Of a DNA stretch of 40,445 nucleotides, positions 1 through 40,445 are shown one piece after another. Source of the stretch: Planctomycetaceae bacterium (GTDB taxonomy: Bacteria > Planctomycetota > Planctomycetia > Pirellulales > UBA1268); assembly GCA_046074885.1 (NCBI GenBank), contig JBJTPA010000133.1:1-40445 (forward strand), given 5' to 3'. A program made the position numbers and the translations under genes. Within the stretch, counting starts at the first letter, position 1. Each line of letters opens with the position of its first letter. The notes beneath the pieces were generated by a model. That model was not told where the DNA came from and searched no databases. It worked only from the letters and a program-made list of their open reading frames with translations.

Positions 1-471
1 CTGGGCCGCCTCGACGCGCAGACGACCACGCAGCTGCGGCAGCAGCTGCGGAAGAAGCGGATCCACCTCCAGCTCGTGAAGAACAGCCTGGCGCAGCGGG
101 TCGTGGCGGGTACGCCGCTCGAGCCTGCGTTCGCGAAGGCCGAGGGCATGCTGGCCGTCGCCTGGGGCGGCGAGGACGTCGTCGATCTTGCGAAGGAGCT
201 GGACCGCCTCGCCGGGGTCAAGGACTTCGAGGGCTTCGAGTGCCGGGGTGGCGCCCTGGACGGCTCGCGGCTCGAGCCCGCCGACGTGAAGCGGGTGGCG
301 AAGTGGCCGACCCGGGCGGAGCAGCTGTCGGTGCTCTCCGGGCAGATCTCGTCCCTGGCCGGCCGGCTGGCGGGCCAGATCGCCGCGGCCGGCGGCGTCC
401 TGGCCGGGCAGATCAAGTCCCGGGCCGAGGACCTCGAAAAGGCGGCCGGCGGCGAGGCTCCGGCGGCGTGA
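1..471 (+). CDS. rplJ: 50S ribosomal protein L10, 5'-truncated by window edge
   Basis: Frame 1 is open from nt 1 (LGRLDAQTTTQLRQQLRKKRIHLQLVKNSLAQR...), so track ORF 76..471 is only the part after an internal GTG. L10-like core with an Ala/Gly-rich C-terminal helix. Lies directly upstream of rplL-rpoB-rpoC. Confidence 0.85.
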   Translation: MGRLDAQTTTQLRQQLRKKRIHLQLVKNSLAQRVVAGTPLEPAFAKAEGMLAVAWGGEDVVDLAKELDRLAGVKDFEGFECRGGALDGSRLEPADVKRVAKWPTRAEQLSVLSGQISSLAGRLAGQIAAAGGVLAGQIKSRAEDLEKAAGGEAPAA

Positions 472-572
472 GGCGGGGTCCCGCCGGGGTTTTCCCGCGC
501 GGGGCTTCACTCTGGCGAAACACGTGGTAAGACATAGGGCTCCCCTCTTTTTCCGTGAAAGGATCTCGAGCG

Positions 573-1001
573 ATGGCAACGGCTGAAGCGACGCGTGAAT
601 TCTCCAAGGAGACCAAGGATCTTGGCGACAAGATCGTCGGTCTGACCCTCAAGGCGGCGAAGGAGCTGTCGGACTACCTCGACGAGGTCCACGGGATCAA
701 GCCGGCCGCGGGCGGCGCGGTCATGATGGCCGCTCCGGCCGGTGGCGCCGGCGGTGCCGCCGGCGGCGGCGAGGCGGCTGCCGAGAAGACCGAGTTCGAC
801 GTCGTGCTGGAGAGTTATCCGGCCGACGCGAAGATCGGCATCATCAAGGTCGTCCGCGCCGCCACGGGCCTGGGCCTCAAGGAGGCCAAGGATCTGGTCG
901 AGGGCGCCCCGGCGAAGGTCAAGGAGGGTATCTCCAAGGCCGACGCCGAGAAGCTGAAAAAGGAACTGGAGGAGGCGAAGGCGAAGGTCGCGATCAAGTA
1001 G
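573..1001 (+). CDS. rplL: 50S ribosomal protein L7/L12
   Basis: N-terminal dimerisation helix, Ala/Gly hinge ([19 protein letters not shown]), then C-terminal domain [69 protein letters not shown] 573 preferred over the in-frame GTG 555 of the ORF track; start uncertain. Confidence 0.92.
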
Positions 1002-1017
1002 CGAAACCGTCTTGATT

Positions 1018-1050
1018 TCCGGGTTCCGGCCGAGTGGTTGGCCGCCCGGA
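1018..1050 (+). terminator. Possible rplL-rpoB intercistronic hairpin (attenuator-like)
   Basis: TCCGGG(1018-1023)/CCCGGA(1045-1050) outer stem and CGGCC(1027-1031)/GGCCG(1040-1044) inner stem. Followed by an unusually AT-rich stretch (GTTGAAACGGTATAGTATTTG). A partial terminator is known at this position in the E. coli operon. No clean U-tract. Confidence 0.25.
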
Positions 1051-1283
1051 GTTGAAACGGTATAGTATTTGCGTCCCTCGTCGCCGCCCCTTGCCCAGCC
1101 CGCCCGTCCTGTCATTGCCGTGGTCGTTCCGTCCGGCGCCCGTGTCGGGCCGGCGGGGCGACGAGCCTGTTCCCGGTTCGGTCGCCGCGCCCCGTCGCCG
1201 GCTCGCCGCCCCGGGAGCCTGACGCCTCCGCGGCCTCCGCGCCGCGCGGCGTTCGCCGCACACTTCCGAGGAGCATCCTGTTC

Positions 1284-5045
<3,762 letters not shown>

Positions 5046-5110
5046 CGAGCGTTCGGCGTCGGATGGCAGTGTGTTCGGGCGCGTTCGGAAAATACAAAGG
5101 GAGATGACAC

Positions 5111-9424
<4,314 letters not shown>

Positions 9425-9553
9425 ACGCGGATGCGGGCCGGCGGAGCGTGGAACGTCCGCGTGGGGCGGCGGCTTCTGGAACCGGCCCGGCAGGCGCCGT
9501 AGAGTGATCCGACCCCGGCGGACCGGGTCGTGGCACGAGGCGAAGCAGCCGGC

Positions 9554-10498
9554 ATGAGCGGCACGAGACAGCGGCGGAACTGGGTCGTCCTCGAGGCGGA
9601 ATCGACGCCCGTCGGACGCGTCGCCGCCCGCACGATCCGCGCCCGGCTCGAGGCCGTCTGGACGGAGCTGCGGGCGGCGGTGCGCGGGCCGGTGGACGCG
9701 GAGAGCGTGCACCGGCTGCGGGTGGCGACGCGGCGGACGCTCGCGGCCTTCGAGGCGTTCGCCGACCTCCTCCCCGGGAAGCGCACCGCCTGGTTCTCCC
9801 GACGGTTGCGTGAACTGCGGCGGGTCGCGGGTGACGCGCGAGACCTCGACGTGCTCACGGGCCGGCTGGCCGCCCGGCCACCCACGGACGCCGGCCTCAA
9901 ATCCAAGGCCGCGGCGGCCCGCGGCCGGCTCGTCGCCATGCTCGCCCGGCAGCGCGACGTCTCGCGCGAACCGATCCGCGACCTCCACGACCGGCTCGCC
10001 GCGGCCGGCTGGGAGGAGCGGGTCGAGGAGTTTCTCGCCCGGATCCCGTCGGGGTCGCGGCAGCCGTCGTTCGCGGCATACGCCCGGGAGTGCTTCGCGC
10101 CGCTCGTGGATCGCTTCTTCGCCAAGGCCGACCGCCGGCTCCGCGACGACGACGACGTCCACCGGCTGCGGATCGCCGGCAAGAAACTCCGCTACGCGCT
10201 CGAGATCTTCGCGCCGGTGGTTCCGCAACGCGCCCGCGCCCGCTGCCAGGACGCCCTCGAGCGGCTGCAGCACGTGCTCGGCGAGTTCACCGACCACGCC
10301 TCGGCCGCCGACCGCTTCCAACGGCTCGCCCGCGACGGCCGTACGGGCCTCGACCAGGAGGCGATCGACGACCTGCGGCGCGTCGAGGCGGCCGCGGCCG
10401 CGGAGGCGCGGAAAGCCTTCGTGCGCTGGTGGGACCGCGAGCGCCGTCGCGACCTGCGGCGGACGATCGAGCGATCCATCGGCCGGCGGTCGGCATGA
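9554..10498 (+). CDS. CHAD domain-containing protein
   Basis: Repeated CHAD-type histidine helices: VHRLRVATRRTLAAFEAF, RDLDVL, VHRLRIAGKKLRYALEIFAPV, LQHVLGEFTDH. ATG 9554 or in-frame GTG 9530. Confidence 0.8.
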   Translation: MSGTRQRRNWVVLEAESTPVGRVAARTIRARLEAVWTELRAAVRGPVDAESVHRLRVATRRTLAAFEAFADLLPGKRTAWFSRRLRELRRVAGDARDLDVLTGRLAARPPTDAGLKSKAAAARGRLVAMLARQRDVSREPIRDLHDRLAAAGWEERVEEFLARIPSGSRQPSFAAYARECFAPLVDRFFAKADRRLRDDDDVHRLRIAGKKLRYALEIFAPVVPQRARARCQDALERLQHVLGEFTDHASAADRFQRLARDGRTGLDQEAIDDLRRVEAAAAAEARKAFVRWWDRERRRDLRRTIERSIGRRSA

Positions 10499-11673
10499 GA
10501 CGCCATCGGCCCGCCGCCGCCAAGAGCGGGCCGGGCGCCCTCTTCGCCGCCGTCCTGACCGGCGTCGCGATCGTGACAGTCCTGGGGCTCGTCGGCCGCT
10601 GGGCGGCCGGGCGACGCCCTGCGACGGCGACTCGACCGGCATCGGAGGCCACCGCGGCCGTCGTCGGGTTGCGAGAGACGCTGCCCGGAGCGGCCGCCGC
10701 CCCGTCACCGGCTCCCGAGGGCATGGTGTGGATCCCGGGCGGAGAGTTCTCGATGGGCTGCACGGACCCGCGCGGCATGCCCTTCGGCGGCACCGACCCG
10801 ATGGCGGACGCGCGGCCGATCCACCGCGTCCGCGTCGGCGGCTTCTGGATGGACGCGACCGAGGTGACGAACGACCAGTTCGCCGCCTTCGTGACCGACA
10901 CCGGGTACGTGACGGTCGCCGAGCGCCCGCCGCGGGCCGAGGACTTCCCCGACGCGCCGCCGGAGAACCTCGTGGCCGGCTCGATCGTGTTCACGCCGCC
11001 GGATCGCCCCGTGCCGCTTCGCGACGCGACCGGCCAGGCGCACCTCCAGTGGTGGGCCTACGTGCCGGGCGCCAACTGGCGGCATCCGTCCGGGCCCGCC
11101 AGCGACCTCGCGGGCCGCGGTCGCGAGCCGGTCGTCCACGTGGCCTTCGAGGACGCCGAGGCTTTCGCCCGCTGGGCCGGCAGGCGGCTCCCCACGGAGG
11201 CCGAGTGGGAGTTCGCGGCCCGCGGCGGGCTGACGGGCCAGCCGTATCCGTGGGGCGAAGAGTTCAAGCCCGGCGGCCGATGGATGGCGAACACCTGGCA
11301 GGGCCGCTTCCCCGGCGAGAACACGGCCGCCGACGGCTTCGCCGGCCTCGCGCCGGTCGGCTCGTTCCCGGCCAACGGCTACGGCCTCCACGACGTGTCG
11401 GGCAACGTCTGGGAGTGGTGCGCCGACTGGTATCGCCCCGACACCTACGCGGTCGATGCCGGTCCCGACGGCGCGCAGGTCGCCGCGGATCCGCGCGGGC
11501 CTTCCGCCAGTTTCGACCCGCAGGAGCCGGGCCAGCCGAAGCGCGTGCAGCGGGGCGGCTCGTATCTCTGCAGCGACCAGTACTGCTCCCGCTACATCGT
11601 GGGCACGCGCGGCAAGGGCGAGATCTCGAGCGCCACGAACCACATCGGCTTCCGGTGCGTGAAGGAGCCGTAG
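10495..11673 (+). CDS. Formylglycine-generating enzyme (FGE/SUMF1 family), N-terminal membrane anchor
   Basis: GMVWIPGGEFSMGC, HRVRVGGFWMDATEVTNDQFAAFV, LPTEAEWEFAARGG, GNVWEWCADWY, and the catalytic Cys pair in RGGSYLCSDQYCSRY. ATG 10495 overlaps the CHAD stop (ATGA). The track ORF start at 10090 is an upstream alternate-frame extension into the CHAD gene. Confidence 0.88.
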   Translation: MRRHRPAAAKSGPGALFAAVLTGVAIVTVLGLVGRWAAGRRPATATRPASEATAAVVGLRETLPGAAAAPSPAPEGMVWIPGGEFSMGCTDPRGMPFGGTDPMADARPIHRVRVGGFWMDATEVTNDQFAAFVTDTGYVTVAERPPRAEDFPDAPPENLVAGSIVFTPPDRPVPLRDATGQAHLQWWAYVPGANWRHPSGPASDLAGRGREPVVHVAFEDAEAFARWAGRRLPTEAEWEFAARGGLTGQPYPWGEEFKPGGRWMANTWQGRFPGENTAADGFAGLAPVGSFPANGYGLHDVSGNVWEWCADWYRPDTYAVDAGPDGAQVAADPRGPSASFDPQEPGQPKRVQRGGSYLCSDQYCSRYIVGTRGKGEISSATNHIGFRCVKEP

Positions 11674-11686
11674 CGGGTTCCATTGT

Positions 11687-11933
11687 TCTCTGCGCCCAAC
11701 CCGGCTTCGGGCATCCCTGTAACCCTGTTCGACACGCCCAACCGGCTCGGGTCCGCCCATGCCCCGTCGCCGGACGCTCGCTTCGGGCATCCTGCCCTCC
11801 GCGTACTCCGTGCTGTCTGCGCTTCGCCATCCTGGCGAAGCGCAGCGGACATGCAGAGAGCCGAGGCCTGGAGGGCCGAGGCGAACGTCCCGCGAGAGGG
11901 TGTGGGCAGTCCCGAGCCGGGTTGGGCGCGAGA
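11687..11933. repeat. Structured intergenic element bounded by ~25-bp imperfect inverted repeats, with a central perfect 12-bp hairpin
   Basis: Left arm TCTCTGCGCCCAACCCGGCTTCGGG (11687-11711). Right arm CCCGAGCCGGGTTGGGCGCGAGA (11911-11933). 15-nt perfect core: 11692-11706 versus 11915-11929. Internal partial direct copies occur at 11735-11752 and 11781-11795. Hairpin CTGCGCTTCGCC/GGCGAAGCGCAG at 11817-11845 with a 5-nt loop. Confidence 0.5.
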
Positions 11934-11955
11934 CCATGATCACCTGAAGCCGGAC

Positions 11956-13758
11956 CTACTTCATCAACTTCTTGAGACCCGCGAGCGTGCGGGTGTTGGC
12001 GACGTCCTTGGCCTCGAGGCCGGCGCGGCGGGCTTGGAGGATGCCGCAGCGCATCACGTCGAGACCCTTCGTCGAGTGGGCGTCGGTCGAGATCACGAGC
12101 TTCACGCCGGCCCGCTTCGCGGCCGCGGCGAGGCGGTCGTCGAGGTCGAGCCGCCAGGGGTTCGCGTTGATCTCGAGGAAGGTGCCGGTCCGCGCCGCGG
12201 CCTCGATCATCGCCTCGACGTCCACGTCGTAGGCCGGGCGGCGGTTGATGAGCCGGCCCGTCGGATGGCCGATCACGCTCACGTGCGGGTTCTCGATCGC
12301 CTCGAGGATCCGCTTCGTGATCCGCTCCCGCGGCTGGTTCTGGCCGTAGTGCAGGCTGGCCACCACCCAGTCGGCCTGCGCGAGCACGTCGTCGGGCAAG
12401 TCGAGGCCGCCCTTCTCGAGGATGTCCACCTCGATGCCCTTGAGCACGACGACGGGAGGCGTCCCGTCCTCGGCCAGCGACTCGTTGAGCCGGTCGATCT
12501 CGCCCCATTGCCGCAGGAGCCGCCGCCGGTCGAGGCCATTCGCCATCGTCACCCGCTGGCCGTGGTCGGTGATCGCCAGGTAGGAGAGCCCCCGTGCGAT
12601 CGCGGCCCGCACCATGTCGGCGAGCGTGTCCTCGCCGTCCGTCGCGGTCGTGTGCATGTGGAGGTCGCCGCGGATGTCGTCGAGGCCGACGAGGTGGGGC
12701 AGGTCGCCCGCCTCGGCGAGACGGATCTCGTCGCCCCCCTCGCGGAGCTCGGGCGGGATCCAGGGCAGGCCGACGGCCCGGTAGACGTCCTCCTCGCTCC
12801 GCCCGGCCAGGCTCCGTGCCTGCGTCGATGGGGTCGCGTCGTCGGCTTCAGCATCCAGGGCCAGCCGCCAGACGCCGTACTCGTTGATCGTGAGCCCGCG
12901 GTCGCGGGCCCGCGACCGCAGCCGCACGTTGTGCTCCTTCGAGCCCGTGAAGTACTGCAGCGCTGCGCCGAAGGACTCCGCGGCCACGACCCGCAGGTCG
13001 ATCTGCACGCCCCGCGGGCCCCGGATGCTCGTCTTCGTTTCGCCACGCAGGAGGACGGCGGAGGTCTCCTTCCAGCGGTGCAGGTGGTCCATCACGGCCG
13101 CGGGCTCGTCGGAGTCCGCGACGATGTCGAGGTCGCCCACCGTCTCCCGCCCCCGCCGCCAGCTGCCCGCCCCCTCGACCCGCCGCACCGCCGGGCACTC
13201 CCGCATCCACTCGAGCAGCGGCCCGACCACGGCGTCGGCCTCGGCCCACAGGAGCCGCGCGTGCTCCGGGCTCTTCGCGAACGCGATGTTCTCGAGGATC
13301 GCCGCCTGGGTCTTCGCGCCGAAGCCCTTCACCTCGGCCACCCGCCCGTCGCGGCAGGCCTGCTCGAGCGCCTCGAGCGAATCGACCCCGAGCCCGTCGA
13401 CGAGGGCCTTCACCTTCTTGGGGCCCAGGCCCGGCACCCGCATGAGCTCGAAGACGACGGCCGGCACCTCGCGGGCGAGCTCGTCGAGGAGCGGGAGCTT
13501 CCCGGTGTCGAGGAGCGTGCCGATCTTGGCCGCGAGGTCGGTGCCGATGCCCTCGAGATCGGTGAGCGACCGGCCGGGGTCCGCCCGCACCGCGGCGAGC
13601 GACTCGACCATGCCGTTGATCGTCCGGGCGGCGGTGCGGTAGGCCCGCACGCGGAACACGTTCTCCCCGCGGTACTCGAGGAGGTCCGCCACGTGGTCGA
13701 AGGCGGCGGCGATGTCGGCGTTCGTCACGGGCGGCTCGCGGCGCGGGTGGCGCCGCAA
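11956..13758 (-). CDS. polX: DNA polymerase X family protein with C-terminal PHP (3'-5' exonuclease/phosphoesterase) domain
   Basis: N-terminal HhH and Pol-beta-like region (NADIAAAFDHVADLLEYRGENVFRVRAYRTAAR, GIGTDLAAKI, VPGLGPKKVKAL, GSWRRGRETVGDLDIV). PHP motifs GDLHMHTTATDGE, AITDHG, SLHYG, VIGHPTGR, STDAHS. An alternative GTG start at 13728 is possible. Confidence 0.9.
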   Translation of the reverse strand: MRRHPRREPPVTNADIAAAFDHVADLLEYRGENVFRVRAYRTAARTINGMVESLAAVRADPGRSLTDLEGIGTDLAAKIGTLLDTGKLPLLDELAREVPAVVFELMRVPGLGPKKVKALVDGLGVDSLEALEQACRDGRVAEVKGFGAKTQAAILENIAFAKSPEHARLLWAEADAVVGPLLEWMRECPAVRRVEGAGSWRRGRETVGDLDIVADSDEPAAVMDHLHRWKETSAVLLRGETKTSIRGPRGVQIDLRVVAAESFGAALQYFTGSKEHNVRLRSRARDRGLTINEYGVWRLALDAEADDATPSTQARSLAGRSEEDVYRAVGLPWIPPELREGGDEIRLAEAGDLPHLVGLDDIRGDLHMHTTATDGEDTLADMVRAAIARGLSYLAITDHGQRVTMANGLDRRRLLRQWGEIDRLNESLAEDGTPPVVVLKGIEVDILEKGGLDLPDDVLAQADWVVASLHYGQNQPRERITKRILEAIENPHVSVIGHPTGRLINRRPAYDVDVEAMIEAAARTGTFLEINANPWRLDLDDRLAAAAKRAGVKLVISTDAHSTKGLDVMRCGILQARRAGLEAKDVANTRTLAGLKKLMK

Positions 13759-13785
13759 GTGTACGCGCCGCGGACGGGCGGTGCG

Positions 13786-14805
13786 TCAGCGCGGGAGCCG
13801 CGTCGGCAGCGCGGCCGTCGGGTAGGCCGGGGGGAACGTCGCCGGGAAGCCGACATCGACGGCGGGCTGCCACGACGTCGTGTGGCTGGACGGCTCGAGG
13901 AGCCGCGGGATGGCGCGGCTGGCGCCCGTCGGGCCGGCGCCCGGGCCGGCCGGCTGGGGAGCCAACACGTTCGTGCCCGACGTGATCGCACCCGGCGCGA
14001 GGCTCGGGGGCGCGATGCCGGCCGCCGATCCGGACGTGGTCGTCCGCGGCAACTCGGGGATCGGCTTGAGTGACGGCGCCGGCGAGAGCGCCGGGGGCGA
14101 GGTCGGCTGCGGCTGGACGGGCACCGTGGCCTGCGGGAGGTACGTGCCGCCCTGCGGCACCACCTGGGTCGCCGGGTAGCCGGTCGCGGGCAGGGCCGGC
14201 GGGCTGATGCTCGGCTGGCCGGGCACGAGTTGCTGCGGCACGTCGGCGGCCGCGGGCGCCCAGCCGGTCGGCGCGGGCTGGGCCGCGGGCGCCGCCGGCG
14301 TCGCGAACGGGCTCGCGGCGGTCGCGGCAGGACCGGGCAGTGCCGGGGCGGCCGGGTAGGCCGGGGCCCCGTAGCCGGGCTGCATCTGCACGTACTTGGT
14401 CGTGGTCACCGCGCGGTACTGCGTGACGGGCACGTTGACGGCCTGCTGCACGTACTGCGTCACCGGCTGCATGCACTCGGACGGGCAGCCGGTGCAGGGG
14501 TCGATCTCGCACGACGGCTTGTAGGTCGTGACGGGCACGCACTGGTACTGCGTGCGGTAGGTCGTCTCCGGGACGTAGCTCGTTGTCGCCACCGGCACCA
14601 TGACGGGCGCCGGGGGCGCCGCGATCGGCGCGGCCACGGGGGCCATGATCGGGGCCGGCGCGACGGCGTAGGGGGGCGCCTTGCGGAAGCAGGAGCCGCA
14701 GCCGGCGAACAGCGCGCTCAGGCAGCACTCCTGGGCGGCCGCGGAGGCCGCCGTCGTGGCGACGGCCACCGCCATCAGGATCCGGGTCATCCGCTTCGCG
14801 TTCAT
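13786..14805 (-). CDS. Secreted Cys-/Pro-rich protein of unknown function
   Basis: Signal peptide MNAKRMTRILMAVAVATTAASAAAQE. Cys cluster (CCLSALFAGCGSCF ... CEIDPCTGCPSEC). Repeated (V/T)T(Q/T)Y-type short motifs (TTYRTQYQCVPVTTYKP, VTQYVQQAVNVPVTQYRAVTTTKYVQ). Long Pro/Ala-rich tail. Start set at ATG 14805 rather than the track start 14841. Confidence 0.7.
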   Translation of the reverse strand: MNAKRMTRILMAVAVATTAASAAAQECCLSALFAGCGSCFRKAPPYAVAPAPIMAPVAAPIAAPPAPVMVPVATTSYVPETTYRTQYQCVPVTTYKPSCEIDPCTGCPSECMQPVTQYVQQAVNVPVTQYRAVTTTKYVQMQPGYGAPAYPAAPALPGPAATAASPFATPAAPAAQPAPTGWAPAAADVPQQLVPGQPSISPPALPATGYPATQVVPQGGTYLPQATVPVQPQPTSPPALSPAPSLKPIPELPRTTTSGSAAGIAPPSLAPGAITSGTNVLAPQPAGPGAGPTGASRAIPRLLEPSSHTTSWQPAVDVGFPATFPPAYPTAALPTRLPR

Positions 14806-14904
14806 CACAGGCACCTCCTCGATCGCCCGTCGGACCCGCACGGTCGGATTCCGGCCGGATCCACGGACATTCCTAGCGTAGGTCGCCTGCGACCGGGGTT
14901 CCGC

Positions 14905-14941
14905 AAAAAAAGCCGCCCTGGTTCGTGAATCCGGCGAACCC
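14905..14941 (-). terminator. Possible intrinsic terminator downstream of the 15-17.8 kb operon
   Basis: On the minus strand: GGTTCG-CCGGATTCA-CGAACC hairpin, then AGGGCGGC and a T7 run (A7 at 14905-14911 on the plus strand). A T7 run is very rare in this sequence. The 8-nt stem-to-U-tract spacing is not ideal. Confidence 0.3.
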
Positions 14942-15077
14942 GCGCCGCACGATCGGCGCGTCGTGCGCGACCGTCACCACCGGCCCGCCGGCGATCCGCC
15001 AGGAACCGGGATTCACGCACCTGGCCCGTGGTTGTGGGCGCCGGCACCGTGGGGGTCGCCGCCCGGGGTGCGGATCG

Positions 15078-15686
15078 TCACCGCGCGCGGGCGCGCCGCT
15101 CGAAGCGGTCGTAGAGGTCGTAGAGCGCCTCGCGGACGTCGCCGCGGTGCCGCCGGAACGCCCGCTCCACGTCGGCGCCGTCGATCAGGCCGCCGTGCGG
15201 GGGCAGGTCCTCCACGAGCCGGGCGAGCAGGTCGGGGCTCGTCTCGCACCGCACGAGCATCGTCATGCCGGTCGGACGGTGGCTCGTCACGAGCAGGCCG
15301 ACCCCGCGCCGCCATGCGGTCCAGCGGACCGCCACGGCCCACGTGCGACCGAGGGCCTCCCAGCTGTCGATGCAGAGCGTCGTGCCCGGCGGTGCCCCGC
15401 GGACCGCGCGGAGCACGCCGGGTCCGTCGGCCGGGGACCGCGGCCTGACGAGTCCGGCGAGGTCGCGGTCGTCCACGAGGCGGTCGGCCAGCGCCCGAAG
15501 CAGGTTCGTCTTGCCCGCACCGTGGGGACCCTCGATCGCAGCCCGCCCCGCCGCCCGCAAGCGGACGAGCAGCGCCGCGAGGTCGAGCGGGTCGCCCCGC
15601 GCGTTCCGCGGCGCGAGCCGGCCGGGAGCCGTGTGCCTCGTGGCGAACGGATTGCGCGGCACGGCGGCGGTGGACGTGCCGGTCAC
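15078..15686 (-). CDS. Small P-loop NTPase (AAA/DnaA-Hda-like core), function unknown
   Basis: Walker A GPHGAGKT, Walker B-like TLCIDSWE, sensor-1-like LLVTSHRP, helical C-terminus. GTG start at 15686 overlaps the upstream stop (GTGA). The track ORF 15078..16196 extends spuriously upstream. Confidence 0.75.
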   Translation of the reverse strand: MTGTSTAAVPRNPFATRHTAPGRLAPRNARGDPLDLAALLVRLRAAGRAAIEGPHGAGKTNLLRALADRLVDDRDLAGLVRPRSPADGPGVLRAVRGAPPGTTLCIDSWEALGRTWAVAVRWTAWRRGVGLLVTSHRPTGMTMLVRCETSPDLLARLVEDLPPHGGLIDGADVERAFRRHRGDVREALYDLYDRFERRARAR

Positions 15687-16117
15687 GACGTGGTCTCCTC
15701 GGCCGGCGCCCGCGCCGGCGGCACCCCGCCGACGTCGAAGACGTGCTCGGAGACGTAGTCCCGGCCGCCGGCAAAGAATACGCGGACCCGCACGCACCAG
15801 CGGATCTTCACGATGATCCCCTCGTAGGAGAGCGGGCTCGGGGGCAGCCGCGTGTTGAACGTGCCGCCCGCGAGCGCCGCGCGGAGCGGCCCCCGCTCGG
15901 TTATCCGCTCGAAGGCGTGGACGAACAGGTCCTCCTCTCCCTTGCCCTCGGTGTACCAGGCGACCGACAGCTCGAGCGCGCGGACGGACTCGGGATCGAC
16001 GCCGCCCACGCGGTAGCGCACCCCGAGCGAGTCGCCCGGATCGTAGCGGCGGCCGGGCCGGTCGTGCTGCAATTCGACGACGGGCGCGACGCGGCCCGGC
16101 TCGGGCGGGAGGCTCAC
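15683..16117 (-). CDS. Beta-rich 144-aa protein, Spo0M/arrestin-N-like pattern (tentative)
   Basis: VSLPPEPGRVAPVVELQHDRPGRRYDPGDSLGVRYRV...LELSVAWYTEGKGEEDLFVHAF...FNTRLPPSPLSYEGIIVKIRWCVRVRVFF. GTG 16117 overlaps the stop of the upstream membrane-protein gene (GTGA). Only the last 144 codons of track ORF 15683..17257 are taken as real. Confidence 0.65.
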   Translation of the reverse strand: MSLPPEPGRVAPVVELQHDRPGRRYDPGDSLGVRYRVGGVDPESVRALELSVAWYTEGKGEEDLFVHAFERITERGPLRAALAGGTFNTRLPPSPLSYEGIIVKIRWCVRVRVFFAGGRDYVSEHVFDVGGVPPARAPAEETTS

Positions 16118-17412
16118 GGCGCGGACTCCGGAGGGAAGACGACGACCGGGAACATCCGCGTGAACGGCGGCCACCGGACCGGGACGCCGCGTACAACGAT
16201 CCGCCAGCGGACCGCGTTGTGCTCCGACGCGAAGGAGTGCATGGCGTCGGCGGGGATCGCGACGGCGCCCAGCGCCTCGAAACGCGTGCCCGGCGCGACG
16301 TGGACGTCGCCCCACGTCCGCAGCGGCTCCCGGTGCACCACGAGCGTCTCGGTCCGCGTGTCGGTGCCCTGGCGGAACGTCGCCTGCTCCTCGCACTCGA
16401 GCGTCATGGACAGTTCGTGGAGGTCGCCCGAGCCGCCTTGCGCGAGCAGCACGTCGTAGCGGCCGCCCGGCCGCAGCGGGTGGTCCGCGATCTCGAGCTG
16501 GGTCGTGCCCACCGCCGTGCGCAGGATCAGGGCGCGGACGAAGCCCGCGACGGCCGCGGCGCCCACGGCCACGACCGGCACCAGCAGGCCCAGCAGGAAC
16601 CAGTGCCGCCGGCCGCCGGCGAAGTCGAGCCCGGCGCCGATGGCGAGCACGGCGAGCACGGCGTTCCAGGCGCCAGCGAACAGGCCGAGGCCGACGAGCG
16701 TCCACGACTCCGGGCTCTCGAGCGGGAGCCGCCAGCGGAGCACCGTGCCCGGTGAATTCGTCATGTCGTCGCAGGCGGGCACGCCGGGATGCCCCGGCGC
16801 GGGGGCGGCATGCGCCGCCGTCAGGGCCGGGAGTCCCGCCGCCGCCGCGATCGCCTCCTCCGACCGTCCCCAGCGCCTCAGCGCCCGCAGCAGGCCCGAG
16901 CCACCGAAGGCCACGAGCGCGCCGGGCAACAGCAACGTGAGCCCCCACATCCACCAGTGGAAGCCGCGCTGGAGCACGATCGTGCCCGGATCGGCGGGAT
17001 CGAACCAGCCGGGCACGTCGGTGCCGAGCGGCCAGCCCTCGAGCGCCGCTGCGGCCGCCGCGCGATCGGCGGTCGCCGTGGCGGGATCGGAGCGGCTCCA
17101 CGACTCGCGCGGCGTGCCGGCTGCGTCGTAGGTGACGAGCAGGCAGGGCCGCCAGGTCACCGTCGTCGAGCCCGGCGGGTCCTCGACCGTCCTGCGCACC
17201 AGCCCCTGGCCGACGATCCTGCAGGTCGTCGCGATGTAGTCGCGGTTGATCCGCCACTCGGGCACGGCGACGCCGCTGACCAGAAGCGCGGCGAACACGA
17301 GCCCCGCGGCCAGAAGCACGGCGTGGAACAGCCCGTCGCCGAACGATCCCCAGGCCCGCGACCCCGTCCGGCGGTCGCCGCGTTTCTTGCCGAAGATTCG
17401 CGGGAGCCTCAC
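16114..17412 (-). CDS. Four-TM membrane protein: DUF3592-like module plus C-terminal beta-rich domain
   Basis: Basic N-terminus, then TM1 (LFHAVLLAAGLVFAALLVSGVAV). Beta-rich loop ending GWFDPADPGTIVLQRG, resembling DUF3592. TM2, then TM3/TM4. C-terminal domain TQLEIADHPLRPGGRYDVLL...LSMTLECEEQATF...AIPADAMHSFASEHNAVRWRIVVRG resembles the downstream 144-aa protein. GTG start. Confidence 0.75.
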   Translation of the reverse strand: MRLPRIFGKKRGDRRTGSRAWGSFGDGLFHAVLLAAGLVFAALLVSGVAVPEWRINRDYIATTCRIVGQGLVRRTVEDPPGSTTVTWRPCLLVTYDAAGTPRESWSRSDPATATADRAAAAAALEGWPLGTDVPGWFDPADPGTIVLQRGFHWWMWGLTLLLPGALVAFGGSGLLRALRRWGRSEEAIAAAAGLPALTAAHAAPAPGHPGVPACDDMTNSPGTVLRWRLPLESPESWTLVGLGLFAGAWNAVLAVLAIGAGLDFAGGRRHWFLLGLLVPVVAVGAAAVAGFVRALILRTAVGTTQLEIADHPLRPGGRYDVLLAQGGSGDLHELSMTLECEEQATFRQGTDTRTETLVVHREPLRTWGDVHVAPGTRFEALGAVAIPADAMHSFASEHNAVRWRIVVRGVPVRWPPFTRMFPVVVFPPESAP

Positions 17413-17466
17413 GGTCGTGCTCGCTGCATCATGGCCGTGGTGGGCGGCGGAGCGTCCGCACGGCCG

Positions 17467-17799
17467 CTAGACGTTGGCCACGGTGTCCTCGGGGGACGCC
17501 GGAAGCGGAGTCGCCGTCAGCGGGGGCGCGGCCGCCTCGTCCCCCTCCGGCCTGCTGGCCCGGAAGAAGCCGATCTTCTCGAGCGCCTTGTAGACCTCCT
17601 CCAGCGTCTTCTCGCCGAAGTTCGAGATCGAGAGCAGGTCCGCCCGCGTGCAGTTGAGCAGGTCGTGGACGGTGAAGATGCCCCGCTCCTCGAGGCAGTT
17701 GGTGGTGCGGACCGAGAGGCCGATCTCGGCGGTGCTCATGTCGAGCTTCTCGGCCATCTCGTCCGACTGCGTCAGGTCTTTGTAGGGGATGCGAGGCAT
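17467..17799 (-). CDS. Standalone RNA polymerase alpha-subunit C-terminal-domain (alpha-CTD)-like protein, 110 aa
   Basis: IGLSVRTTNCLEERGIFTVHDLLNCTRADLLSISNFGEKTLEEVYKALEKIG matches the alpha-CTD helix-hairpin-helix signature (SVR..NCL....I..V.DL......L....N.G.KSL.E). ATG 17799 is preceded by GGGAGGGA. The N-terminal 210 aa of track ORF 17467..18429 are rejected. Confidence 0.85.
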   Translation of the reverse strand: MPRIPYKDLTQSDEMAEKLDMSTAEIGLSVRTTNCLEERGIFTVHDLLNCTRADLLSISNFGEKTLEEVYKALEKIGFFRASRPEGDEAAAPPLTATPLPASPEDTVANV

Positions 17800-17872
17800 G
17801 GGTTCCCTCCCGTGCGACTGGTTGAATCGGGCGCGCCGGCAAGGCCGCGGTTCGGCCCGGGCGCGCGGGGAA

Positions 17873-17878
17873 TATAAT
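17873..17878. promoter_or_regulatory. Perfect TATAAT hexamer in the divergent alpha-CTD / helicase intergenic region
   Basis: GGGGAATATAATCC is an isolated AT island in GC-rich sequence. No convincing -35 on either strand, so direction is unassigned. Confidence 0.25.
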
Positions 17879-17971
17879 CCAGAACGTGCCGATCGGGCCA
17901 CCCGGCGGCCCGGCGAAACCCCGCCCGACCCGGCCGCGCCCGCGTTCCGGAATCCGTCAGCCTCTCCCCAA

Positions 17972-20383
17972 ATGCCCGTGTCGCCCCCATCCTTCGCAGG
18001 TTTGAACGACGCCCAGCTCCGGGCCGCCACGCACGTCGAGGGACCGCTCCTCGTGCTGGCAGGGCCCGGCAGCGGCAAGACCCGCGTGGTGACCCACCGC
18101 GTGGCCCACCTCATCGCCGCGGGCGTCCGCCCGGAGCAGATCGTCGCCCTGACCTTCACCAACAAGGCGGCCGACGAGATGCGGCGCCGCGTCGCCACGC
18201 TCGTCGGCCCGCAGCCGGTCGAGATGGGGACGTTCCACCGCTTCGCCGCCCGGCTGCTCCGCCGGCACGCCCGCCTCGTGGGCCTGACGGGCGAGTTCTC
18301 GATCCTCGACACCGACGACTCCGGCGCGGTGCTGAAGCGGGCGGCCAAGAAACTCGGCCTCGCCCTGTCGCACGTGCCGATCGACCGCCTCGCCGGCACG
18401 ATCAGCCGGGCCAAGAACGACCTGCTCACGCCGGAGTCCTTCGAGCCGCGCTGGGGCCGGCCGGTGGACGAGGTCGCGAAGCGGGTCTGGCCCGTCTACC
18501 AGGAGCTGCTCCTCGCGGCCAACGCCGTCGATTTCGACGACCTGCTCGTCCACGTGGCGCGGATCCTCGCCGACGAGCCCGAGCTGCGGGCCGCGCTCGA
18601 CGCCCGGCACCGCTTCATCCTCGTGGACGAGTACCAGGACACCAACGCCGTCCAGTACTGCATCCTCCGCGGCCTGTCGATCGACCATCCGCACCTCGCC
18701 GTCACCGGCGACCCCGATCAGGCGATCTACGGCTGGCGCGGCGCGAGCATCCGCAACATCCTCGAGTTCGAACGCGACTACCCTACGGCGACCGTCGTGA
18801 AGCTCGAGCGGAACTACCGCAGCACCGCCAACATCCTCGGCGTGGCCGACCGGCTCGTGGCCCACAACGCCCGTCGCAAGCCGAAGCGGCTCGTGACCGA
18901 CGCCCCGCCGGGCACGCCGGTGCGGATCGTGCTCGACTCGACCGGCCACGACGAGGCCGACCGCATCGCCGGCGAGATCGCGGCCGCGGTCGGCGCGGGC
19001 CGCCGGTCGCCGCGCGACTTCGCCGTGCTGTTCCGCACCAACGCCCTGTCGCGGTCGCTCGAGGTGGCGCTCCGCGGCCGCGGCATCCCCTACCAGCTCG
19101 TCCGCGGCCTGGAGTTCTTCAAGCGCCGCGAGGTCCGCGACGTCGTGGCGTGGCTGCGGATGATCCGCAACCCGCGGGACGACGAGGCCGCGCTGCGGGT
19201 CGTGAACGTGCCGGCCCGGGGCATCGGCCGGCAGTCGCTCGACCGGCTGACGGCGTGGGCCGAATCGCGGCGGCTGTCGGTGGTCGAGGCGGCCGCGCGG
19301 GCGGCCGAGGTGCCCGGGATGCCGAAGCGGGCGGCCGCGGCCCTCGCGGGTTTCGCCCGGATTCACGGCGGGCTCGTGGCGGTGGCCGCGGGTGATCCGC
19401 GGGTCGCCCCGCTCGTCGAGGCCGTGCTCGACCGCACCGGCTACCGGGCCATGCTCGCCGAGGAGCAGGAGGACGACGAGGAGGGGCAGGATCGCCTGGC
19501 GAACGTGGAGGAACTGCTGACGGCGGCCCGGCAGCACGACGACGCGACCAACGACCAGGTCGCGGGAGACGACGCGCTCGATCCGCTCGGCGGCTTCCTC
19601 GAGACGACCGCCCTGGTGGCCGACACCGACGCCTGGGACGCGTCCGGCGACCGGGTGGCGCTGATGACGTTCCACGCCGCGAAGGGGCTCGAGTTTCCCG
19701 TGGTCCACCTGATGGCCATGGAGGACGGCGTCCTGCCGCACGAGCGGAGTCTCGACAACGCGGACCAACTCGAGGAGGAGCGGCGGCTCGTGTTCGTGGG
19801 GATCACGCGGGGCCGCGAGGAGGTGGTCGCGAGTTGCGCGCGGATGAGGGACTACCGGGGCACGCGGCGGATCTCCGCGCCGAGCCTGTTCCTCGCCGAG
19901 ATGACCGGCTCCGAGACGGTGGTCACCGGGGCGGAGTCGCCCGGGGCGGCAGGTGGCGACATCGTGTTCGATCCGTTTGGCGACGCGGCCCGCCGGCAGG
20001 GGGACGACTTCGACGACCTCGGCCAGGAGGGCCCCGAACCGCGGGTCGTCCCGGCGCGGGTCGTCCGCCACGACGGCCTCACGCTGGAACTCGACTCGGC
20101 GGGCGACGCGGCCGGCGGCCGCCACGACCGGCCTGGCCGCCGGCGCGGTGCGGACCTGGCGATCGAGCGGGCCACGGACCTCGCCCTGCGGATGGCCGGG
20201 GGAGGCCCGCCGCAGCGCCGGTACGCGGCCGGCCAGCGGGTGCGTCACGCCGAGTACGGCGAGGGCGTGATCTCCGGCATCAGCGGCGCGGGCGCCCGTG
20301 TCTTCGGCACGGTGATCTTCTCCGGGCCGGCATGGACGCGGATGTTCATCCTCGGCCACGGGGCGCTCGAGCCGGTCCCGTGA
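17972..20383 (+). CDS. ATP-dependent DNA helicase, UvrD/PcrA/Rep family
   Basis: LNDAQLRAATHVEGPLLVLAGPGSGKTRVVTHRVAHLI (motifs Q/I), TFTNKAADEM, ILVDEYQDTN, GDPDQAIYGWRGA, NYRST, MTFHAAKGLEFPVV, EEERRLVFVGITR. Start at ATG 17972; the track start 17789 is an upstream extension. Confidence 0.92.
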   Translation: MPVSPPSFAGLNDAQLRAATHVEGPLLVLAGPGSGKTRVVTHRVAHLIAAGVRPEQIVALTFTNKAADEMRRRVATLVGPQPVEMGTFHRFAARLLRRHARLVGLTGEFSILDTDDSGAVLKRAAKKLGLALSHVPIDRLAGTISRAKNDLLTPESFEPRWGRPVDEVAKRVWPVYQELLLAANAVDFDDLLVHVARILADEPELRAALDARHRFILVDEYQDTNAVQYCILRGLSIDHPHLAVTGDPDQAIYGWRGASIRNILEFERDYPTATVVKLERNYRSTANILGVADRLVAHNARRKPKRLVTDAPPGTPVRIVLDSTGHDEADRIAGEIAAAVGAGRRSPRDFAVLFRTNALSRSLEVALRGRGIPYQLVRGLEFFKRREVRDVVAWLRMIRNPRDDEAALRVVNVPARGIGRQSLDRLTAWAESRRLSVVEAAARAAEVPGMPKRAAAALAGFARIHGGLVAVAAGDPRVAPLVEAVLDRTGYRAMLAEEQEDDEEGQDRLANVEELLTAARQHDDATNDQVAGDDALDPLGGFLETTALVADTDAWDASGDRVALMTFHAAKGLEFPVVHLMAMEDGVLPHERSLDNADQLEEERRLVFVGITRGREEVVASCARMRDYRGTRRISAPSLFLAEMTGSETVVTGAESPGAAGGDIVFDPFGDAARRQGDDFDDLGQEGPEPRVVPARVVRHDGLTLELDSAGDAAGGRHDRPGRRRGADLAIERATDLALRMAGGGPPQRRYAAGQRVRHAEYGEGVISGISGAGARVFGTVIFSGPAWTRMFILGHGALEPVP

Positions 20384-20409
20384 CGGTGGCGGGGACGGGG
20401 CGCCGACAG

Positions 20410-21222
20410 TCAGCCCGCCGCGTCGCCCGTGTCCGCCGCGGGCGTCGGTGCGGGCGTCGGTGCGGCGGCCGGCTTCACGCCCGTCACGTCCGCCACGATC
20501 GCCGCCTCGAACGCGGGCAGGAGTTCCGAGATGAAGTTCGAGCACTCGGCCGTGGCCCGCGACGGCGCCAGCTTGGTCTGGTCCACGATCGCGTAGAGCT
20601 TGTAGACCGCGGGGTATTCGTTGAGCCTGATCCGGGCGATCTGGGGCGCCATCCAGGTCAGTGACTCCACGTCGGCGGCGCCCGCCGGGGCGTCGGCCCG
20701 CGGGGCTTCCGCGCCGGCCGCCTCCGCCGGCCTGGCCCGCTCCGAAACCCCGTACGTCCAGAACACGCGGATGGTCTGGCCTTCCTTGGCGAACGTCCCG
20801 GTGAAGGCCTCGGCGCTCCGGCCGTCGCTGAGGGTGAGCGTCTCGCGGTGCTCGGGCTCGGCGATCTCGAAGCCTGCCCCGGGGTAGCAGCGGTCGGGGG
20901 TGTGGCCCGAGGCGTCGTGCGGCGTCGCGCACACGACGAAGGCCGACAGCGAGGCCCTCGTCTTGTGGTTGCGGTAGATCCGGGAGACGCTGCCCACGGC
21001 CCCGGCGCGGTCGAGTTCCGCCCGGCTCACGTCGAGGCTCCGCTCCATCGACCACTGGCCGAACGACTCGGGAAACAGCCGCTCGAGACGGCTGGAGTAG
21101 AGGCCGAGCAACTCGTTCTTCTTCTCGCCCCAGCGGCCGGTCAGCAAGCCCTGGGTGGCCGTCACGCCGGCGATGAGCAGCACGGCCGCGGCAGCCGTGA
21201 TCAGCAGGCTCCTCGATCCCAT
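20410..21222 (-). CDS. EpsI-family exosortase-associated protein
   Basis: N-terminal TM anchor, then the EpsI-type motif HTPDRCYPGAGFE. ATG 21222 is preceded by GGGAGG at 8-nt spacing. Sits directly downstream of the Wzc-like gene and the exosortase. Confidence 0.75.
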   Translation of the reverse strand: MGSRSLLITAAAAVLLIAGVTATQGLLTGRWGEKKNELLGLYSSRLERLFPESFGQWSMERSLDVSRAELDRAGAVGSVSRIYRNHKTRASLSAFVVCATPHDASGHTPDRCYPGAGFEIAEPEHRETLTLSDGRSAEAFTGTFAKEGQTIRVFWTYGVSERARPAEAAGAEAPRADAPAGAADVESLTWMAPQIARIRLNEYPAVYKLYAIVDQTKLAPSRATAECSNFISELLPAFEAAIVADVTGVKPAAAPTPAPTPAADTGDAAG

Positions 21223-21239
21223 CGAATCGGCCTCCCGCG

Positions 21240-23444
21240 TCACGCCGACGCCGCCGGCGTCGCGTAACGCCGCCGCGGGCCGTCGTCGCTCACGCCGTTG
21301 ATCACGGTGCCGAGCACGCGGATGCCGACCGACCGCAGCCGCTCCACCGCCTTCGTGACGAGCGGCACGCGGCTCACGTCGCGCATCGTGACCATGATCG
21401 CCGCGTCGCTCAATTGCCCGAGCAGCAGCGGATCGGCGAACGCCAGCACGGGACCGGCGTCGATGACGACGTGGTCGAAGGAGGCGCGGAAGCCCTTGAT
21501 GATGCGGGCGGCCTCGGGGCGGGACAGGGCCGTGATCGAGGCGTAGTCGCAGGCCCCGCCCGTGACGGCGAACAGCCCCTCGATGCCCGTGGGCTGCACG
21601 GCCTCGTCATTTTGGATCTCGCCGCGGAGCAGTTCCGGCAGGCCCGCCCGGATGGAGAGCTCGAGGGCCAGGTGGGCGTTGGGGTGCCGCAGGTCGCCGT
21701 CGAGCAGGAGCGTGCGATTGCCGGCGCGCGCGAGGCTGGCGGCGAACCGCGCGGCGAAGGTCGTCTTGCCCTCGTGCTCGATGGCGCTGGTCACGAGGAT
21801 CACCTTGGGCGCCTCGCGGCCGGTCTGGGCGACGATGGCCCGCACGCCGTCGATGCATTCCGCGACCTGGTCGGCGTCGGACCGCCGCGAAATCGGGGGG
21901 ATGGTGCCGATGACCCGCAGCCCGACCCGCTGGGTGGCGTCGTCCACCGTGGCGATCCGGGCCCGCTGGTACTCGAGCATGACCACGCCCGCGAAGCCAG
22001 CCGCGAAGCCCGCCAGGGCCGCCAGCCCCGTGAGCATGATGCGGGACAGGTTGTCGCCCTCGCCGGGCAGGCCCGCCTCCTCGATCAGTTCCACGCGGTT
22101 GGGCATCGCGATGTCCACCTCGGAGGCGTTGAGCTGGATGCCCATCTGGTTGGTGACCGCCTGGAGCTGGGCGATCTCGTTGCGACGGGCTTCGAGGTCG
22201 GCGTTGGCGTTGCCCAGGGCCGTCACCTCCTTGGCCACCTGGTCGAACTCCTTCGACGTGTCCTCGAGCTGCTTGCCGAGGATCTCGCGGCGCATCCGCA
22301 GCACGGTTGGGGTCGCGACCCGCCGGCCGCCCTCACCCCCGCCGGCGTCGCCGCCGACCTGGGGCCGCAGCTCGGCCGCCTTCGCGTCGATCCGCCGCAG
22401 CAGGTCTTCCCGCTGGCCCCGCAGCCGCCTCACGGCCGGGTCGTTGGCGCCGCGGGCGCTCCGCTCCGCCTGGAAGGCGATCGTCTCGTCGAGCTCCTCG
22501 AGGCGGCGGGTGAGGTCGGCCATCTGCGGATGGCGGAGCACCCAGGCGTCCACGGCGCCGGCGTCCTCCCCCTCGGGCTCCTTCGTCGCCTCGATGAGCG
22601 CGAGCTCGGTGTCGATCTGGATGATGTCACGCTGGGCCTGGGTGAGCTGTGCCCGCAGCGTGCCCAGGTGGTCGAGCAGGAGGCTGCGCTGCGTGGCCAC
22701 CTCGGAACTGTCCCGCGTGCCCAGCGAGCGGGCCAGGTTGTTGAAGGTCTCGAGCCGCGTGCGGACCTCCGCCATGTTCTCCTTGTATTTCTTCTCCAGC
22801 ATGTCGCGGCGGGAGAGCCGCTCGGTCCGCTCCTTGTTGACCACGTCGGTCAGGTAGGCCTGCGTGACGGCGTTGACGATCTGCTGCACCTCCCGGGGAT
22901 CCTCGCCCCGCATGCGGATCTGCACGACCTCCGATTCGGCCGGCGCGGAGACCGCGATGTGGCGGGTGAGCCAGCCGACCTGGTCGCGCTCGTCCCAGAG
23001 GGATGGGAGGTTCGCAATGCCCGGCCGCCGCAGGGCCGAGTTGAGCACGAACGGGCTCTTGATCAGCTGCAGCTGCGTCTTGCGGTACTGGTCGTACTCG
23101 CCGGGGCCGCCCCCGCTGCCGCTGAACGTGCCCGGGTTCGACCGCACCCGCAGCCACGCCACCGCCTCGTAGCCGCGGGGCAGCAGGAACCAGGCGAGCA
23201 CCGCGGAGGTGGCCGCGAGCCCGAGGCCGATGAGGGTGGCGGCGAGCCACGTCCGCCGCACCGCGTGCAGCACGCGGACGAAGTCGATCCCGCCCGCCAA
23301 CGGGTCGCCCGCCGGGCCATAGGCGGGGCCGCCGGGGCCCTGGGGGACCGCAATGCCCGTCTCAGGCAGCGTGACGAGGCCGCGGGCCTCGTCCATCGTC
23401 TGCGAACCGGCGTCGGTTGACGTCGTGGCGTCGCTCATGGGCAC
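21240..23444 (-). CDS. Polysaccharide chain-length determinant fused to a CpsD/CapB-type tyrosine autokinase domain (GumC/Wzc-like)
   Basis: Wzz-like N-terminus with TM, long coiled-coil periplasmic region, second TM. C-terminal P-loop VILVTSAIEHEGKTTFAARFAASLARAGNRTLLLDGDLRHP and DHVVIDAGP. Start is GTG 23444 or ATG 23438. Confidence 0.85.
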   Translation of the reverse strand: MPMSDATTSTDAGSQTMDEARGLVTLPETGIAVPQGPGGPAYGPAGDPLAGGIDFVRVLHAVRRTWLAATLIGLGLAATSAVLAWFLLPRGYEAVAWLRVRSNPGTFSGSGGGPGEYDQYRKTQLQLIKSPFVLNSALRRPGIANLPSLWDERDQVGWLTRHIAVSAPAESEVVQIRMRGEDPREVQQIVNAVTQAYLTDVVNKERTERLSRRDMLEKKYKENMAEVRTRLETFNNLARSLGTRDSSEVATQRSLLLDHLGTLRAQLTQAQRDIIQIDTELALIEATKEPEGEDAGAVDAWVLRHPQMADLTRRLEELDETIAFQAERSARGANDPAVRRLRGQREDLLRRIDAKAAELRPQVGGDAGGGEGGRRVATPTVLRMRREILGKQLEDTSKEFDQVAKEVTALGNANADLEARRNEIAQLQAVTNQMGIQLNASEVDIAMPNRVELIEEAGLPGEGDNLSRIMLTGLAALAGFAAGFAGVVMLEYQRARIATVDDATQRVGLRVIGTIPPISRRSDADQVAECIDGVRAIVAQTGREAPKVILVTSAIEHEGKTTFAARFAASLARAGNRTLLLDGDLRHPNAHLALELSIRAGLPELLRGEIQNDEAVQPTGIEGLFAVTGGACDYASITALSRPEAARIIKGFRASFDHVVIDAGPVLAFADPLLLGQLSDAAIMVTMRDVSRVPLVTKAVERLRSVGIRVLGTVINGVSDDGPRRRYATPAASA

Positions 23445-23544
23445 TGCTGGGAGTCACGTCCCGGCCGTCGCCGGCGTCCGGACGCCGGACAACTGGCGCG
23501 GAGGATCTCCTTTTCCACCGATTGAAGTGTATCGCGCGAATCGG

Positions 23545-24663
23545 TCAATTTCCGCCCGCCGGCGCGGCCGGGGGCGAGCCCTGCGGCCCCGCGGGATTTT
23601 CGCGGGTTTTTGGCCGGGCTCCCGGCACGGACACCACCGCTGGGCCGCGTCCCGCCGGGGTCCGGGGCAGCACCGCCGCCGGCGCCACCTCTTCGCCCAC
23701 GACGAGCCACGACAGCATCTGCTGCAGCCCGAACAGGAACAGCAGCGCCAGCGGCATCATGAAGTAGCCCGCCCAGTCGTGGAACAGCTTCTCGGCCATC
23801 TCCGGGCTGAAGGTGTACATCACCCCCGTAGCCGTGATGCGGATCGCGTTGACGGCCAGGGCGATCGGGATCGCGCTCGCCATGATCAGCGCGTTTTCCC
23901 ACCACTCGCCGCCCCCGACCAATACGATCATCAGCGCGAGCCACACGAAGATCGTGAGCATCCGCAGGCCGCTGCACGCGTCCACGACGCCCAGCACCCG
24001 CGACTCTCCGAGGACGATCCTGTTGCCCTCCCGGAAGGCGTCGATGCCCAGCGTCTGGATCGCGAACGTGCTGACCATCGTGGCGAGGGTCTGGAGCGGC
24101 CCGAGCAGGTAGCGGGTGGCCTCGTCCGGGAGCGGATACATGAAGATCAGCGCCGCGATCGGGGCCCACGCCCAGCGGAACGTCCTCCAGCCGCCGACCA
24201 TGAGGAACACGCCCGCCAGGGCCGGCACGAACGAGTACATGTCGAGCGTGATGATCCGGTACTTCGCGCACAGCAGCCGGAAGACGAAGGTCGCCGCGAT
24301 GATGCCCAGGCCCGCCAGCCGCGCTGAATCCTCGACGGCCGCGAACGGCCGCCGCCACCAGAACAGGAGCACGAGCGAGCACAGCGGCACGAGCCAGCCG
24401 TGGGAGTACTGCGGGTTGTCCCAACTGGCGCGGGCGTTCATGAGGCCGGGCCAGTAGCTGTAGACGAGGCCCACGGTGAGCACCACGATCACGGCCCACG
24501 AGGTCGCCTCCTCGGGCCGGCGCAGGTCGGACCGCAGTTCGGCGAACCGCCGCTGCAGGCCCTCGACGAGCGTCTCGTCGGGATGGGTCGGCTCCGGAGG
24601 CGGCGCGGCGGGCCGGATCGGGCCGGGCTGTCGCGTCGGCAGGATCGATGCTGGCGACTTCAT
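23545..24663 (-). CDS. Exosortase family protein
   Basis: Polytopic membrane protein carrying the three exosortase signature elements: VVDACSGLRML (Cys), AVNAIRI (Arg), LFHDWAGY (His). Confidence 0.88.
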   Translation of the reverse strand: MKSPASILPTRQPGPIRPAAPPPEPTHPDETLVEGLQRRFAELRSDLRRPEEATSWAVIVVLTVGLVYSYWPGLMNARASWDNPQYSHGWLVPLCSLVLLFWWRRPFAAVEDSARLAGLGIIAATFVFRLLCAKYRIITLDMYSFVPALAGVFLMVGGWRTFRWAWAPIAALIFMYPLPDEATRYLLGPLQTLATMVSTFAIQTLGIDAFREGNRIVLGESRVLGVVDACSGLRMLTIFVWLALMIVLVGGGEWWENALIMASAIPIALAVNAIRITATGVMYTFSPEMAEKLFHDWAGYFMMPLALLFLFGLQQMLSWLVVGEEVAPAAVLPRTPAGRGPAVVSVPGARPKTRENPAGPQGSPPAAPAGGN

Positions 24664-24746
24664 GGCGGCGGGCTGGAGTGACCCCGGGGGAAGCGAGCGA
24701 CCACCTCCATCCTAACCGCTCGGGTCGGGGGATTCCCGGGGTGCGT

Positions 24747-25574
24747 TCAGGCGCCAGCGGACGATCCGCACGCCGCTGCCCAGGCCCGGCACAGCGGGTG
24801 CCATGCGAGGATCGCCGCCGTCGCGGCCAGGCACGCTGCGGCGGGATGCCGCACCGTCGCGCGAACGGCGCCGGCGGCGACCGCCGCCACGACGGCCGCC
24901 TGCCAGCCGAGGGCGGCGCCGACCGATGCGCAGGCCAGCCGGGCCGGCCGGCCGCCGATCGCCCCCGCGACCCAGCCGGCAAGCAGGCCCGCGGCCGACG
25001 CCAGCAGGCATCCCGGCCAGGCATCGGTCGAGAGCAGGGCCGGTCCGCACCACGCGGGCAGCGGCCGCAGCGTCGGCTCGAGCGCCGCGGACAGGGCCGC
25101 GACCGCGGCCACGGTGGCCGCCGACGAGGCGGCCACGTCGTGGCCCCGTTCCGCGAGCAGGGCCCAGGCCACGATCGCCATCGCGAGCGCCGTTCGCCCG
25201 GCCCAGGCCACCGCGATCGCCTCGGGCACGTCCCCCGGCGCGGCCCACAGTTCAGCCGCGGCGAGCGCGGCGGCGAGCCCGCCGCAGGCGGCCTCGACGA
25301 GCGGATACCGCGCGGAAATGGCCGCGCCGCAGTCGCGACAGCGGCCCCGGAGCAGGAGCCAGCCGAGCACGGGCACGTTGTCCCACGGCCGGATCGTGGC
25401 GCCGCACGCCGGGCAGTGGGAGCGGCCGTGCACGACCGTCTCGCCCCTCGGCACGCGGTGGGCCACCACGTTGAGGAAGCTGCCGACCATGCTGCCGGCC
25501 GCGAACGCCGTGGCGACCGCGGCGGCCATGCCGACGGGGGAGGCGAACCACGCCGCGAAATCAGGATCGTTCAT
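24747..25574 (-). CDS. Prepilin-peptidase-like membrane protein (A24 N-terminal Cys-rich domain present, catalytic motifs not recognisable)
   Basis: [64 protein letters not shown] matches the DiS-P-DiS domain of PilD-type peptidases. The Ala-rich TM remainder shows no GxGD(V/A)K-type aspartate motif by eye. Confidence 0.7.
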
Positions 25575-25643
25575 GCTCGTCTGGGAGCGGGGAGAAAACG
25601 CTGCTAGGGTACCCGCCGCACTCCCCGCTGCGCGCCTGGCCGC

Positions 25644-26633
25644 ATGGATTCACCGGAAACGACCGTCGCCTCCGCAGTCCGCCGGCGCATGCCGTGGTGG
25701 CTGAGCCTGGGGCTGCGCCTCTCGGCGACCGCGGCGCTCCTGGGATGGGCCCTCCGCAAGGTCGAGTGGTCGCGGATGCTCGAGCTGGTGCGCGACGCCG
25801 ACTGGCGGTGGCTCGCGGCGGCACTCGCGCTCGGGATCGTCGTCCAGATCGTGGCCGGGCTGCGCTGGGCTGCGCTGGCCCGGCCGCTCGGCTTCGACAT
25901 GCCGCCGGGCTACTTCGTGTGGCGGTTCTTCGAGGGGGCATTCTTCAGCCTCTGCCTGCCGTCGAGCATCGGCGGCGACGTGGTGAAGGCCTATCGCGTG
26001 GGCGACACCACGCAGCGCCGGCTGCTCGCCGGCTGCTCCGTGCTCGCCGACCGGCTCACCGGCGTCGCCGCCCTCGGCGTGCTCGCGGGCGCCGCGATCG
26101 CCGCGGGCGAGTGGAGGCTGTCGCTGCCGGCCACCCTGGCGGTGGCGGGGGGGCTGCTCCTCGCGGCGCTCACCGGATTCTGGCTCGTGGTCGGGTCGCT
26201 CGACCGCATCATGTCGCTGATCCCGGCCCCGCATCCGGCCCGGAGCTTCATCGCGCAACTCCTTCCCTACCAGCAGCGGCCCAGCCTCATCGCGCGGGCG
26301 GTGGGCTGGAGCTTCGTCGTGCAGATCGGGGGCTCGATCGCGGTGGCCCTCGTGGGGCGGACGCTGCGGGTCGATCCCGGGCTCGGCGCGTGGTTCTCGG
26401 TGGCGCCGCTCGTGGCCCTCATCGAGACGGTGCCGATCAGCATCGGCGGCTTCGGGGTGCGCGAGAACGCGATGGAGTACCTCCTCGGCCGCCACGGCGT
26501 GCCCGGCGAGCAGGCCGTCGCGGTCGCCCTGCTCTGCGGCCTGACGCGGATCCTCTCGGGCCTCGTCGGCGGCGCGCTGTTCCTGCTCGACCGGCGGGCC
26601 GCGGTTCCCGACGCCGCCGTCACCGCGGGCTGA
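25644..26633 (+). CDS. Lysylphosphatidylglycerol-synthase-TM-region / UPF0104 flippase-like membrane protein
   Basis: [27 protein letters not shown]..., [25 protein letters not shown], multiple TM segments. Typical of the LPG_synthase_TM family. Confidence 0.8.
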
Positions 26634-27153
26634 CCGCCGCCCGCCGCCGCGCGTCCACGAGCAGGATGCCGGCCACGCTCTTCGCGTCGTCGATACGGCC
26701 GTCGAGGCACATCGCGACGGCCTCGTCCCAGCGGACCACCCGCGGGCGGATCCGCTCCCCCGGCTCGAGCGCCTGGGGGCCTGGCGCGAGGCCGCTCGCC
26801 ACGAACAGGTGCATCCGCTCGCGGAGAATGCCCGGCGACATCCAGAACTCCCCAGCGGGCTCGATGTGGGCGGCGCGGTAGCCCGTCTCCTCGGCGAGTT
26901 CGCGAAGGGCGGCGTCGGCGAGCGCTTCCTCACGGTCGAGCGTGCCGGCCGGGAGCTCGAGCAGCGTCCGCCCCACGGCCACGCGGACCACCTCGACGAG
27001 GCAGACCTCCGTCGGCGAGACGAGCGGCACCACGACGACGCTGCCCGGATGCTCGACCACCTCGCGACGCCGCATGGAGCCGTCGGTGCACTCCTCCACG
27101 ACGCCGAGCACGCGGAACCTCCGGCCGGTGAACAGGACGCCCTCGCCGTCCAT
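26620..27153 (-). CDS. NUDIX hydrolase (ADP-ribose pyrophosphatase-like)
   Basis: Nudix box GTLDREEALADAALRELAEETGY. ATG 27153 shares one nt with the ygfZ stop (TGATG). Only the C-terminal 177 aa of track ORF 26620..28809 are taken as real. Confidence 0.85.
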   Translation of the reverse strand: MDGEGVLFTGRRFRVLGVVEECTDGSMRRREVVEHPGSVVVVPLVSPTEVCLVEVVRVAVGRTLLELPAGTLDREEALADAALRELAEETGYRAAHIEPAGEFWMSPGILRERMHLFVASGLAPGPQALEPGERIRPRVVRWDEAVAMCLDGRIDDAKSVAGILLVDARRRAAVSPR

Positions 27154-28112
27154 CAGCGATCCTCCCGTGGTGCCGCGACCGGCACGGTCGCCACCCGCGC
27201 CGGCGCACCGTCGATCTCGAGCGGGCCGCCGAGCCCCCGCACGTGGACGAGCGCCAGGCCGAGCCCGCCGCCGCCCGGCGCCGCGCAGGCCGACGTGACA
27301 CGGCCGACCGTTTCGCCAGATGCCGTCACGGCGCCGCCGATGCGGCACGGCGTGGCCGTGGCGAGCGTCACGAGCCGGCGGTTGACGTGCCCCAGCGCAT
27401 CGAGGCGGGCCACCGTCTCCTGGCCGAGGTAGCAGCCCTTCGTGAACGAGATCGCCCGCGCGTCGCGGCCGAGTTCCTGCGGCAGCGTGCGGTCGTCGAT
27501 GTCGCACGGCTCCGGGCTGCCCGCGGCGATCCGGGCCGCGTCCACCGCCGCCGCATCGACTTCCGGCAGCCCCTCGGACCGCAGCCACGCGGCGAGGCGG
27601 CCGGCATCGGCGGCCGGCGCGTGCACGAGCAGCCCGCCCGGGCCGAACCAGTCGAGGGCCACCACGGCCGCGTCGATGCCGTCGATGCGGGTGGTGCCGT
27701 GGGCGAGGAGGCCGGTCGGCAGCGGCCCGGCGACGCGGGCCGCGAGCCACGCCGTCGCGGCCGGGCCGACGAGGAGCAGCGTGCCGCGCGCCGCCGTGAC
27801 GTCCTCGAACGCGACGCGCTCGCGGATCAGGTGGCGATCGAGGTGCGCGAGCAGCGGCGCGGCCACGCCGGCCGCGGCGTCGAGCCACAGGCCCTCGTCG
27901 GTGCGGAGGACGTTCGCGATCGCGAGCACGCGGCCCCGCGCGTCCGCGAAGAACCCCTCGGTGCCCCGGCCAGGGGCCAGGGGGGCGAGGGCGGCCGTCG
28001 TGAAGTTGTCCACGAACCGCACTGCATCGGCGCCCCGCGCGACGAGCACGCACCTCCCCGGCAGCGGGGCCCAGGCTGCGGTGGGGGGCGGGGCGGGGCT
28101 TGGATCCGGCAC
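27153..28112 (-). CDS. ygfZ: Folate-binding YgfZ/CAF17 family protein (GcvT-like fold)
   Basis: Signature ISFTKGCYLGQETVARL plus GcvT-like N-terminal region (ARGADAVRFVDNFTT). GTG start. Confidence 0.8.
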   Translation of the reverse strand: MPDPSPAPPPTAAWAPLPGRCVLVARGADAVRFVDNFTTAALAPLAPGRGTEGFFADARGRVLAIANVLRTDEGLWLDAAAGVAAPLLAHLDRHLIRERVAFEDVTAARGTLLLVGPAATAWLAARVAGPLPTGLLAHGTTRIDGIDAAVVALDWFGPGGLLVHAPAADAGRLAAWLRSEGLPEVDAAAVDAARIAAGSPEPCDIDDRTLPQELGRDARAISFTKGCYLGQETVARLDALGHVNRRLVTLATATPCRIGGAVTASGETVGRVTSACAAPGGGGLGLALVHVRGLGGPLEIDGAPARVATVPVAAPREDR

Positions 28113-28180
28113 GGCTCGGCCTCGGGGGGGTGCGGCGACGACAGGCTAGCAGACCCGGCGACGGGGCCGTTTCCGCGGGG

Positions 28181-28199
28181 TCCGGAAAATTTTTTCCGA
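28181..28199. promoter_or_regulatory. AT-centred palindrome in the divergent ygfZ / HTH-gene intergenic region
   Basis: TCCGGAAAATTTTTTCCGA: CGGAAAA / TTTTCCG arms around an A4T6 core. The only AT-rich island in this intergenic region. Confidence 0.25.
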
Positions 28200-28287
28200 A
28201 CCCGCGGCGAACGATCCGGCTGCGGGCCGCGTAAGTCAGTCCACCGCGGCGGGCCGCGAACGCCACGCGTCGAGGAGGATCGAAAGC

Positions 28288-28899
28288 ATGGCAACCGTCG
28301 ATTGCGATCGCATGCACGACAGCGAGTTCGACGACGATCACGCCGGGTTTCCCGCCGGGCCGCGAATCGCCGACGCCGCGTTCTCCGACGCCGCGCGGGC
28401 AGCCGCGGAGTCGGAGATCGACGAGCCGTCCGCCCCCCGGGGCCGTCGCCTGCACCGCATCGCCGAGGTCCGTCACCGGCAGGGCGTGACGCTCCGGAAC
28501 GTGGCGCGGCGGCTCGGCATGCCGCTGCCGCTGGTGCGGCGGCAGGAAGCGTGCGACGCCGACCTGCGGCTCTCCGACCTCCACCGCTGGCAGCAGGTTC
28601 TCGACGTCCCGATCGCCGAATTGCTCGTCGAGGGCGACGACCAGCTGTCGGGCCCCGTGCTCGAGCGGTCGCGGATGGTCAAGCTCATGAAGACGGCCGC
28701 CGCGATCCGCGAGCGGACGGCGGGCACCGCCGCCGGACGCCTCGTGGAGATGCTCGTCGGCCAGATCCTGGAGATCATGCCGGAACTCACCGACGTCACG
28801 CCCTGGCACACGGTGGGGCAGCGGCGGACGCTCGACGACCTCGGCCGCACGGCGCGATCCGCCGTGCCCGAGGAGATCTTCCGCCGGTCACGGCCGTGA
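28288..28899 (+). CDS. XRE-like helix-turn-helix domain protein, unknown function
   Basis: Acidic N-terminus, then RHRQGVTLRNVARRLGMPLPLVRRQEACDADLRLSDLHRWQQVLDVPIAELL (HTH_3-like). ATG preceded by GAGGAGGA. Confidence 0.65.
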   Translation: MATVDCDRMHDSEFDDDHAGFPAGPRIADAAFSDAARAAAESEIDEPSAPRGRRLHRIAEVRHRQGVTLRNVARRLGMPLPLVRRQEACDADLRLSDLHRWQQVLDVPIAELLVEGDDQLSGPVLERSRMVKLMKTAAAIRERTAGTAAGRLVEMLVGQILEIMPELTDVTPWHTVGQRRTLDDLGRTARSAVPEEIFRRSRP

Positions 28900-29032
28900 C
28901 CGGCGCCTGCGGGCGTCGGCGGCGTCGCAGGCCGCCGGCTTGTTGGCCGCCGCCGCGGGCGTCTACGATCTGTCGCGACGCGGCCGTCCTTCCCGTGAGG
29001 GCTGCGGAGACCGTGGGACGCGGAGGTTTCGG

Positions 29033-29119
29033 GTGTTCTCGTTCGTCGGCGTGCTCGGCATCACGCTCGTGCTGTTCCTCGTGGTCGCGCTCACGGCGCG
29101 GCTGATCCTCGGCCGTTGA
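29033..29119 (+). CDS. Candidate 28-aa hydrophobic peptide (unannotated small ORF)
   Basis: GGAGG (29022-29026), 6 nt, then GTG 29033. Encodes VFSFVGVLGITLVLFLVVALTARLILGR, a single TM helix with a basic C-terminus. 27 of 28 sense codons end in G/C, as in real genes here. The 3' end overlaps the convergent gene 29091..29519. Confidence 0.25.
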   Translation: MFSFVGVLGITLVLFLVVALTARLILGR

Positions 29120-29519
29120 GGTCGCCCGTCGCGTCGTCGGCCGCCGCGGTCCGCGGCAACGCGCCGCGCATCGCGCCTCGGAGCATCAGGCCGACCACCG
29201 CCCCCAGCAGGCCCACGAAGATCACCCACGCCGCGACCACCGCGGACGGGTAGTCGCGGAGCCAGATTAACTCGGGCGGCTCCGCGCTCCGCGGCACCTT
29301 GCGGCGGACGGGGCCCGGCCCGTCCGCCTGGGCGCGCATGTCGTCACGGAAGCGATCCCAGTCGGCCTGCGCGGCCCCGCCGGAGAGTTCCACGAGCCGG
29401 GCCTCGCGCCAGCGGAGGAACGCCACCGGCGGCAGCGACACGACCGCGAGCCAACAGGCGGCGTACGCCGTCAGGAGTGCGGCCGCGGGGCGGCTTGACG
29501 GGATGCGCCTGGCGGTCAT
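29091..29519 (-). CDS. Two-TM membrane protein, unknown function
   Basis: MTARRIPSSRPAAALLTAYAACWLAVVSL (TM1) ... YPSAVVAAWVIFVGLLGAVVGLML (TM2). No recognisable domain. Confidence 0.55.
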   Translation of the reverse strand: MTARRIPSSRPAAALLTAYAACWLAVVSLPPVAFLRWREARLVELSGGAAQADWDRFRDDMRAQADGPGPVRRKVPRSAEPPELIWLRDYPSAVVAAWVIFVGLLGAVVGLMLRGAMRGALPRTAAADDATGDLNGRGSAAP

Positions 29520-29736
29520 GGCGAGGCTTTCAGCACCGGCTACCGGGGCCGGTTCCGAGAATCCGGCCGGGAATCAAAGTGGAAACAGAACTGGGGACTG
29601 GGCTGGGGCCTGTGGACTGGGCTGGGAAACTGGGGGCTTTCAGTCTGGCAGCGCTGTCGACCGCCTGCTACCGTCCCGCCCCCTCGGCCCCCCGAACCGG
29701 CCGACCCACACACCCGCGAGCCCGGAGTCCCGCGCC

Positions 29737-30909
29737 GTGCCGAGCGTTCGCCCGCCCCGCATCCGCCTCGCCTCCGTCGCCGTGATCGTCGCGCTCGCCG
29801 CCCCGCGGGCGGCCCTCGCGGAGGGCGGCTGGCTGCCGACCGCGTGGTTCCCGGCACGGCATGCCGATGCCGCCGCGATGTTTCCGTTGGCCGAGAAGGA
29901 CGGCCCGTGGCTCGTGCTCGCCACGACGTTCCGCGGCGAGACGGCCCGCGAGGACGCCCGGCGGCTCGTCCACGAACTCCGCGACCGGCACGGGCTCCAG
30001 GCCTACACCCACGAGAAGGCGTTCGACTTCACCGGCCGCCAGCAGGGCGTGGGCCTCAACCCCGACGGCACGCCCAAGACGATGCGCTACGCCAACGCCC
30101 GGCAGGTCGTCGAGGTGGCGGTGCTCGTCGGCGACTTCGCCTCCTGCGAGGATCCCCGGGCGCAGAAGATGCTCCAGAGGGTCAAGGGTCTCGAGCCCGA
30201 GGCGCTCGGCGGCAAGGCCGCGAAGGGGGGCCTCGTCTCGGAGTTCGTCCAGGCCAACCGCAACCACCTCGCTGCGGCCGACGCCGCGCTGCGGAAGCCC
30301 CCCATGCACGCCGCCATGATGATCCCCAACCCGCTCCTGCCGGCCGACTTCTTCCAGCGGCACGAGGTGGACGATTTCGTGCGCGAGATGAACGCCGAGG
30401 TGGAGCACGGCCTCCTCGACTGCCCGGGACGCTACACGGTCCGCGTGGCCACGTTCACGGGCGCGGGGACGTTCGACGCGACCGGCGCCGAGCAGGGCTC
30501 GCGGCCGGGCGGCCTCGTCGATCCCGGGCGGCTGCTCGACGTGCTCCGCGGCAGCGGCTGGCGAGATCCTCAGATCCGCGGCGTGCCCGGCGAGAGCCGG
30601 CTCGTCGAGGCGGCCGACAAGGCACACCGGCTCACCGAGGCGCTGCGCCGGGCCGGCTGGCAGGCCTGGGAGTTCCACGACCGCGAGTCGAGCATCGTCT
30701 GCGTCGGCAGCGTGGACGGGCTCACGGTGCCCGACGCGAGCGGCCGGCCGGCCGTCAATCCCGAGATCGCGCGGATCGTCGCGTCGCTGGGGCCCGACCC
30801 GGCGGCGCTCGCGGAGGGGCGGGTGATGCCGCGGGAGTTCGGCGGGATCATGCTGGACGTGCAGCCGAAGCCCATCGACGTGCCACGCGCGCCGACGCGG
30901 CGGCGGTGA
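29737..30909 (+). CDS. Secreted protein with two SPOR-like repeats (tentative)
   Basis: GTG 29737 gives signal peptide VPSVRPPRIRLASVAVIVALAAPRAALAEG. Two segments show the W/Y-x-V-x-(L/V)ATF...A..L...L pattern: GPWLVLATTFRGETAREDARRLVHELR and GRYTVRVATFTGAG...KAHRLTEALRRAGW. The track start 29299 is rejected. Confidence 0.65.
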   Translation: MPSVRPPRIRLASVAVIVALAAPRAALAEGGWLPTAWFPARHADAAAMFPLAEKDGPWLVLATTFRGETAREDARRLVHELRDRHGLQAYTHEKAFDFTGRQQGVGLNPDGTPKTMRYANARQVVEVAVLVGDFASCEDPRAQKMLQRVKGLEPEALGGKAAKGGLVSEFVQANRNHLAAADAALRKPPMHAAMMIPNPLLPADFFQRHEVDDFVREMNAEVEHGLLDCPGRYTVRVATFTGAGTFDATGAEQGSRPGGLVDPGRLLDVLRGSGWRDPQIRGVPGESRLVEAADKAHRLTEALRRAGWQAWEFHDRESSIVCVGSVDGLTVPDASGRPAVNPEIARIVASLGPDPAALAEGRVMPREFGGIMLDVQPKPIDVPRAPTRRR

Positions 30910-30942
30910 TCGTCGCCGGTATCGATCGGCTACAACGGCGGC

Positions 30943-31638
30943 ATGAAACCCACCTCGTCCGTCGGGCAGGCGCCCGTCCTCGTGCTCGGCACCACGAATG
31001 CCGGGAAGGTGCGCGAGCTTCTCGAACTGCTCGCGCCCCACGGGATCGAGTGCCGGTCGCTCCGCGAGGTGGAGGGCGCCGTCGAGGTCGAGGAGACCGG
31101 CGACACCTTCGCCGAGAACGCGGCGCTCAAGGCCACGGCGCAGGCGCGGGCCCTGCGGGCGTGGGTGCTGGCCGAGGACAGCGGACTCGTCGTGCCGGCG
31201 CTCGGCGGGGCGCCCGGCGTGCTCTCGGCGCGGTTCTCGGGGCCGGCCCCCGCGGGCGAGACGCAGCCCGCGGACGAGCGCAACAACGCGCTCCTTCTCG
31301 AGCGGATGGCGGGGCTGTCGGGCCGGGAGCGGTCGGCGCACTACGCGTGCCACGCCGCCATTTCGGATCCGTCGGGCAGCGTGGTCGCCACGAGCGAGGG
31401 GGCCTGCCACGGGGTCATCGCCGCGAGGCGCCGCGGGAGCGGCGGCTTCGGCTACGACCCACTCTTCGTGGTCCCGGAGTGCTGGCGGACGTTCGGCGAG
31501 ATCGCCCCGGCCGTGAAGGCCGTGATCAGCCACCGGGCCCGCGCGATGCGGGCGATCCTGCCGGCGATCGTGCGAGCCCTCGGGGAGGGTGTCGGCCCAC
31601 GCGAGGTGGCGGTGTCGCGGCCGCGTCCGATGGCGTAG
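30943..31638 (+). CDS. rdgB: Non-canonical purine NTP pyrophosphatase (dITP/XTP pyrophosphatase, Ham1/RdgB family)
   Basis: LVLGTTNAGKVRELLELL, ETGDTFAENAALKA, AEDSGLVVPALGGAPGVLSARF, GGFGYDPLF, ISHRARA. Confidence 0.88.
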   Translation: MKPTSSVGQAPVLVLGTTNAGKVRELLELLAPHGIECRSLREVEGAVEVEETGDTFAENAALKATAQARALRAWVLAEDSGLVVPALGGAPGVLSARFSGPAPAGETQPADERNNALLLERMAGLSGRERSAHYACHAAISDPSGSVVATSEGACHGVIAARRRGSGGFGYDPLFVVPECWRTFGEIAPAVKAVISHRARAMRAILPAIVRALGEGVGPREVAVSRPRPMA

Positions 31639-31681
31639 TCTTGAGCCGATCCGATTCCCGCCCCGACGTGGATGCGTCCGC

Positions 31682-32740
31682 ATGTCCCCCCGGCCCGCGC
31701 CCGCCCGCCCGCGCGTCGTCGCCTGCCTCGTCCTGGCCGCGGCGGCGCACGCCGGGGGCGCGTCGGCCGACCCGGCGCCGACCGACGTCGTGGTCACGGT
31801 CGGCACCACCCCGATCTTCCGCTCGGAACTCGACGCCGTGATGCGGCGGGCACCGGGCGGCGCCGAGCCGTCCGCCCCCGAGGCGGCCACGGGGCCGAGC
31901 CGTCGGCAGTTGCTCGAGGCCGTCGCGATCGAGCAGCTCGTCGATCAGCGGCTCCTGCGGGGAGAGATCGAGCGGGAGCGGATCACCGTCGCGCGAACCG
32001 AGATCGAGGGCCGCCTGGACCAGCTCAAGAAGCAGGTCGCCGCCCGGGGCGGGGAGTGGCCGCGATTCCTCGAGCAGATGGGCCGCGACGAGAACGCGAT
32101 CCGCGAGCAGATCGGACTCGAACTCGCCCTCGATCGGCTGCTGCGGCCGAAACTCACTCCCGCGGTGATCGCCGCGGGATTCGAGACGCACCGCCGCGAG
32201 ATCGACGGCACCCGGCTGCGGGTGAGCCACATCGTGATCCGGCCCGACGCCGCCCTCGGCGACGACGGCCATGCGGCCGCGGTCGCGCGGGCGACCGCGA
32301 TCCGCCGCGAGATCATCCAGGGGGCGGTCACTTTCGCCGATGCCGCCGCCCGCCACTCCGCCGGCCCGAGCCGTGCCCGCGGCGGGGACCTCGGCTGGAT
32401 CACCCGCGACGCCCCGATGATCGATGCCTTCACGAAGCAGGCGTTCGCGCTCTCCAAGGGGGACGTGTCGAAGCCGTTCATGACGCCGTTCGGCATCCAC
32501 ATCGTGCAGGTCACGGCGATCGAGCCGGGTCGCGCGGGGCTCGACGCCCTGCGTCCGAAGCTCGAAACGCTGCTGGCCGGCACCATGCTCCGCGACCTGC
32601 TGACAAGGCTGCGGGCATCGAAGCCGGTGGTGTACACGCCGGGCGTGGCCCACTTCGATCCGGCGACGCCGGCGGATGGCCCGGCGCCGAGGCGCATCGT
32701 CGTCGGCGACGCCGCGGTGGCGGGACCGCCGGGGCCGTAG
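31682..32740 (+). CDS. Secreted parvulin-type peptidyl-prolyl cis-trans isomerase (SurA/PrsA-like)
   Basis: Signal peptide MSPRPAPARPRVVACLVLAAAAHAGGASA. PpiC rotamase core LRVSHIVIRP...ARHSAGPSRARGGDLGWITRDAPMIDAFTKQAFALSKGDVSKPFMTPFGIHIVQV. Confidence 0.85.
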   Translation: MSPRPAPARPRVVACLVLAAAAHAGGASADPAPTDVVVTVGTTPIFRSELDAVMRRAPGGAEPSAPEAATGPSRRQLLEAVAIEQLVDQRLLRGEIERERITVARTEIEGRLDQLKKQVAARGGEWPRFLEQMGRDENAIREQIGLELALDRLLRPKLTPAVIAAGFETHRREIDGTRLRVSHIVIRPDAALGDDGHAAAVARATAIRREIIQGAVTFADAAARHSAGPSRARGGDLGWITRDAPMIDAFTKQAFALSKGDVSKPFMTPFGIHIVQVTAIEPGRAGLDALRPKLETLLAGTMLRDLLTRLRASKPVVYTPGVAHFDPATPADGPAPRRIVVGDAAVAGPPGP

Positions 32741-32869
32741 GCGGGCGGCCTCTGGCGGCCGCGGGTGAATCGCGTTTTTTCGAAGGGGTTTCCTCGGCGC
32801 GAGCCGGATTGCGGGCCCGGCGGGCGATCGGTACCCTCCCGCCCCCTCACCGCGGCGGTCGGGCCCAGC

Positions 32870-33445
32870 ATGAAGTTCCGGTCGTTCCTCATCGTGGCGT
32901 GCATCGTCGTGGTGCCGCTCATCGCGATGTTCTCACACCGCATCCCGGCGGGGACGCGGGCCGCCGTCGCGGCATACCTCCGCGACCTCGTCGGCCCGCG
33001 GCCCGCGCCGCCGAATGCGGTCGGAGCCGGTGCCGCCGGCGGCGCGTCGCCGACACCCGCGCCGTCGGCTCCGGCTCCTGCTCCGGCGGGTGCGCCGGAG
33101 CAGCCGCCGGGCGAACGCGTGGAGCGGGCCGCGGCCGTGGTGTCCGCCGACGGGCTGCCGCGGGTGGTGCCGATCTCCGCGACGGCTCCCGAGCCCGAGG
33201 CCTTCGGCGCCCTGCGCGCGCTCGGGGCGGTGGCGATCGAAAGCCGGCCGCTCGAAGGCCCCGGCGGCCATGTCGCGCGCTGCCGAGTGCCCGTGGACGG
33301 CACCGGCGAACTCGAGCGGGTCTTCCAGGCGACCGGCTCCGATGCCGCCGCCGCCGCCGAGAACCTGCTGTATGAAGTGGCGGCGTGGCGGCGTGCCGCA
33401 CCGGGAGCGGGCCGCGCGACGGCCCCGGCCACGATGCGGTTTTGA
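32870..33445 (+). CDS. Membrane-anchored hypothetical protein
   Basis: MKFRSFLIVACIVVVPLIAMF anchor, Pro/Ala-rich linker, ~80-aa C-terminal globular part. No recognisable motif. Confidence 0.5.
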   Translation: MKFRSFLIVACIVVVPLIAMFSHRIPAGTRAAVAAYLRDLVGPRPAPPNAVGAGAAGGASPTPAPSAPAPAPAGAPEQPPGERVERAAAVVSADGLPRVVPISATAPEPEAFGALRALGAVAIESRPLEGPGGHVARCRVPVDGTGELERVFQATGSDAAAAAENLLYEVAAWRRAAPGAGRATAPATMRF

Positions 33446-33470
33446 CCGGCGGAGCCGCGGGAGCGATTCC

Positions 33471-34229
33471 ATGCACGGGCGAACGGCCAGGCACGCGACG
33501 CTCCGGGAATGCATCGCGCGGACGCAGGCCGCGTGTCCGGTCGGGCTTGGTGCGGCAGGCGGCTGGCGGGCGATCGCCGCGCGGCGGCGCTGGCTCGACC
33601 GAGACCCGGCCCCTGTTCCGACGCAGGCCGCGGCGGCGGTGGCCGTGGATCCAGGGCAGGTCCGCGGCGAGGAACTGGCGCGTGTCGAGGCGGTCCTGCT
33701 CCTGGCACGCGAGCCGCTCAACGCCCGCCGGCTGGCGAAGCTGGCCCGGCTCCCCGACGGTTCCCGGGCCCGGGCGATCGTGCAGGAATTGCGGCGGATG
33801 CAGGAGGCGGGCGGCTCGGCCGTGCGGGTCGAGCAGATCGCGGGCGGCTTCCAGTTGCTCACGCGGGCCGCCTTCGGCCCGTGGGTCCGGCGGCTCACGC
33901 AGTCGGCGCCGCGGGCCCGGCTGTCGGGGTCGGCCCTGGAGACTTTGGCGATCGTCGCCTACCGCCAGCCGGTGACGCGGGCGGAGATCGAATCGATCCG
34001 CGGCGTGGGCAGCGAGGAGATGCTCCGGCAACTGATGGAGCGGGACTACGTGGCCATTGGCGGGCGGGCCGAGGATCTCGGACGCCCCAACGTCTACGTG
34101 ACGACGCGGCGGTTCCTCGCGGCGTTCGGGCTGTCGAGGCTGGAGGACCTGCCGCCGATCGAATCACTCGCGGCCGAGCCGCCCCCCGCCGGGGCCGCCG
34201 AGGCCTTTCCGGACGCCGAAACGGGCTGA
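33471..34229 (+). CDS. scpB: Segregation and condensation protein B
   Basis: VEAVLLLAREPLNARRLAKLA, GFQLLTR, LSGSALETLAIVAYRQPVTRAEIESIRGVGSEEMLRQLMERDYVAIGGRAEDLGRPNVYVTTRRFLAAFGL. ATG 33471; the N-terminal ~60 aa are an unconserved extension. Confidence 0.88.
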   Translation: MHGRTARHATLRECIARTQAACPVGLGAAGGWRAIAARRRWLDRDPAPVPTQAAAAVAVDPGQVRGEELARVEAVLLLAREPLNARRLAKLARLPDGSRARAIVQELRRMQEAGGSAVRVEQIAGGFQLLTRAAFGPWVRRLTQSAPRARLSGSALETLAIVAYRQPVTRAEIESIRGVGSEEMLRQLMERDYVAIGGRAEDLGRPNVYVTTRRFLAAFGLSRLEDLPPIESLAAEPPPAGAAEAFPDAETG

Positions 34230-34425
34230 CAGCGTCGTTCCGCGACGGCCGCGGTGCGGTCGTCGAGGGGCCGTCTGCCGGGCCGCGGGCGGCACGGACG
34301 GCACCGGGTCCGGCCCGCTTCCGGCATGGGAATTTTTTGGCCGGCGATTGGACGGCGTGCGGCCGATCGGGTACAGATTTTGACCGTTGTCCGACTGCAC
34401 TGCTGTCCCGAGGGAGGTCTTTGCC

Positions 34426-34824
34426 GTGACGATCGTTTCCAGCGACCGGGGTGATGTGGATGCCCTGGCTGCAGACGTGTTCTCCTGGAGCGAGCTCCCG
34501 GACCTGCTCGCCGCGGAGGACCTGTTCGCGGCCCGCGCGGCGGACGTCGTCGCCCGTGGCGACGACGACGAAGAGGACGAAGAAGAAGACGATCTCGAGG
34601 ACGATGACGACTTCGAGGACGACGAGGAAGAGGAGTCCGACGAGGAGGAAGAGGACGAGGACCTCGAAGAGGACGACGAGTGGGAGGAGGTCGATGACGA
34701 GGAGGAGTCGGACGAGGACGAGGAGTCCGACGACGAAGAGGAGGACGATGAGGAGTGGGAGGACGACGAGGAGTGGGAGGACGAAGACGAGGACGAGGAG
34801 GACGATGAGGACGACGACGACTGA
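34426..34824 (+). CDS. Extremely acidic small protein (~45-aa N-terminal segment plus ~87-aa Asp/Glu tail)
   Basis: AGGGAGG (34411-34417) upstream of GTG 34426. Tail from nt 34561 is almost entirely D/E, punctuated by W/F/L/S (DDEWEEVDDEEE, DDEEWEDDEEWEDEDEDEEDDEDDDD). Confidence 0.6.
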   Translation: MTIVSSDRGDVDALAADVFSWSELPDLLAAEDLFAARAADVVARGDDDEEDEEEDDLEDDDDFEDDEEEESDEEEEDEDLEEDDEWEEVDDEEESDEDEESDDEEEDDEEWEDDEEWEDEDEDEEDDEDDDD

Positions 34825-34833
34825 CGTCGATCG

Positions 34834-36195
34834 TCACCGCGTCGTATCGGACGACGGCGGGCGCTCCTGCAATTCCAGTCTCGTGACGACGCCGCTGCGA
34901 TCCACGTCGATCGCCACCGTCCCCTTCGCGGCCCGCATTCGCGCGATCATGTCGTCGTGATCGGCCGGCGCGGTTCCGTCGACCGCGACGATCCGGTCTC
35001 CGACGAGCAGTCCCGCGGCCGCGGCGGGCGATTCGGGTGCCACCTGCACGACCACCGGTGCTCCGGCCTCGCCTGGATCGGGCCGTGAGCCGATACCCCA
35101 CCGTCCCCGCGGCTTGTCCGGTGCGAGCGGCGCGGGCGTCTCGAGGGCCCGCCGCATGGCGTCGGACTCGGCGCGCGAGTCGGCGCGGAACACGGGCGGC
35201 GCGTCGGCGTCGACGACCGACCGCACGACGCCGAGCGCGAGCCGGGCCACCGGCTCGATGCCGTCGAGATTGACGAGATGGGCGTCGTCGCTCGGCCGGT
35301 GGTACTCGTCGTGGAGCCCCGTGTGGAACATCACCGTGGGGATGCCGGCGAGGATGAAGGGGTAGTGGTCGGAGTCGTCCTCGATCTTCCACATGAACGC
35401 GAGCGTGAGGCCGGCGGCGTTGGCGGGATCGCTGTTGGCGCGGGTCACCGCGGCCCGGAGGCCGGCGGCCGTGCGGGTGCCGTAGACCTCGAGCCGCCTG
35501 CCGCGGAGCCGGCCGATCATGTCCATGTTCACCGAGAAGACGATCGAGGCGTCGGCGACGGGCGCGGGCCGCACGCGGAGGAAGTGCCGCGACCCCAGCA
35601 GCCCCTGCTCCTCGCCGTCCCAGAAGGCGACGAGGATCGGCCGCCGCGACCGGGGTGCGAGCCGCGCGAGGGCCTCGGCCACCTCGAGCAGGCCGGCCAC
35701 GCCCGAGGCGTTGTCGTCGGCGCCATTGTGGATCAGGCCGACCGGGCCGAAGCTGGTGTCCTCCTTGCCGTAGCCGACGTGGTCGTAGTGGGCGCCGACG
35801 ACGACGAGCTCGCGGGCGAGCGCGGGGTCGCCGCCCGGCACGAGTGCGAGGACGTTGCGGAGGGATCCGAACGACTGGTACCAGGTGCCGCCGTCTCCGG
35901 CCGGCCGCAGTTCGAGCTTCTCGAGTTGCTCGACGATGTAGGCCGCGGCCGCGCGACCGCCCCGCGTGCCCCCCTCGCGGCCCTCGAACGAGTCGTCGGC
36001 GAGCACGCCGACGTGGCGGCCGGCGTCGGCGGCGCGGATGCCGGCGTGGGCCTCCGACAGGATCTCAGCGCCGGCCGCAGCCGTCGCGCAGCCCGCCACC
36101 AGGATCGCCGCGAGCCCGGAGTACGGCACCCGAACGGCGTGGAATCGCCAGGCAGCATGGATCTGCGGGGTGATGCGGGTTCGGTTTCGGGTCAC
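34834..36195 (-). CDS. M28-family aminopeptidase lipoprotein with C-terminal PDZ domain
   Basis: Lipobox LVAGC. M28 metal-ligand motifs GAHYDHVG, GADDNASG, FWDGEEQGLLGSRHF, NMDMIG, SDHYPF, YHRPSD. PDZ segment APVVVQVAPESPAAAAGLLVGDRIVAVDG. Confidence 0.88.
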   Translation of the reverse strand: MTRNRTRITPQIHAAWRFHAVRVPYSGLAAILVAGCATAAAGAEILSEAHAGIRAADAGRHVGVLADDSFEGREGGTRGGRAAAAYIVEQLEKLELRPAGDGGTWYQSFGSLRNVLALVPGGDPALARELVVVGAHYDHVGYGKEDTSFGPVGLIHNGADDNASGVAGLLEVAEALARLAPRSRRPILVAFWDGEEQGLLGSRHFLRVRPAPVADASIVFSVNMDMIGRLRGRRLEVYGTRTAAGLRAAVTRANSDPANAAGLTLAFMWKIEDDSDHYPFILAGIPTVMFHTGLHDEYHRPSDDAHLVNLDGIEPVARLALGVVRSVVDADAPPVFRADSRAESDAMRRALETPAPLAPDKPRGRWGIGSRPDPGEAGAPVVVQVAPESPAAAAGLLVGDRIVAVDGTAPADHDDMIARMRAAKGTVAIDVDRSGVVTRLELQERPPSSDTTR

Positions 36196-36338
36196 GGCCG
36201 GGAGACTTCGGGTGGTGCGCCGGAGGAGATGGGTGGCGACTCGGTGAAGTGTAGGTGTGCGGTGGCGGGGCGAGTCCAGCGGAAAAACGGTCTTCCCATT
36301 TTTGGGGCCGCTCTCCGCCGCGAAGCCACGACGGCTGC

Positions 36339-36367
36339 TTGCGGATGCCCGTGTTCGCGGCGAGAAT
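36339..36367 (+). promoter_or_regulatory. Candidate sigma70-type promoter for tRNA-Ser
   Basis: TTGCGG (36339-36344), N17, GAGAAT (36362-36367), 11 nt before the mature tRNA 5' end. Confidence 0.3.
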
Positions 36368-36378
36368 GCCGAAGGTTC

Positions 36379-36468
36379 GGAGAGGTGGCAGAGCGGTCGA
36401 ATGCGCGTCTTTGCTAAAGACGTGTCCGGTCAAAAGCTGGACCGCGGGTTCGAATCCCGCCCTCTCCG
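36379..36468 (+). tRNA. tRNA-Ser (anticodon GCU)
   Basis: Acceptor GGAGAGG/CCTCTCC, 3-bp D stem GCA/TGC, anticodon stem CGTCT/AGACG with loop TTGCTAA. Long variable arm (class II), T arm GCGGG-TTCGAAT-CCCGC, discriminator G. No encoded CCA. Confidence 0.93.
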
Positions 36469-36647
36469 TTTTTCGGTTTCGCGCTCCGGCGCAATGAGCC
36501 GCCGGGCGTCAGGCCCGGCCTGAATGACCCGCGGGCCCAGGTGCGGCGTAGGAGCGGGAGGCTGCCACCATCGCCATCCCGGCCCAGGGTTTGCCAGTTT
36601 GCCCCTGGCGGCATTCGTTCTCGTCTTTTTCGGACGAGGTGCGCACC

Positions 36648-37677
36648 ATGGCGGACGACGACGCGAGCGGGAATGGCGTGGACGGCCGGGGGGTCTGCGG
36701 GCCCGGGCCGCGGTTACTCGACCGCGTTCGACGCGCGATCCGGCTCCGGCATCTTTCGCCGAGCACCGAAAAGGCCTACGTGCACTGGGCCAAGCGATTC
36801 ATCCTGTTTCACCATAGGCGGCCGCCCCGGGGAGATGGGTGAGGAGGAGGTGCGGGAGTTCCTCACCCACCTCGCCGTCCGTGGTAATGTGGCCGCTTCA
36901 ACACAGAATCAGGCTCTTGCGGGCCTGTTGTTCCTCTACGAGAGGGTGCTCGAGCGACCGCTCCAGGATCTGGGGCCCGTGGTGCGGGCGAAGCGGCCGA
37001 CGCGGCTGCCGTCCGTGCTGAGCCCGGAGGAGGTGCAACGGGTGCTCGGCTGCCTCAAGGGGCAGAATTGGATCGTGGGCATGCTGCTCTACGGGGCGGG
37101 GCTCAGGCTGCTCGAGGCCCTGCGGCTGCGGGTCAAGGACCTCGACATGCAGCGATCGGAACTCTTGGTTCGGGAGGCCAAGGGCAACAAGGATCGTGTG
37201 ACGGTGATGCCTGAGTGCCTGCGGAAGCCTCTCGCGAGGCATCTCGAGGAGCGACGCCACTGCCACTTGTTGGAAGTGGACAGGGATCGGGGCCGGGTGG
37301 TGCTGCCGGGCGCGTTTGCCCGCAAGAACCCGGCGGCCGAGCAGGATTGGGTCTGGCAGTGGGTGTTTGCGGCGAAGACGGACTTCCGGGATCGGGAGAC
37401 GGGCCGTTTCTACCGCCATCATCTGCACGAGACGGCGATCCAGCGGGCGGTGCGGGAGGCCGTGATCAAGGCGGGGATCACGAAGCGGGCGACGTGTCAC
37501 ACGTTTCGTCATTCCTTTGCCACCCACCTCCTGTTGGACGGCTACGACATCCGCACGGTGCAGGAACTGTTGGGGCACAACGACGTGAAGACCACGATGA
37601 TCTACACCCACGTGCTGAACCGCGGCGGCCGTGGCGTCCGCAGCCCCGCCGACCGCTTGGCCGGGCCGTCCTCCTGA
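36648..37677 (+). pseudogene. intI: Integron integrase IntI, interrupted by a +1 frameshift near nt 36825-36832
   Basis: N-terminus in the frame of ATG 36648 ([38 protein letters not shown], stop at 36840). The rest is in the next frame ([29 protein letters not shown]...). Tyr-recombinase motifs [55 protein letters not shown]. IntI-specific insertion [24 protein letters not shown]...RHHLHE. Confidence 0.88.
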
Positions 37678-37766
37678 CCTCCGCCGTGGCGACAGTGGCC
37701 CGAGCGATCCGCGGCAAGTCGGAGACGGCCGGGCCTAGGCACGCTGCGTCTCCCGGCCGCCAATCT

Positions 37767-37794
37767 TTGCGATCCCGTTTATCCAGTAGATAAT
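37767..37794 (+). promoter_or_regulatory. Candidate cassette promoter (Pc-like)
   Basis: TTGCGA (37767-37772), N16, GATAAT (37789-37794). Lies between the intI stop and the first cassette and points into the array. Cassette 1 has only 18 nt between its boundary and its ATG, so it needs an external promoter. Confidence 0.3.
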
Positions 37795-37849
37795 GCGGCC
37801 AAGGCGTCCACGGATACGCATCGCGTCGCAACGGAACCAAAGTCGCCAC

Positions 37850-37940
37850 AAAGACTTTCTCTTGCGACGCCCTCGACCATCCGTCACGTTATCGAGCCAA
37901 GCCGGCCGGCTTCCAAGGGCCGCACAATCACTGGTTCGAC
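37850..37940 (+). other. attI region; crossover core GTTCGAC at 37934-37940
   Basis: GTTCGAC (37934-37940) is the exact reverse complement of R'' GTCGAAC (38222-38228) of the first attC, which defines the attI/cassette-1 junction (G|TT at 37934|37935). The extent of attI upstream of the core is a guess. GTT-containing half-site-like words occur at 37887 (GTTATCG) and 37828 (ACGGAAC). Confidence 0.45.
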
Positions 37941-37952
37941 CGAAAACACGCT

Positions 37953-38213
37953 ATGGGCTTGAGCACCGTTGAGTTGATCATGGCCGTCGAGGACGAGTTC
38001 GGCATTGAGCTCGCGGAAGCCGATGCAGCAAAGCTCGCGGTGCTTGGTGAAATGCACGCGCATATTGTTCAAGCGATTCGGCAGCGTGGCGAGTCTCCCA
38101 ATGAGACAGATGTGTGGGAAAGACTGAGGGCCATCGTCGTCGAGCAGCTCGGTGTCCAACCTGCCGAGGTGACGCGAGCAGCACATCTCGTCAAAGATTT
38201 AGGAGCCGACTGA
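37953..38213 (+). CDS. Cassette 1 ORF: ACP-like (phosphopantetheine-binding-fold-like) 86-aa protein with permuted segment order
   Basis: Residues 1-45 (GLSTVELIMAVEDEFGIELAEADAAKLAVLGEMHAHIV) resemble ACP helices II-IV. Residues 50-86 (VWERLRAIVVEQLGVQPAEVTRAAHLVKDLGAD) resemble ACP helix I up to the DLGAD of the DSL motif. Confidence 0.6.
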   Translation: MGLSTVELIMAVEDEFGIELAEADAAKLAVLGEMHAHIVQAIRQRGESPNETDVWERLRAIVVEQLGVQPAEVTRAAHLVKDLGAD

Positions 38214-38221
38214 CAAATCTG

Positions 38222-38309
38222 GTCGAACAAGGCAATGCAGCGGACTCGCGATAAAATCGGTCCTGATGGAGACTCCAAGGTCGCGAGCCGCTGATTGCCG
38301 GCGTTCTGG
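38222..38309 (+). repeat. attC site 1 (88 bp)
   Basis: R'' GTCGAAC (38222-38228), R' GTTCTGG (38303-38309). Stems GGCAAT/ATTGCC, CAGCGG/CCGCTG and CTCGCGA/TCGCGAG, with single bulged G and A on the R'' arm. Confidence 0.85.
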
Positions 38310-38323
38310 ATACCGGGTTCGCC

Positions 38324-38352
38324 TTGGCCTGATGCCTGTTCTCGCGTACACT
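38324..38352 (+). promoter_or_regulatory. Candidate cassette-internal promoter (cassette 2)
   Basis: TTGGCC (38324-38329), N17, TACACT (38347-38352), 28 nt upstream of the antitoxin ATG. Confidence 0.35.
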
Positions 38353-38380
38353 TGGATATGCCCTTGGTGAGACCCCATCC

Positions 38381-38587
38381 ATGACCAGTGCCGTCCGCGA
38401 CCTTCTCCGGTCCTTTCAGTCGCTCAGCGATGCGGAAAAGCATGAAGCTGCCAGCCTGCTGCTGAGGCAGGTCGTGCAGGGCGAAGCGGGCGACATAGGC
38501 AACGATGCTCTTGTCGCCGTCGCCGAGGAGTTGTTTCTCGACCTAGACGCGCGAGAGGCTGGCGATGGCGAATCCTCTCCGCGGTGA
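38381..38587 (+). CDS. Cassette 2: putative antitoxin (68 aa)
   Basis: Small acidic ORF immediately upstream of the MazF/PemK-like toxin and overlapping it by 23 nt. No motif recognised beyond context. Confidence 0.6.
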   Translation: MTSAVRDLLRSFQSLSDAEKHEAASLLLRQVVQGEAGDIGNDALVAVAEELFLDLDAREAGDGESSPR

Positions 38588-38882
38588 AGTGTGGCTCGTC
38601 GACCTGGGCATGGTCGCAAAGATCCGGCCCTGCTTGATATTCAGTGTCCCGGCGGTTGGCCCCAATGACAGGGTGCTCGCGACCGTTGTCGCCCACACAA
38701 CAAGCGCGAGGGGATCTGGTTTTGAGGTCGCGGTTCCAGCCCAATTCCTAAAGCCAGGCGTCTTTGATGCGCAGAACATCATCTCGATCCCACACGCCAA
38801 ACTTGTGCGGCGCCTTGGCGTGCTGGCACCCGACCAGATGGATGCGGTTGCGACGGTTGTTCGTAAATGGCTTGGCCTGTAG
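38565..38882 (+). CDS. Cassette 2: MazF/PemK-family type II toxin (endoribonuclease)
   Basis: N-terminal RGEVWLVDLG...KIRPCLIFS and overall ~105-aa SH3-like pattern typical of PemK/MazF. Confidence 0.82.
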   Translation: MANPLRGEVWLVDLGMVAKIRPCLIFSVPAVGPNDRVLATVVAHTTSARGSGFEVAVPAQFLKPGVFDAQNIISIPHAKLVRRLGVLAPDQMDAVATVVRKWLGL

Positions 38883-38892
38883 CGGTGTGAGT

Positions 38893-38982
38893 CCAGAACC
38901 ACGCGATGCAATGGACTCGCGGGCATCATCGTGGGCGATGGTTGAGTCGGGGGCCGCGAGCCATTGATCGCCGATGTTCCGT
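38893..38982 (+). repeat. attC site 2 (90 bp)
   Basis: R'' CCAGAAC (38893-38899) is the reverse complement of GTTCTGG at the cassette-2 start. R' GTTCCGT (38976-38982). Stems GCGAT/ATCGC, CAATGG/CCATTG and CTCGCGG/CCGCGAG with bulged G and A. Confidence 0.9.
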
Positions 38983-38999
38983 GAGACAGTGAATCCGTT

Positions 39000-39473
39000 A
39001 TGAGTGCGATTTACGTCGAGACGTCGATTGTTGGGTACCTGACCGCTCGATCCGCGTCCGACGTTGTATTTCAAGCCCGCCAAGAACTGACACGTCGCTG
39101 GTGGCAACAGCGTCGCGAGGGATTTGACCTCTACATCAGCCAGTTGGTGCTTGATGAGGCTGGGGCGGGCGATCCCGCGGCAGCAGCGGACCGCCTGCGT
39201 CTCCTCGAAGGCTTGCCGCTCCTTGGCGAATCGGCGGAAGCTGACCGACTTGCCGATCTCCTCATCGCCCGGCATCTGTTGCCAGAAAAAGCAGCGGCAG
39301 ATGCCCAGCACGTCGCCTTGGCGGCCACCGCTGGCGTAGACTACTTGCTGACTTGGAACTGCAAGCACATCGCAAATGCGGATTTGCTGCCCGCCCTGTA
39401 CGAGACGTTCAGAGCCGAAGGGTTCCTGCCGCCGCTGATTGTCACGCCCGAGGAGTTCTCCGATGCTGGTTGA
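39000..39473 (+). CDS. Cassette 3: PIN-like (VapC-type) toxin-family protein, 157 aa
   Basis: IYVETSIVGYLTAR..., LVLDEAGAGD, AADAQHVALAATAGVDYLLTWNCKHIAN. Acidic residues lie at the positions expected for a PIN fold. Confidence 0.78.
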   Translation: MSAIYVETSIVGYLTARSASDVVFQARQELTRRWWQQRREGFDLYISQLVLDEAGAGDPAAAADRLRLLEGLPLLGESAEADRLADLLIARHLLPEKAAADAQHVALAATAGVDYLLTWNCKHIANADLLPALYETFRAEGFLPPLIVTPEEFSDAG

Positions 39474-39672
39474 ATCGCTTTACGCGGATCCCGTGGTGGC
39501 CGAAATCCACGAGGTGCGCCGTCGTCTCCTCGAAGCTTGTGGCGGCGAAGTCGCAGAGTTTCGGCGGCGGCTGCGTGAGCGGGAGAAGGCCTCCGGCAGA
39601 GAGATCGTGTCGGGCTCTGTGAAAAAGCACACGGAACCACGCGATGCAATGGACTCGCGGGCATCGTCGTGA
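39463..39672 (+). CDS. Cassette 3: small partner protein (putative antitoxin), 69 aa; last 14 codons lie inside attC 3
   Basis: ATG 39463 overlaps the end of the PIN-like ORF. MLVESLYADPVVAEIHEVRRRLLEACGGEVAEFRRRLREREKASGREIV. The stop at 39670-39672 is inside the attC. Confidence 0.6.
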   Translation: MLVESLYADPVVAEIHEVRRRLLEACGGEVAEFRRRLREREKASGREIVSGSVKKHTEPRDAMDSRASS

Positions 39673-39720
39673 ATGACGAGTAGCTCTGTGGCCGCGAGCC
39701 ATTGATCTTTGCCGTTAGCC
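39631..39720 (+). repeat. attC site 3 (90 bp)
   Basis: R'' ACGGAAC (39631-39637) is the reverse complement of GTTCCGT at the cassette-3 start. R' GTTAGCC (39714-39720). Same stem/bulge architecture as attC 2. Confidence 0.9.
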
Positions 39721-39733
39721 CACGGGTGAGACG

Positions 39734-39762
39734 TTGGCGGCGGTCGTCGCTGGCGGTATACT
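39734..39762 (+). promoter_or_regulatory. Candidate cassette-internal promoter (cassette 4), would give a near-leaderless mRNA
   Basis: TTGGCG (39734-39739), N17, TATACT (39757-39762). The antitoxin ATG at 39770 is 7 nt after the -10 element. Confidence 0.35.
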
Positions 39763-39769
39763 GACGTCC

Positions 39770-39970
39770 ATGGGCACAGTGGAAGAAATCGAAGCCGCGA
39801 TCCAGCAGTTGTCGCCTGACGATATGGCGGCGTTTCGCGCTTGGTATGCGGAGTTCGATGCGGCTGCGTGGGATCACCAGATCGCCGCTGATGATGCTGC
39901 AGGTCGGCTTGATTGGCTGGTCCAAGAAGCCCTCGACGACCTGGACGCAGGCCGCTGCACCGATCGATGA
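39770..39970 (+). CDS. Cassette 4: antitoxin (66 aa)
   Basis: MGTVEEIEAAIQQLSPDDMAAFRAWYAEFDAAAWDHQIAADDAAGRLDWLVQEAL. The stop overlaps the toxin ATG (ATGA). Confidence 0.7.
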   Translation: MGTVEEIEAAIQQLSPDDMAAFRAWYAEFDAAAWDHQIAADDAAGRLDWLVQEALDDLDAGRCTDR

Positions 39971-40230
39971 AGCATCGAGCAAGCCCGCGTTTCTGGCGTC
40001 ACTATCGGGCTTTGCCAGATGAGCTTCAGCAGTTGGCGGATCGCGGCTATCAGTTGCTGCTTCAGGATCCGCGTCACCCGTCCTTGCATTTCAAGCGGAT
40101 CGGAAGGCTTTGGTCGGTCCGTGTAGGACTGCATCATCGCGCGCTAGCGGTCGAACGTGATGGAGAGATGGTCTGGATCTGGATTGGTAGCCACGCGGAG
40201 TATGACCTATTGCTCCGACGCAAGGGCTAA
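39967..40230 (+). CDS. Cassette 4: RelE/ParE-superfamily type II toxin (87 aa)
   Basis: FWRHYRALPDELQQLADRGYQLLLQDPRHPSLHFKRIGRLWSVRVGLHHRALAVERDGEMVWIWIGSHAEYDLLL. The TAA stop (40228-40230) lies inside R'' of attC 4. Confidence 0.78.
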   Translation: MKHRASPRFWRHYRALPDELQQLADRGYQLLLQDPRHPSLHFKRIGRLWSVRVGLHHRALAVERDGEMVWIWIGSHAEYDLLLRRKG

Positions 40231-40314
40231 CCACACGATGCAAAGGACTCGCGGGCATCGTCGTGGGTGATTGCTAACCCGTGGGCCGCGAGCCTTTGAT
40301 CTTTGCCGTTCTGG
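40225..40314 (+). repeat. attC site 4 (90 bp)
   Basis: R'' GGCTAAC (40225-40231) is the reverse complement of GTTAGCC at the cassette-4 start. R' GTTCTGG (40308-40314). The middle stem is CAAAGG/CCTTTG, a compensatory double change relative to CAATGG/CCATTG in attC 2 and 3. Confidence 0.9.
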
Positions 40315-40342
40315 CGAGCCTCTGAGCATCCTCGGGTGATTG

Positions 40343-40445
40343 ATGAATCCAACCGTTTACCTCGAAACAACGATCATCGGCTACCTCGCGATGCAGCCCA
40401 GCGGCGTTCTACGGATCGCTGCCAACCAACAGACCACGCACGAAT
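40343..40445 (+). CDS. Cassette 5: PIN-like protein, paralog of the cassette-3 ORF, 3'-truncated by window end
   Basis: MNPTVYLETTIIGYLAMQPSGVLRIAANQQTTHE aligns with MSAIYVETSIVGYLTARSASDVVFQARQELTRR. Confidence 0.7.
   Translation, partial: MNPTVYLETTIIGYLAMQPSGVLRIAANQQTTHE

Follow-up and report, generated by a model that had tools for sequence, protein, structure and literature searches.

The genes g2, g3 and g4, which occupy positions 17412 to 15078 of the minus strand in the 40,445-nucleotide planctomycete contig analyzed here (the window), form a three-gene operon, rather than part of the four-gene unit that had originally been predicted. A four-transmembrane (4-TM) protein and a small free protein are each predicted to contribute a single arrestin-like β-sandwich lobe, and the third product carries the motifs of a P-loop ATPase. 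Taken as a whole, these features are best explained by a membrane-tethered, two-lobed arrestin-like clamp with an ATPase switch, a reading to which we assign a probability of about one half.

Gene organization and translational coupling

All four open reading frames of the original prediction are present on the minus strand: g1 (17799-17467; 110 aa), a standalone RNA polymerase α-CTD-like protein that is a conserved neighbor outside the core module; g2 (17412-16114; 432 aa), called as an ORF and predicted to be a 4-TM inner-membrane protein; g3 (16117-15683; 144 aa), the predicted free lobe; and g4 (15686-15078; 202 aa), a putative minimal AAA+ NTPase. The last three have GTG starts. A gap of 54 nt separates g1 from g2, and the GTGA stop/start overlaps that had been noted between g2 and g3 (16114-16117) and between g3 and g4 (15683-15686) can be read directly in the minus strand.

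The proposal that these overlaps couple translation of the last three genes gains from comparison with related loci. A 4-nt overlap between g2 and g3 (ATGA or GTGA) occurs in 75/82 loci, and g3 and g4 overlap by 1-7 nt in 50/82, most of the remainder having gaps of 0-3 nt. Shine-Dalgarno-like tetramers lie 5-20 nt upstream of the g3 start in 69 of 80 loci and upstream of the g4 start in 50 of 80, against a background of 12%. In addition, the g2 C-terminal domain is fused to g3 in five distant relatives (P0367, P0466, P0448, P0364 and P0452). One of these fusions, P0466, was recovered as one ORF from two independent assemblies, and g4 comes next, sharing an ATGA overlap with it; g4 is not adjacent to fused P0448.

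Two small elements flank the operon, both at the positions first reported. A minus-strand uORF of seven codons, ATGATGCAGCGAGCACGACCGTGA (17409-17432), ends on the g2 start. The original doubt about it was justified, as ATG-initiated uORFs ending on the g2 start occur in only 22/77 loci, where they range from 2 to 181 codons; the TGA stop is a by-product of the g2 GTG start and an AGR arginine codon. The uORF is not conserved, and we judge it to be due to chance. Downstream of g4, a T7 run on the same strand (14905-14911) follows a GC-rich structured stretch and is a possible terminator; the stretch folds no better than shuffled sequences (z 0.95), and a terminator scan made no call at the run.

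The membrane protein g2

The order of elements in g2 is a basic N-terminal tail, TM1, DUF3592, TM2, a conserved cytosolic linker, TM3, TM4 and the arrestin-like C-terminal lobe. Its earlier description as a DUF3592-like 4-TM protein holds: hydropathy and an AlphaFold2 (AF2) model (pLDDT 75) give four hydrophobic segments, and residues 64-152 (16957-17223, minus strand), in the TM1-TM2 loop that is predicted to be periplasmic, match DUF3592 (PF12158) with an E value of 1e-9 and 39.2 bits (gathering score 25.3). The polybasic tail, MRLPRIFGKKRGDRRTGS (17359-17412, minus strand; invariant P4, K9, K10, G12, R14, R15 and G17), is predicted to be cytoplasmic, 8 of the first 24 residues being K or R. 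With a basic tail inside and four TM segments, the C terminus, which bears the predicted lobe (aa 304-423; 16144-16503, minus strand; identified with Foldseek), should also lie inside. The linker (aa 209-237; 16702-16788, minus strand) conserves the motif HPGVPxCDDxxNSPGTxLRYRLPxESPExW, in which P212, N219-T223, L225, R228-P230, S233 and W237 are invariant, and has low pLDDT in the model.

More than 388 g2 homologs were found at 61-90% identity, and identity is 51-90% across 84 close loci. The homologs at L075 and at most distant loci lack DUF3592 (profile positions ~50-140 are gone); this domain is an optional, dispensable insert. In this the g2 family differs from the DUF3592 membrane proteins with which it shares an above-cut-off domain. 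DUF3592 received few mentions in the literature that we searched.

Two arrestin-like lobes

The 144-aa protein had been described as β-rich, and the AF2 model of g3 (pLDDT 84) is indeed all β apart from one helix. In Foldseek searches with this model, ARRDC3-N, Spo0M, TXNIP-N, β-arrestin and Vps26 matched with E values of 2e-6 to 2e-4 and moderate TM-scores of 0.50-0.58; generic Ig-like sandwiches appear at lower ranks. The g2 model matched ARRDC3-N and TXNIP-N at 2e-9 to 7e-8. Searched against the PDB, its C-terminal lobe found the ARRDC3 N-lobe at 2e-9 and Spo0M at 8e-8, and superposed on TXNIP-N with a target-normalized TM-score of 0.73 (rmsd 3.3 Å). Arrestin-clan structures (Pfam CL0135) thus top the lists for both models, and on these models a single arrestin-like β-sandwich lobe is predicted both for g3 and for the C-terminal domain that g2 is expected to have in the cytoplasm. 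Structure prediction followed by Foldseek was a check that the original prediction had proposed; run on g2 and g3, it revealed lobes that the prediction had missed.

Sequence comparison gives fainter signals. Among 40 g3 relatives, sub-threshold Pfam matches were obtained to Arrestin_C in 11 (best 7e-5) and to Arrestin_N in 5, with a single relative each for Rgp1 and Vps26; no arrestin-clan model is matched above its cut-off, and the proteins of the window match none of these models. The Spo0M model (PF07070) has no match at E≤1 in g2, g3, the 40 g3 relatives or 17 g2 C-terminal domains, and hhalign found no significant similarity when the g3 profile was compared with that of the g2 C-terminal domain (E 0.15). 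The g3 family also has signatures of its own, WYTEGKGEED (aa 54-63) and LPxSPLSYEG...RWCVRVR; the WYTEGKGEED and RWCVRVR motifs are specific to it.

It is possible, and in our view a less probable account, that the sandwiches are arrestin-like at the level of fold only and that the complex does something unrelated to adaptor or clamp behavior, for example helping to assemble or anchor a component of the envelope. The absence of above-cut-off arrestin Pfam models and the Ig-like sandwiches among the Foldseek matches would fit this account, yet arrestin-clan structures rank consistently at the top for two independent models. A candidate component would be a PQQ-type β-propeller protein, whose gene lies upstream in divergent orientation in many relatives; g4 would then be its assembly ATPase. 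An orthologous PQQ_2 propeller gene (35-50% identity) is indeed divergent beside g2 in L083, L098, L128, L165, L169 and L170. However, the clade of the window lacks a PQQ gene at the locus, as does the rest of the window, and the lobes are predicted to be cytoplasmic whereas the propeller, to judge from its inferred location, is presumably exported.

The ATPase g4

As first proposed, g4 has complete Walker motifs: Walker A, GPHGAGKT (aa 53-60; 15507-15530), fits GxxxxGK[ST], and Walker B, CIDSWE (aa 105-110; 15357-15374), resembles hhhhD[DE]. An N-terminal NPFATRHTAPG, a putative sensor 1 (LLVTSH) and a C-terminal R185...LYDRFE are also present, the C-terminal lid carrying a conserved Arg. Residues G53, H55, G56, G58, K59, D107 and W109 are invariant in 56 aligned sequences. 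Members of the family match Hda (TIGR03420; 40/56, best 3e-7, spanning Walker A to sensor 1), AAA_16 (46/56) and nSTAND_NTPase5 (41/56), all below curated cut-offs; the window protein scores 16.3 bits against 194.8 for Hda, 16.5 against 32.6 for AAA_16 and 15.3 against 34 for nSTAND5, so that membership of the Hda/DnaA or STAND families is not reached. On these weak matches, we tentatively place g4, as a minimal AAA+ NTPase, in the branch that resembles Hda, ORC and STAND.

With DnaA, Hda, ORC and STAND ATPases, g4 shares the Walker motifs, the putative sensor 1 and the lid with its conserved Arg. Unlike them, it lacks a DNA-binding, winged-helix or repeat domain and has an N-terminal NPFxTRxxxPG that is unique to its family; its gene neighbors encode membrane proteins and not replication proteins. 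At 202 aa, it has no room for sensor or effector domains. Since g4 is missing beside g2-g3 in some distant loci as well as beside fused P0448, the ATPase may be accessory.

Distribution and conservation

The neighborhood search suggested with the original prediction shows that the gene order recurs. The order g2-g3-g4 is kept in the 84 close loci, and g2-g3(-g4) is also found in divergent planctomycete loci (g3 identity 37-46%) that lack DUF3592, the α-CTD gene, UvrD and PolX. The g3 signature gave 217 matching stretches in species-representative genomes, a g3 profile search yielded 828 representative clusters at 50% identity, and no g3 homologs were found in the plasmid or phage collections searched. 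To judge from these sequences, the module appears to be vertically inherited, which makes a housekeeping membrane or envelope function likelier than mobile defense.

The statement that the genes match no described system also stands: neither g3 nor g4 reaches a Pfam or NCBIfam cut-off, PADLOC-DB 2.0 returned nothing meaningful (P-loop or HhH fragments only: mad8 at 1.4e-4 and PglW at 4e-6), and our literature search found no description of such a system.

Pairs of a membrane protein and an NTPase are common in abortive-infection systems, and one could imagine an anti-phage or conflict system in which g4 is a STAND-like NTPase sensor, g2 a membrane-disrupting effector and g3 an adaptor. The weak similarity that g4 relatives show to the P-loops of nSTAND_NTPase5, AAA_16 and NACHT would agree with this, as would the mad8 match, which covers only the P-loop. 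We nevertheless regard such a system as improbable, because g4 has only 202 aa and neither sensor repeats nor an effector domain, g2 and g3 have no PADLOC match, and the plasmid and phage collections searched are free of g3 homologs. Moreover, the fixed syntenic housekeeping neighborhood in 84/84 close loci, together with the conservation of g2, argues for vertical inheritance under purifying selection and against patchy, diversifying defense islands.

The conserved flanks raise the further idea of a DNA-repair accessory module, with g4 as an Hda/RecA-like ATPase tied to the UvrD helicase and the PolX polymerase. Both flanking genes are conserved in all close loci, and g4 is weakly similar to Hda and to the RecA P-loop; however, most distant loci lack UvrD and PolX, g2 is an integral membrane protein, and the RecA matches are limited to the P-loop region. 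We consider this idea highly improbable.

The neighboring α-CTD gene

The identification of g1 as α-CTD-like was sound: it matches RNA_pol_A_CTD (PF03118) at 7e-20 with 70.9 bits (cut-off 23.8). It is not a full-length RpoA with an N-terminal dimerization domain, scoring 61 bits against 227.8 for TIGR02027 and aligning with model positions 225-292 only.

If g1 belonged to the module, as originally suggested, a membrane sensor and an ATPase could signal to transcription through it. At 77 distinct close loci, g1 precedes g2 in the same orientation at a distance of 18-303 nt. It is also extremely conserved (76-98% identity across the clade), keeping the equivalents of R265, N268, C269, G296 and K298 of the E. 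coli α-CTD. Of the distant loci, L165 and L169 still have an α-CTD gene no farther than about 1-3 kb away. This suggestion does not survive comparison, and we think a four-gene signaling unit quite improbable. Opposite-strand genes separate g1 from g2 in five loci, a PQQ propeller gene in L083, L133 and L142 and one to three other genes in L165 and L169. L075 has g2-g3-g4 without g1. In 20 distant loci whose upstream sequence covers 1.8 kb or more, no α-CTD gene is present, although g2-g3(-g4) is intact there. Wherever g1 is present, it stays beside UvrD rather than beside g2. It is a separate, very conserved gene and not part of the module.

Discussion

How might the three proteins work? In the clamp that we favor, g2, g3 and g4 probably form one membrane-bound complex. 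The membrane protein, with both termini predicted to be cytoplasmic and an optional periplasmic DUF3592 in its first loop, would provide one lobe, and g3, produced in step with g2 through the 4-nt stop/start overlap, would be the second, free lobe. We infer that the two lobes may come together on the cytoplasmic side of the membrane as a two-lobed clamp of the arrestin/Vps26 type and that g4 could be a nucleotide-dependent switch for the assembly, remodeling or release of this clamp or of its ligand. A likely ligand would be a short stretch of peptide within a membrane protein, possibly an invariant cytosolic segment of g2 itself, either its polybasic tail at the N terminus or the linker with NSPGTxLRYRLP. 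The role may more likely be a housekeeping function at the membrane or envelope than mobile defense.

Within the arrestin clan, Spo0M (PF07070) represents the bacteria and archaea (PMC2515105). Its structure (5cl2), a prokaryotic arrestin-like β-sandwich, is among the top Foldseek matches for g3 and the g2 C-terminal domain; the resemblance is structural only. Spo0M is a soluble single polypeptide, whereas the module has one lobe welded to a 4-TM protein, the other encoded by a separate gene, and a coupled AAA+ ATPase; the WYTEGKGEED and RWCVRVR motifs belong to the g3 family only. The best structural matches are the N-lobes of ARRDC3 and TXNIP (target-normalized TM-scores of 0.62-0.73 to the g2 C-terminal domain), and the sub-threshold Arrestin_C and Arrestin_N matches of g3 relatives add a likeness in sequence to α-arrestins, β-arrestins and Vps26. 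Like arrestins, the fused relatives P0367, P0466 and P0448 carry two tandem sandwiches; the window instead encodes the two lobes in separate genes. The module differs from eukaryotic arrestins and Vps26 in that its lobes are split over two genes, one of them TM-anchored, that it has a bacterial AAA+ partner and lacks PPxY, clathrin or retromer context, and that sequence identity is 10-19%.

In the literature that we found, no prokaryotic branch of the arrestin clan other than Spo0M is described, and Spo0M is, like the module, poorly understood in function. The g3 family would be a second, large bacterial arrestin-like family. Its architecture is unreported: a polytopic membrane protein carries one lobe, the other lobe is free and translationally coupled (in some lineages fused), and an AAA+ ATPase is dedicated to them. 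If the lobes clamp the tails of membrane proteins, the module would be a tractable bacterial model for the origin of arrestin-type adaptors and would give a role to three "hypothetical" genes of hundreds of planctomycete genomes.

Planctomycetes, across which the module is conserved, are known for membrane invagination and macromolecule uptake, and their cell biology, with its complex endomembranes, has repeatedly been likened to that of eukaryotes. A bolder, and unlikely, extension is that the g2 and g3 lobes, reset by the AAA+ ATPase, are an ancient and widespread planctomycete cargo adaptor, membrane-tethered and arrestin/Vps26-like, that selects or regulates membrane proteins, for example during invagination and uptake. 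Eukaryotic trafficking adaptors of the arrestin type would then have a counterpart among prokaryotes. Finally, we note that the corrected operon boundary places the α-CTD gene outside the module, where it is of interest in its own right.

Results

The window, a 40,445-bp contig from a Planctomycetaceae MAG, has four ORFs in tandem on its minus strand: g1 (17799–17467, 110 aa), which encodes a standalone RNA polymerase alpha-CTD-like protein; g2 (17412–16114, 432 aa), which encodes a membrane protein; g3 (16117–15683, 144 aa); and g4 (15686–15078, 202 aa; protein identical to NCBI ACKOZU_04820). These ORFs, the two GTGA overlaps, the 54-nt g1–g2 gap and the T7 run at 14911–14905 are all as the original prediction described them. 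Its domain guesses were also borne out: g1 matches Pfam RNA_pol_A_CTD (E 7e-20), g2 matches DUF3592 at aa 64–152 (E 1e-9) and contains four hydrophobic helices, and g4 carries Walker A (GPHGAGKT) and Walker B (CIDSWE) motifs.

The proposal that the last three genes are coupled gains support from 84 related loci; contig look-ups supplied 4, and the other 80 came from scanning species-representative genomes, where 217 stretches matched. In 75 of 82 loci, g2 and g3 share a 4-nt overlap, either ATGA or GTGA, while g3 and g4 overlap by 1–7 nt in 50/82 and are separated by 0–3 nt in most others. Moreover, Shine-Dalgarno-like tetramers lie 5–20 nt before the g3 start in 69 of 80 distinct loci and before the g4 start in 50/80, compared with a background rate of 12% for 16-mers within g2. 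The conserved overlaps and internal SD-like sites therefore indicate, at the level of sequence, that g2, g3 and g4 form a translationally coupled unit.

The 7-codon uORF that ends on the g2 start (17432–17409), which had been suspected of being fortuitous, is indeed not conserved among 77 loci: an ATG-started ORF terminates on the g2 start in just 22 of them, with lengths ranging from 2 to 181 codons. In 66/77 loci the second codon of g2, after the GTG start, is an AGR arginine codon, and the TGA at this position is a by-product of that pairing. Together, GTG and this rare codon give a conserved GTGA in a high-GC genome (window 17407–17412, minus strand; 77 related loci). Predicted hairpin or terminator folds in the g1–g2 gap and in the DNA downstream of g4 did not surpass those of shuffled sequences (z = 0.78 and 0.95, respectively), and the sole terminator-like site from a terminator scan falls within g3 and does not exceed what chance would give. 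Rfam and tRNA scans found no RNA gene inside the module; the lone RNA gene that Rfam and ARAGORN detected in the window is a tRNA-Ser(GCT) at 36378–36469 on the plus strand.

Inclusion of the alpha-CTD gene in the module, as first proposed, did not hold. In the clade of the window, the block order is frozen (divergent UvrD, alpha-CTD, g2, g3, g4, Pro-rich secreted protein, PolX), and g1–g2 adjacency there says little. Elsewhere, a PQQ-propeller gene on the opposite strand separates g1 from g2 (L083, L133 and L142), one to three genes intervene (L165 and L169), or g2-g3-g4 occur without g1 (L075). The alpha-CTD gene is also absent from 20 distant loci whose available upstream sequence extends for 1.8 kb or more. 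Judging from gene order, g1 keeps company with UvrD rather than g2 and is a neighbor, not a module member. The standalone alpha-CTD (95–110 aa; window 17467–17799, minus strand; L165 6909–7196; L169 2707–2991) nonetheless shows the highest conservation of any gene in the region, with 76–98% amino acid identity across more than 90 loci, and divergent UvrD always adjoins it. It retains counterparts of R265, N268, C269, G296 and K298, the DNA-contact residues of the E. coli alpha-CTD. So conserved a free alpha-CTD is worth separate study.

The g3 protein matches no Pfam or NCBIfam family, and a profile search of PDB sequences gave no match below E 0.1. Its AlphaFold2 model (60 homologues, pLDDT 84) is a beta-sandwich whose best PDB neighbors are the ARRDC3 N-lobe, Spo0M, the TXNIP N-domain, beta-arrestins and Vps26 (E 2e-6 to 2e-4, TM 0.50–0.58). 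Although no arrestin-clan model reached its cut-off for the window proteins or the relatives searched, distant g3 relatives gave sub-threshold matches to Arrestin_C (11/40, best 7e-5) and Arrestin_N (5/40). PilZ matches, found in 8 of 40 relatives (best E 0.01), were deemed spurious, since by our motif reading the order of the RxxxR-like and SxxG-like strings is not that of a PilZ c-di-GMP site. The family is large, as a profile search of 1.84 billion representatives returned 828 clusters at E ≤ 1e-3 and 383 at E ≤ 1e-10.

A second lobe of this kind is predicted at the C terminus of g2, which is 51–90% identical across close loci. In the AlphaFold2 model (pLDDT 75), a polybasic N-terminal tail is followed by TM1 (aa 19–46), the DUF3592 beta domain (aa 60–146), TM2 (aa 153–180), a highly conserved but poorly modelled linker with the invariant motif NSPGT.L..RLP, TM3 and TM4 (aa 234–301), and a beta-sandwich (aa 304–423). 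Foldseek places this sandwich among the same arrestin-clan neighbors as g3 (E 2e-9, target-normalised TM up to 0.73). Because 8 of the first 24 residues are K/R and there are four TM segments, a cytoplasmic location is expected for the N-tail, linker and arrestin-like domain, and a periplasmic one for DUF3592. A recent duplication linking the two lobes finds no support in hhalign, which aligned a single strand without significance (LPxSPLSY / IPxDAMHSF; E 0.15), or in BLASTP, which was negative for the two window domains.

The C-terminal part of g2 is fused to g3 in three representative proteins (P0367, 591 aa; P0466, 506 aa; P0448, 721 aa) and in the fragments P0364 and P0452. P0466, a single unbroken ORF in two independent assemblies, precedes a g4 homologue with which it shares an ATGA overlap. 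These Rosetta-stone fusions argue that the two arrestin-like lobes act as one unit. Two further proteins, P0494 and P0501, resemble g3 running into g4 (NPFSTRHT motif; LLVTAH...LYDLYERRR), with intervening sequence that seems to be out of frame, and could stem from frameshifts in assembly instead of genuine fusion.

When metagenomes were scanned with distant g3 sequences as seeds, 80 loci were recovered. Divergent loci among them, with g3 37–46% identical to that of the window and GC of 0.48–0.65, retain the g2-g3-g4 order. Since their g2 lacks DUF3592 (profile positions ~50–140 are absent) and a subset has g2-g3 with no g4 downstream, the invariant core is a TM anchor plus two lobes. DUF3592 is an optional insert, predicted to be periplasmic, and g4 is usually, but not always, adjacent.

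Besides its Walker motifs, g4 has an invariant N-terminal NPFxTRxxxPG, a putative sensor 1 (LLVTSH), and an invariant R185 and LYDRF in its C-terminal helical part. The commonest matches of its relatives, all far under cut-offs, were AAA_16 (46/56), nSTAND_NTPase5 (41/56) and Hda (40/56, spanning Walker A to sensor 1); against PDB sequences the profile matched P-loop regions alone, in RecA, ABC ATPases and midasin. We class g4, which has no accessory domains, as a probable minimal AAA+ NTPase of the Hda/ORC/STAND-like branch.

Discussion

We consider it likely, with a probability of about 0.8, that the locus encodes a coupled three-gene operon in which an AAA+ partner accompanies two arrestin-like lobes, of which one is tethered to the membrane, with a predicted cytoplasmic location, and which are fused to each other in relatives. 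The original prediction could match the genes to no described system; likewise, PADLOC gave no meaningful match, and our literature search found nothing on planctomycete arrestin-like proteins, with DUF3592 nearly absent. The nearest known bacterial relative is Spo0M (structure 5cl2), which represents the arrestin clan in prokaryotes (PMC2515105), but the window proteins give no match to its model and differ in architecture. What seems new is an arrestin-clan family in a split, membrane-tethered, ATPase-coupled format.

Could the module be a mobile defence system? The PADLOC result, the absence of g3 homologues from 72,556 plasmid and 50,697 phage records, the unvarying genomic position and the strong purifying selection, with g2 51–90% identical across close loci, all argue against this. 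A link to DNA repair also fits poorly, as repair neighbors are missing from most distant loci.

How the arrestin-like lobes and the ATPase might work together is a matter for tentative proposals, and the following scheme is rather less probable than not. The g2 and g3 lobes could pair as an arrestin/Vps26-like clamp at the inner membrane face, with g4 as a nucleotide switch and, as ligand, a short stretch of some membrane protein. One candidate ligand is the invariant polybasic N-tail of g2 itself, possibly complementing an invariant acidic g3 loop (WYTEGKGEED); another is the g2 linker (NSPGTxLRYRLP). Outside input might come from the periplasmic DUF3592 loop or from the PQQ propeller that is encoded divergently upstream in many relatives.

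In several distant lineages, orthologues of this PQQ_2 beta-propeller (35–50% identity) are encoded divergently and directly upstream of g2 (L083 ~7185–8990, L098 5602–7002, L128 4379–5686, L165 7355–7954, L169 4482–5885 and L170 20–1285, all minus strand), and in some of these the gene falls between the alpha-CTD gene and g2; the window has no homologue. According to ORF maps, translations and precomputed Pfam tables, the neighbors at distant loci are otherwise heterogeneous and include dockerin-like proteins, an MtfA-like protease, FtsX permease, YchF, a DEAD helicase, FloA and a sulfatase. In one high-GC relative without adjacent g4, the flotillin-like FloA gene comes straight after g3 (L170 3380–4420). 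In the clade of the window, a secreted, Pro/Ala-rich protein of 351 aa whose N terminus is Cys-rich (CCLSALFAGCGSCF; 13786–14841, minus strand) is always encoded between g4 and PolX and is 43–72% identical in local alignments; a similar 533-aa Cys-/Pro-rich protein follows g4 at the distant locus L093 (9947–11548). Finally, several MAG records (L012, L014, L019, L023, L034, L036 and others) that contain the Pirellulales-type block, yet are labelled Candidatus Kuenenia or Chitinophagaceae, are probably mislabelled bins.

Follow-up and report, generated by a model that had tools for sequence, protein, structure and literature searches.

The window analysed here is a whole contig of 40,445 bp from a Planctomycetaceae MAG. 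The contig carries the chromosomal markers rpoB, rpoC, scpB, PolX and an M28 peptidase, and no transposase was seen among the contig ORFs examined. Towards its end, a tRNA-Ser gene is followed by an integron integrase gene (intI), an attI site and a series of gene cassettes, with a GC content of 0.57–0.61 in the cassettes and of 0.74 in the host. Re-checking of the sequence bore out all coordinates and sequences given in the initial annotation. The features are as follows; R1 and R2 are covariance models for attC, and each R″/core pair is given with the cassette that it delimits.

36378..36469, + strand: tRNA-Ser gene, anticodon GCT (ARAGORN; Rfam RF00005, 58 bits)
36599..36648, + strand: block conserved upstream of intI, starting with TTGCCCCTG (aligned upstream regions of the window and of the related loci L003 and L095)
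36649..37677, + strand: intI, integron integrase gene (TIGR02249; PF13495 and PF00589; PDB 2A3V, E = 4e-77)
36825..36832, + strand: frameshift site CCCCGGGG, with one extra base compared with the intact relatives L095 and L003
37767..37794, + strand: candidate cassette promoter Pc, TTGCGA, 16 nt spacer, GATAAT (consensus scan)
37779..37793, no strand assigned: palindrome TTATC-N5-GATAA, overlapping the candidate −10 element, unique in the window
37921..37940, + strand: attI core, ACAATCACTG followed by GTTCGAC, with the crossover at G37934|T37935 (conservation with L003, L098 and L100; junction in L002)
37935..38303, + strand: cassette 1 (369 bp), ORF 37953–38213 for an 86-aa circularly permuted ACP-like protein; pair GTTCGAC 37934 / GTCGAAC 38222
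38222..38309, + strand: attC1 (88 bp; R1 86.9 bits, R2 82.2 bits; fold)
38304..38976, + strand: cassette 2 (673 bp), 68-aa ORF 38381–38587 overlapping a PemK/MazF-like toxin gene 38565–38882 (PF02452, E = 2.6e-12); pair GTTCTGG 38303 / CCAGAAC 38893
38893..38982, + strand: attC2 (90 bp; R1 102.7 bits; fold)
38977..39714, + strand: cassette 3 (738 bp), 157-aa ORF 39000–39473 overlapping a 69-aa ORF 39463–39672; pair GTTCCGT 38976 / ACGGAAC 39631
39631..39720, + strand: attC3 (90 bp; R1 99.6 bits; fold)
39715..40308, + strand: cassette 4 (594 bp), 66-aa ORF 39770–39970 with an ATGA overlap to a ParE-like toxin gene 39967–40230 (PF24732, E = 1.2e-6); pair GTTAGCC 39714 / GGCTAAC 40225
40225..40314, + strand: attC4 (90 bp; R1 101.4 bits; fold)
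40309..40445, + strand: cassette 5, cut by the contig end, ORF from 40343

The identity of intI is established by its product. After correction of the frame, the protein scores 431 bits against TIGR02249 (cut-off 265) and covers model positions 1–315 of 315; it also matches PF13495 and PF00589. The alignment with VchIntIA (PDB 2A3V) is gap-free over residues 3–320 and runs through the integron-specific segment 202–244; the equivalents of W219, H240 and H241 are kept. An alignment with ten homologs shows conservation of the catalytic motifs R, K, HxxR, H and Y, and one full-length relative is 85% identical. An IntI-type recombinase with the integron-specific extra segment, as recognized in the initial annotation, is thus confirmed. 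The block at 36599..36648 forms the left edge of the sequence common to related integrons and is a candidate for the PintI region.

The attC sites measure 88, 90, 90 and 90 bp, in agreement with the 88–90 bp noted earlier, and belong to one repeat family, in which attC2–4 are 79–83% identical and attC1 is more divergent. Their fold is an imperfect hairpin, in which the 3′ arm of the − strand carries two 1-nt bulges; it comprises 19 pairs, with all 75 pair cells (100%) paired and compensatory changes at 3 pairs. Speaking against the integron reading, the extrahelical bases on the bottom strand here are T and C, whereas in model attC sites they are T and G. Covariance model R1, built from attC1–4, gave hits of 87–103 bits on the + strand exactly at the four intervals that had been predicted, while its best unrelated match in the 40-kb window reached 14.4 bits; with R1 and R2 together the four sites score 82–103 bits on the + strand and 12–24 bits on the − strand, but both models were built from the window attCs or from their own matches, so that scores within the window are not independent evidence. 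In other genomes, however, R1 picks out more than 70 sites.

The ends of the cassettes are given by the R″/core pairs. The four pairs are exact reverse complements, which dispels the concern that a transcription error had produced the pattern, and every pair extends one base beyond the 7 nt, whereas the two boxes within a single attC match at merely 3–5 of 7 positions. By our own arithmetic, the probability of a chance match at the 16 variable positions is about 4^-16 = 2e-10. The initial annotation considered the borders provable from the sequence alone. This is true of the unit ends; because the complementarity is symmetric, it does not tell which attC end is R′, and the orientation of the attC sites is instead fixed by the attI junction, a deletion variant and the side bearing the extrahelical bases.

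Natural variants establish the exact borders as well as the natural presence and absence of cassette 1. The attI sequence is shared with L003, L098 and L100 as far as GTT and then diverges, and the first cassette differs in each of these three loci and the window. The metagenome Logan contig L002 consists of window positions 36441–37937 fused directly to 38303–38531; it joins 37937 to 38303 at attI and thus displays the exact loss of cassette 1 between two predicted G|TT points. Furthermore, cassette 1 occurs at 97–99% identity in nine other arrays (L083–L091), where the homology starts at 37934, ends at 38305–38309 and is flanked by different attCs and different cassettes. The deletion variant and these nine arrays confirm the attC sites and the cassette borders, and the cassettes behave as discrete mobile units.

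At least five cassettes had been reported; four are complete and a fifth is cut by the contig end, with attC sites numbering four. That the array runs past the window edge is consistent with the interruption within cassette 5, but this edge is the contig end, hence an assembly break inside the array. No protein family match was obtained for the 157-aa and 69-aa ORFs of cassette 3, the former of which is resembled in its N-terminus by the ORF of cassette 5. A promoter-like site was found by consensus scan at 39734–39762 in cassette 4. The circularly permuted ACP-like protein is the product of one cassette family, that of cassette 1.

The candidate Pc between intI and attI is sigma-70-like, matches 9 of 12 consensus positions and is directed into the array. 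Its −10 block is kept in relatives, and the element may act as promoter for the cassettes. In 26 related loci the conserved 15-bp palindrome was observed a single time each, always 67–184 nt past the stop of intI; no other occurrence was found across the 119 loci searched.

The intI gene, the cassette ORFs and the top strands of the attC sites all lie on the + strand, and attI is located 3′ of intI. The co-orientation of intI with the array is consequently correct as initially described, the attC orientation being fixed by the L002 junction. The 80 closest genomic relatives belong to Planctomycetota, Acidobacteriota, Methylomirabilota and others. Matches to attC were obtained in 42 related loci, of which 39 have the co-oriented layout: in these 39 loci model R2 yielded 127 hits downstream of intI on the + strand, another 3 loci account for 6 hits, placed upstream on the − strand, and the downstream − strand gave none. 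Within this IntI clade, co-orientation is the rule. Complete arrays in relatives appear to be short; L116, for example, has five genes called behind intI on the + strand.

We are highly confident that the region is a chromosomal integron, sedentary and of the inverted-integrase type. The repeats could in principle be generic REP-like intergenic palindromes next to an ordinary Xer or phage integrase, in which case the region would not be an integron: attC sites are indeed palindromic, if imperfectly, and the IntI protein is matched by XerC/D models as well. However, the Xer models reach only 137–160 bits (cut-offs 220–335) compared with the integron model's score far above its cut-off, the repeats occur on one strand and on one side of intI only, and the G|TT-delimited units travel as modules. 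Model scores and module behaviour contradict this explanation, which we consider next to impossible. A different question is whether a genomic island inserted at the tRNA-Ser 3′ end makes up or carries the element, in which case the whole integron platform would move as one. The start of the element about 180 nt past the tRNA-Ser, noted initially, was confirmed, with the intI ATG at 36649 lying 180 nt downstream of the tRNA 3′ end, and IntI thereby occupies the usual position of an island integrase. In the relative L003 (79% identical) a different tRNA, Lys-CTT, lies upstream at a distance of about 220 nt and is oriented the same way, flanking synteny is absent among 80 relatives (none of the loci fetched was syntenic), and only about 0.1 such adjacencies would be expected by chance in 81 loci according to a rough estimate. 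Against mobility as a unit, there is no tRNA beside intI in 78 other GTDB loci or in the closer relatives P0001 (85%), P0002 (86%), P0005 and P0006. Moreover, no repeat of the tRNA-Ser of at least 15 nt was found in the window, the far border of the element lying off the contig. Although genuine, the adjacency to a tRNA is not conserved, and an island origin appears improbable.

The integron identified here has one lesion that the initial annotation had overlooked. The reading frame of intI is interrupted: frame 0 extends over 36649–36842 (stop TGA at 36840), with the +1 frame then open as far as the stop at 37675–37677. The shift follows codon 60, where the window reads gccCCGggg and L095 and L003 read gccGT-ggg, and it splits the product into 64 aa and 275 aa. 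The same split is present in the Logan contigs L001 and L002 from two independent runs (SRR29270187 and SRR29270188). With this 1-nt frameshift the resident integrase is probably not produced at normal levels, and the integron may be integrase-defective; as intI is not an intact ORF, the locus does not demonstrate a complete, self-sufficient integron.

How the frameshift is read affects the state of the system. A sequencing or assembly error in the GC-rich CCCCGGGG run, with intI truly intact, might be suspected for a single-base lesion in a short homopolymer context in 67% GC DNA. Yet the sequence is identical in the MAG contig and the independent assemblies of SRR29270187 and SRR29270188, and the change from GT to CCG relative to L095 and L003 is not a simple difference in homopolymer length, which makes an error unlikely. 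A weightier possibility, to which we give appreciable though minority credence, is that the integron is decaying, with intI a dead pseudogene and the array a fossil en route to a CALIN (an attC cluster lacking integrase); the cassette differences between samples would then be older than the frameshift or stem from homologous recombination between strains. The lesion indeed leaves the catalytic domain cut off from the greater part of the N-terminal domain and is shared between the MAG and two Logan assemblies, and inactivation has been reported for 43–46% of intI genes (PMC3108266). On the other hand, there are no further lesions and all catalytic and IntI-specific residues are intact; together with the high identity to a full-length relative, this points to a very recent frameshift. 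In addition, the variants with and without cassette 1 carry the same frameshift within 100% identical flanks, for which site-specific loss or gain after the mutation is the simplest explanation. Conceivably, the frameshifted gene is still expressed through a +1 slip of tRNA-Pro into the catalytic frame on the CCC-C run (36825–36828) that arises from the extra base. Such a recoding-limited supply of integrase would explain the exact G|TT gain or loss of cassette 1 in populations that are all frameshifted, but we regard this as speculative and improbable, and we know of no integron integrase controlled by such recoding.

The working of the integron can be modelled on VchIntIA and IntI1 by homology. 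Gene identity, the structure of the sites and the layout across the clade are shown, like the cassette borders and the variation in cassette 1, whereas the catalytic steps, the choice of strand, the use of promoters and the effect of the frameshift are inferred. The intI gene is transcribed toward attI, followed by the cassettes on the same strand, each closed by its attC. The attC bottom strand (the − strand of the window) would fold into the hairpin with two single-base bulges on the 3′ arm, to which IntI would bind and cut at AA|C, corresponding to G|TT on the top strand. Insertion would then join an attC hairpin with attI, and excision an attC hairpin with another attC or attI. Cassettes might be transcribed from the candidate promoter between intI and attI, by read-through from intI, or from promoters of the toxin-antitoxin cassettes themselves. 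Since the resident integrase is probably scarce, recent cassette turnover would need IntI supplied in trans or rare slippage.

By its layout, the element resembles the inverted-integrase chromosomal integrons (Treponema denticola type; inverted IntI sub-clade, soil/freshwater group), a group published including for Planctomycetes (PMC3607928, PMC4889954, PMC8352920), from which it differs in its host, a Planctomycetaceae MAG of ~74% GC, and in the frameshifted intI. Its place in the known minority group has indirect support in the layout of the 39 related loci and in these papers. With the Vibrio cholerae superintegron, the model sedentary chromosomal integron with VchIntIA and VCR attC sites, it shares an integrase alignable over its full length, attCs that are homogeneous as far as attC2–4 are concerned, toxin-antitoxin cassettes and the chromosomal location. 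In contrast, the Vibrio intI is divergent from its array, its attC sites measure ~120–130 bp, and its arrays hold more than 100 cassettes, whereas the array here leaves the contig in cassette 5. With degenerate integrons of the CALIN and In0 types (Cury et al. 2016; PMC4889954) it has in common a disrupted integrase gene, as seen in integrons that are turning into attC clusters devoid of an integrase; unlike these, intI is fully recognizable here, with a single 1-nt lesion, attI is intact and there has been recent site-specific variation in the array.

Earlier work has described this layout for the clade, and the locus is a well-documented ordinary example and no new kind of element. What is known about integrons is unchanged, as layout, phylum, toxin-antitoxin cassettes and integrase inactivation have all been documented before. 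Its value is that of a cleanly delimited inverted-integrase integron from an uncultured high-GC Planctomycete, in which the attI crossover and the cassette borders are set by natural variants, beyond prediction alone. Of three small leads that could matter, two are an integron-specific palindrome over the candidate cassette promoter in this sub-clade and a cassette family encoding a circularly permuted ACP-like protein. The third, cassette turnover in a population with frameshifted intI, bears on how frequently arrays may be serviced in trans.

The integron lies on a complete 40,445-bp MAG contig labelled Planctomycetaceae bacterium, and its context is chromosomal, since rpoB, rpoC and the genes for a PolX polymerase, ScpB and an M28-PDZ peptidase are found on the same contig. 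The host part of the contig has a GC content of ~0.74, intI of 0.67 and the cassettes of 0.57–0.61. Positions 1–9000 show a GC content of 0.63–0.70, below that of the remaining host DNA (0.72–0.78); the low-GC part is simply the conserved rpoB-rpoC operon and no foreign island. An Rfam scan of the whole window yielded the tRNA as the sole match and nothing at the attC sites. The relevant features are:

1284–5045, rpoB
5111–9424, rpoC
36378–36469, tRNA-Ser(GCT)
36649–37677, + strand, intI, with a frameshift at 36825–36832
37934|37935, attI crossover
37953–38213, ORF of cassette 1, 86-aa ACP-like protein
38222–38309, + strand, attC1
38893–38982, + strand, attC2
39631–39720, + strand, attC3
40225–40314, + strand, attC4
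Cassette 2, 68-aa ORF overlapping a PemK/MazF-like toxin gene
Cassette 4, 66-aa ORF overlapping (ATGA) a ParE-like toxin gene

The initial annotation had delimited the cassettes by the 7-nt reverse complementarity between each R'' box and the core opening its own cassette. This was borne out: all four complementarities are exact and each extends by one more base, while the two boxes within one repeat agree at just 3–5 of 7 positions. By our own arithmetic, chance agreement of the sixteen variable positions has a probability of ~2e-10. The four repeats of 88–90 bp align with conserved AAC...GTT ends and an inner helix of 16 bp, all 75 of 75 pair cells contain standard pairs, and compensatory changes occur in three pairs (CAGCGG/CCGCTG, CAATGG/CCATTG and CAAAGG/CCTTTG). 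Folded as single-stranded DNA, the − strand of attC forms a hairpin whose 3' arm bears two bulges of one base each (T and C), the geometry expected for the recombinogenic bottom strand, which alone recombines with attI (PMC8352920). Covariance model R1 gave 87–103 bits on the + strand and 12–20 bits on the − strand at the four positions, a circular result as R1 was built from these very sites; the next unrelated match in the window scored 14.4 bits. Therefore, the useful result is that R1 detects 70 further sites with E < 0.001 in related genomes.

The R''/core complementarity is symmetric, as either attC orientation predicts a match; it delimits the units and is silent on which box is R'. The orientation was resolved by comparison with other arrays. 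In L002, a metagenome contig of the same locus, window positions 36441–37937 are joined directly to 38303–38531, 100% identical and overlapping by 4 nt (GTTC); cassette 1 is precisely absent, from the attI GTT to the right-hand box of attC1. It is present in L001, a second contig of this locus. A further nine metagenome contigs, from unrelated samples, encode the exact 86-aa cassette-1 protein, with other attCs upstream and different cassettes on both sides; in all nine the nucleotide similarity (97–99%) begins at 37934 and stops at 38305–38309. Moreover, the intI-proximal sequence ACAATCACTG|GTT is common to the window and the related loci L003, L098/L099 and L100, the similarity stops exactly at GTT, and four different first cassettes follow; the contig of another relative, L095, terminates at GGTT. 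Taken together, the L002 junction, the nine cassette-1 arrays and the end of attI similarity place the crossover at the right-hand boxes, with the + strand as the top strand and attI at the 3' side of intI. The junction in L002, together with the arm on which the bulges sit, led us to reject an inversion of the attCs relative to the ORFs. A metagenome scan with the attI 19-mer GGCCGYACAATCAMTGGTT returned eight contigs, which we regard as chance matches because an intI homolog was absent nearby in all eight.

The co-orientation of intI with its array was examined in 80 loci with IntI relatives (55–79% identity) retrieved from GTDB genomes. The nearest of these come from Pirellulales and Planctomycetia MAGs; among the more distant are Acidobacteriota, Methylomirabilota/Rokubacteria, 'delta proteobacteria' and Chloroflexota. 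For the search, a set of 77 sites was used to build a broader model, R2, which gave matches in 42 of these loci. The attCs were located downstream and on the intI strand in 39 of the 42 (127 matches), whereas the classical layout, upstream and on the opposite strand, was found in three (L075–L077, IntI identity 56–58%, 6 matches), which serve as an internal control that R2 can see both layouts. Opposite-strand matches downstream of intI occurred in none of the loci. Seven upstream same-strand matches were found in L040 and L043, those of L040 belonging to the array of the neighbouring tandem integron L039. Contig breaks within 1.5 kb of intI numbered 26 at its 3' end and 3 at the 5' side. Hence, co-orientation is the norm in the IntI clade of the window. 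This layout is already in the literature: intI of Treponema integrons is, as here, transcribed toward attI (PMC3607928), and an 'inverted integron-integrase group' was discussed by Cury et al. (PMC4889954).

The adjacency to tRNA-Ser is real as annotated, yet it is not conserved, as a tRNA beside intI is lacking in the closer relatives P0001 (85%), P0002 (86%), P0005 and P0006. Among the 80 GTDB loci L003 alone has one, a different tRNA (Lys-CTT, 9679–9753, ~220 nt upstream of intI in the same orientation). Two adjacencies in 81 loci exceed the ~0.1 expected by chance in our rough estimate, which would favour an island integrated at tRNA-Ser. The flanks are nowhere syntenic, with homologs of the M28 peptidase, ScpB and NUDIX genes absent from every fetched locus. 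Against an island origin, to which we assign a low probability, the tRNA-Ser 3' end is not repeated within the window, the distal border lying off the contig.

The intI gene starts with ATG at 36649 and spans two reading frames. In frame 0 the product begins MADDD and terminates at TGA 36840; the +1 frame resumes with PGEMGEEEV and ends at the stop codon 37675–37677. Joined at the CCCCGGGG run, the frames give a 342-aa protein that scores 431 bits against the integron integrase model TIGR02249 (cut-off 265, model positions 1–315 of 315) and far below the cut-offs of the XerC, XerD and XerA models. Pfam matches are PF13495 and PF00589. The alignment to VchIntIA (PDB 2A3V) residues 3–320 is gap-free across the integron-specific segment, assigned to VchIntIA 186–245 by Cambray et al. 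(PMC3108266), with the equivalents of W219, H240 and H241 present, and an alignment with ten homologs shows no variation in the catalytic motifs. The intact genes of L095 and L003 (85% and 79% protein identity) have gccGT-ggg; at this place the window has gccCCGggg, with one extra base. On L001 (SRR29270188) and L002 (SRR29270187), from two different runs, intI was likewise called as a split gene of 64 aa + 275 aa; therefore, the frameshift is real and no one-off assembly error. Inactivation of intI is common, affecting 43–46% of the genes (PMC3108266).

The products of cassettes 3 and 5 are paralogous and lack a match in Pfam, NCBIfam or PADLOC; the truncated cassette-5 ORF (40343–40445, MNPTVYLETTIIGYL...) resembles the first part (39000–39101, MSAIYVETSIVGYL...) of the 157-aa cassette-3 protein. 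The PADLOC defence models gave zero matches to seven cassette proteins. Sedentary chromosomal integrons typically contain toxin-antitoxin cassettes. Regarding a possible extension of the array, exact-protein look-ups with the cassette-3 protein and the cassette-2 PemK toxin returned no match.

The cassette-1 product is predicted to be a circularly permuted ACP-like protein. Its residues 54–86 match E. coli ACP 4–36, ending exactly at DLGAD, and residues 2–31 match ACP 37–66, Gly replacing the Ser that bears the phosphopantetheine; the usual acyl-group carriage is impossible for this protein. The family is small (86–88 aa, 63–95% identity), all members beginning MGL and ending DLGAD or DLGAN, and the two divergent members looked up (P0126 and P0128) both reside in attC-flanked arrays. 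AlphaFold modelled a confident helical bundle (pLDDT 86, pTM 0.78), for which Foldseek found half-length ACP matches only in the PDB (rmsd ~0.5 Å, non-significant E-values), as expected when a sequential aligner meets a permuted fold. A link between the permutation point and attC in cassette genesis was set aside: once the protein is permuted the coincidence is trivial, because cassette ORFs always abut cassette boundaries. In one metagenomic array (L092) a group II intron reverse transcriptase (RVT_1 + GIIM; 57–1484, − strand) is encoded directly upstream of a permuted-ACP cassette and on the strand opposite to it, recalling the known attC-associated group II introns.

The sole sigma-70-like site found between intI and attI (TTGCGA-16-GATAAT, 37767–37794) faces the array. 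The scan detected no terminator-like site on the + strand from the intI stop to attI, so read-through from intI may also transcribe the cassettes. A perfect palindrome with a variable spacer, TTATC-N5-GATAA, is located at 37779–37793 and overlaps the −10 element of this site. It recurs in L003 (11069–11083), L095 (4823–4837), L116 (6099–6113) and 22 other loci, once per locus and always 67–184 nt past the intI stop, in a Planctomycete sub-clade with IntI ~70% identical or more, and was absent elsewhere in the 40-kb window and from the other fetched loci. The palindrome may serve as an operator or as an accessory site bound by IntI.

Judged by its homologs, IntI would attach to the − strand of every attC in its folded form, cut at AA|C and carry out the exchange with attI. 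As both cassette-1 variants share the frameshift on otherwise identical DNA, gain or loss of this cassette most simply post-dates the mutation, and an integrase from elsewhere would then have been needed. Such supply in trans is plausible in this clade, where one MAG carries two co-oriented intI ~18 kb apart on contig CAWFJP010000015.1, each with a separate attC array behind it (the tandem integrons L039/L040), and an Acidobacteriota MAG has two intI on different contigs (L063/L064). Alternatively, IntI may be supplied by rare slippage: at 36825–36832 the frameshift gives rise to a CCC-C run ahead of GGG, and a +1 slip of tRNA-Pro on this run would bring back the catalytic frame. Another possibility is that homologous recombination passed the frameshift allele between cassette-1 variants. 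The integron is correctly recognized and well delimited, and its architecture is one already known.

Follow-up and report, generated by a model that had tools for sequence, protein, structure and literature searches.

The first gene cassette of an integron in a Planctomycetaceae bacterium encodes a small protein that resembles acyl carrier protein (ACP) in two separate halves. We asked whether this is a functional protein whose segments are circularly permuted or the remnant of a larger gene, and what such a protein could do without the serine that holds the cofactor. ACP is among the best-studied small proteins, and the serine-linked cofactor defines its family. An earlier note on this DNA had considered two possibilities, namely a permuted carrier fold that serves as something other than a carrier, and the remnant of a tandem duplication. 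The window is the whole stretch of 40,445 nucleotides that was analysed; its end is an integron.

Segment order and the serine column

The open reading frame (ORF) at 37953-38213 on the forward strand encodes an 86-aa protein and was characterized from the ORF list, Pfam, NCBIfam, phmmer and a tandem hidden Markov model (HMM) test. Its segments run in the order helix II, helix III, helix IV, linker, and helix I with its loop. A phmmer search of all PDB sequences with the ORF returned ACPs alone, each as two stretches in swapped order, and no PDB chain collinear with the ORF was found. ACP residues 36-71 corresponded to ORF residues 3-38 and ACP residues 3-35 to ORF residues 54-86. With 2ehs (E 1.7e-11), ACP 36-71 aligned to query 3-38 and ACP 3-34 to query 55-86; the E. 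coli structures 1acp and 1l0h showed the same swapped two-stretch pattern.

Profile searches gave a similar picture. The PP-binding model PF00550 reached 30.5 bits summed over two stretches (cut-off 20.8), TIGR00517 scored 60.6, under its cut-off of 70.45, and thirteen NCBIfam ACP models matched the ORF in two stretches with every score under the model cut-off. Similarity to ACP (PF00550/TIGR00517) covered all helices of the four-helix bundle. No model for the permuted order was found in Pfam or NCBIfam by the profile searches with the ORF.

We then used an HMM of eight canonical ACPs, among them the host's own AcpP, which is encoded on another contig. The ORF alone gave two half matches of 27 and 39 bits, and an ORF-ORF tandem gave one match of 74 bits over HMM positions 3-74 that spans the junction. 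When Met1 was omitted from the tandem, the junction became gapless (80 bits) and Gly2 fell on the Ser column; the de-permuted ORF gave one match of 83 bits. The earlier note had proposed both the tandem test and the PF00550 search. The former yielded the single full-length match across the junction that it predicted, and the latter found similarity in an alignment that is permuted, not collinear.

The ORF does not follow the collinear ACP order (helix I, loop, helices II, III and IV). The D-S-L serine, i.e., the 4'-phosphopantetheine site, is absent; Gly2 stands in its column, at the point where the chain is interrupted. The ACP domain is complete, and each of its residues occurs once: the chain has been opened between Asp35 and Ser36 (ACP numbering), so that it starts at the N-terminus of helix II and ends with the Asp located just before the phosphopantetheine Ser of ACP, and the old C- and N-termini are connected through a linker of approximately 6-11 residues. 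The permuted order of the halves, the Gly at the aligned Ser position and the break exactly at the D-S-L attachment motif, all of which had been proposed from the sequence at first reading, were thus borne out.

In its other properties, the cassette protein resembles AcpP (PF00550, TIGR00517). It has four helices and a long loop, it is acidic (pI 4.6 vs 4.05 for the host AcpP) and of similar size, and either half shares 45-65% identity with canonical ACPs. In helix II the acidic residues E41 and E47 are kept, as are F50 and the D-L-G motif. It differs from AcpP in being permuted and opened at the D-S junction, with Ser36 replaced by an N-terminal Gly. As it lacks both the collinear order and the cofactor serine that define the ACP family, we do not class the protein as an ACP; it is best called a natural conserved circular permutant of ACP. 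We are highly confident that it is a real, conserved, permuted, serine-less ACP-fold protein, and it is very likely that the cassette product is not a classical Ser-phosphopantetheine carrier.

An AlphaFold2 (AF2) model of the ORF product built from nine sequences had a pLDDT of 86 and a pTM of 0.78, with helices at residues 5-16, 31-44 and 51-66. Only two bridge residues were present, 30 and 78; they lie one in each half, indicating that the halves are in contact in the model. Foldseek of the model against the PDB returned half-length ACP matches only (31-45 columns, rmsd 0.4-1.7), one of them over 31 columns at rmsd 0.5. Such matches follow from the use of a sequence-ordered aligner on a permuted chain and are therefore neutral on the identity of the global fold. 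We infer that the fold is still ACP-like, the predicted packing of the halves being drawn from sequence, pTM and one bridge.

The integron and its first cassette

All coordinates in this section are on the forward strand of the window unless another locus is named. A tRNA-Ser (GCT) gene found by ARAGORN (36378-36469) lies directly upstream of the integron integrase gene (36649-37677), which carries an apparent frameshift near 36812-36838. The translation of 36826-37674 matched TIGR02249 over model positions 39-315 of 315 with 388 bits (cut-off 265), and the N-terminal part, approximately the first 38 model positions, lies in another frame (36591/36649-36842). The N-terminal 64 or so codons are read in one frame and the other 283 in a second frame, and the shift sits in a C/G run near these positions (36812-36838). 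The split may reflect either a true pseudogene or an assembly error at a homopolymer. The integrase gene is co-oriented with the cassette array; in class 1 integrons, the integrase gene is divergent from the array.

The attI crossover box GTTCGACC occupies 37934-37941, and the cassette begins at T37935. Cassette 1 (37935-38303, 369 bp) consists of an 18-nt leader, the ORF and attC, and ends before GTTCTGG; 37953-38213 is its only sizeable sense ORF. Its attC (38221-38309) comprises R'' (38221-38228), inner repeats at 38237-38251 and 38281-38293, and R' GTTCTGG (38303-38309). R'' reads GGTCGAAC and is exactly complementary to GTTCGACC, the start of this cassette in the crossover box. The bottom strand of attC was predicted to fold at -25.9 kcal/mol (z -5.7 vs shuffles). 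The GC content is 57% in the cassette and 72% across the initial 36 kb of the window. The cassette thus has an attC with inverted repeats, moves between arrays as described below, and follows an integrase gene and attI: it is a bona fide integron cassette, next to an integrase whose frame is apparently broken.

The attI-proximal position and the distance of 18 nt from the boundary to the ATG had been pointed out earlier and agree with these coordinates. As only 18 nt precede the ATG, the cassette would have to be expressed from outside; here it is a single-gene, promoterless, attI-proximal cassette. Transcription could come from read-through of the co-oriented intI or from a promoter-like site in attI. 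A sigma-70-like consensus match, TTGCGA-16-GATAAT at 37767-37794, is a candidate cassette promoter, and the span from intI to the first cassette held one such site vs 0.3 expected.

The earlier note had also called this the only cassette of the array that is not a toxin-antitoxin module. This held in part: toxins are encoded in cassette 2 (PemK/MazF) and cassette 4 (ParE-like), and the two-gene cassette 3 has no family match. Cassettes 3 and 5 (39000-39473 and 40343-40445) begin with related ORFs that have similar N-termini, and neither of these first ORFs matched Pfam or NCBIfam. Cassette 3 contains a second, overlapping ORF of 69 aa and may be an uncurated toxin-antitoxin pair.

A mobile and conserved family of permuted ACPs

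A word-indexed search returned eight homologues of 86-88 aa with 63-95% identity over the full length. M1-G2-L3 and D82-L83-G84-A85 were invariant among them, and they end in D-L-G-A-D/N. When 1.84 billion representatives were scanned exhaustively with HMMER, 171 matches at E <= 1e-10 were obtained, and the best 150 of these were examined. Approximately 90 of these best 150 were short forms collinear with the ORF over residues 1-86, and 36 were long forms of 180-255 aa, in which the N-terminus corresponds to the first ~50 residues of the ORF and the C-terminus to the last ~45. The permuted order was common to more than 130 clusters (50% identity), nearly all of which start with MG-L and end with D-L-G-x-D. 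We refer to this family as cpACP. The cassette ORF belongs to it, with M-G-L at the start of helix II, a D-L-G-x-D end, a length of ~86 aa and one set of helices.

Conservation was concentrated at the recognition helix and the D-L-G turn. M1, G2, E7, E13 and F16 were invariant in 85 short forms, and L3, V6, G32, D82 and L83 were conserved in at least 90%; the conserved positions correspond to L37, V40, E41, E47, F50, D31 and L32 in ACP numbering. The helix II consensus of the family is almost that of AcpP, and the ACP core and pocket residues are kept. Residue 2 was Gly in 134 of 139 permuted members, Ser in four and Ala in one. No conserved Ser, Thr, Cys or Lys was found in the 85 short forms. 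At the other end, every member stops at most about one residue past the Asp35 equivalent. Gly, Ser and Ala at position 2 all permit removal of the initiator Met under the specificity of methionine aminopeptidase. The four members with Ser at this position (P0055, P0079, P0095 and P0128; M-S-L-D) would expose it at the cofactor position after Met removal, and they are natural controls for modification.

The literature search found no published description of a natural permuted ACP. cpACP is thus an undescribed, large, conserved and uncurated family of acyl carrier proteins in which circular permutation has arisen naturally. Environmental Planctomycetota have many integron cassettes of unknown function, and this one is a tangible case among them, both foldable and abundant. 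An ORF from 'Candidatus Zipacnadia' (L025:5001-5228) has a family-like start, M-G-L-A-V-V-E-M-I-M-A-I-E-D-E-F, loses similarity after helix IV, and may be a decayed copy.

In the long forms, a membrane hairpin or a zinc ribbon is inserted at the old ACP termini. In three of them (L010:6001-6705, L033:5001-5735 and L027:5001-5810; 234-270 aa), from Planctomycetaceae and Armatimonadota genomes, the ACP halves lie at the extreme N- and C-termini, with a two-helix hydrophobic hairpin and a C-P-S...F-Y-R-L-R-R-A-L segment resembling a second helix I plus loop between them. A 122-aa variant (L018:1492-1860) has a four-cysteine, zinc-ribbon-like insert at the linker position, and its gene is flanked by GDP-mannose 4,6-dehydratase (gmd) and a GDP-fucose-synthase-like epimerase (fcl).

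Codon comparison of the window gene with the cassette copy in L003 gave a dN/dS of 0.10 at a dS of 0.84. More distant computable pairs gave 0.05-0.16 at a dS of 2-4, which is near or beyond saturation; for several other distant pairs, dS was not computable. By this codon measure, the gene is under purifying selection.

The same cassette was found in many different arrays in freshwater metagenomes. In four contigs (L003-L006), the coding sequence and the 18-nt leader were identical at the DNA level and the upstream elements all differed: an IS110 transposase gene, a ParE cassette, an IS66 TnpB gene and another attC type. A second cassette clade (P0168, L021) occurred in 49 blocks of the collection with varying neighbouring cassettes, and in at least five neighbourhoods (L103-L108). 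One attC type flanks the homologues in L001-L007, L021 and L103-L108. Other members are ordinary chromosomal genes of Planctomycetota without attC, in genomes named Gemmataceae, Planctomycetaceae or unclassified, and a long form is present in an Armatimonadota genome. The earlier suggestion to look for homologues with the same order, and to see whether they too are cassette-borne, was therefore answered in two ways: such homologues exist, and some travel in cassettes while others do not. Across this range, the upstream context changes fully (attI, several attC sites, chromosomal genes) and the MG-L start is kept. In a sample of the host phylum, 6 of 401 genomes had a match among the candidates scored.

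Upstream of the permuted-ACP cassette in L001, a group II intron reverse transcriptase/maturase gene (RVT_1 and GIIM; L001:57-1484) lies on the opposite strand, just before the preceding attC. A maturase next to attC is typical of attC-targeting group IIC introns. PADLOC indicated no link to a defence system. PHROGs gave phage ACP families only, over one half of the protein; the M-G-L...D-L-G form was found in none of 34 loci from viral contigs, where the matches were canonical D-S-L ACPs only.

Possible roles and origin

We hypothesized that the cassette product acts without a cofactor. Gly at position 2 should let Met1 be removed, leaving a Gly N-terminus, and the protein would remain cofactor-free. 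With the acidic recognition helix II kept, it could dock on ACP-client proteins as a mimic of apo-ACP. Candidate clients are phospholipid or lipid A acyltransferases, holo-ACP synthase or another client, and binding would modulate or inhibit the client. That the cassette encodes a functional, mobile cpACP member that stays cofactor-free is, in our estimation, rather probable; that it docks on ACP clients through helix II and acts there by mimicking apo-ACP is the most likely role but a more tentative proposal.

Apo-ACP is a transient precursor of normal topology, whereas the cassette protein would be hard-wired cofactor-free, with the backbone open at the site. The two are alike in presenting an ACP surface without a prosthetic group, a functional precedent only (PMC3896788). 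Apo-ACP strongly inhibits glycerol-3-phosphate acyltransferase and arrests the growth of E. coli (review PMC3896788), which sets a precedent for a hard-wired mimic; inhibition by the cassette protein itself is conjectural. The non-carrier role envisaged in the earlier note is supported, at the level of sequence, by the exact permutation, Gly in 134/139 members, the lack of a conserved Ser, Thr, Cys or Lys in the short forms, and purifying selection. A natural family that opens its backbone at the cofactor serine, begins with Gly and keeps the recognition helix points to a function of the ACP fold that can do without the classical cofactor. The protein is a candidate for a natural cofactor-free ACP mimic for enzymes of fatty-acid, phospholipid and lipid A synthesis, and a scaffold whose N-terminus lies at the cofactor site.

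Several observations speak against mimicry. Replacing Ser with Gly in a normal ACP would be enough to produce a cofactor-free mimic, so mimicry does not explain why the chain opens at the serine. Nor does it account for the invariance of the chain ends and of Gly2, a residue whose conservation greatly exceeds that of most of the chain. In addition, carrying an inhibitor of lipid synthesis in a single-gene cassette, with nothing to restrain it, would come at a cost. No conserved partner gene that would name a client was found around the chromosomal members (approximately ten loci). Their neighbours vary and include gmd/fcl, a GT2 glycosyltransferase, an LpxL-like acyltransferase, DUF1501 and SAICAR synthetase. 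Genes for envelope sugars or lipid A adjoin three of these ~ten loci, which is only a hint.

These neighbourhoods bear on a different reading, in which the protein is a positive structural partner, i.e., an adaptor or subunit, of an envelope-biosynthesis enzyme or membrane complex and not an inhibitor, the membrane-anchored long forms being a tethered version of the same function. The two-helix membrane hairpin between the ACP halves of the long forms is consistent with it, as are the GT2 glycosyltransferase beside L010, gmd and fcl around L018, and the LpxL-like lipid A acyltransferase after L017. However, these three of about ten neighbourhoods have no single common partner, and the cassette form moves alone between genomes, so that its partner, if any, would have to be among the widely conserved proteins of the host. 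We regard this reading as unlikely.

Less likely still is a protein that remains a carrier with a new attachment chemistry, in which a prosthetic group or an acyl chain is held by the exposed alpha-amine of Gly2 or, rarely, by the hydroxyl of Ser2. Gly2 sits where Ser36 does, and an acyl chain on it could enter the usual ACP pocket. This reading would account for a position 2 that is invariant in the 85 short forms and limited to Gly, Ser and Ala, which all permit Met excision, in the 139 members; for a chain end that never runs more than about one residue beyond the Asp35 equivalent; and for the retained ACP core and pocket residues. However, a need for a hydroxyl would predict Ser, which was found in only 4/139, and no gene for a dedicated enzyme accompanies the single-gene cassette or is conserved beside the chromosomal members. 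To our knowledge, no bacterial transferase modifies an N-terminal Gly in this way. The fuller form of this proposal, in which cpACP is an 'N-terminal carrier protein' holding its group on the Gly exposed by Met excision and the cassette spreads a portable acyl-handling module among planctomycetes, seems to us improbable.

Finally, tandem ACP proteins exist (P0049, P0062, P0073 and P0142) and a cut through two copies gives the permuted order, but a non-functional fragment of a tandem ACP-ACP gene, a rearranged cassette or an ORF-calling artefact is extremely improbable given a dN/dS of 0.05-0.16 in the computable pairs (dS > 0.8), the same start and end in more than 130 clusters, an MG-L start kept under completely different upstream contexts, and a stop directly after Asp86 in all members. 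The tandem-duplication remnant suggested in the earlier note does not hold for the window gene, which is intact, shows no decay and belongs to a large family whose termini are fixed.

Tandem duplication may nevertheless be the ancient origin of the family. Tandem ACPs, both in PUFA and polyketide synthases and as stand-alone proteins (P0049, P0062 and P0142), share the helix IV-linker-helix I junction with the cassette protein and are therefore a plausible source under duplication followed by truncation. They differ in keeping complete domains and the D-S-L serine, whereas the cassette protein has one set of helices and no serine. A family tree built from 86 columns was poorly resolved on a single vs multiple origin of the cassette-borne members.

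Two other origins were rejected. Derivation from the host's own acpP does not agree with 30/78 identity after de-permutation or with the GC content of the cassette (57% vs 72%). Permutation through a circular cassette intermediate does not agree with an attC that lies outside the ORF, with the stop after Asp86, or with the permuted order in chromosomal genes without attC.

Natural circular permutation of a small helical bundle, conserved as a family, is known from the swaposins, which are permuted relative to saposins. cpACP is similar in that the same segments are rotated and the fold is kept, although the fold is a different one. Unlike in the swaposins, the new termini of cpACP lie exactly where the parent family has its functional site.
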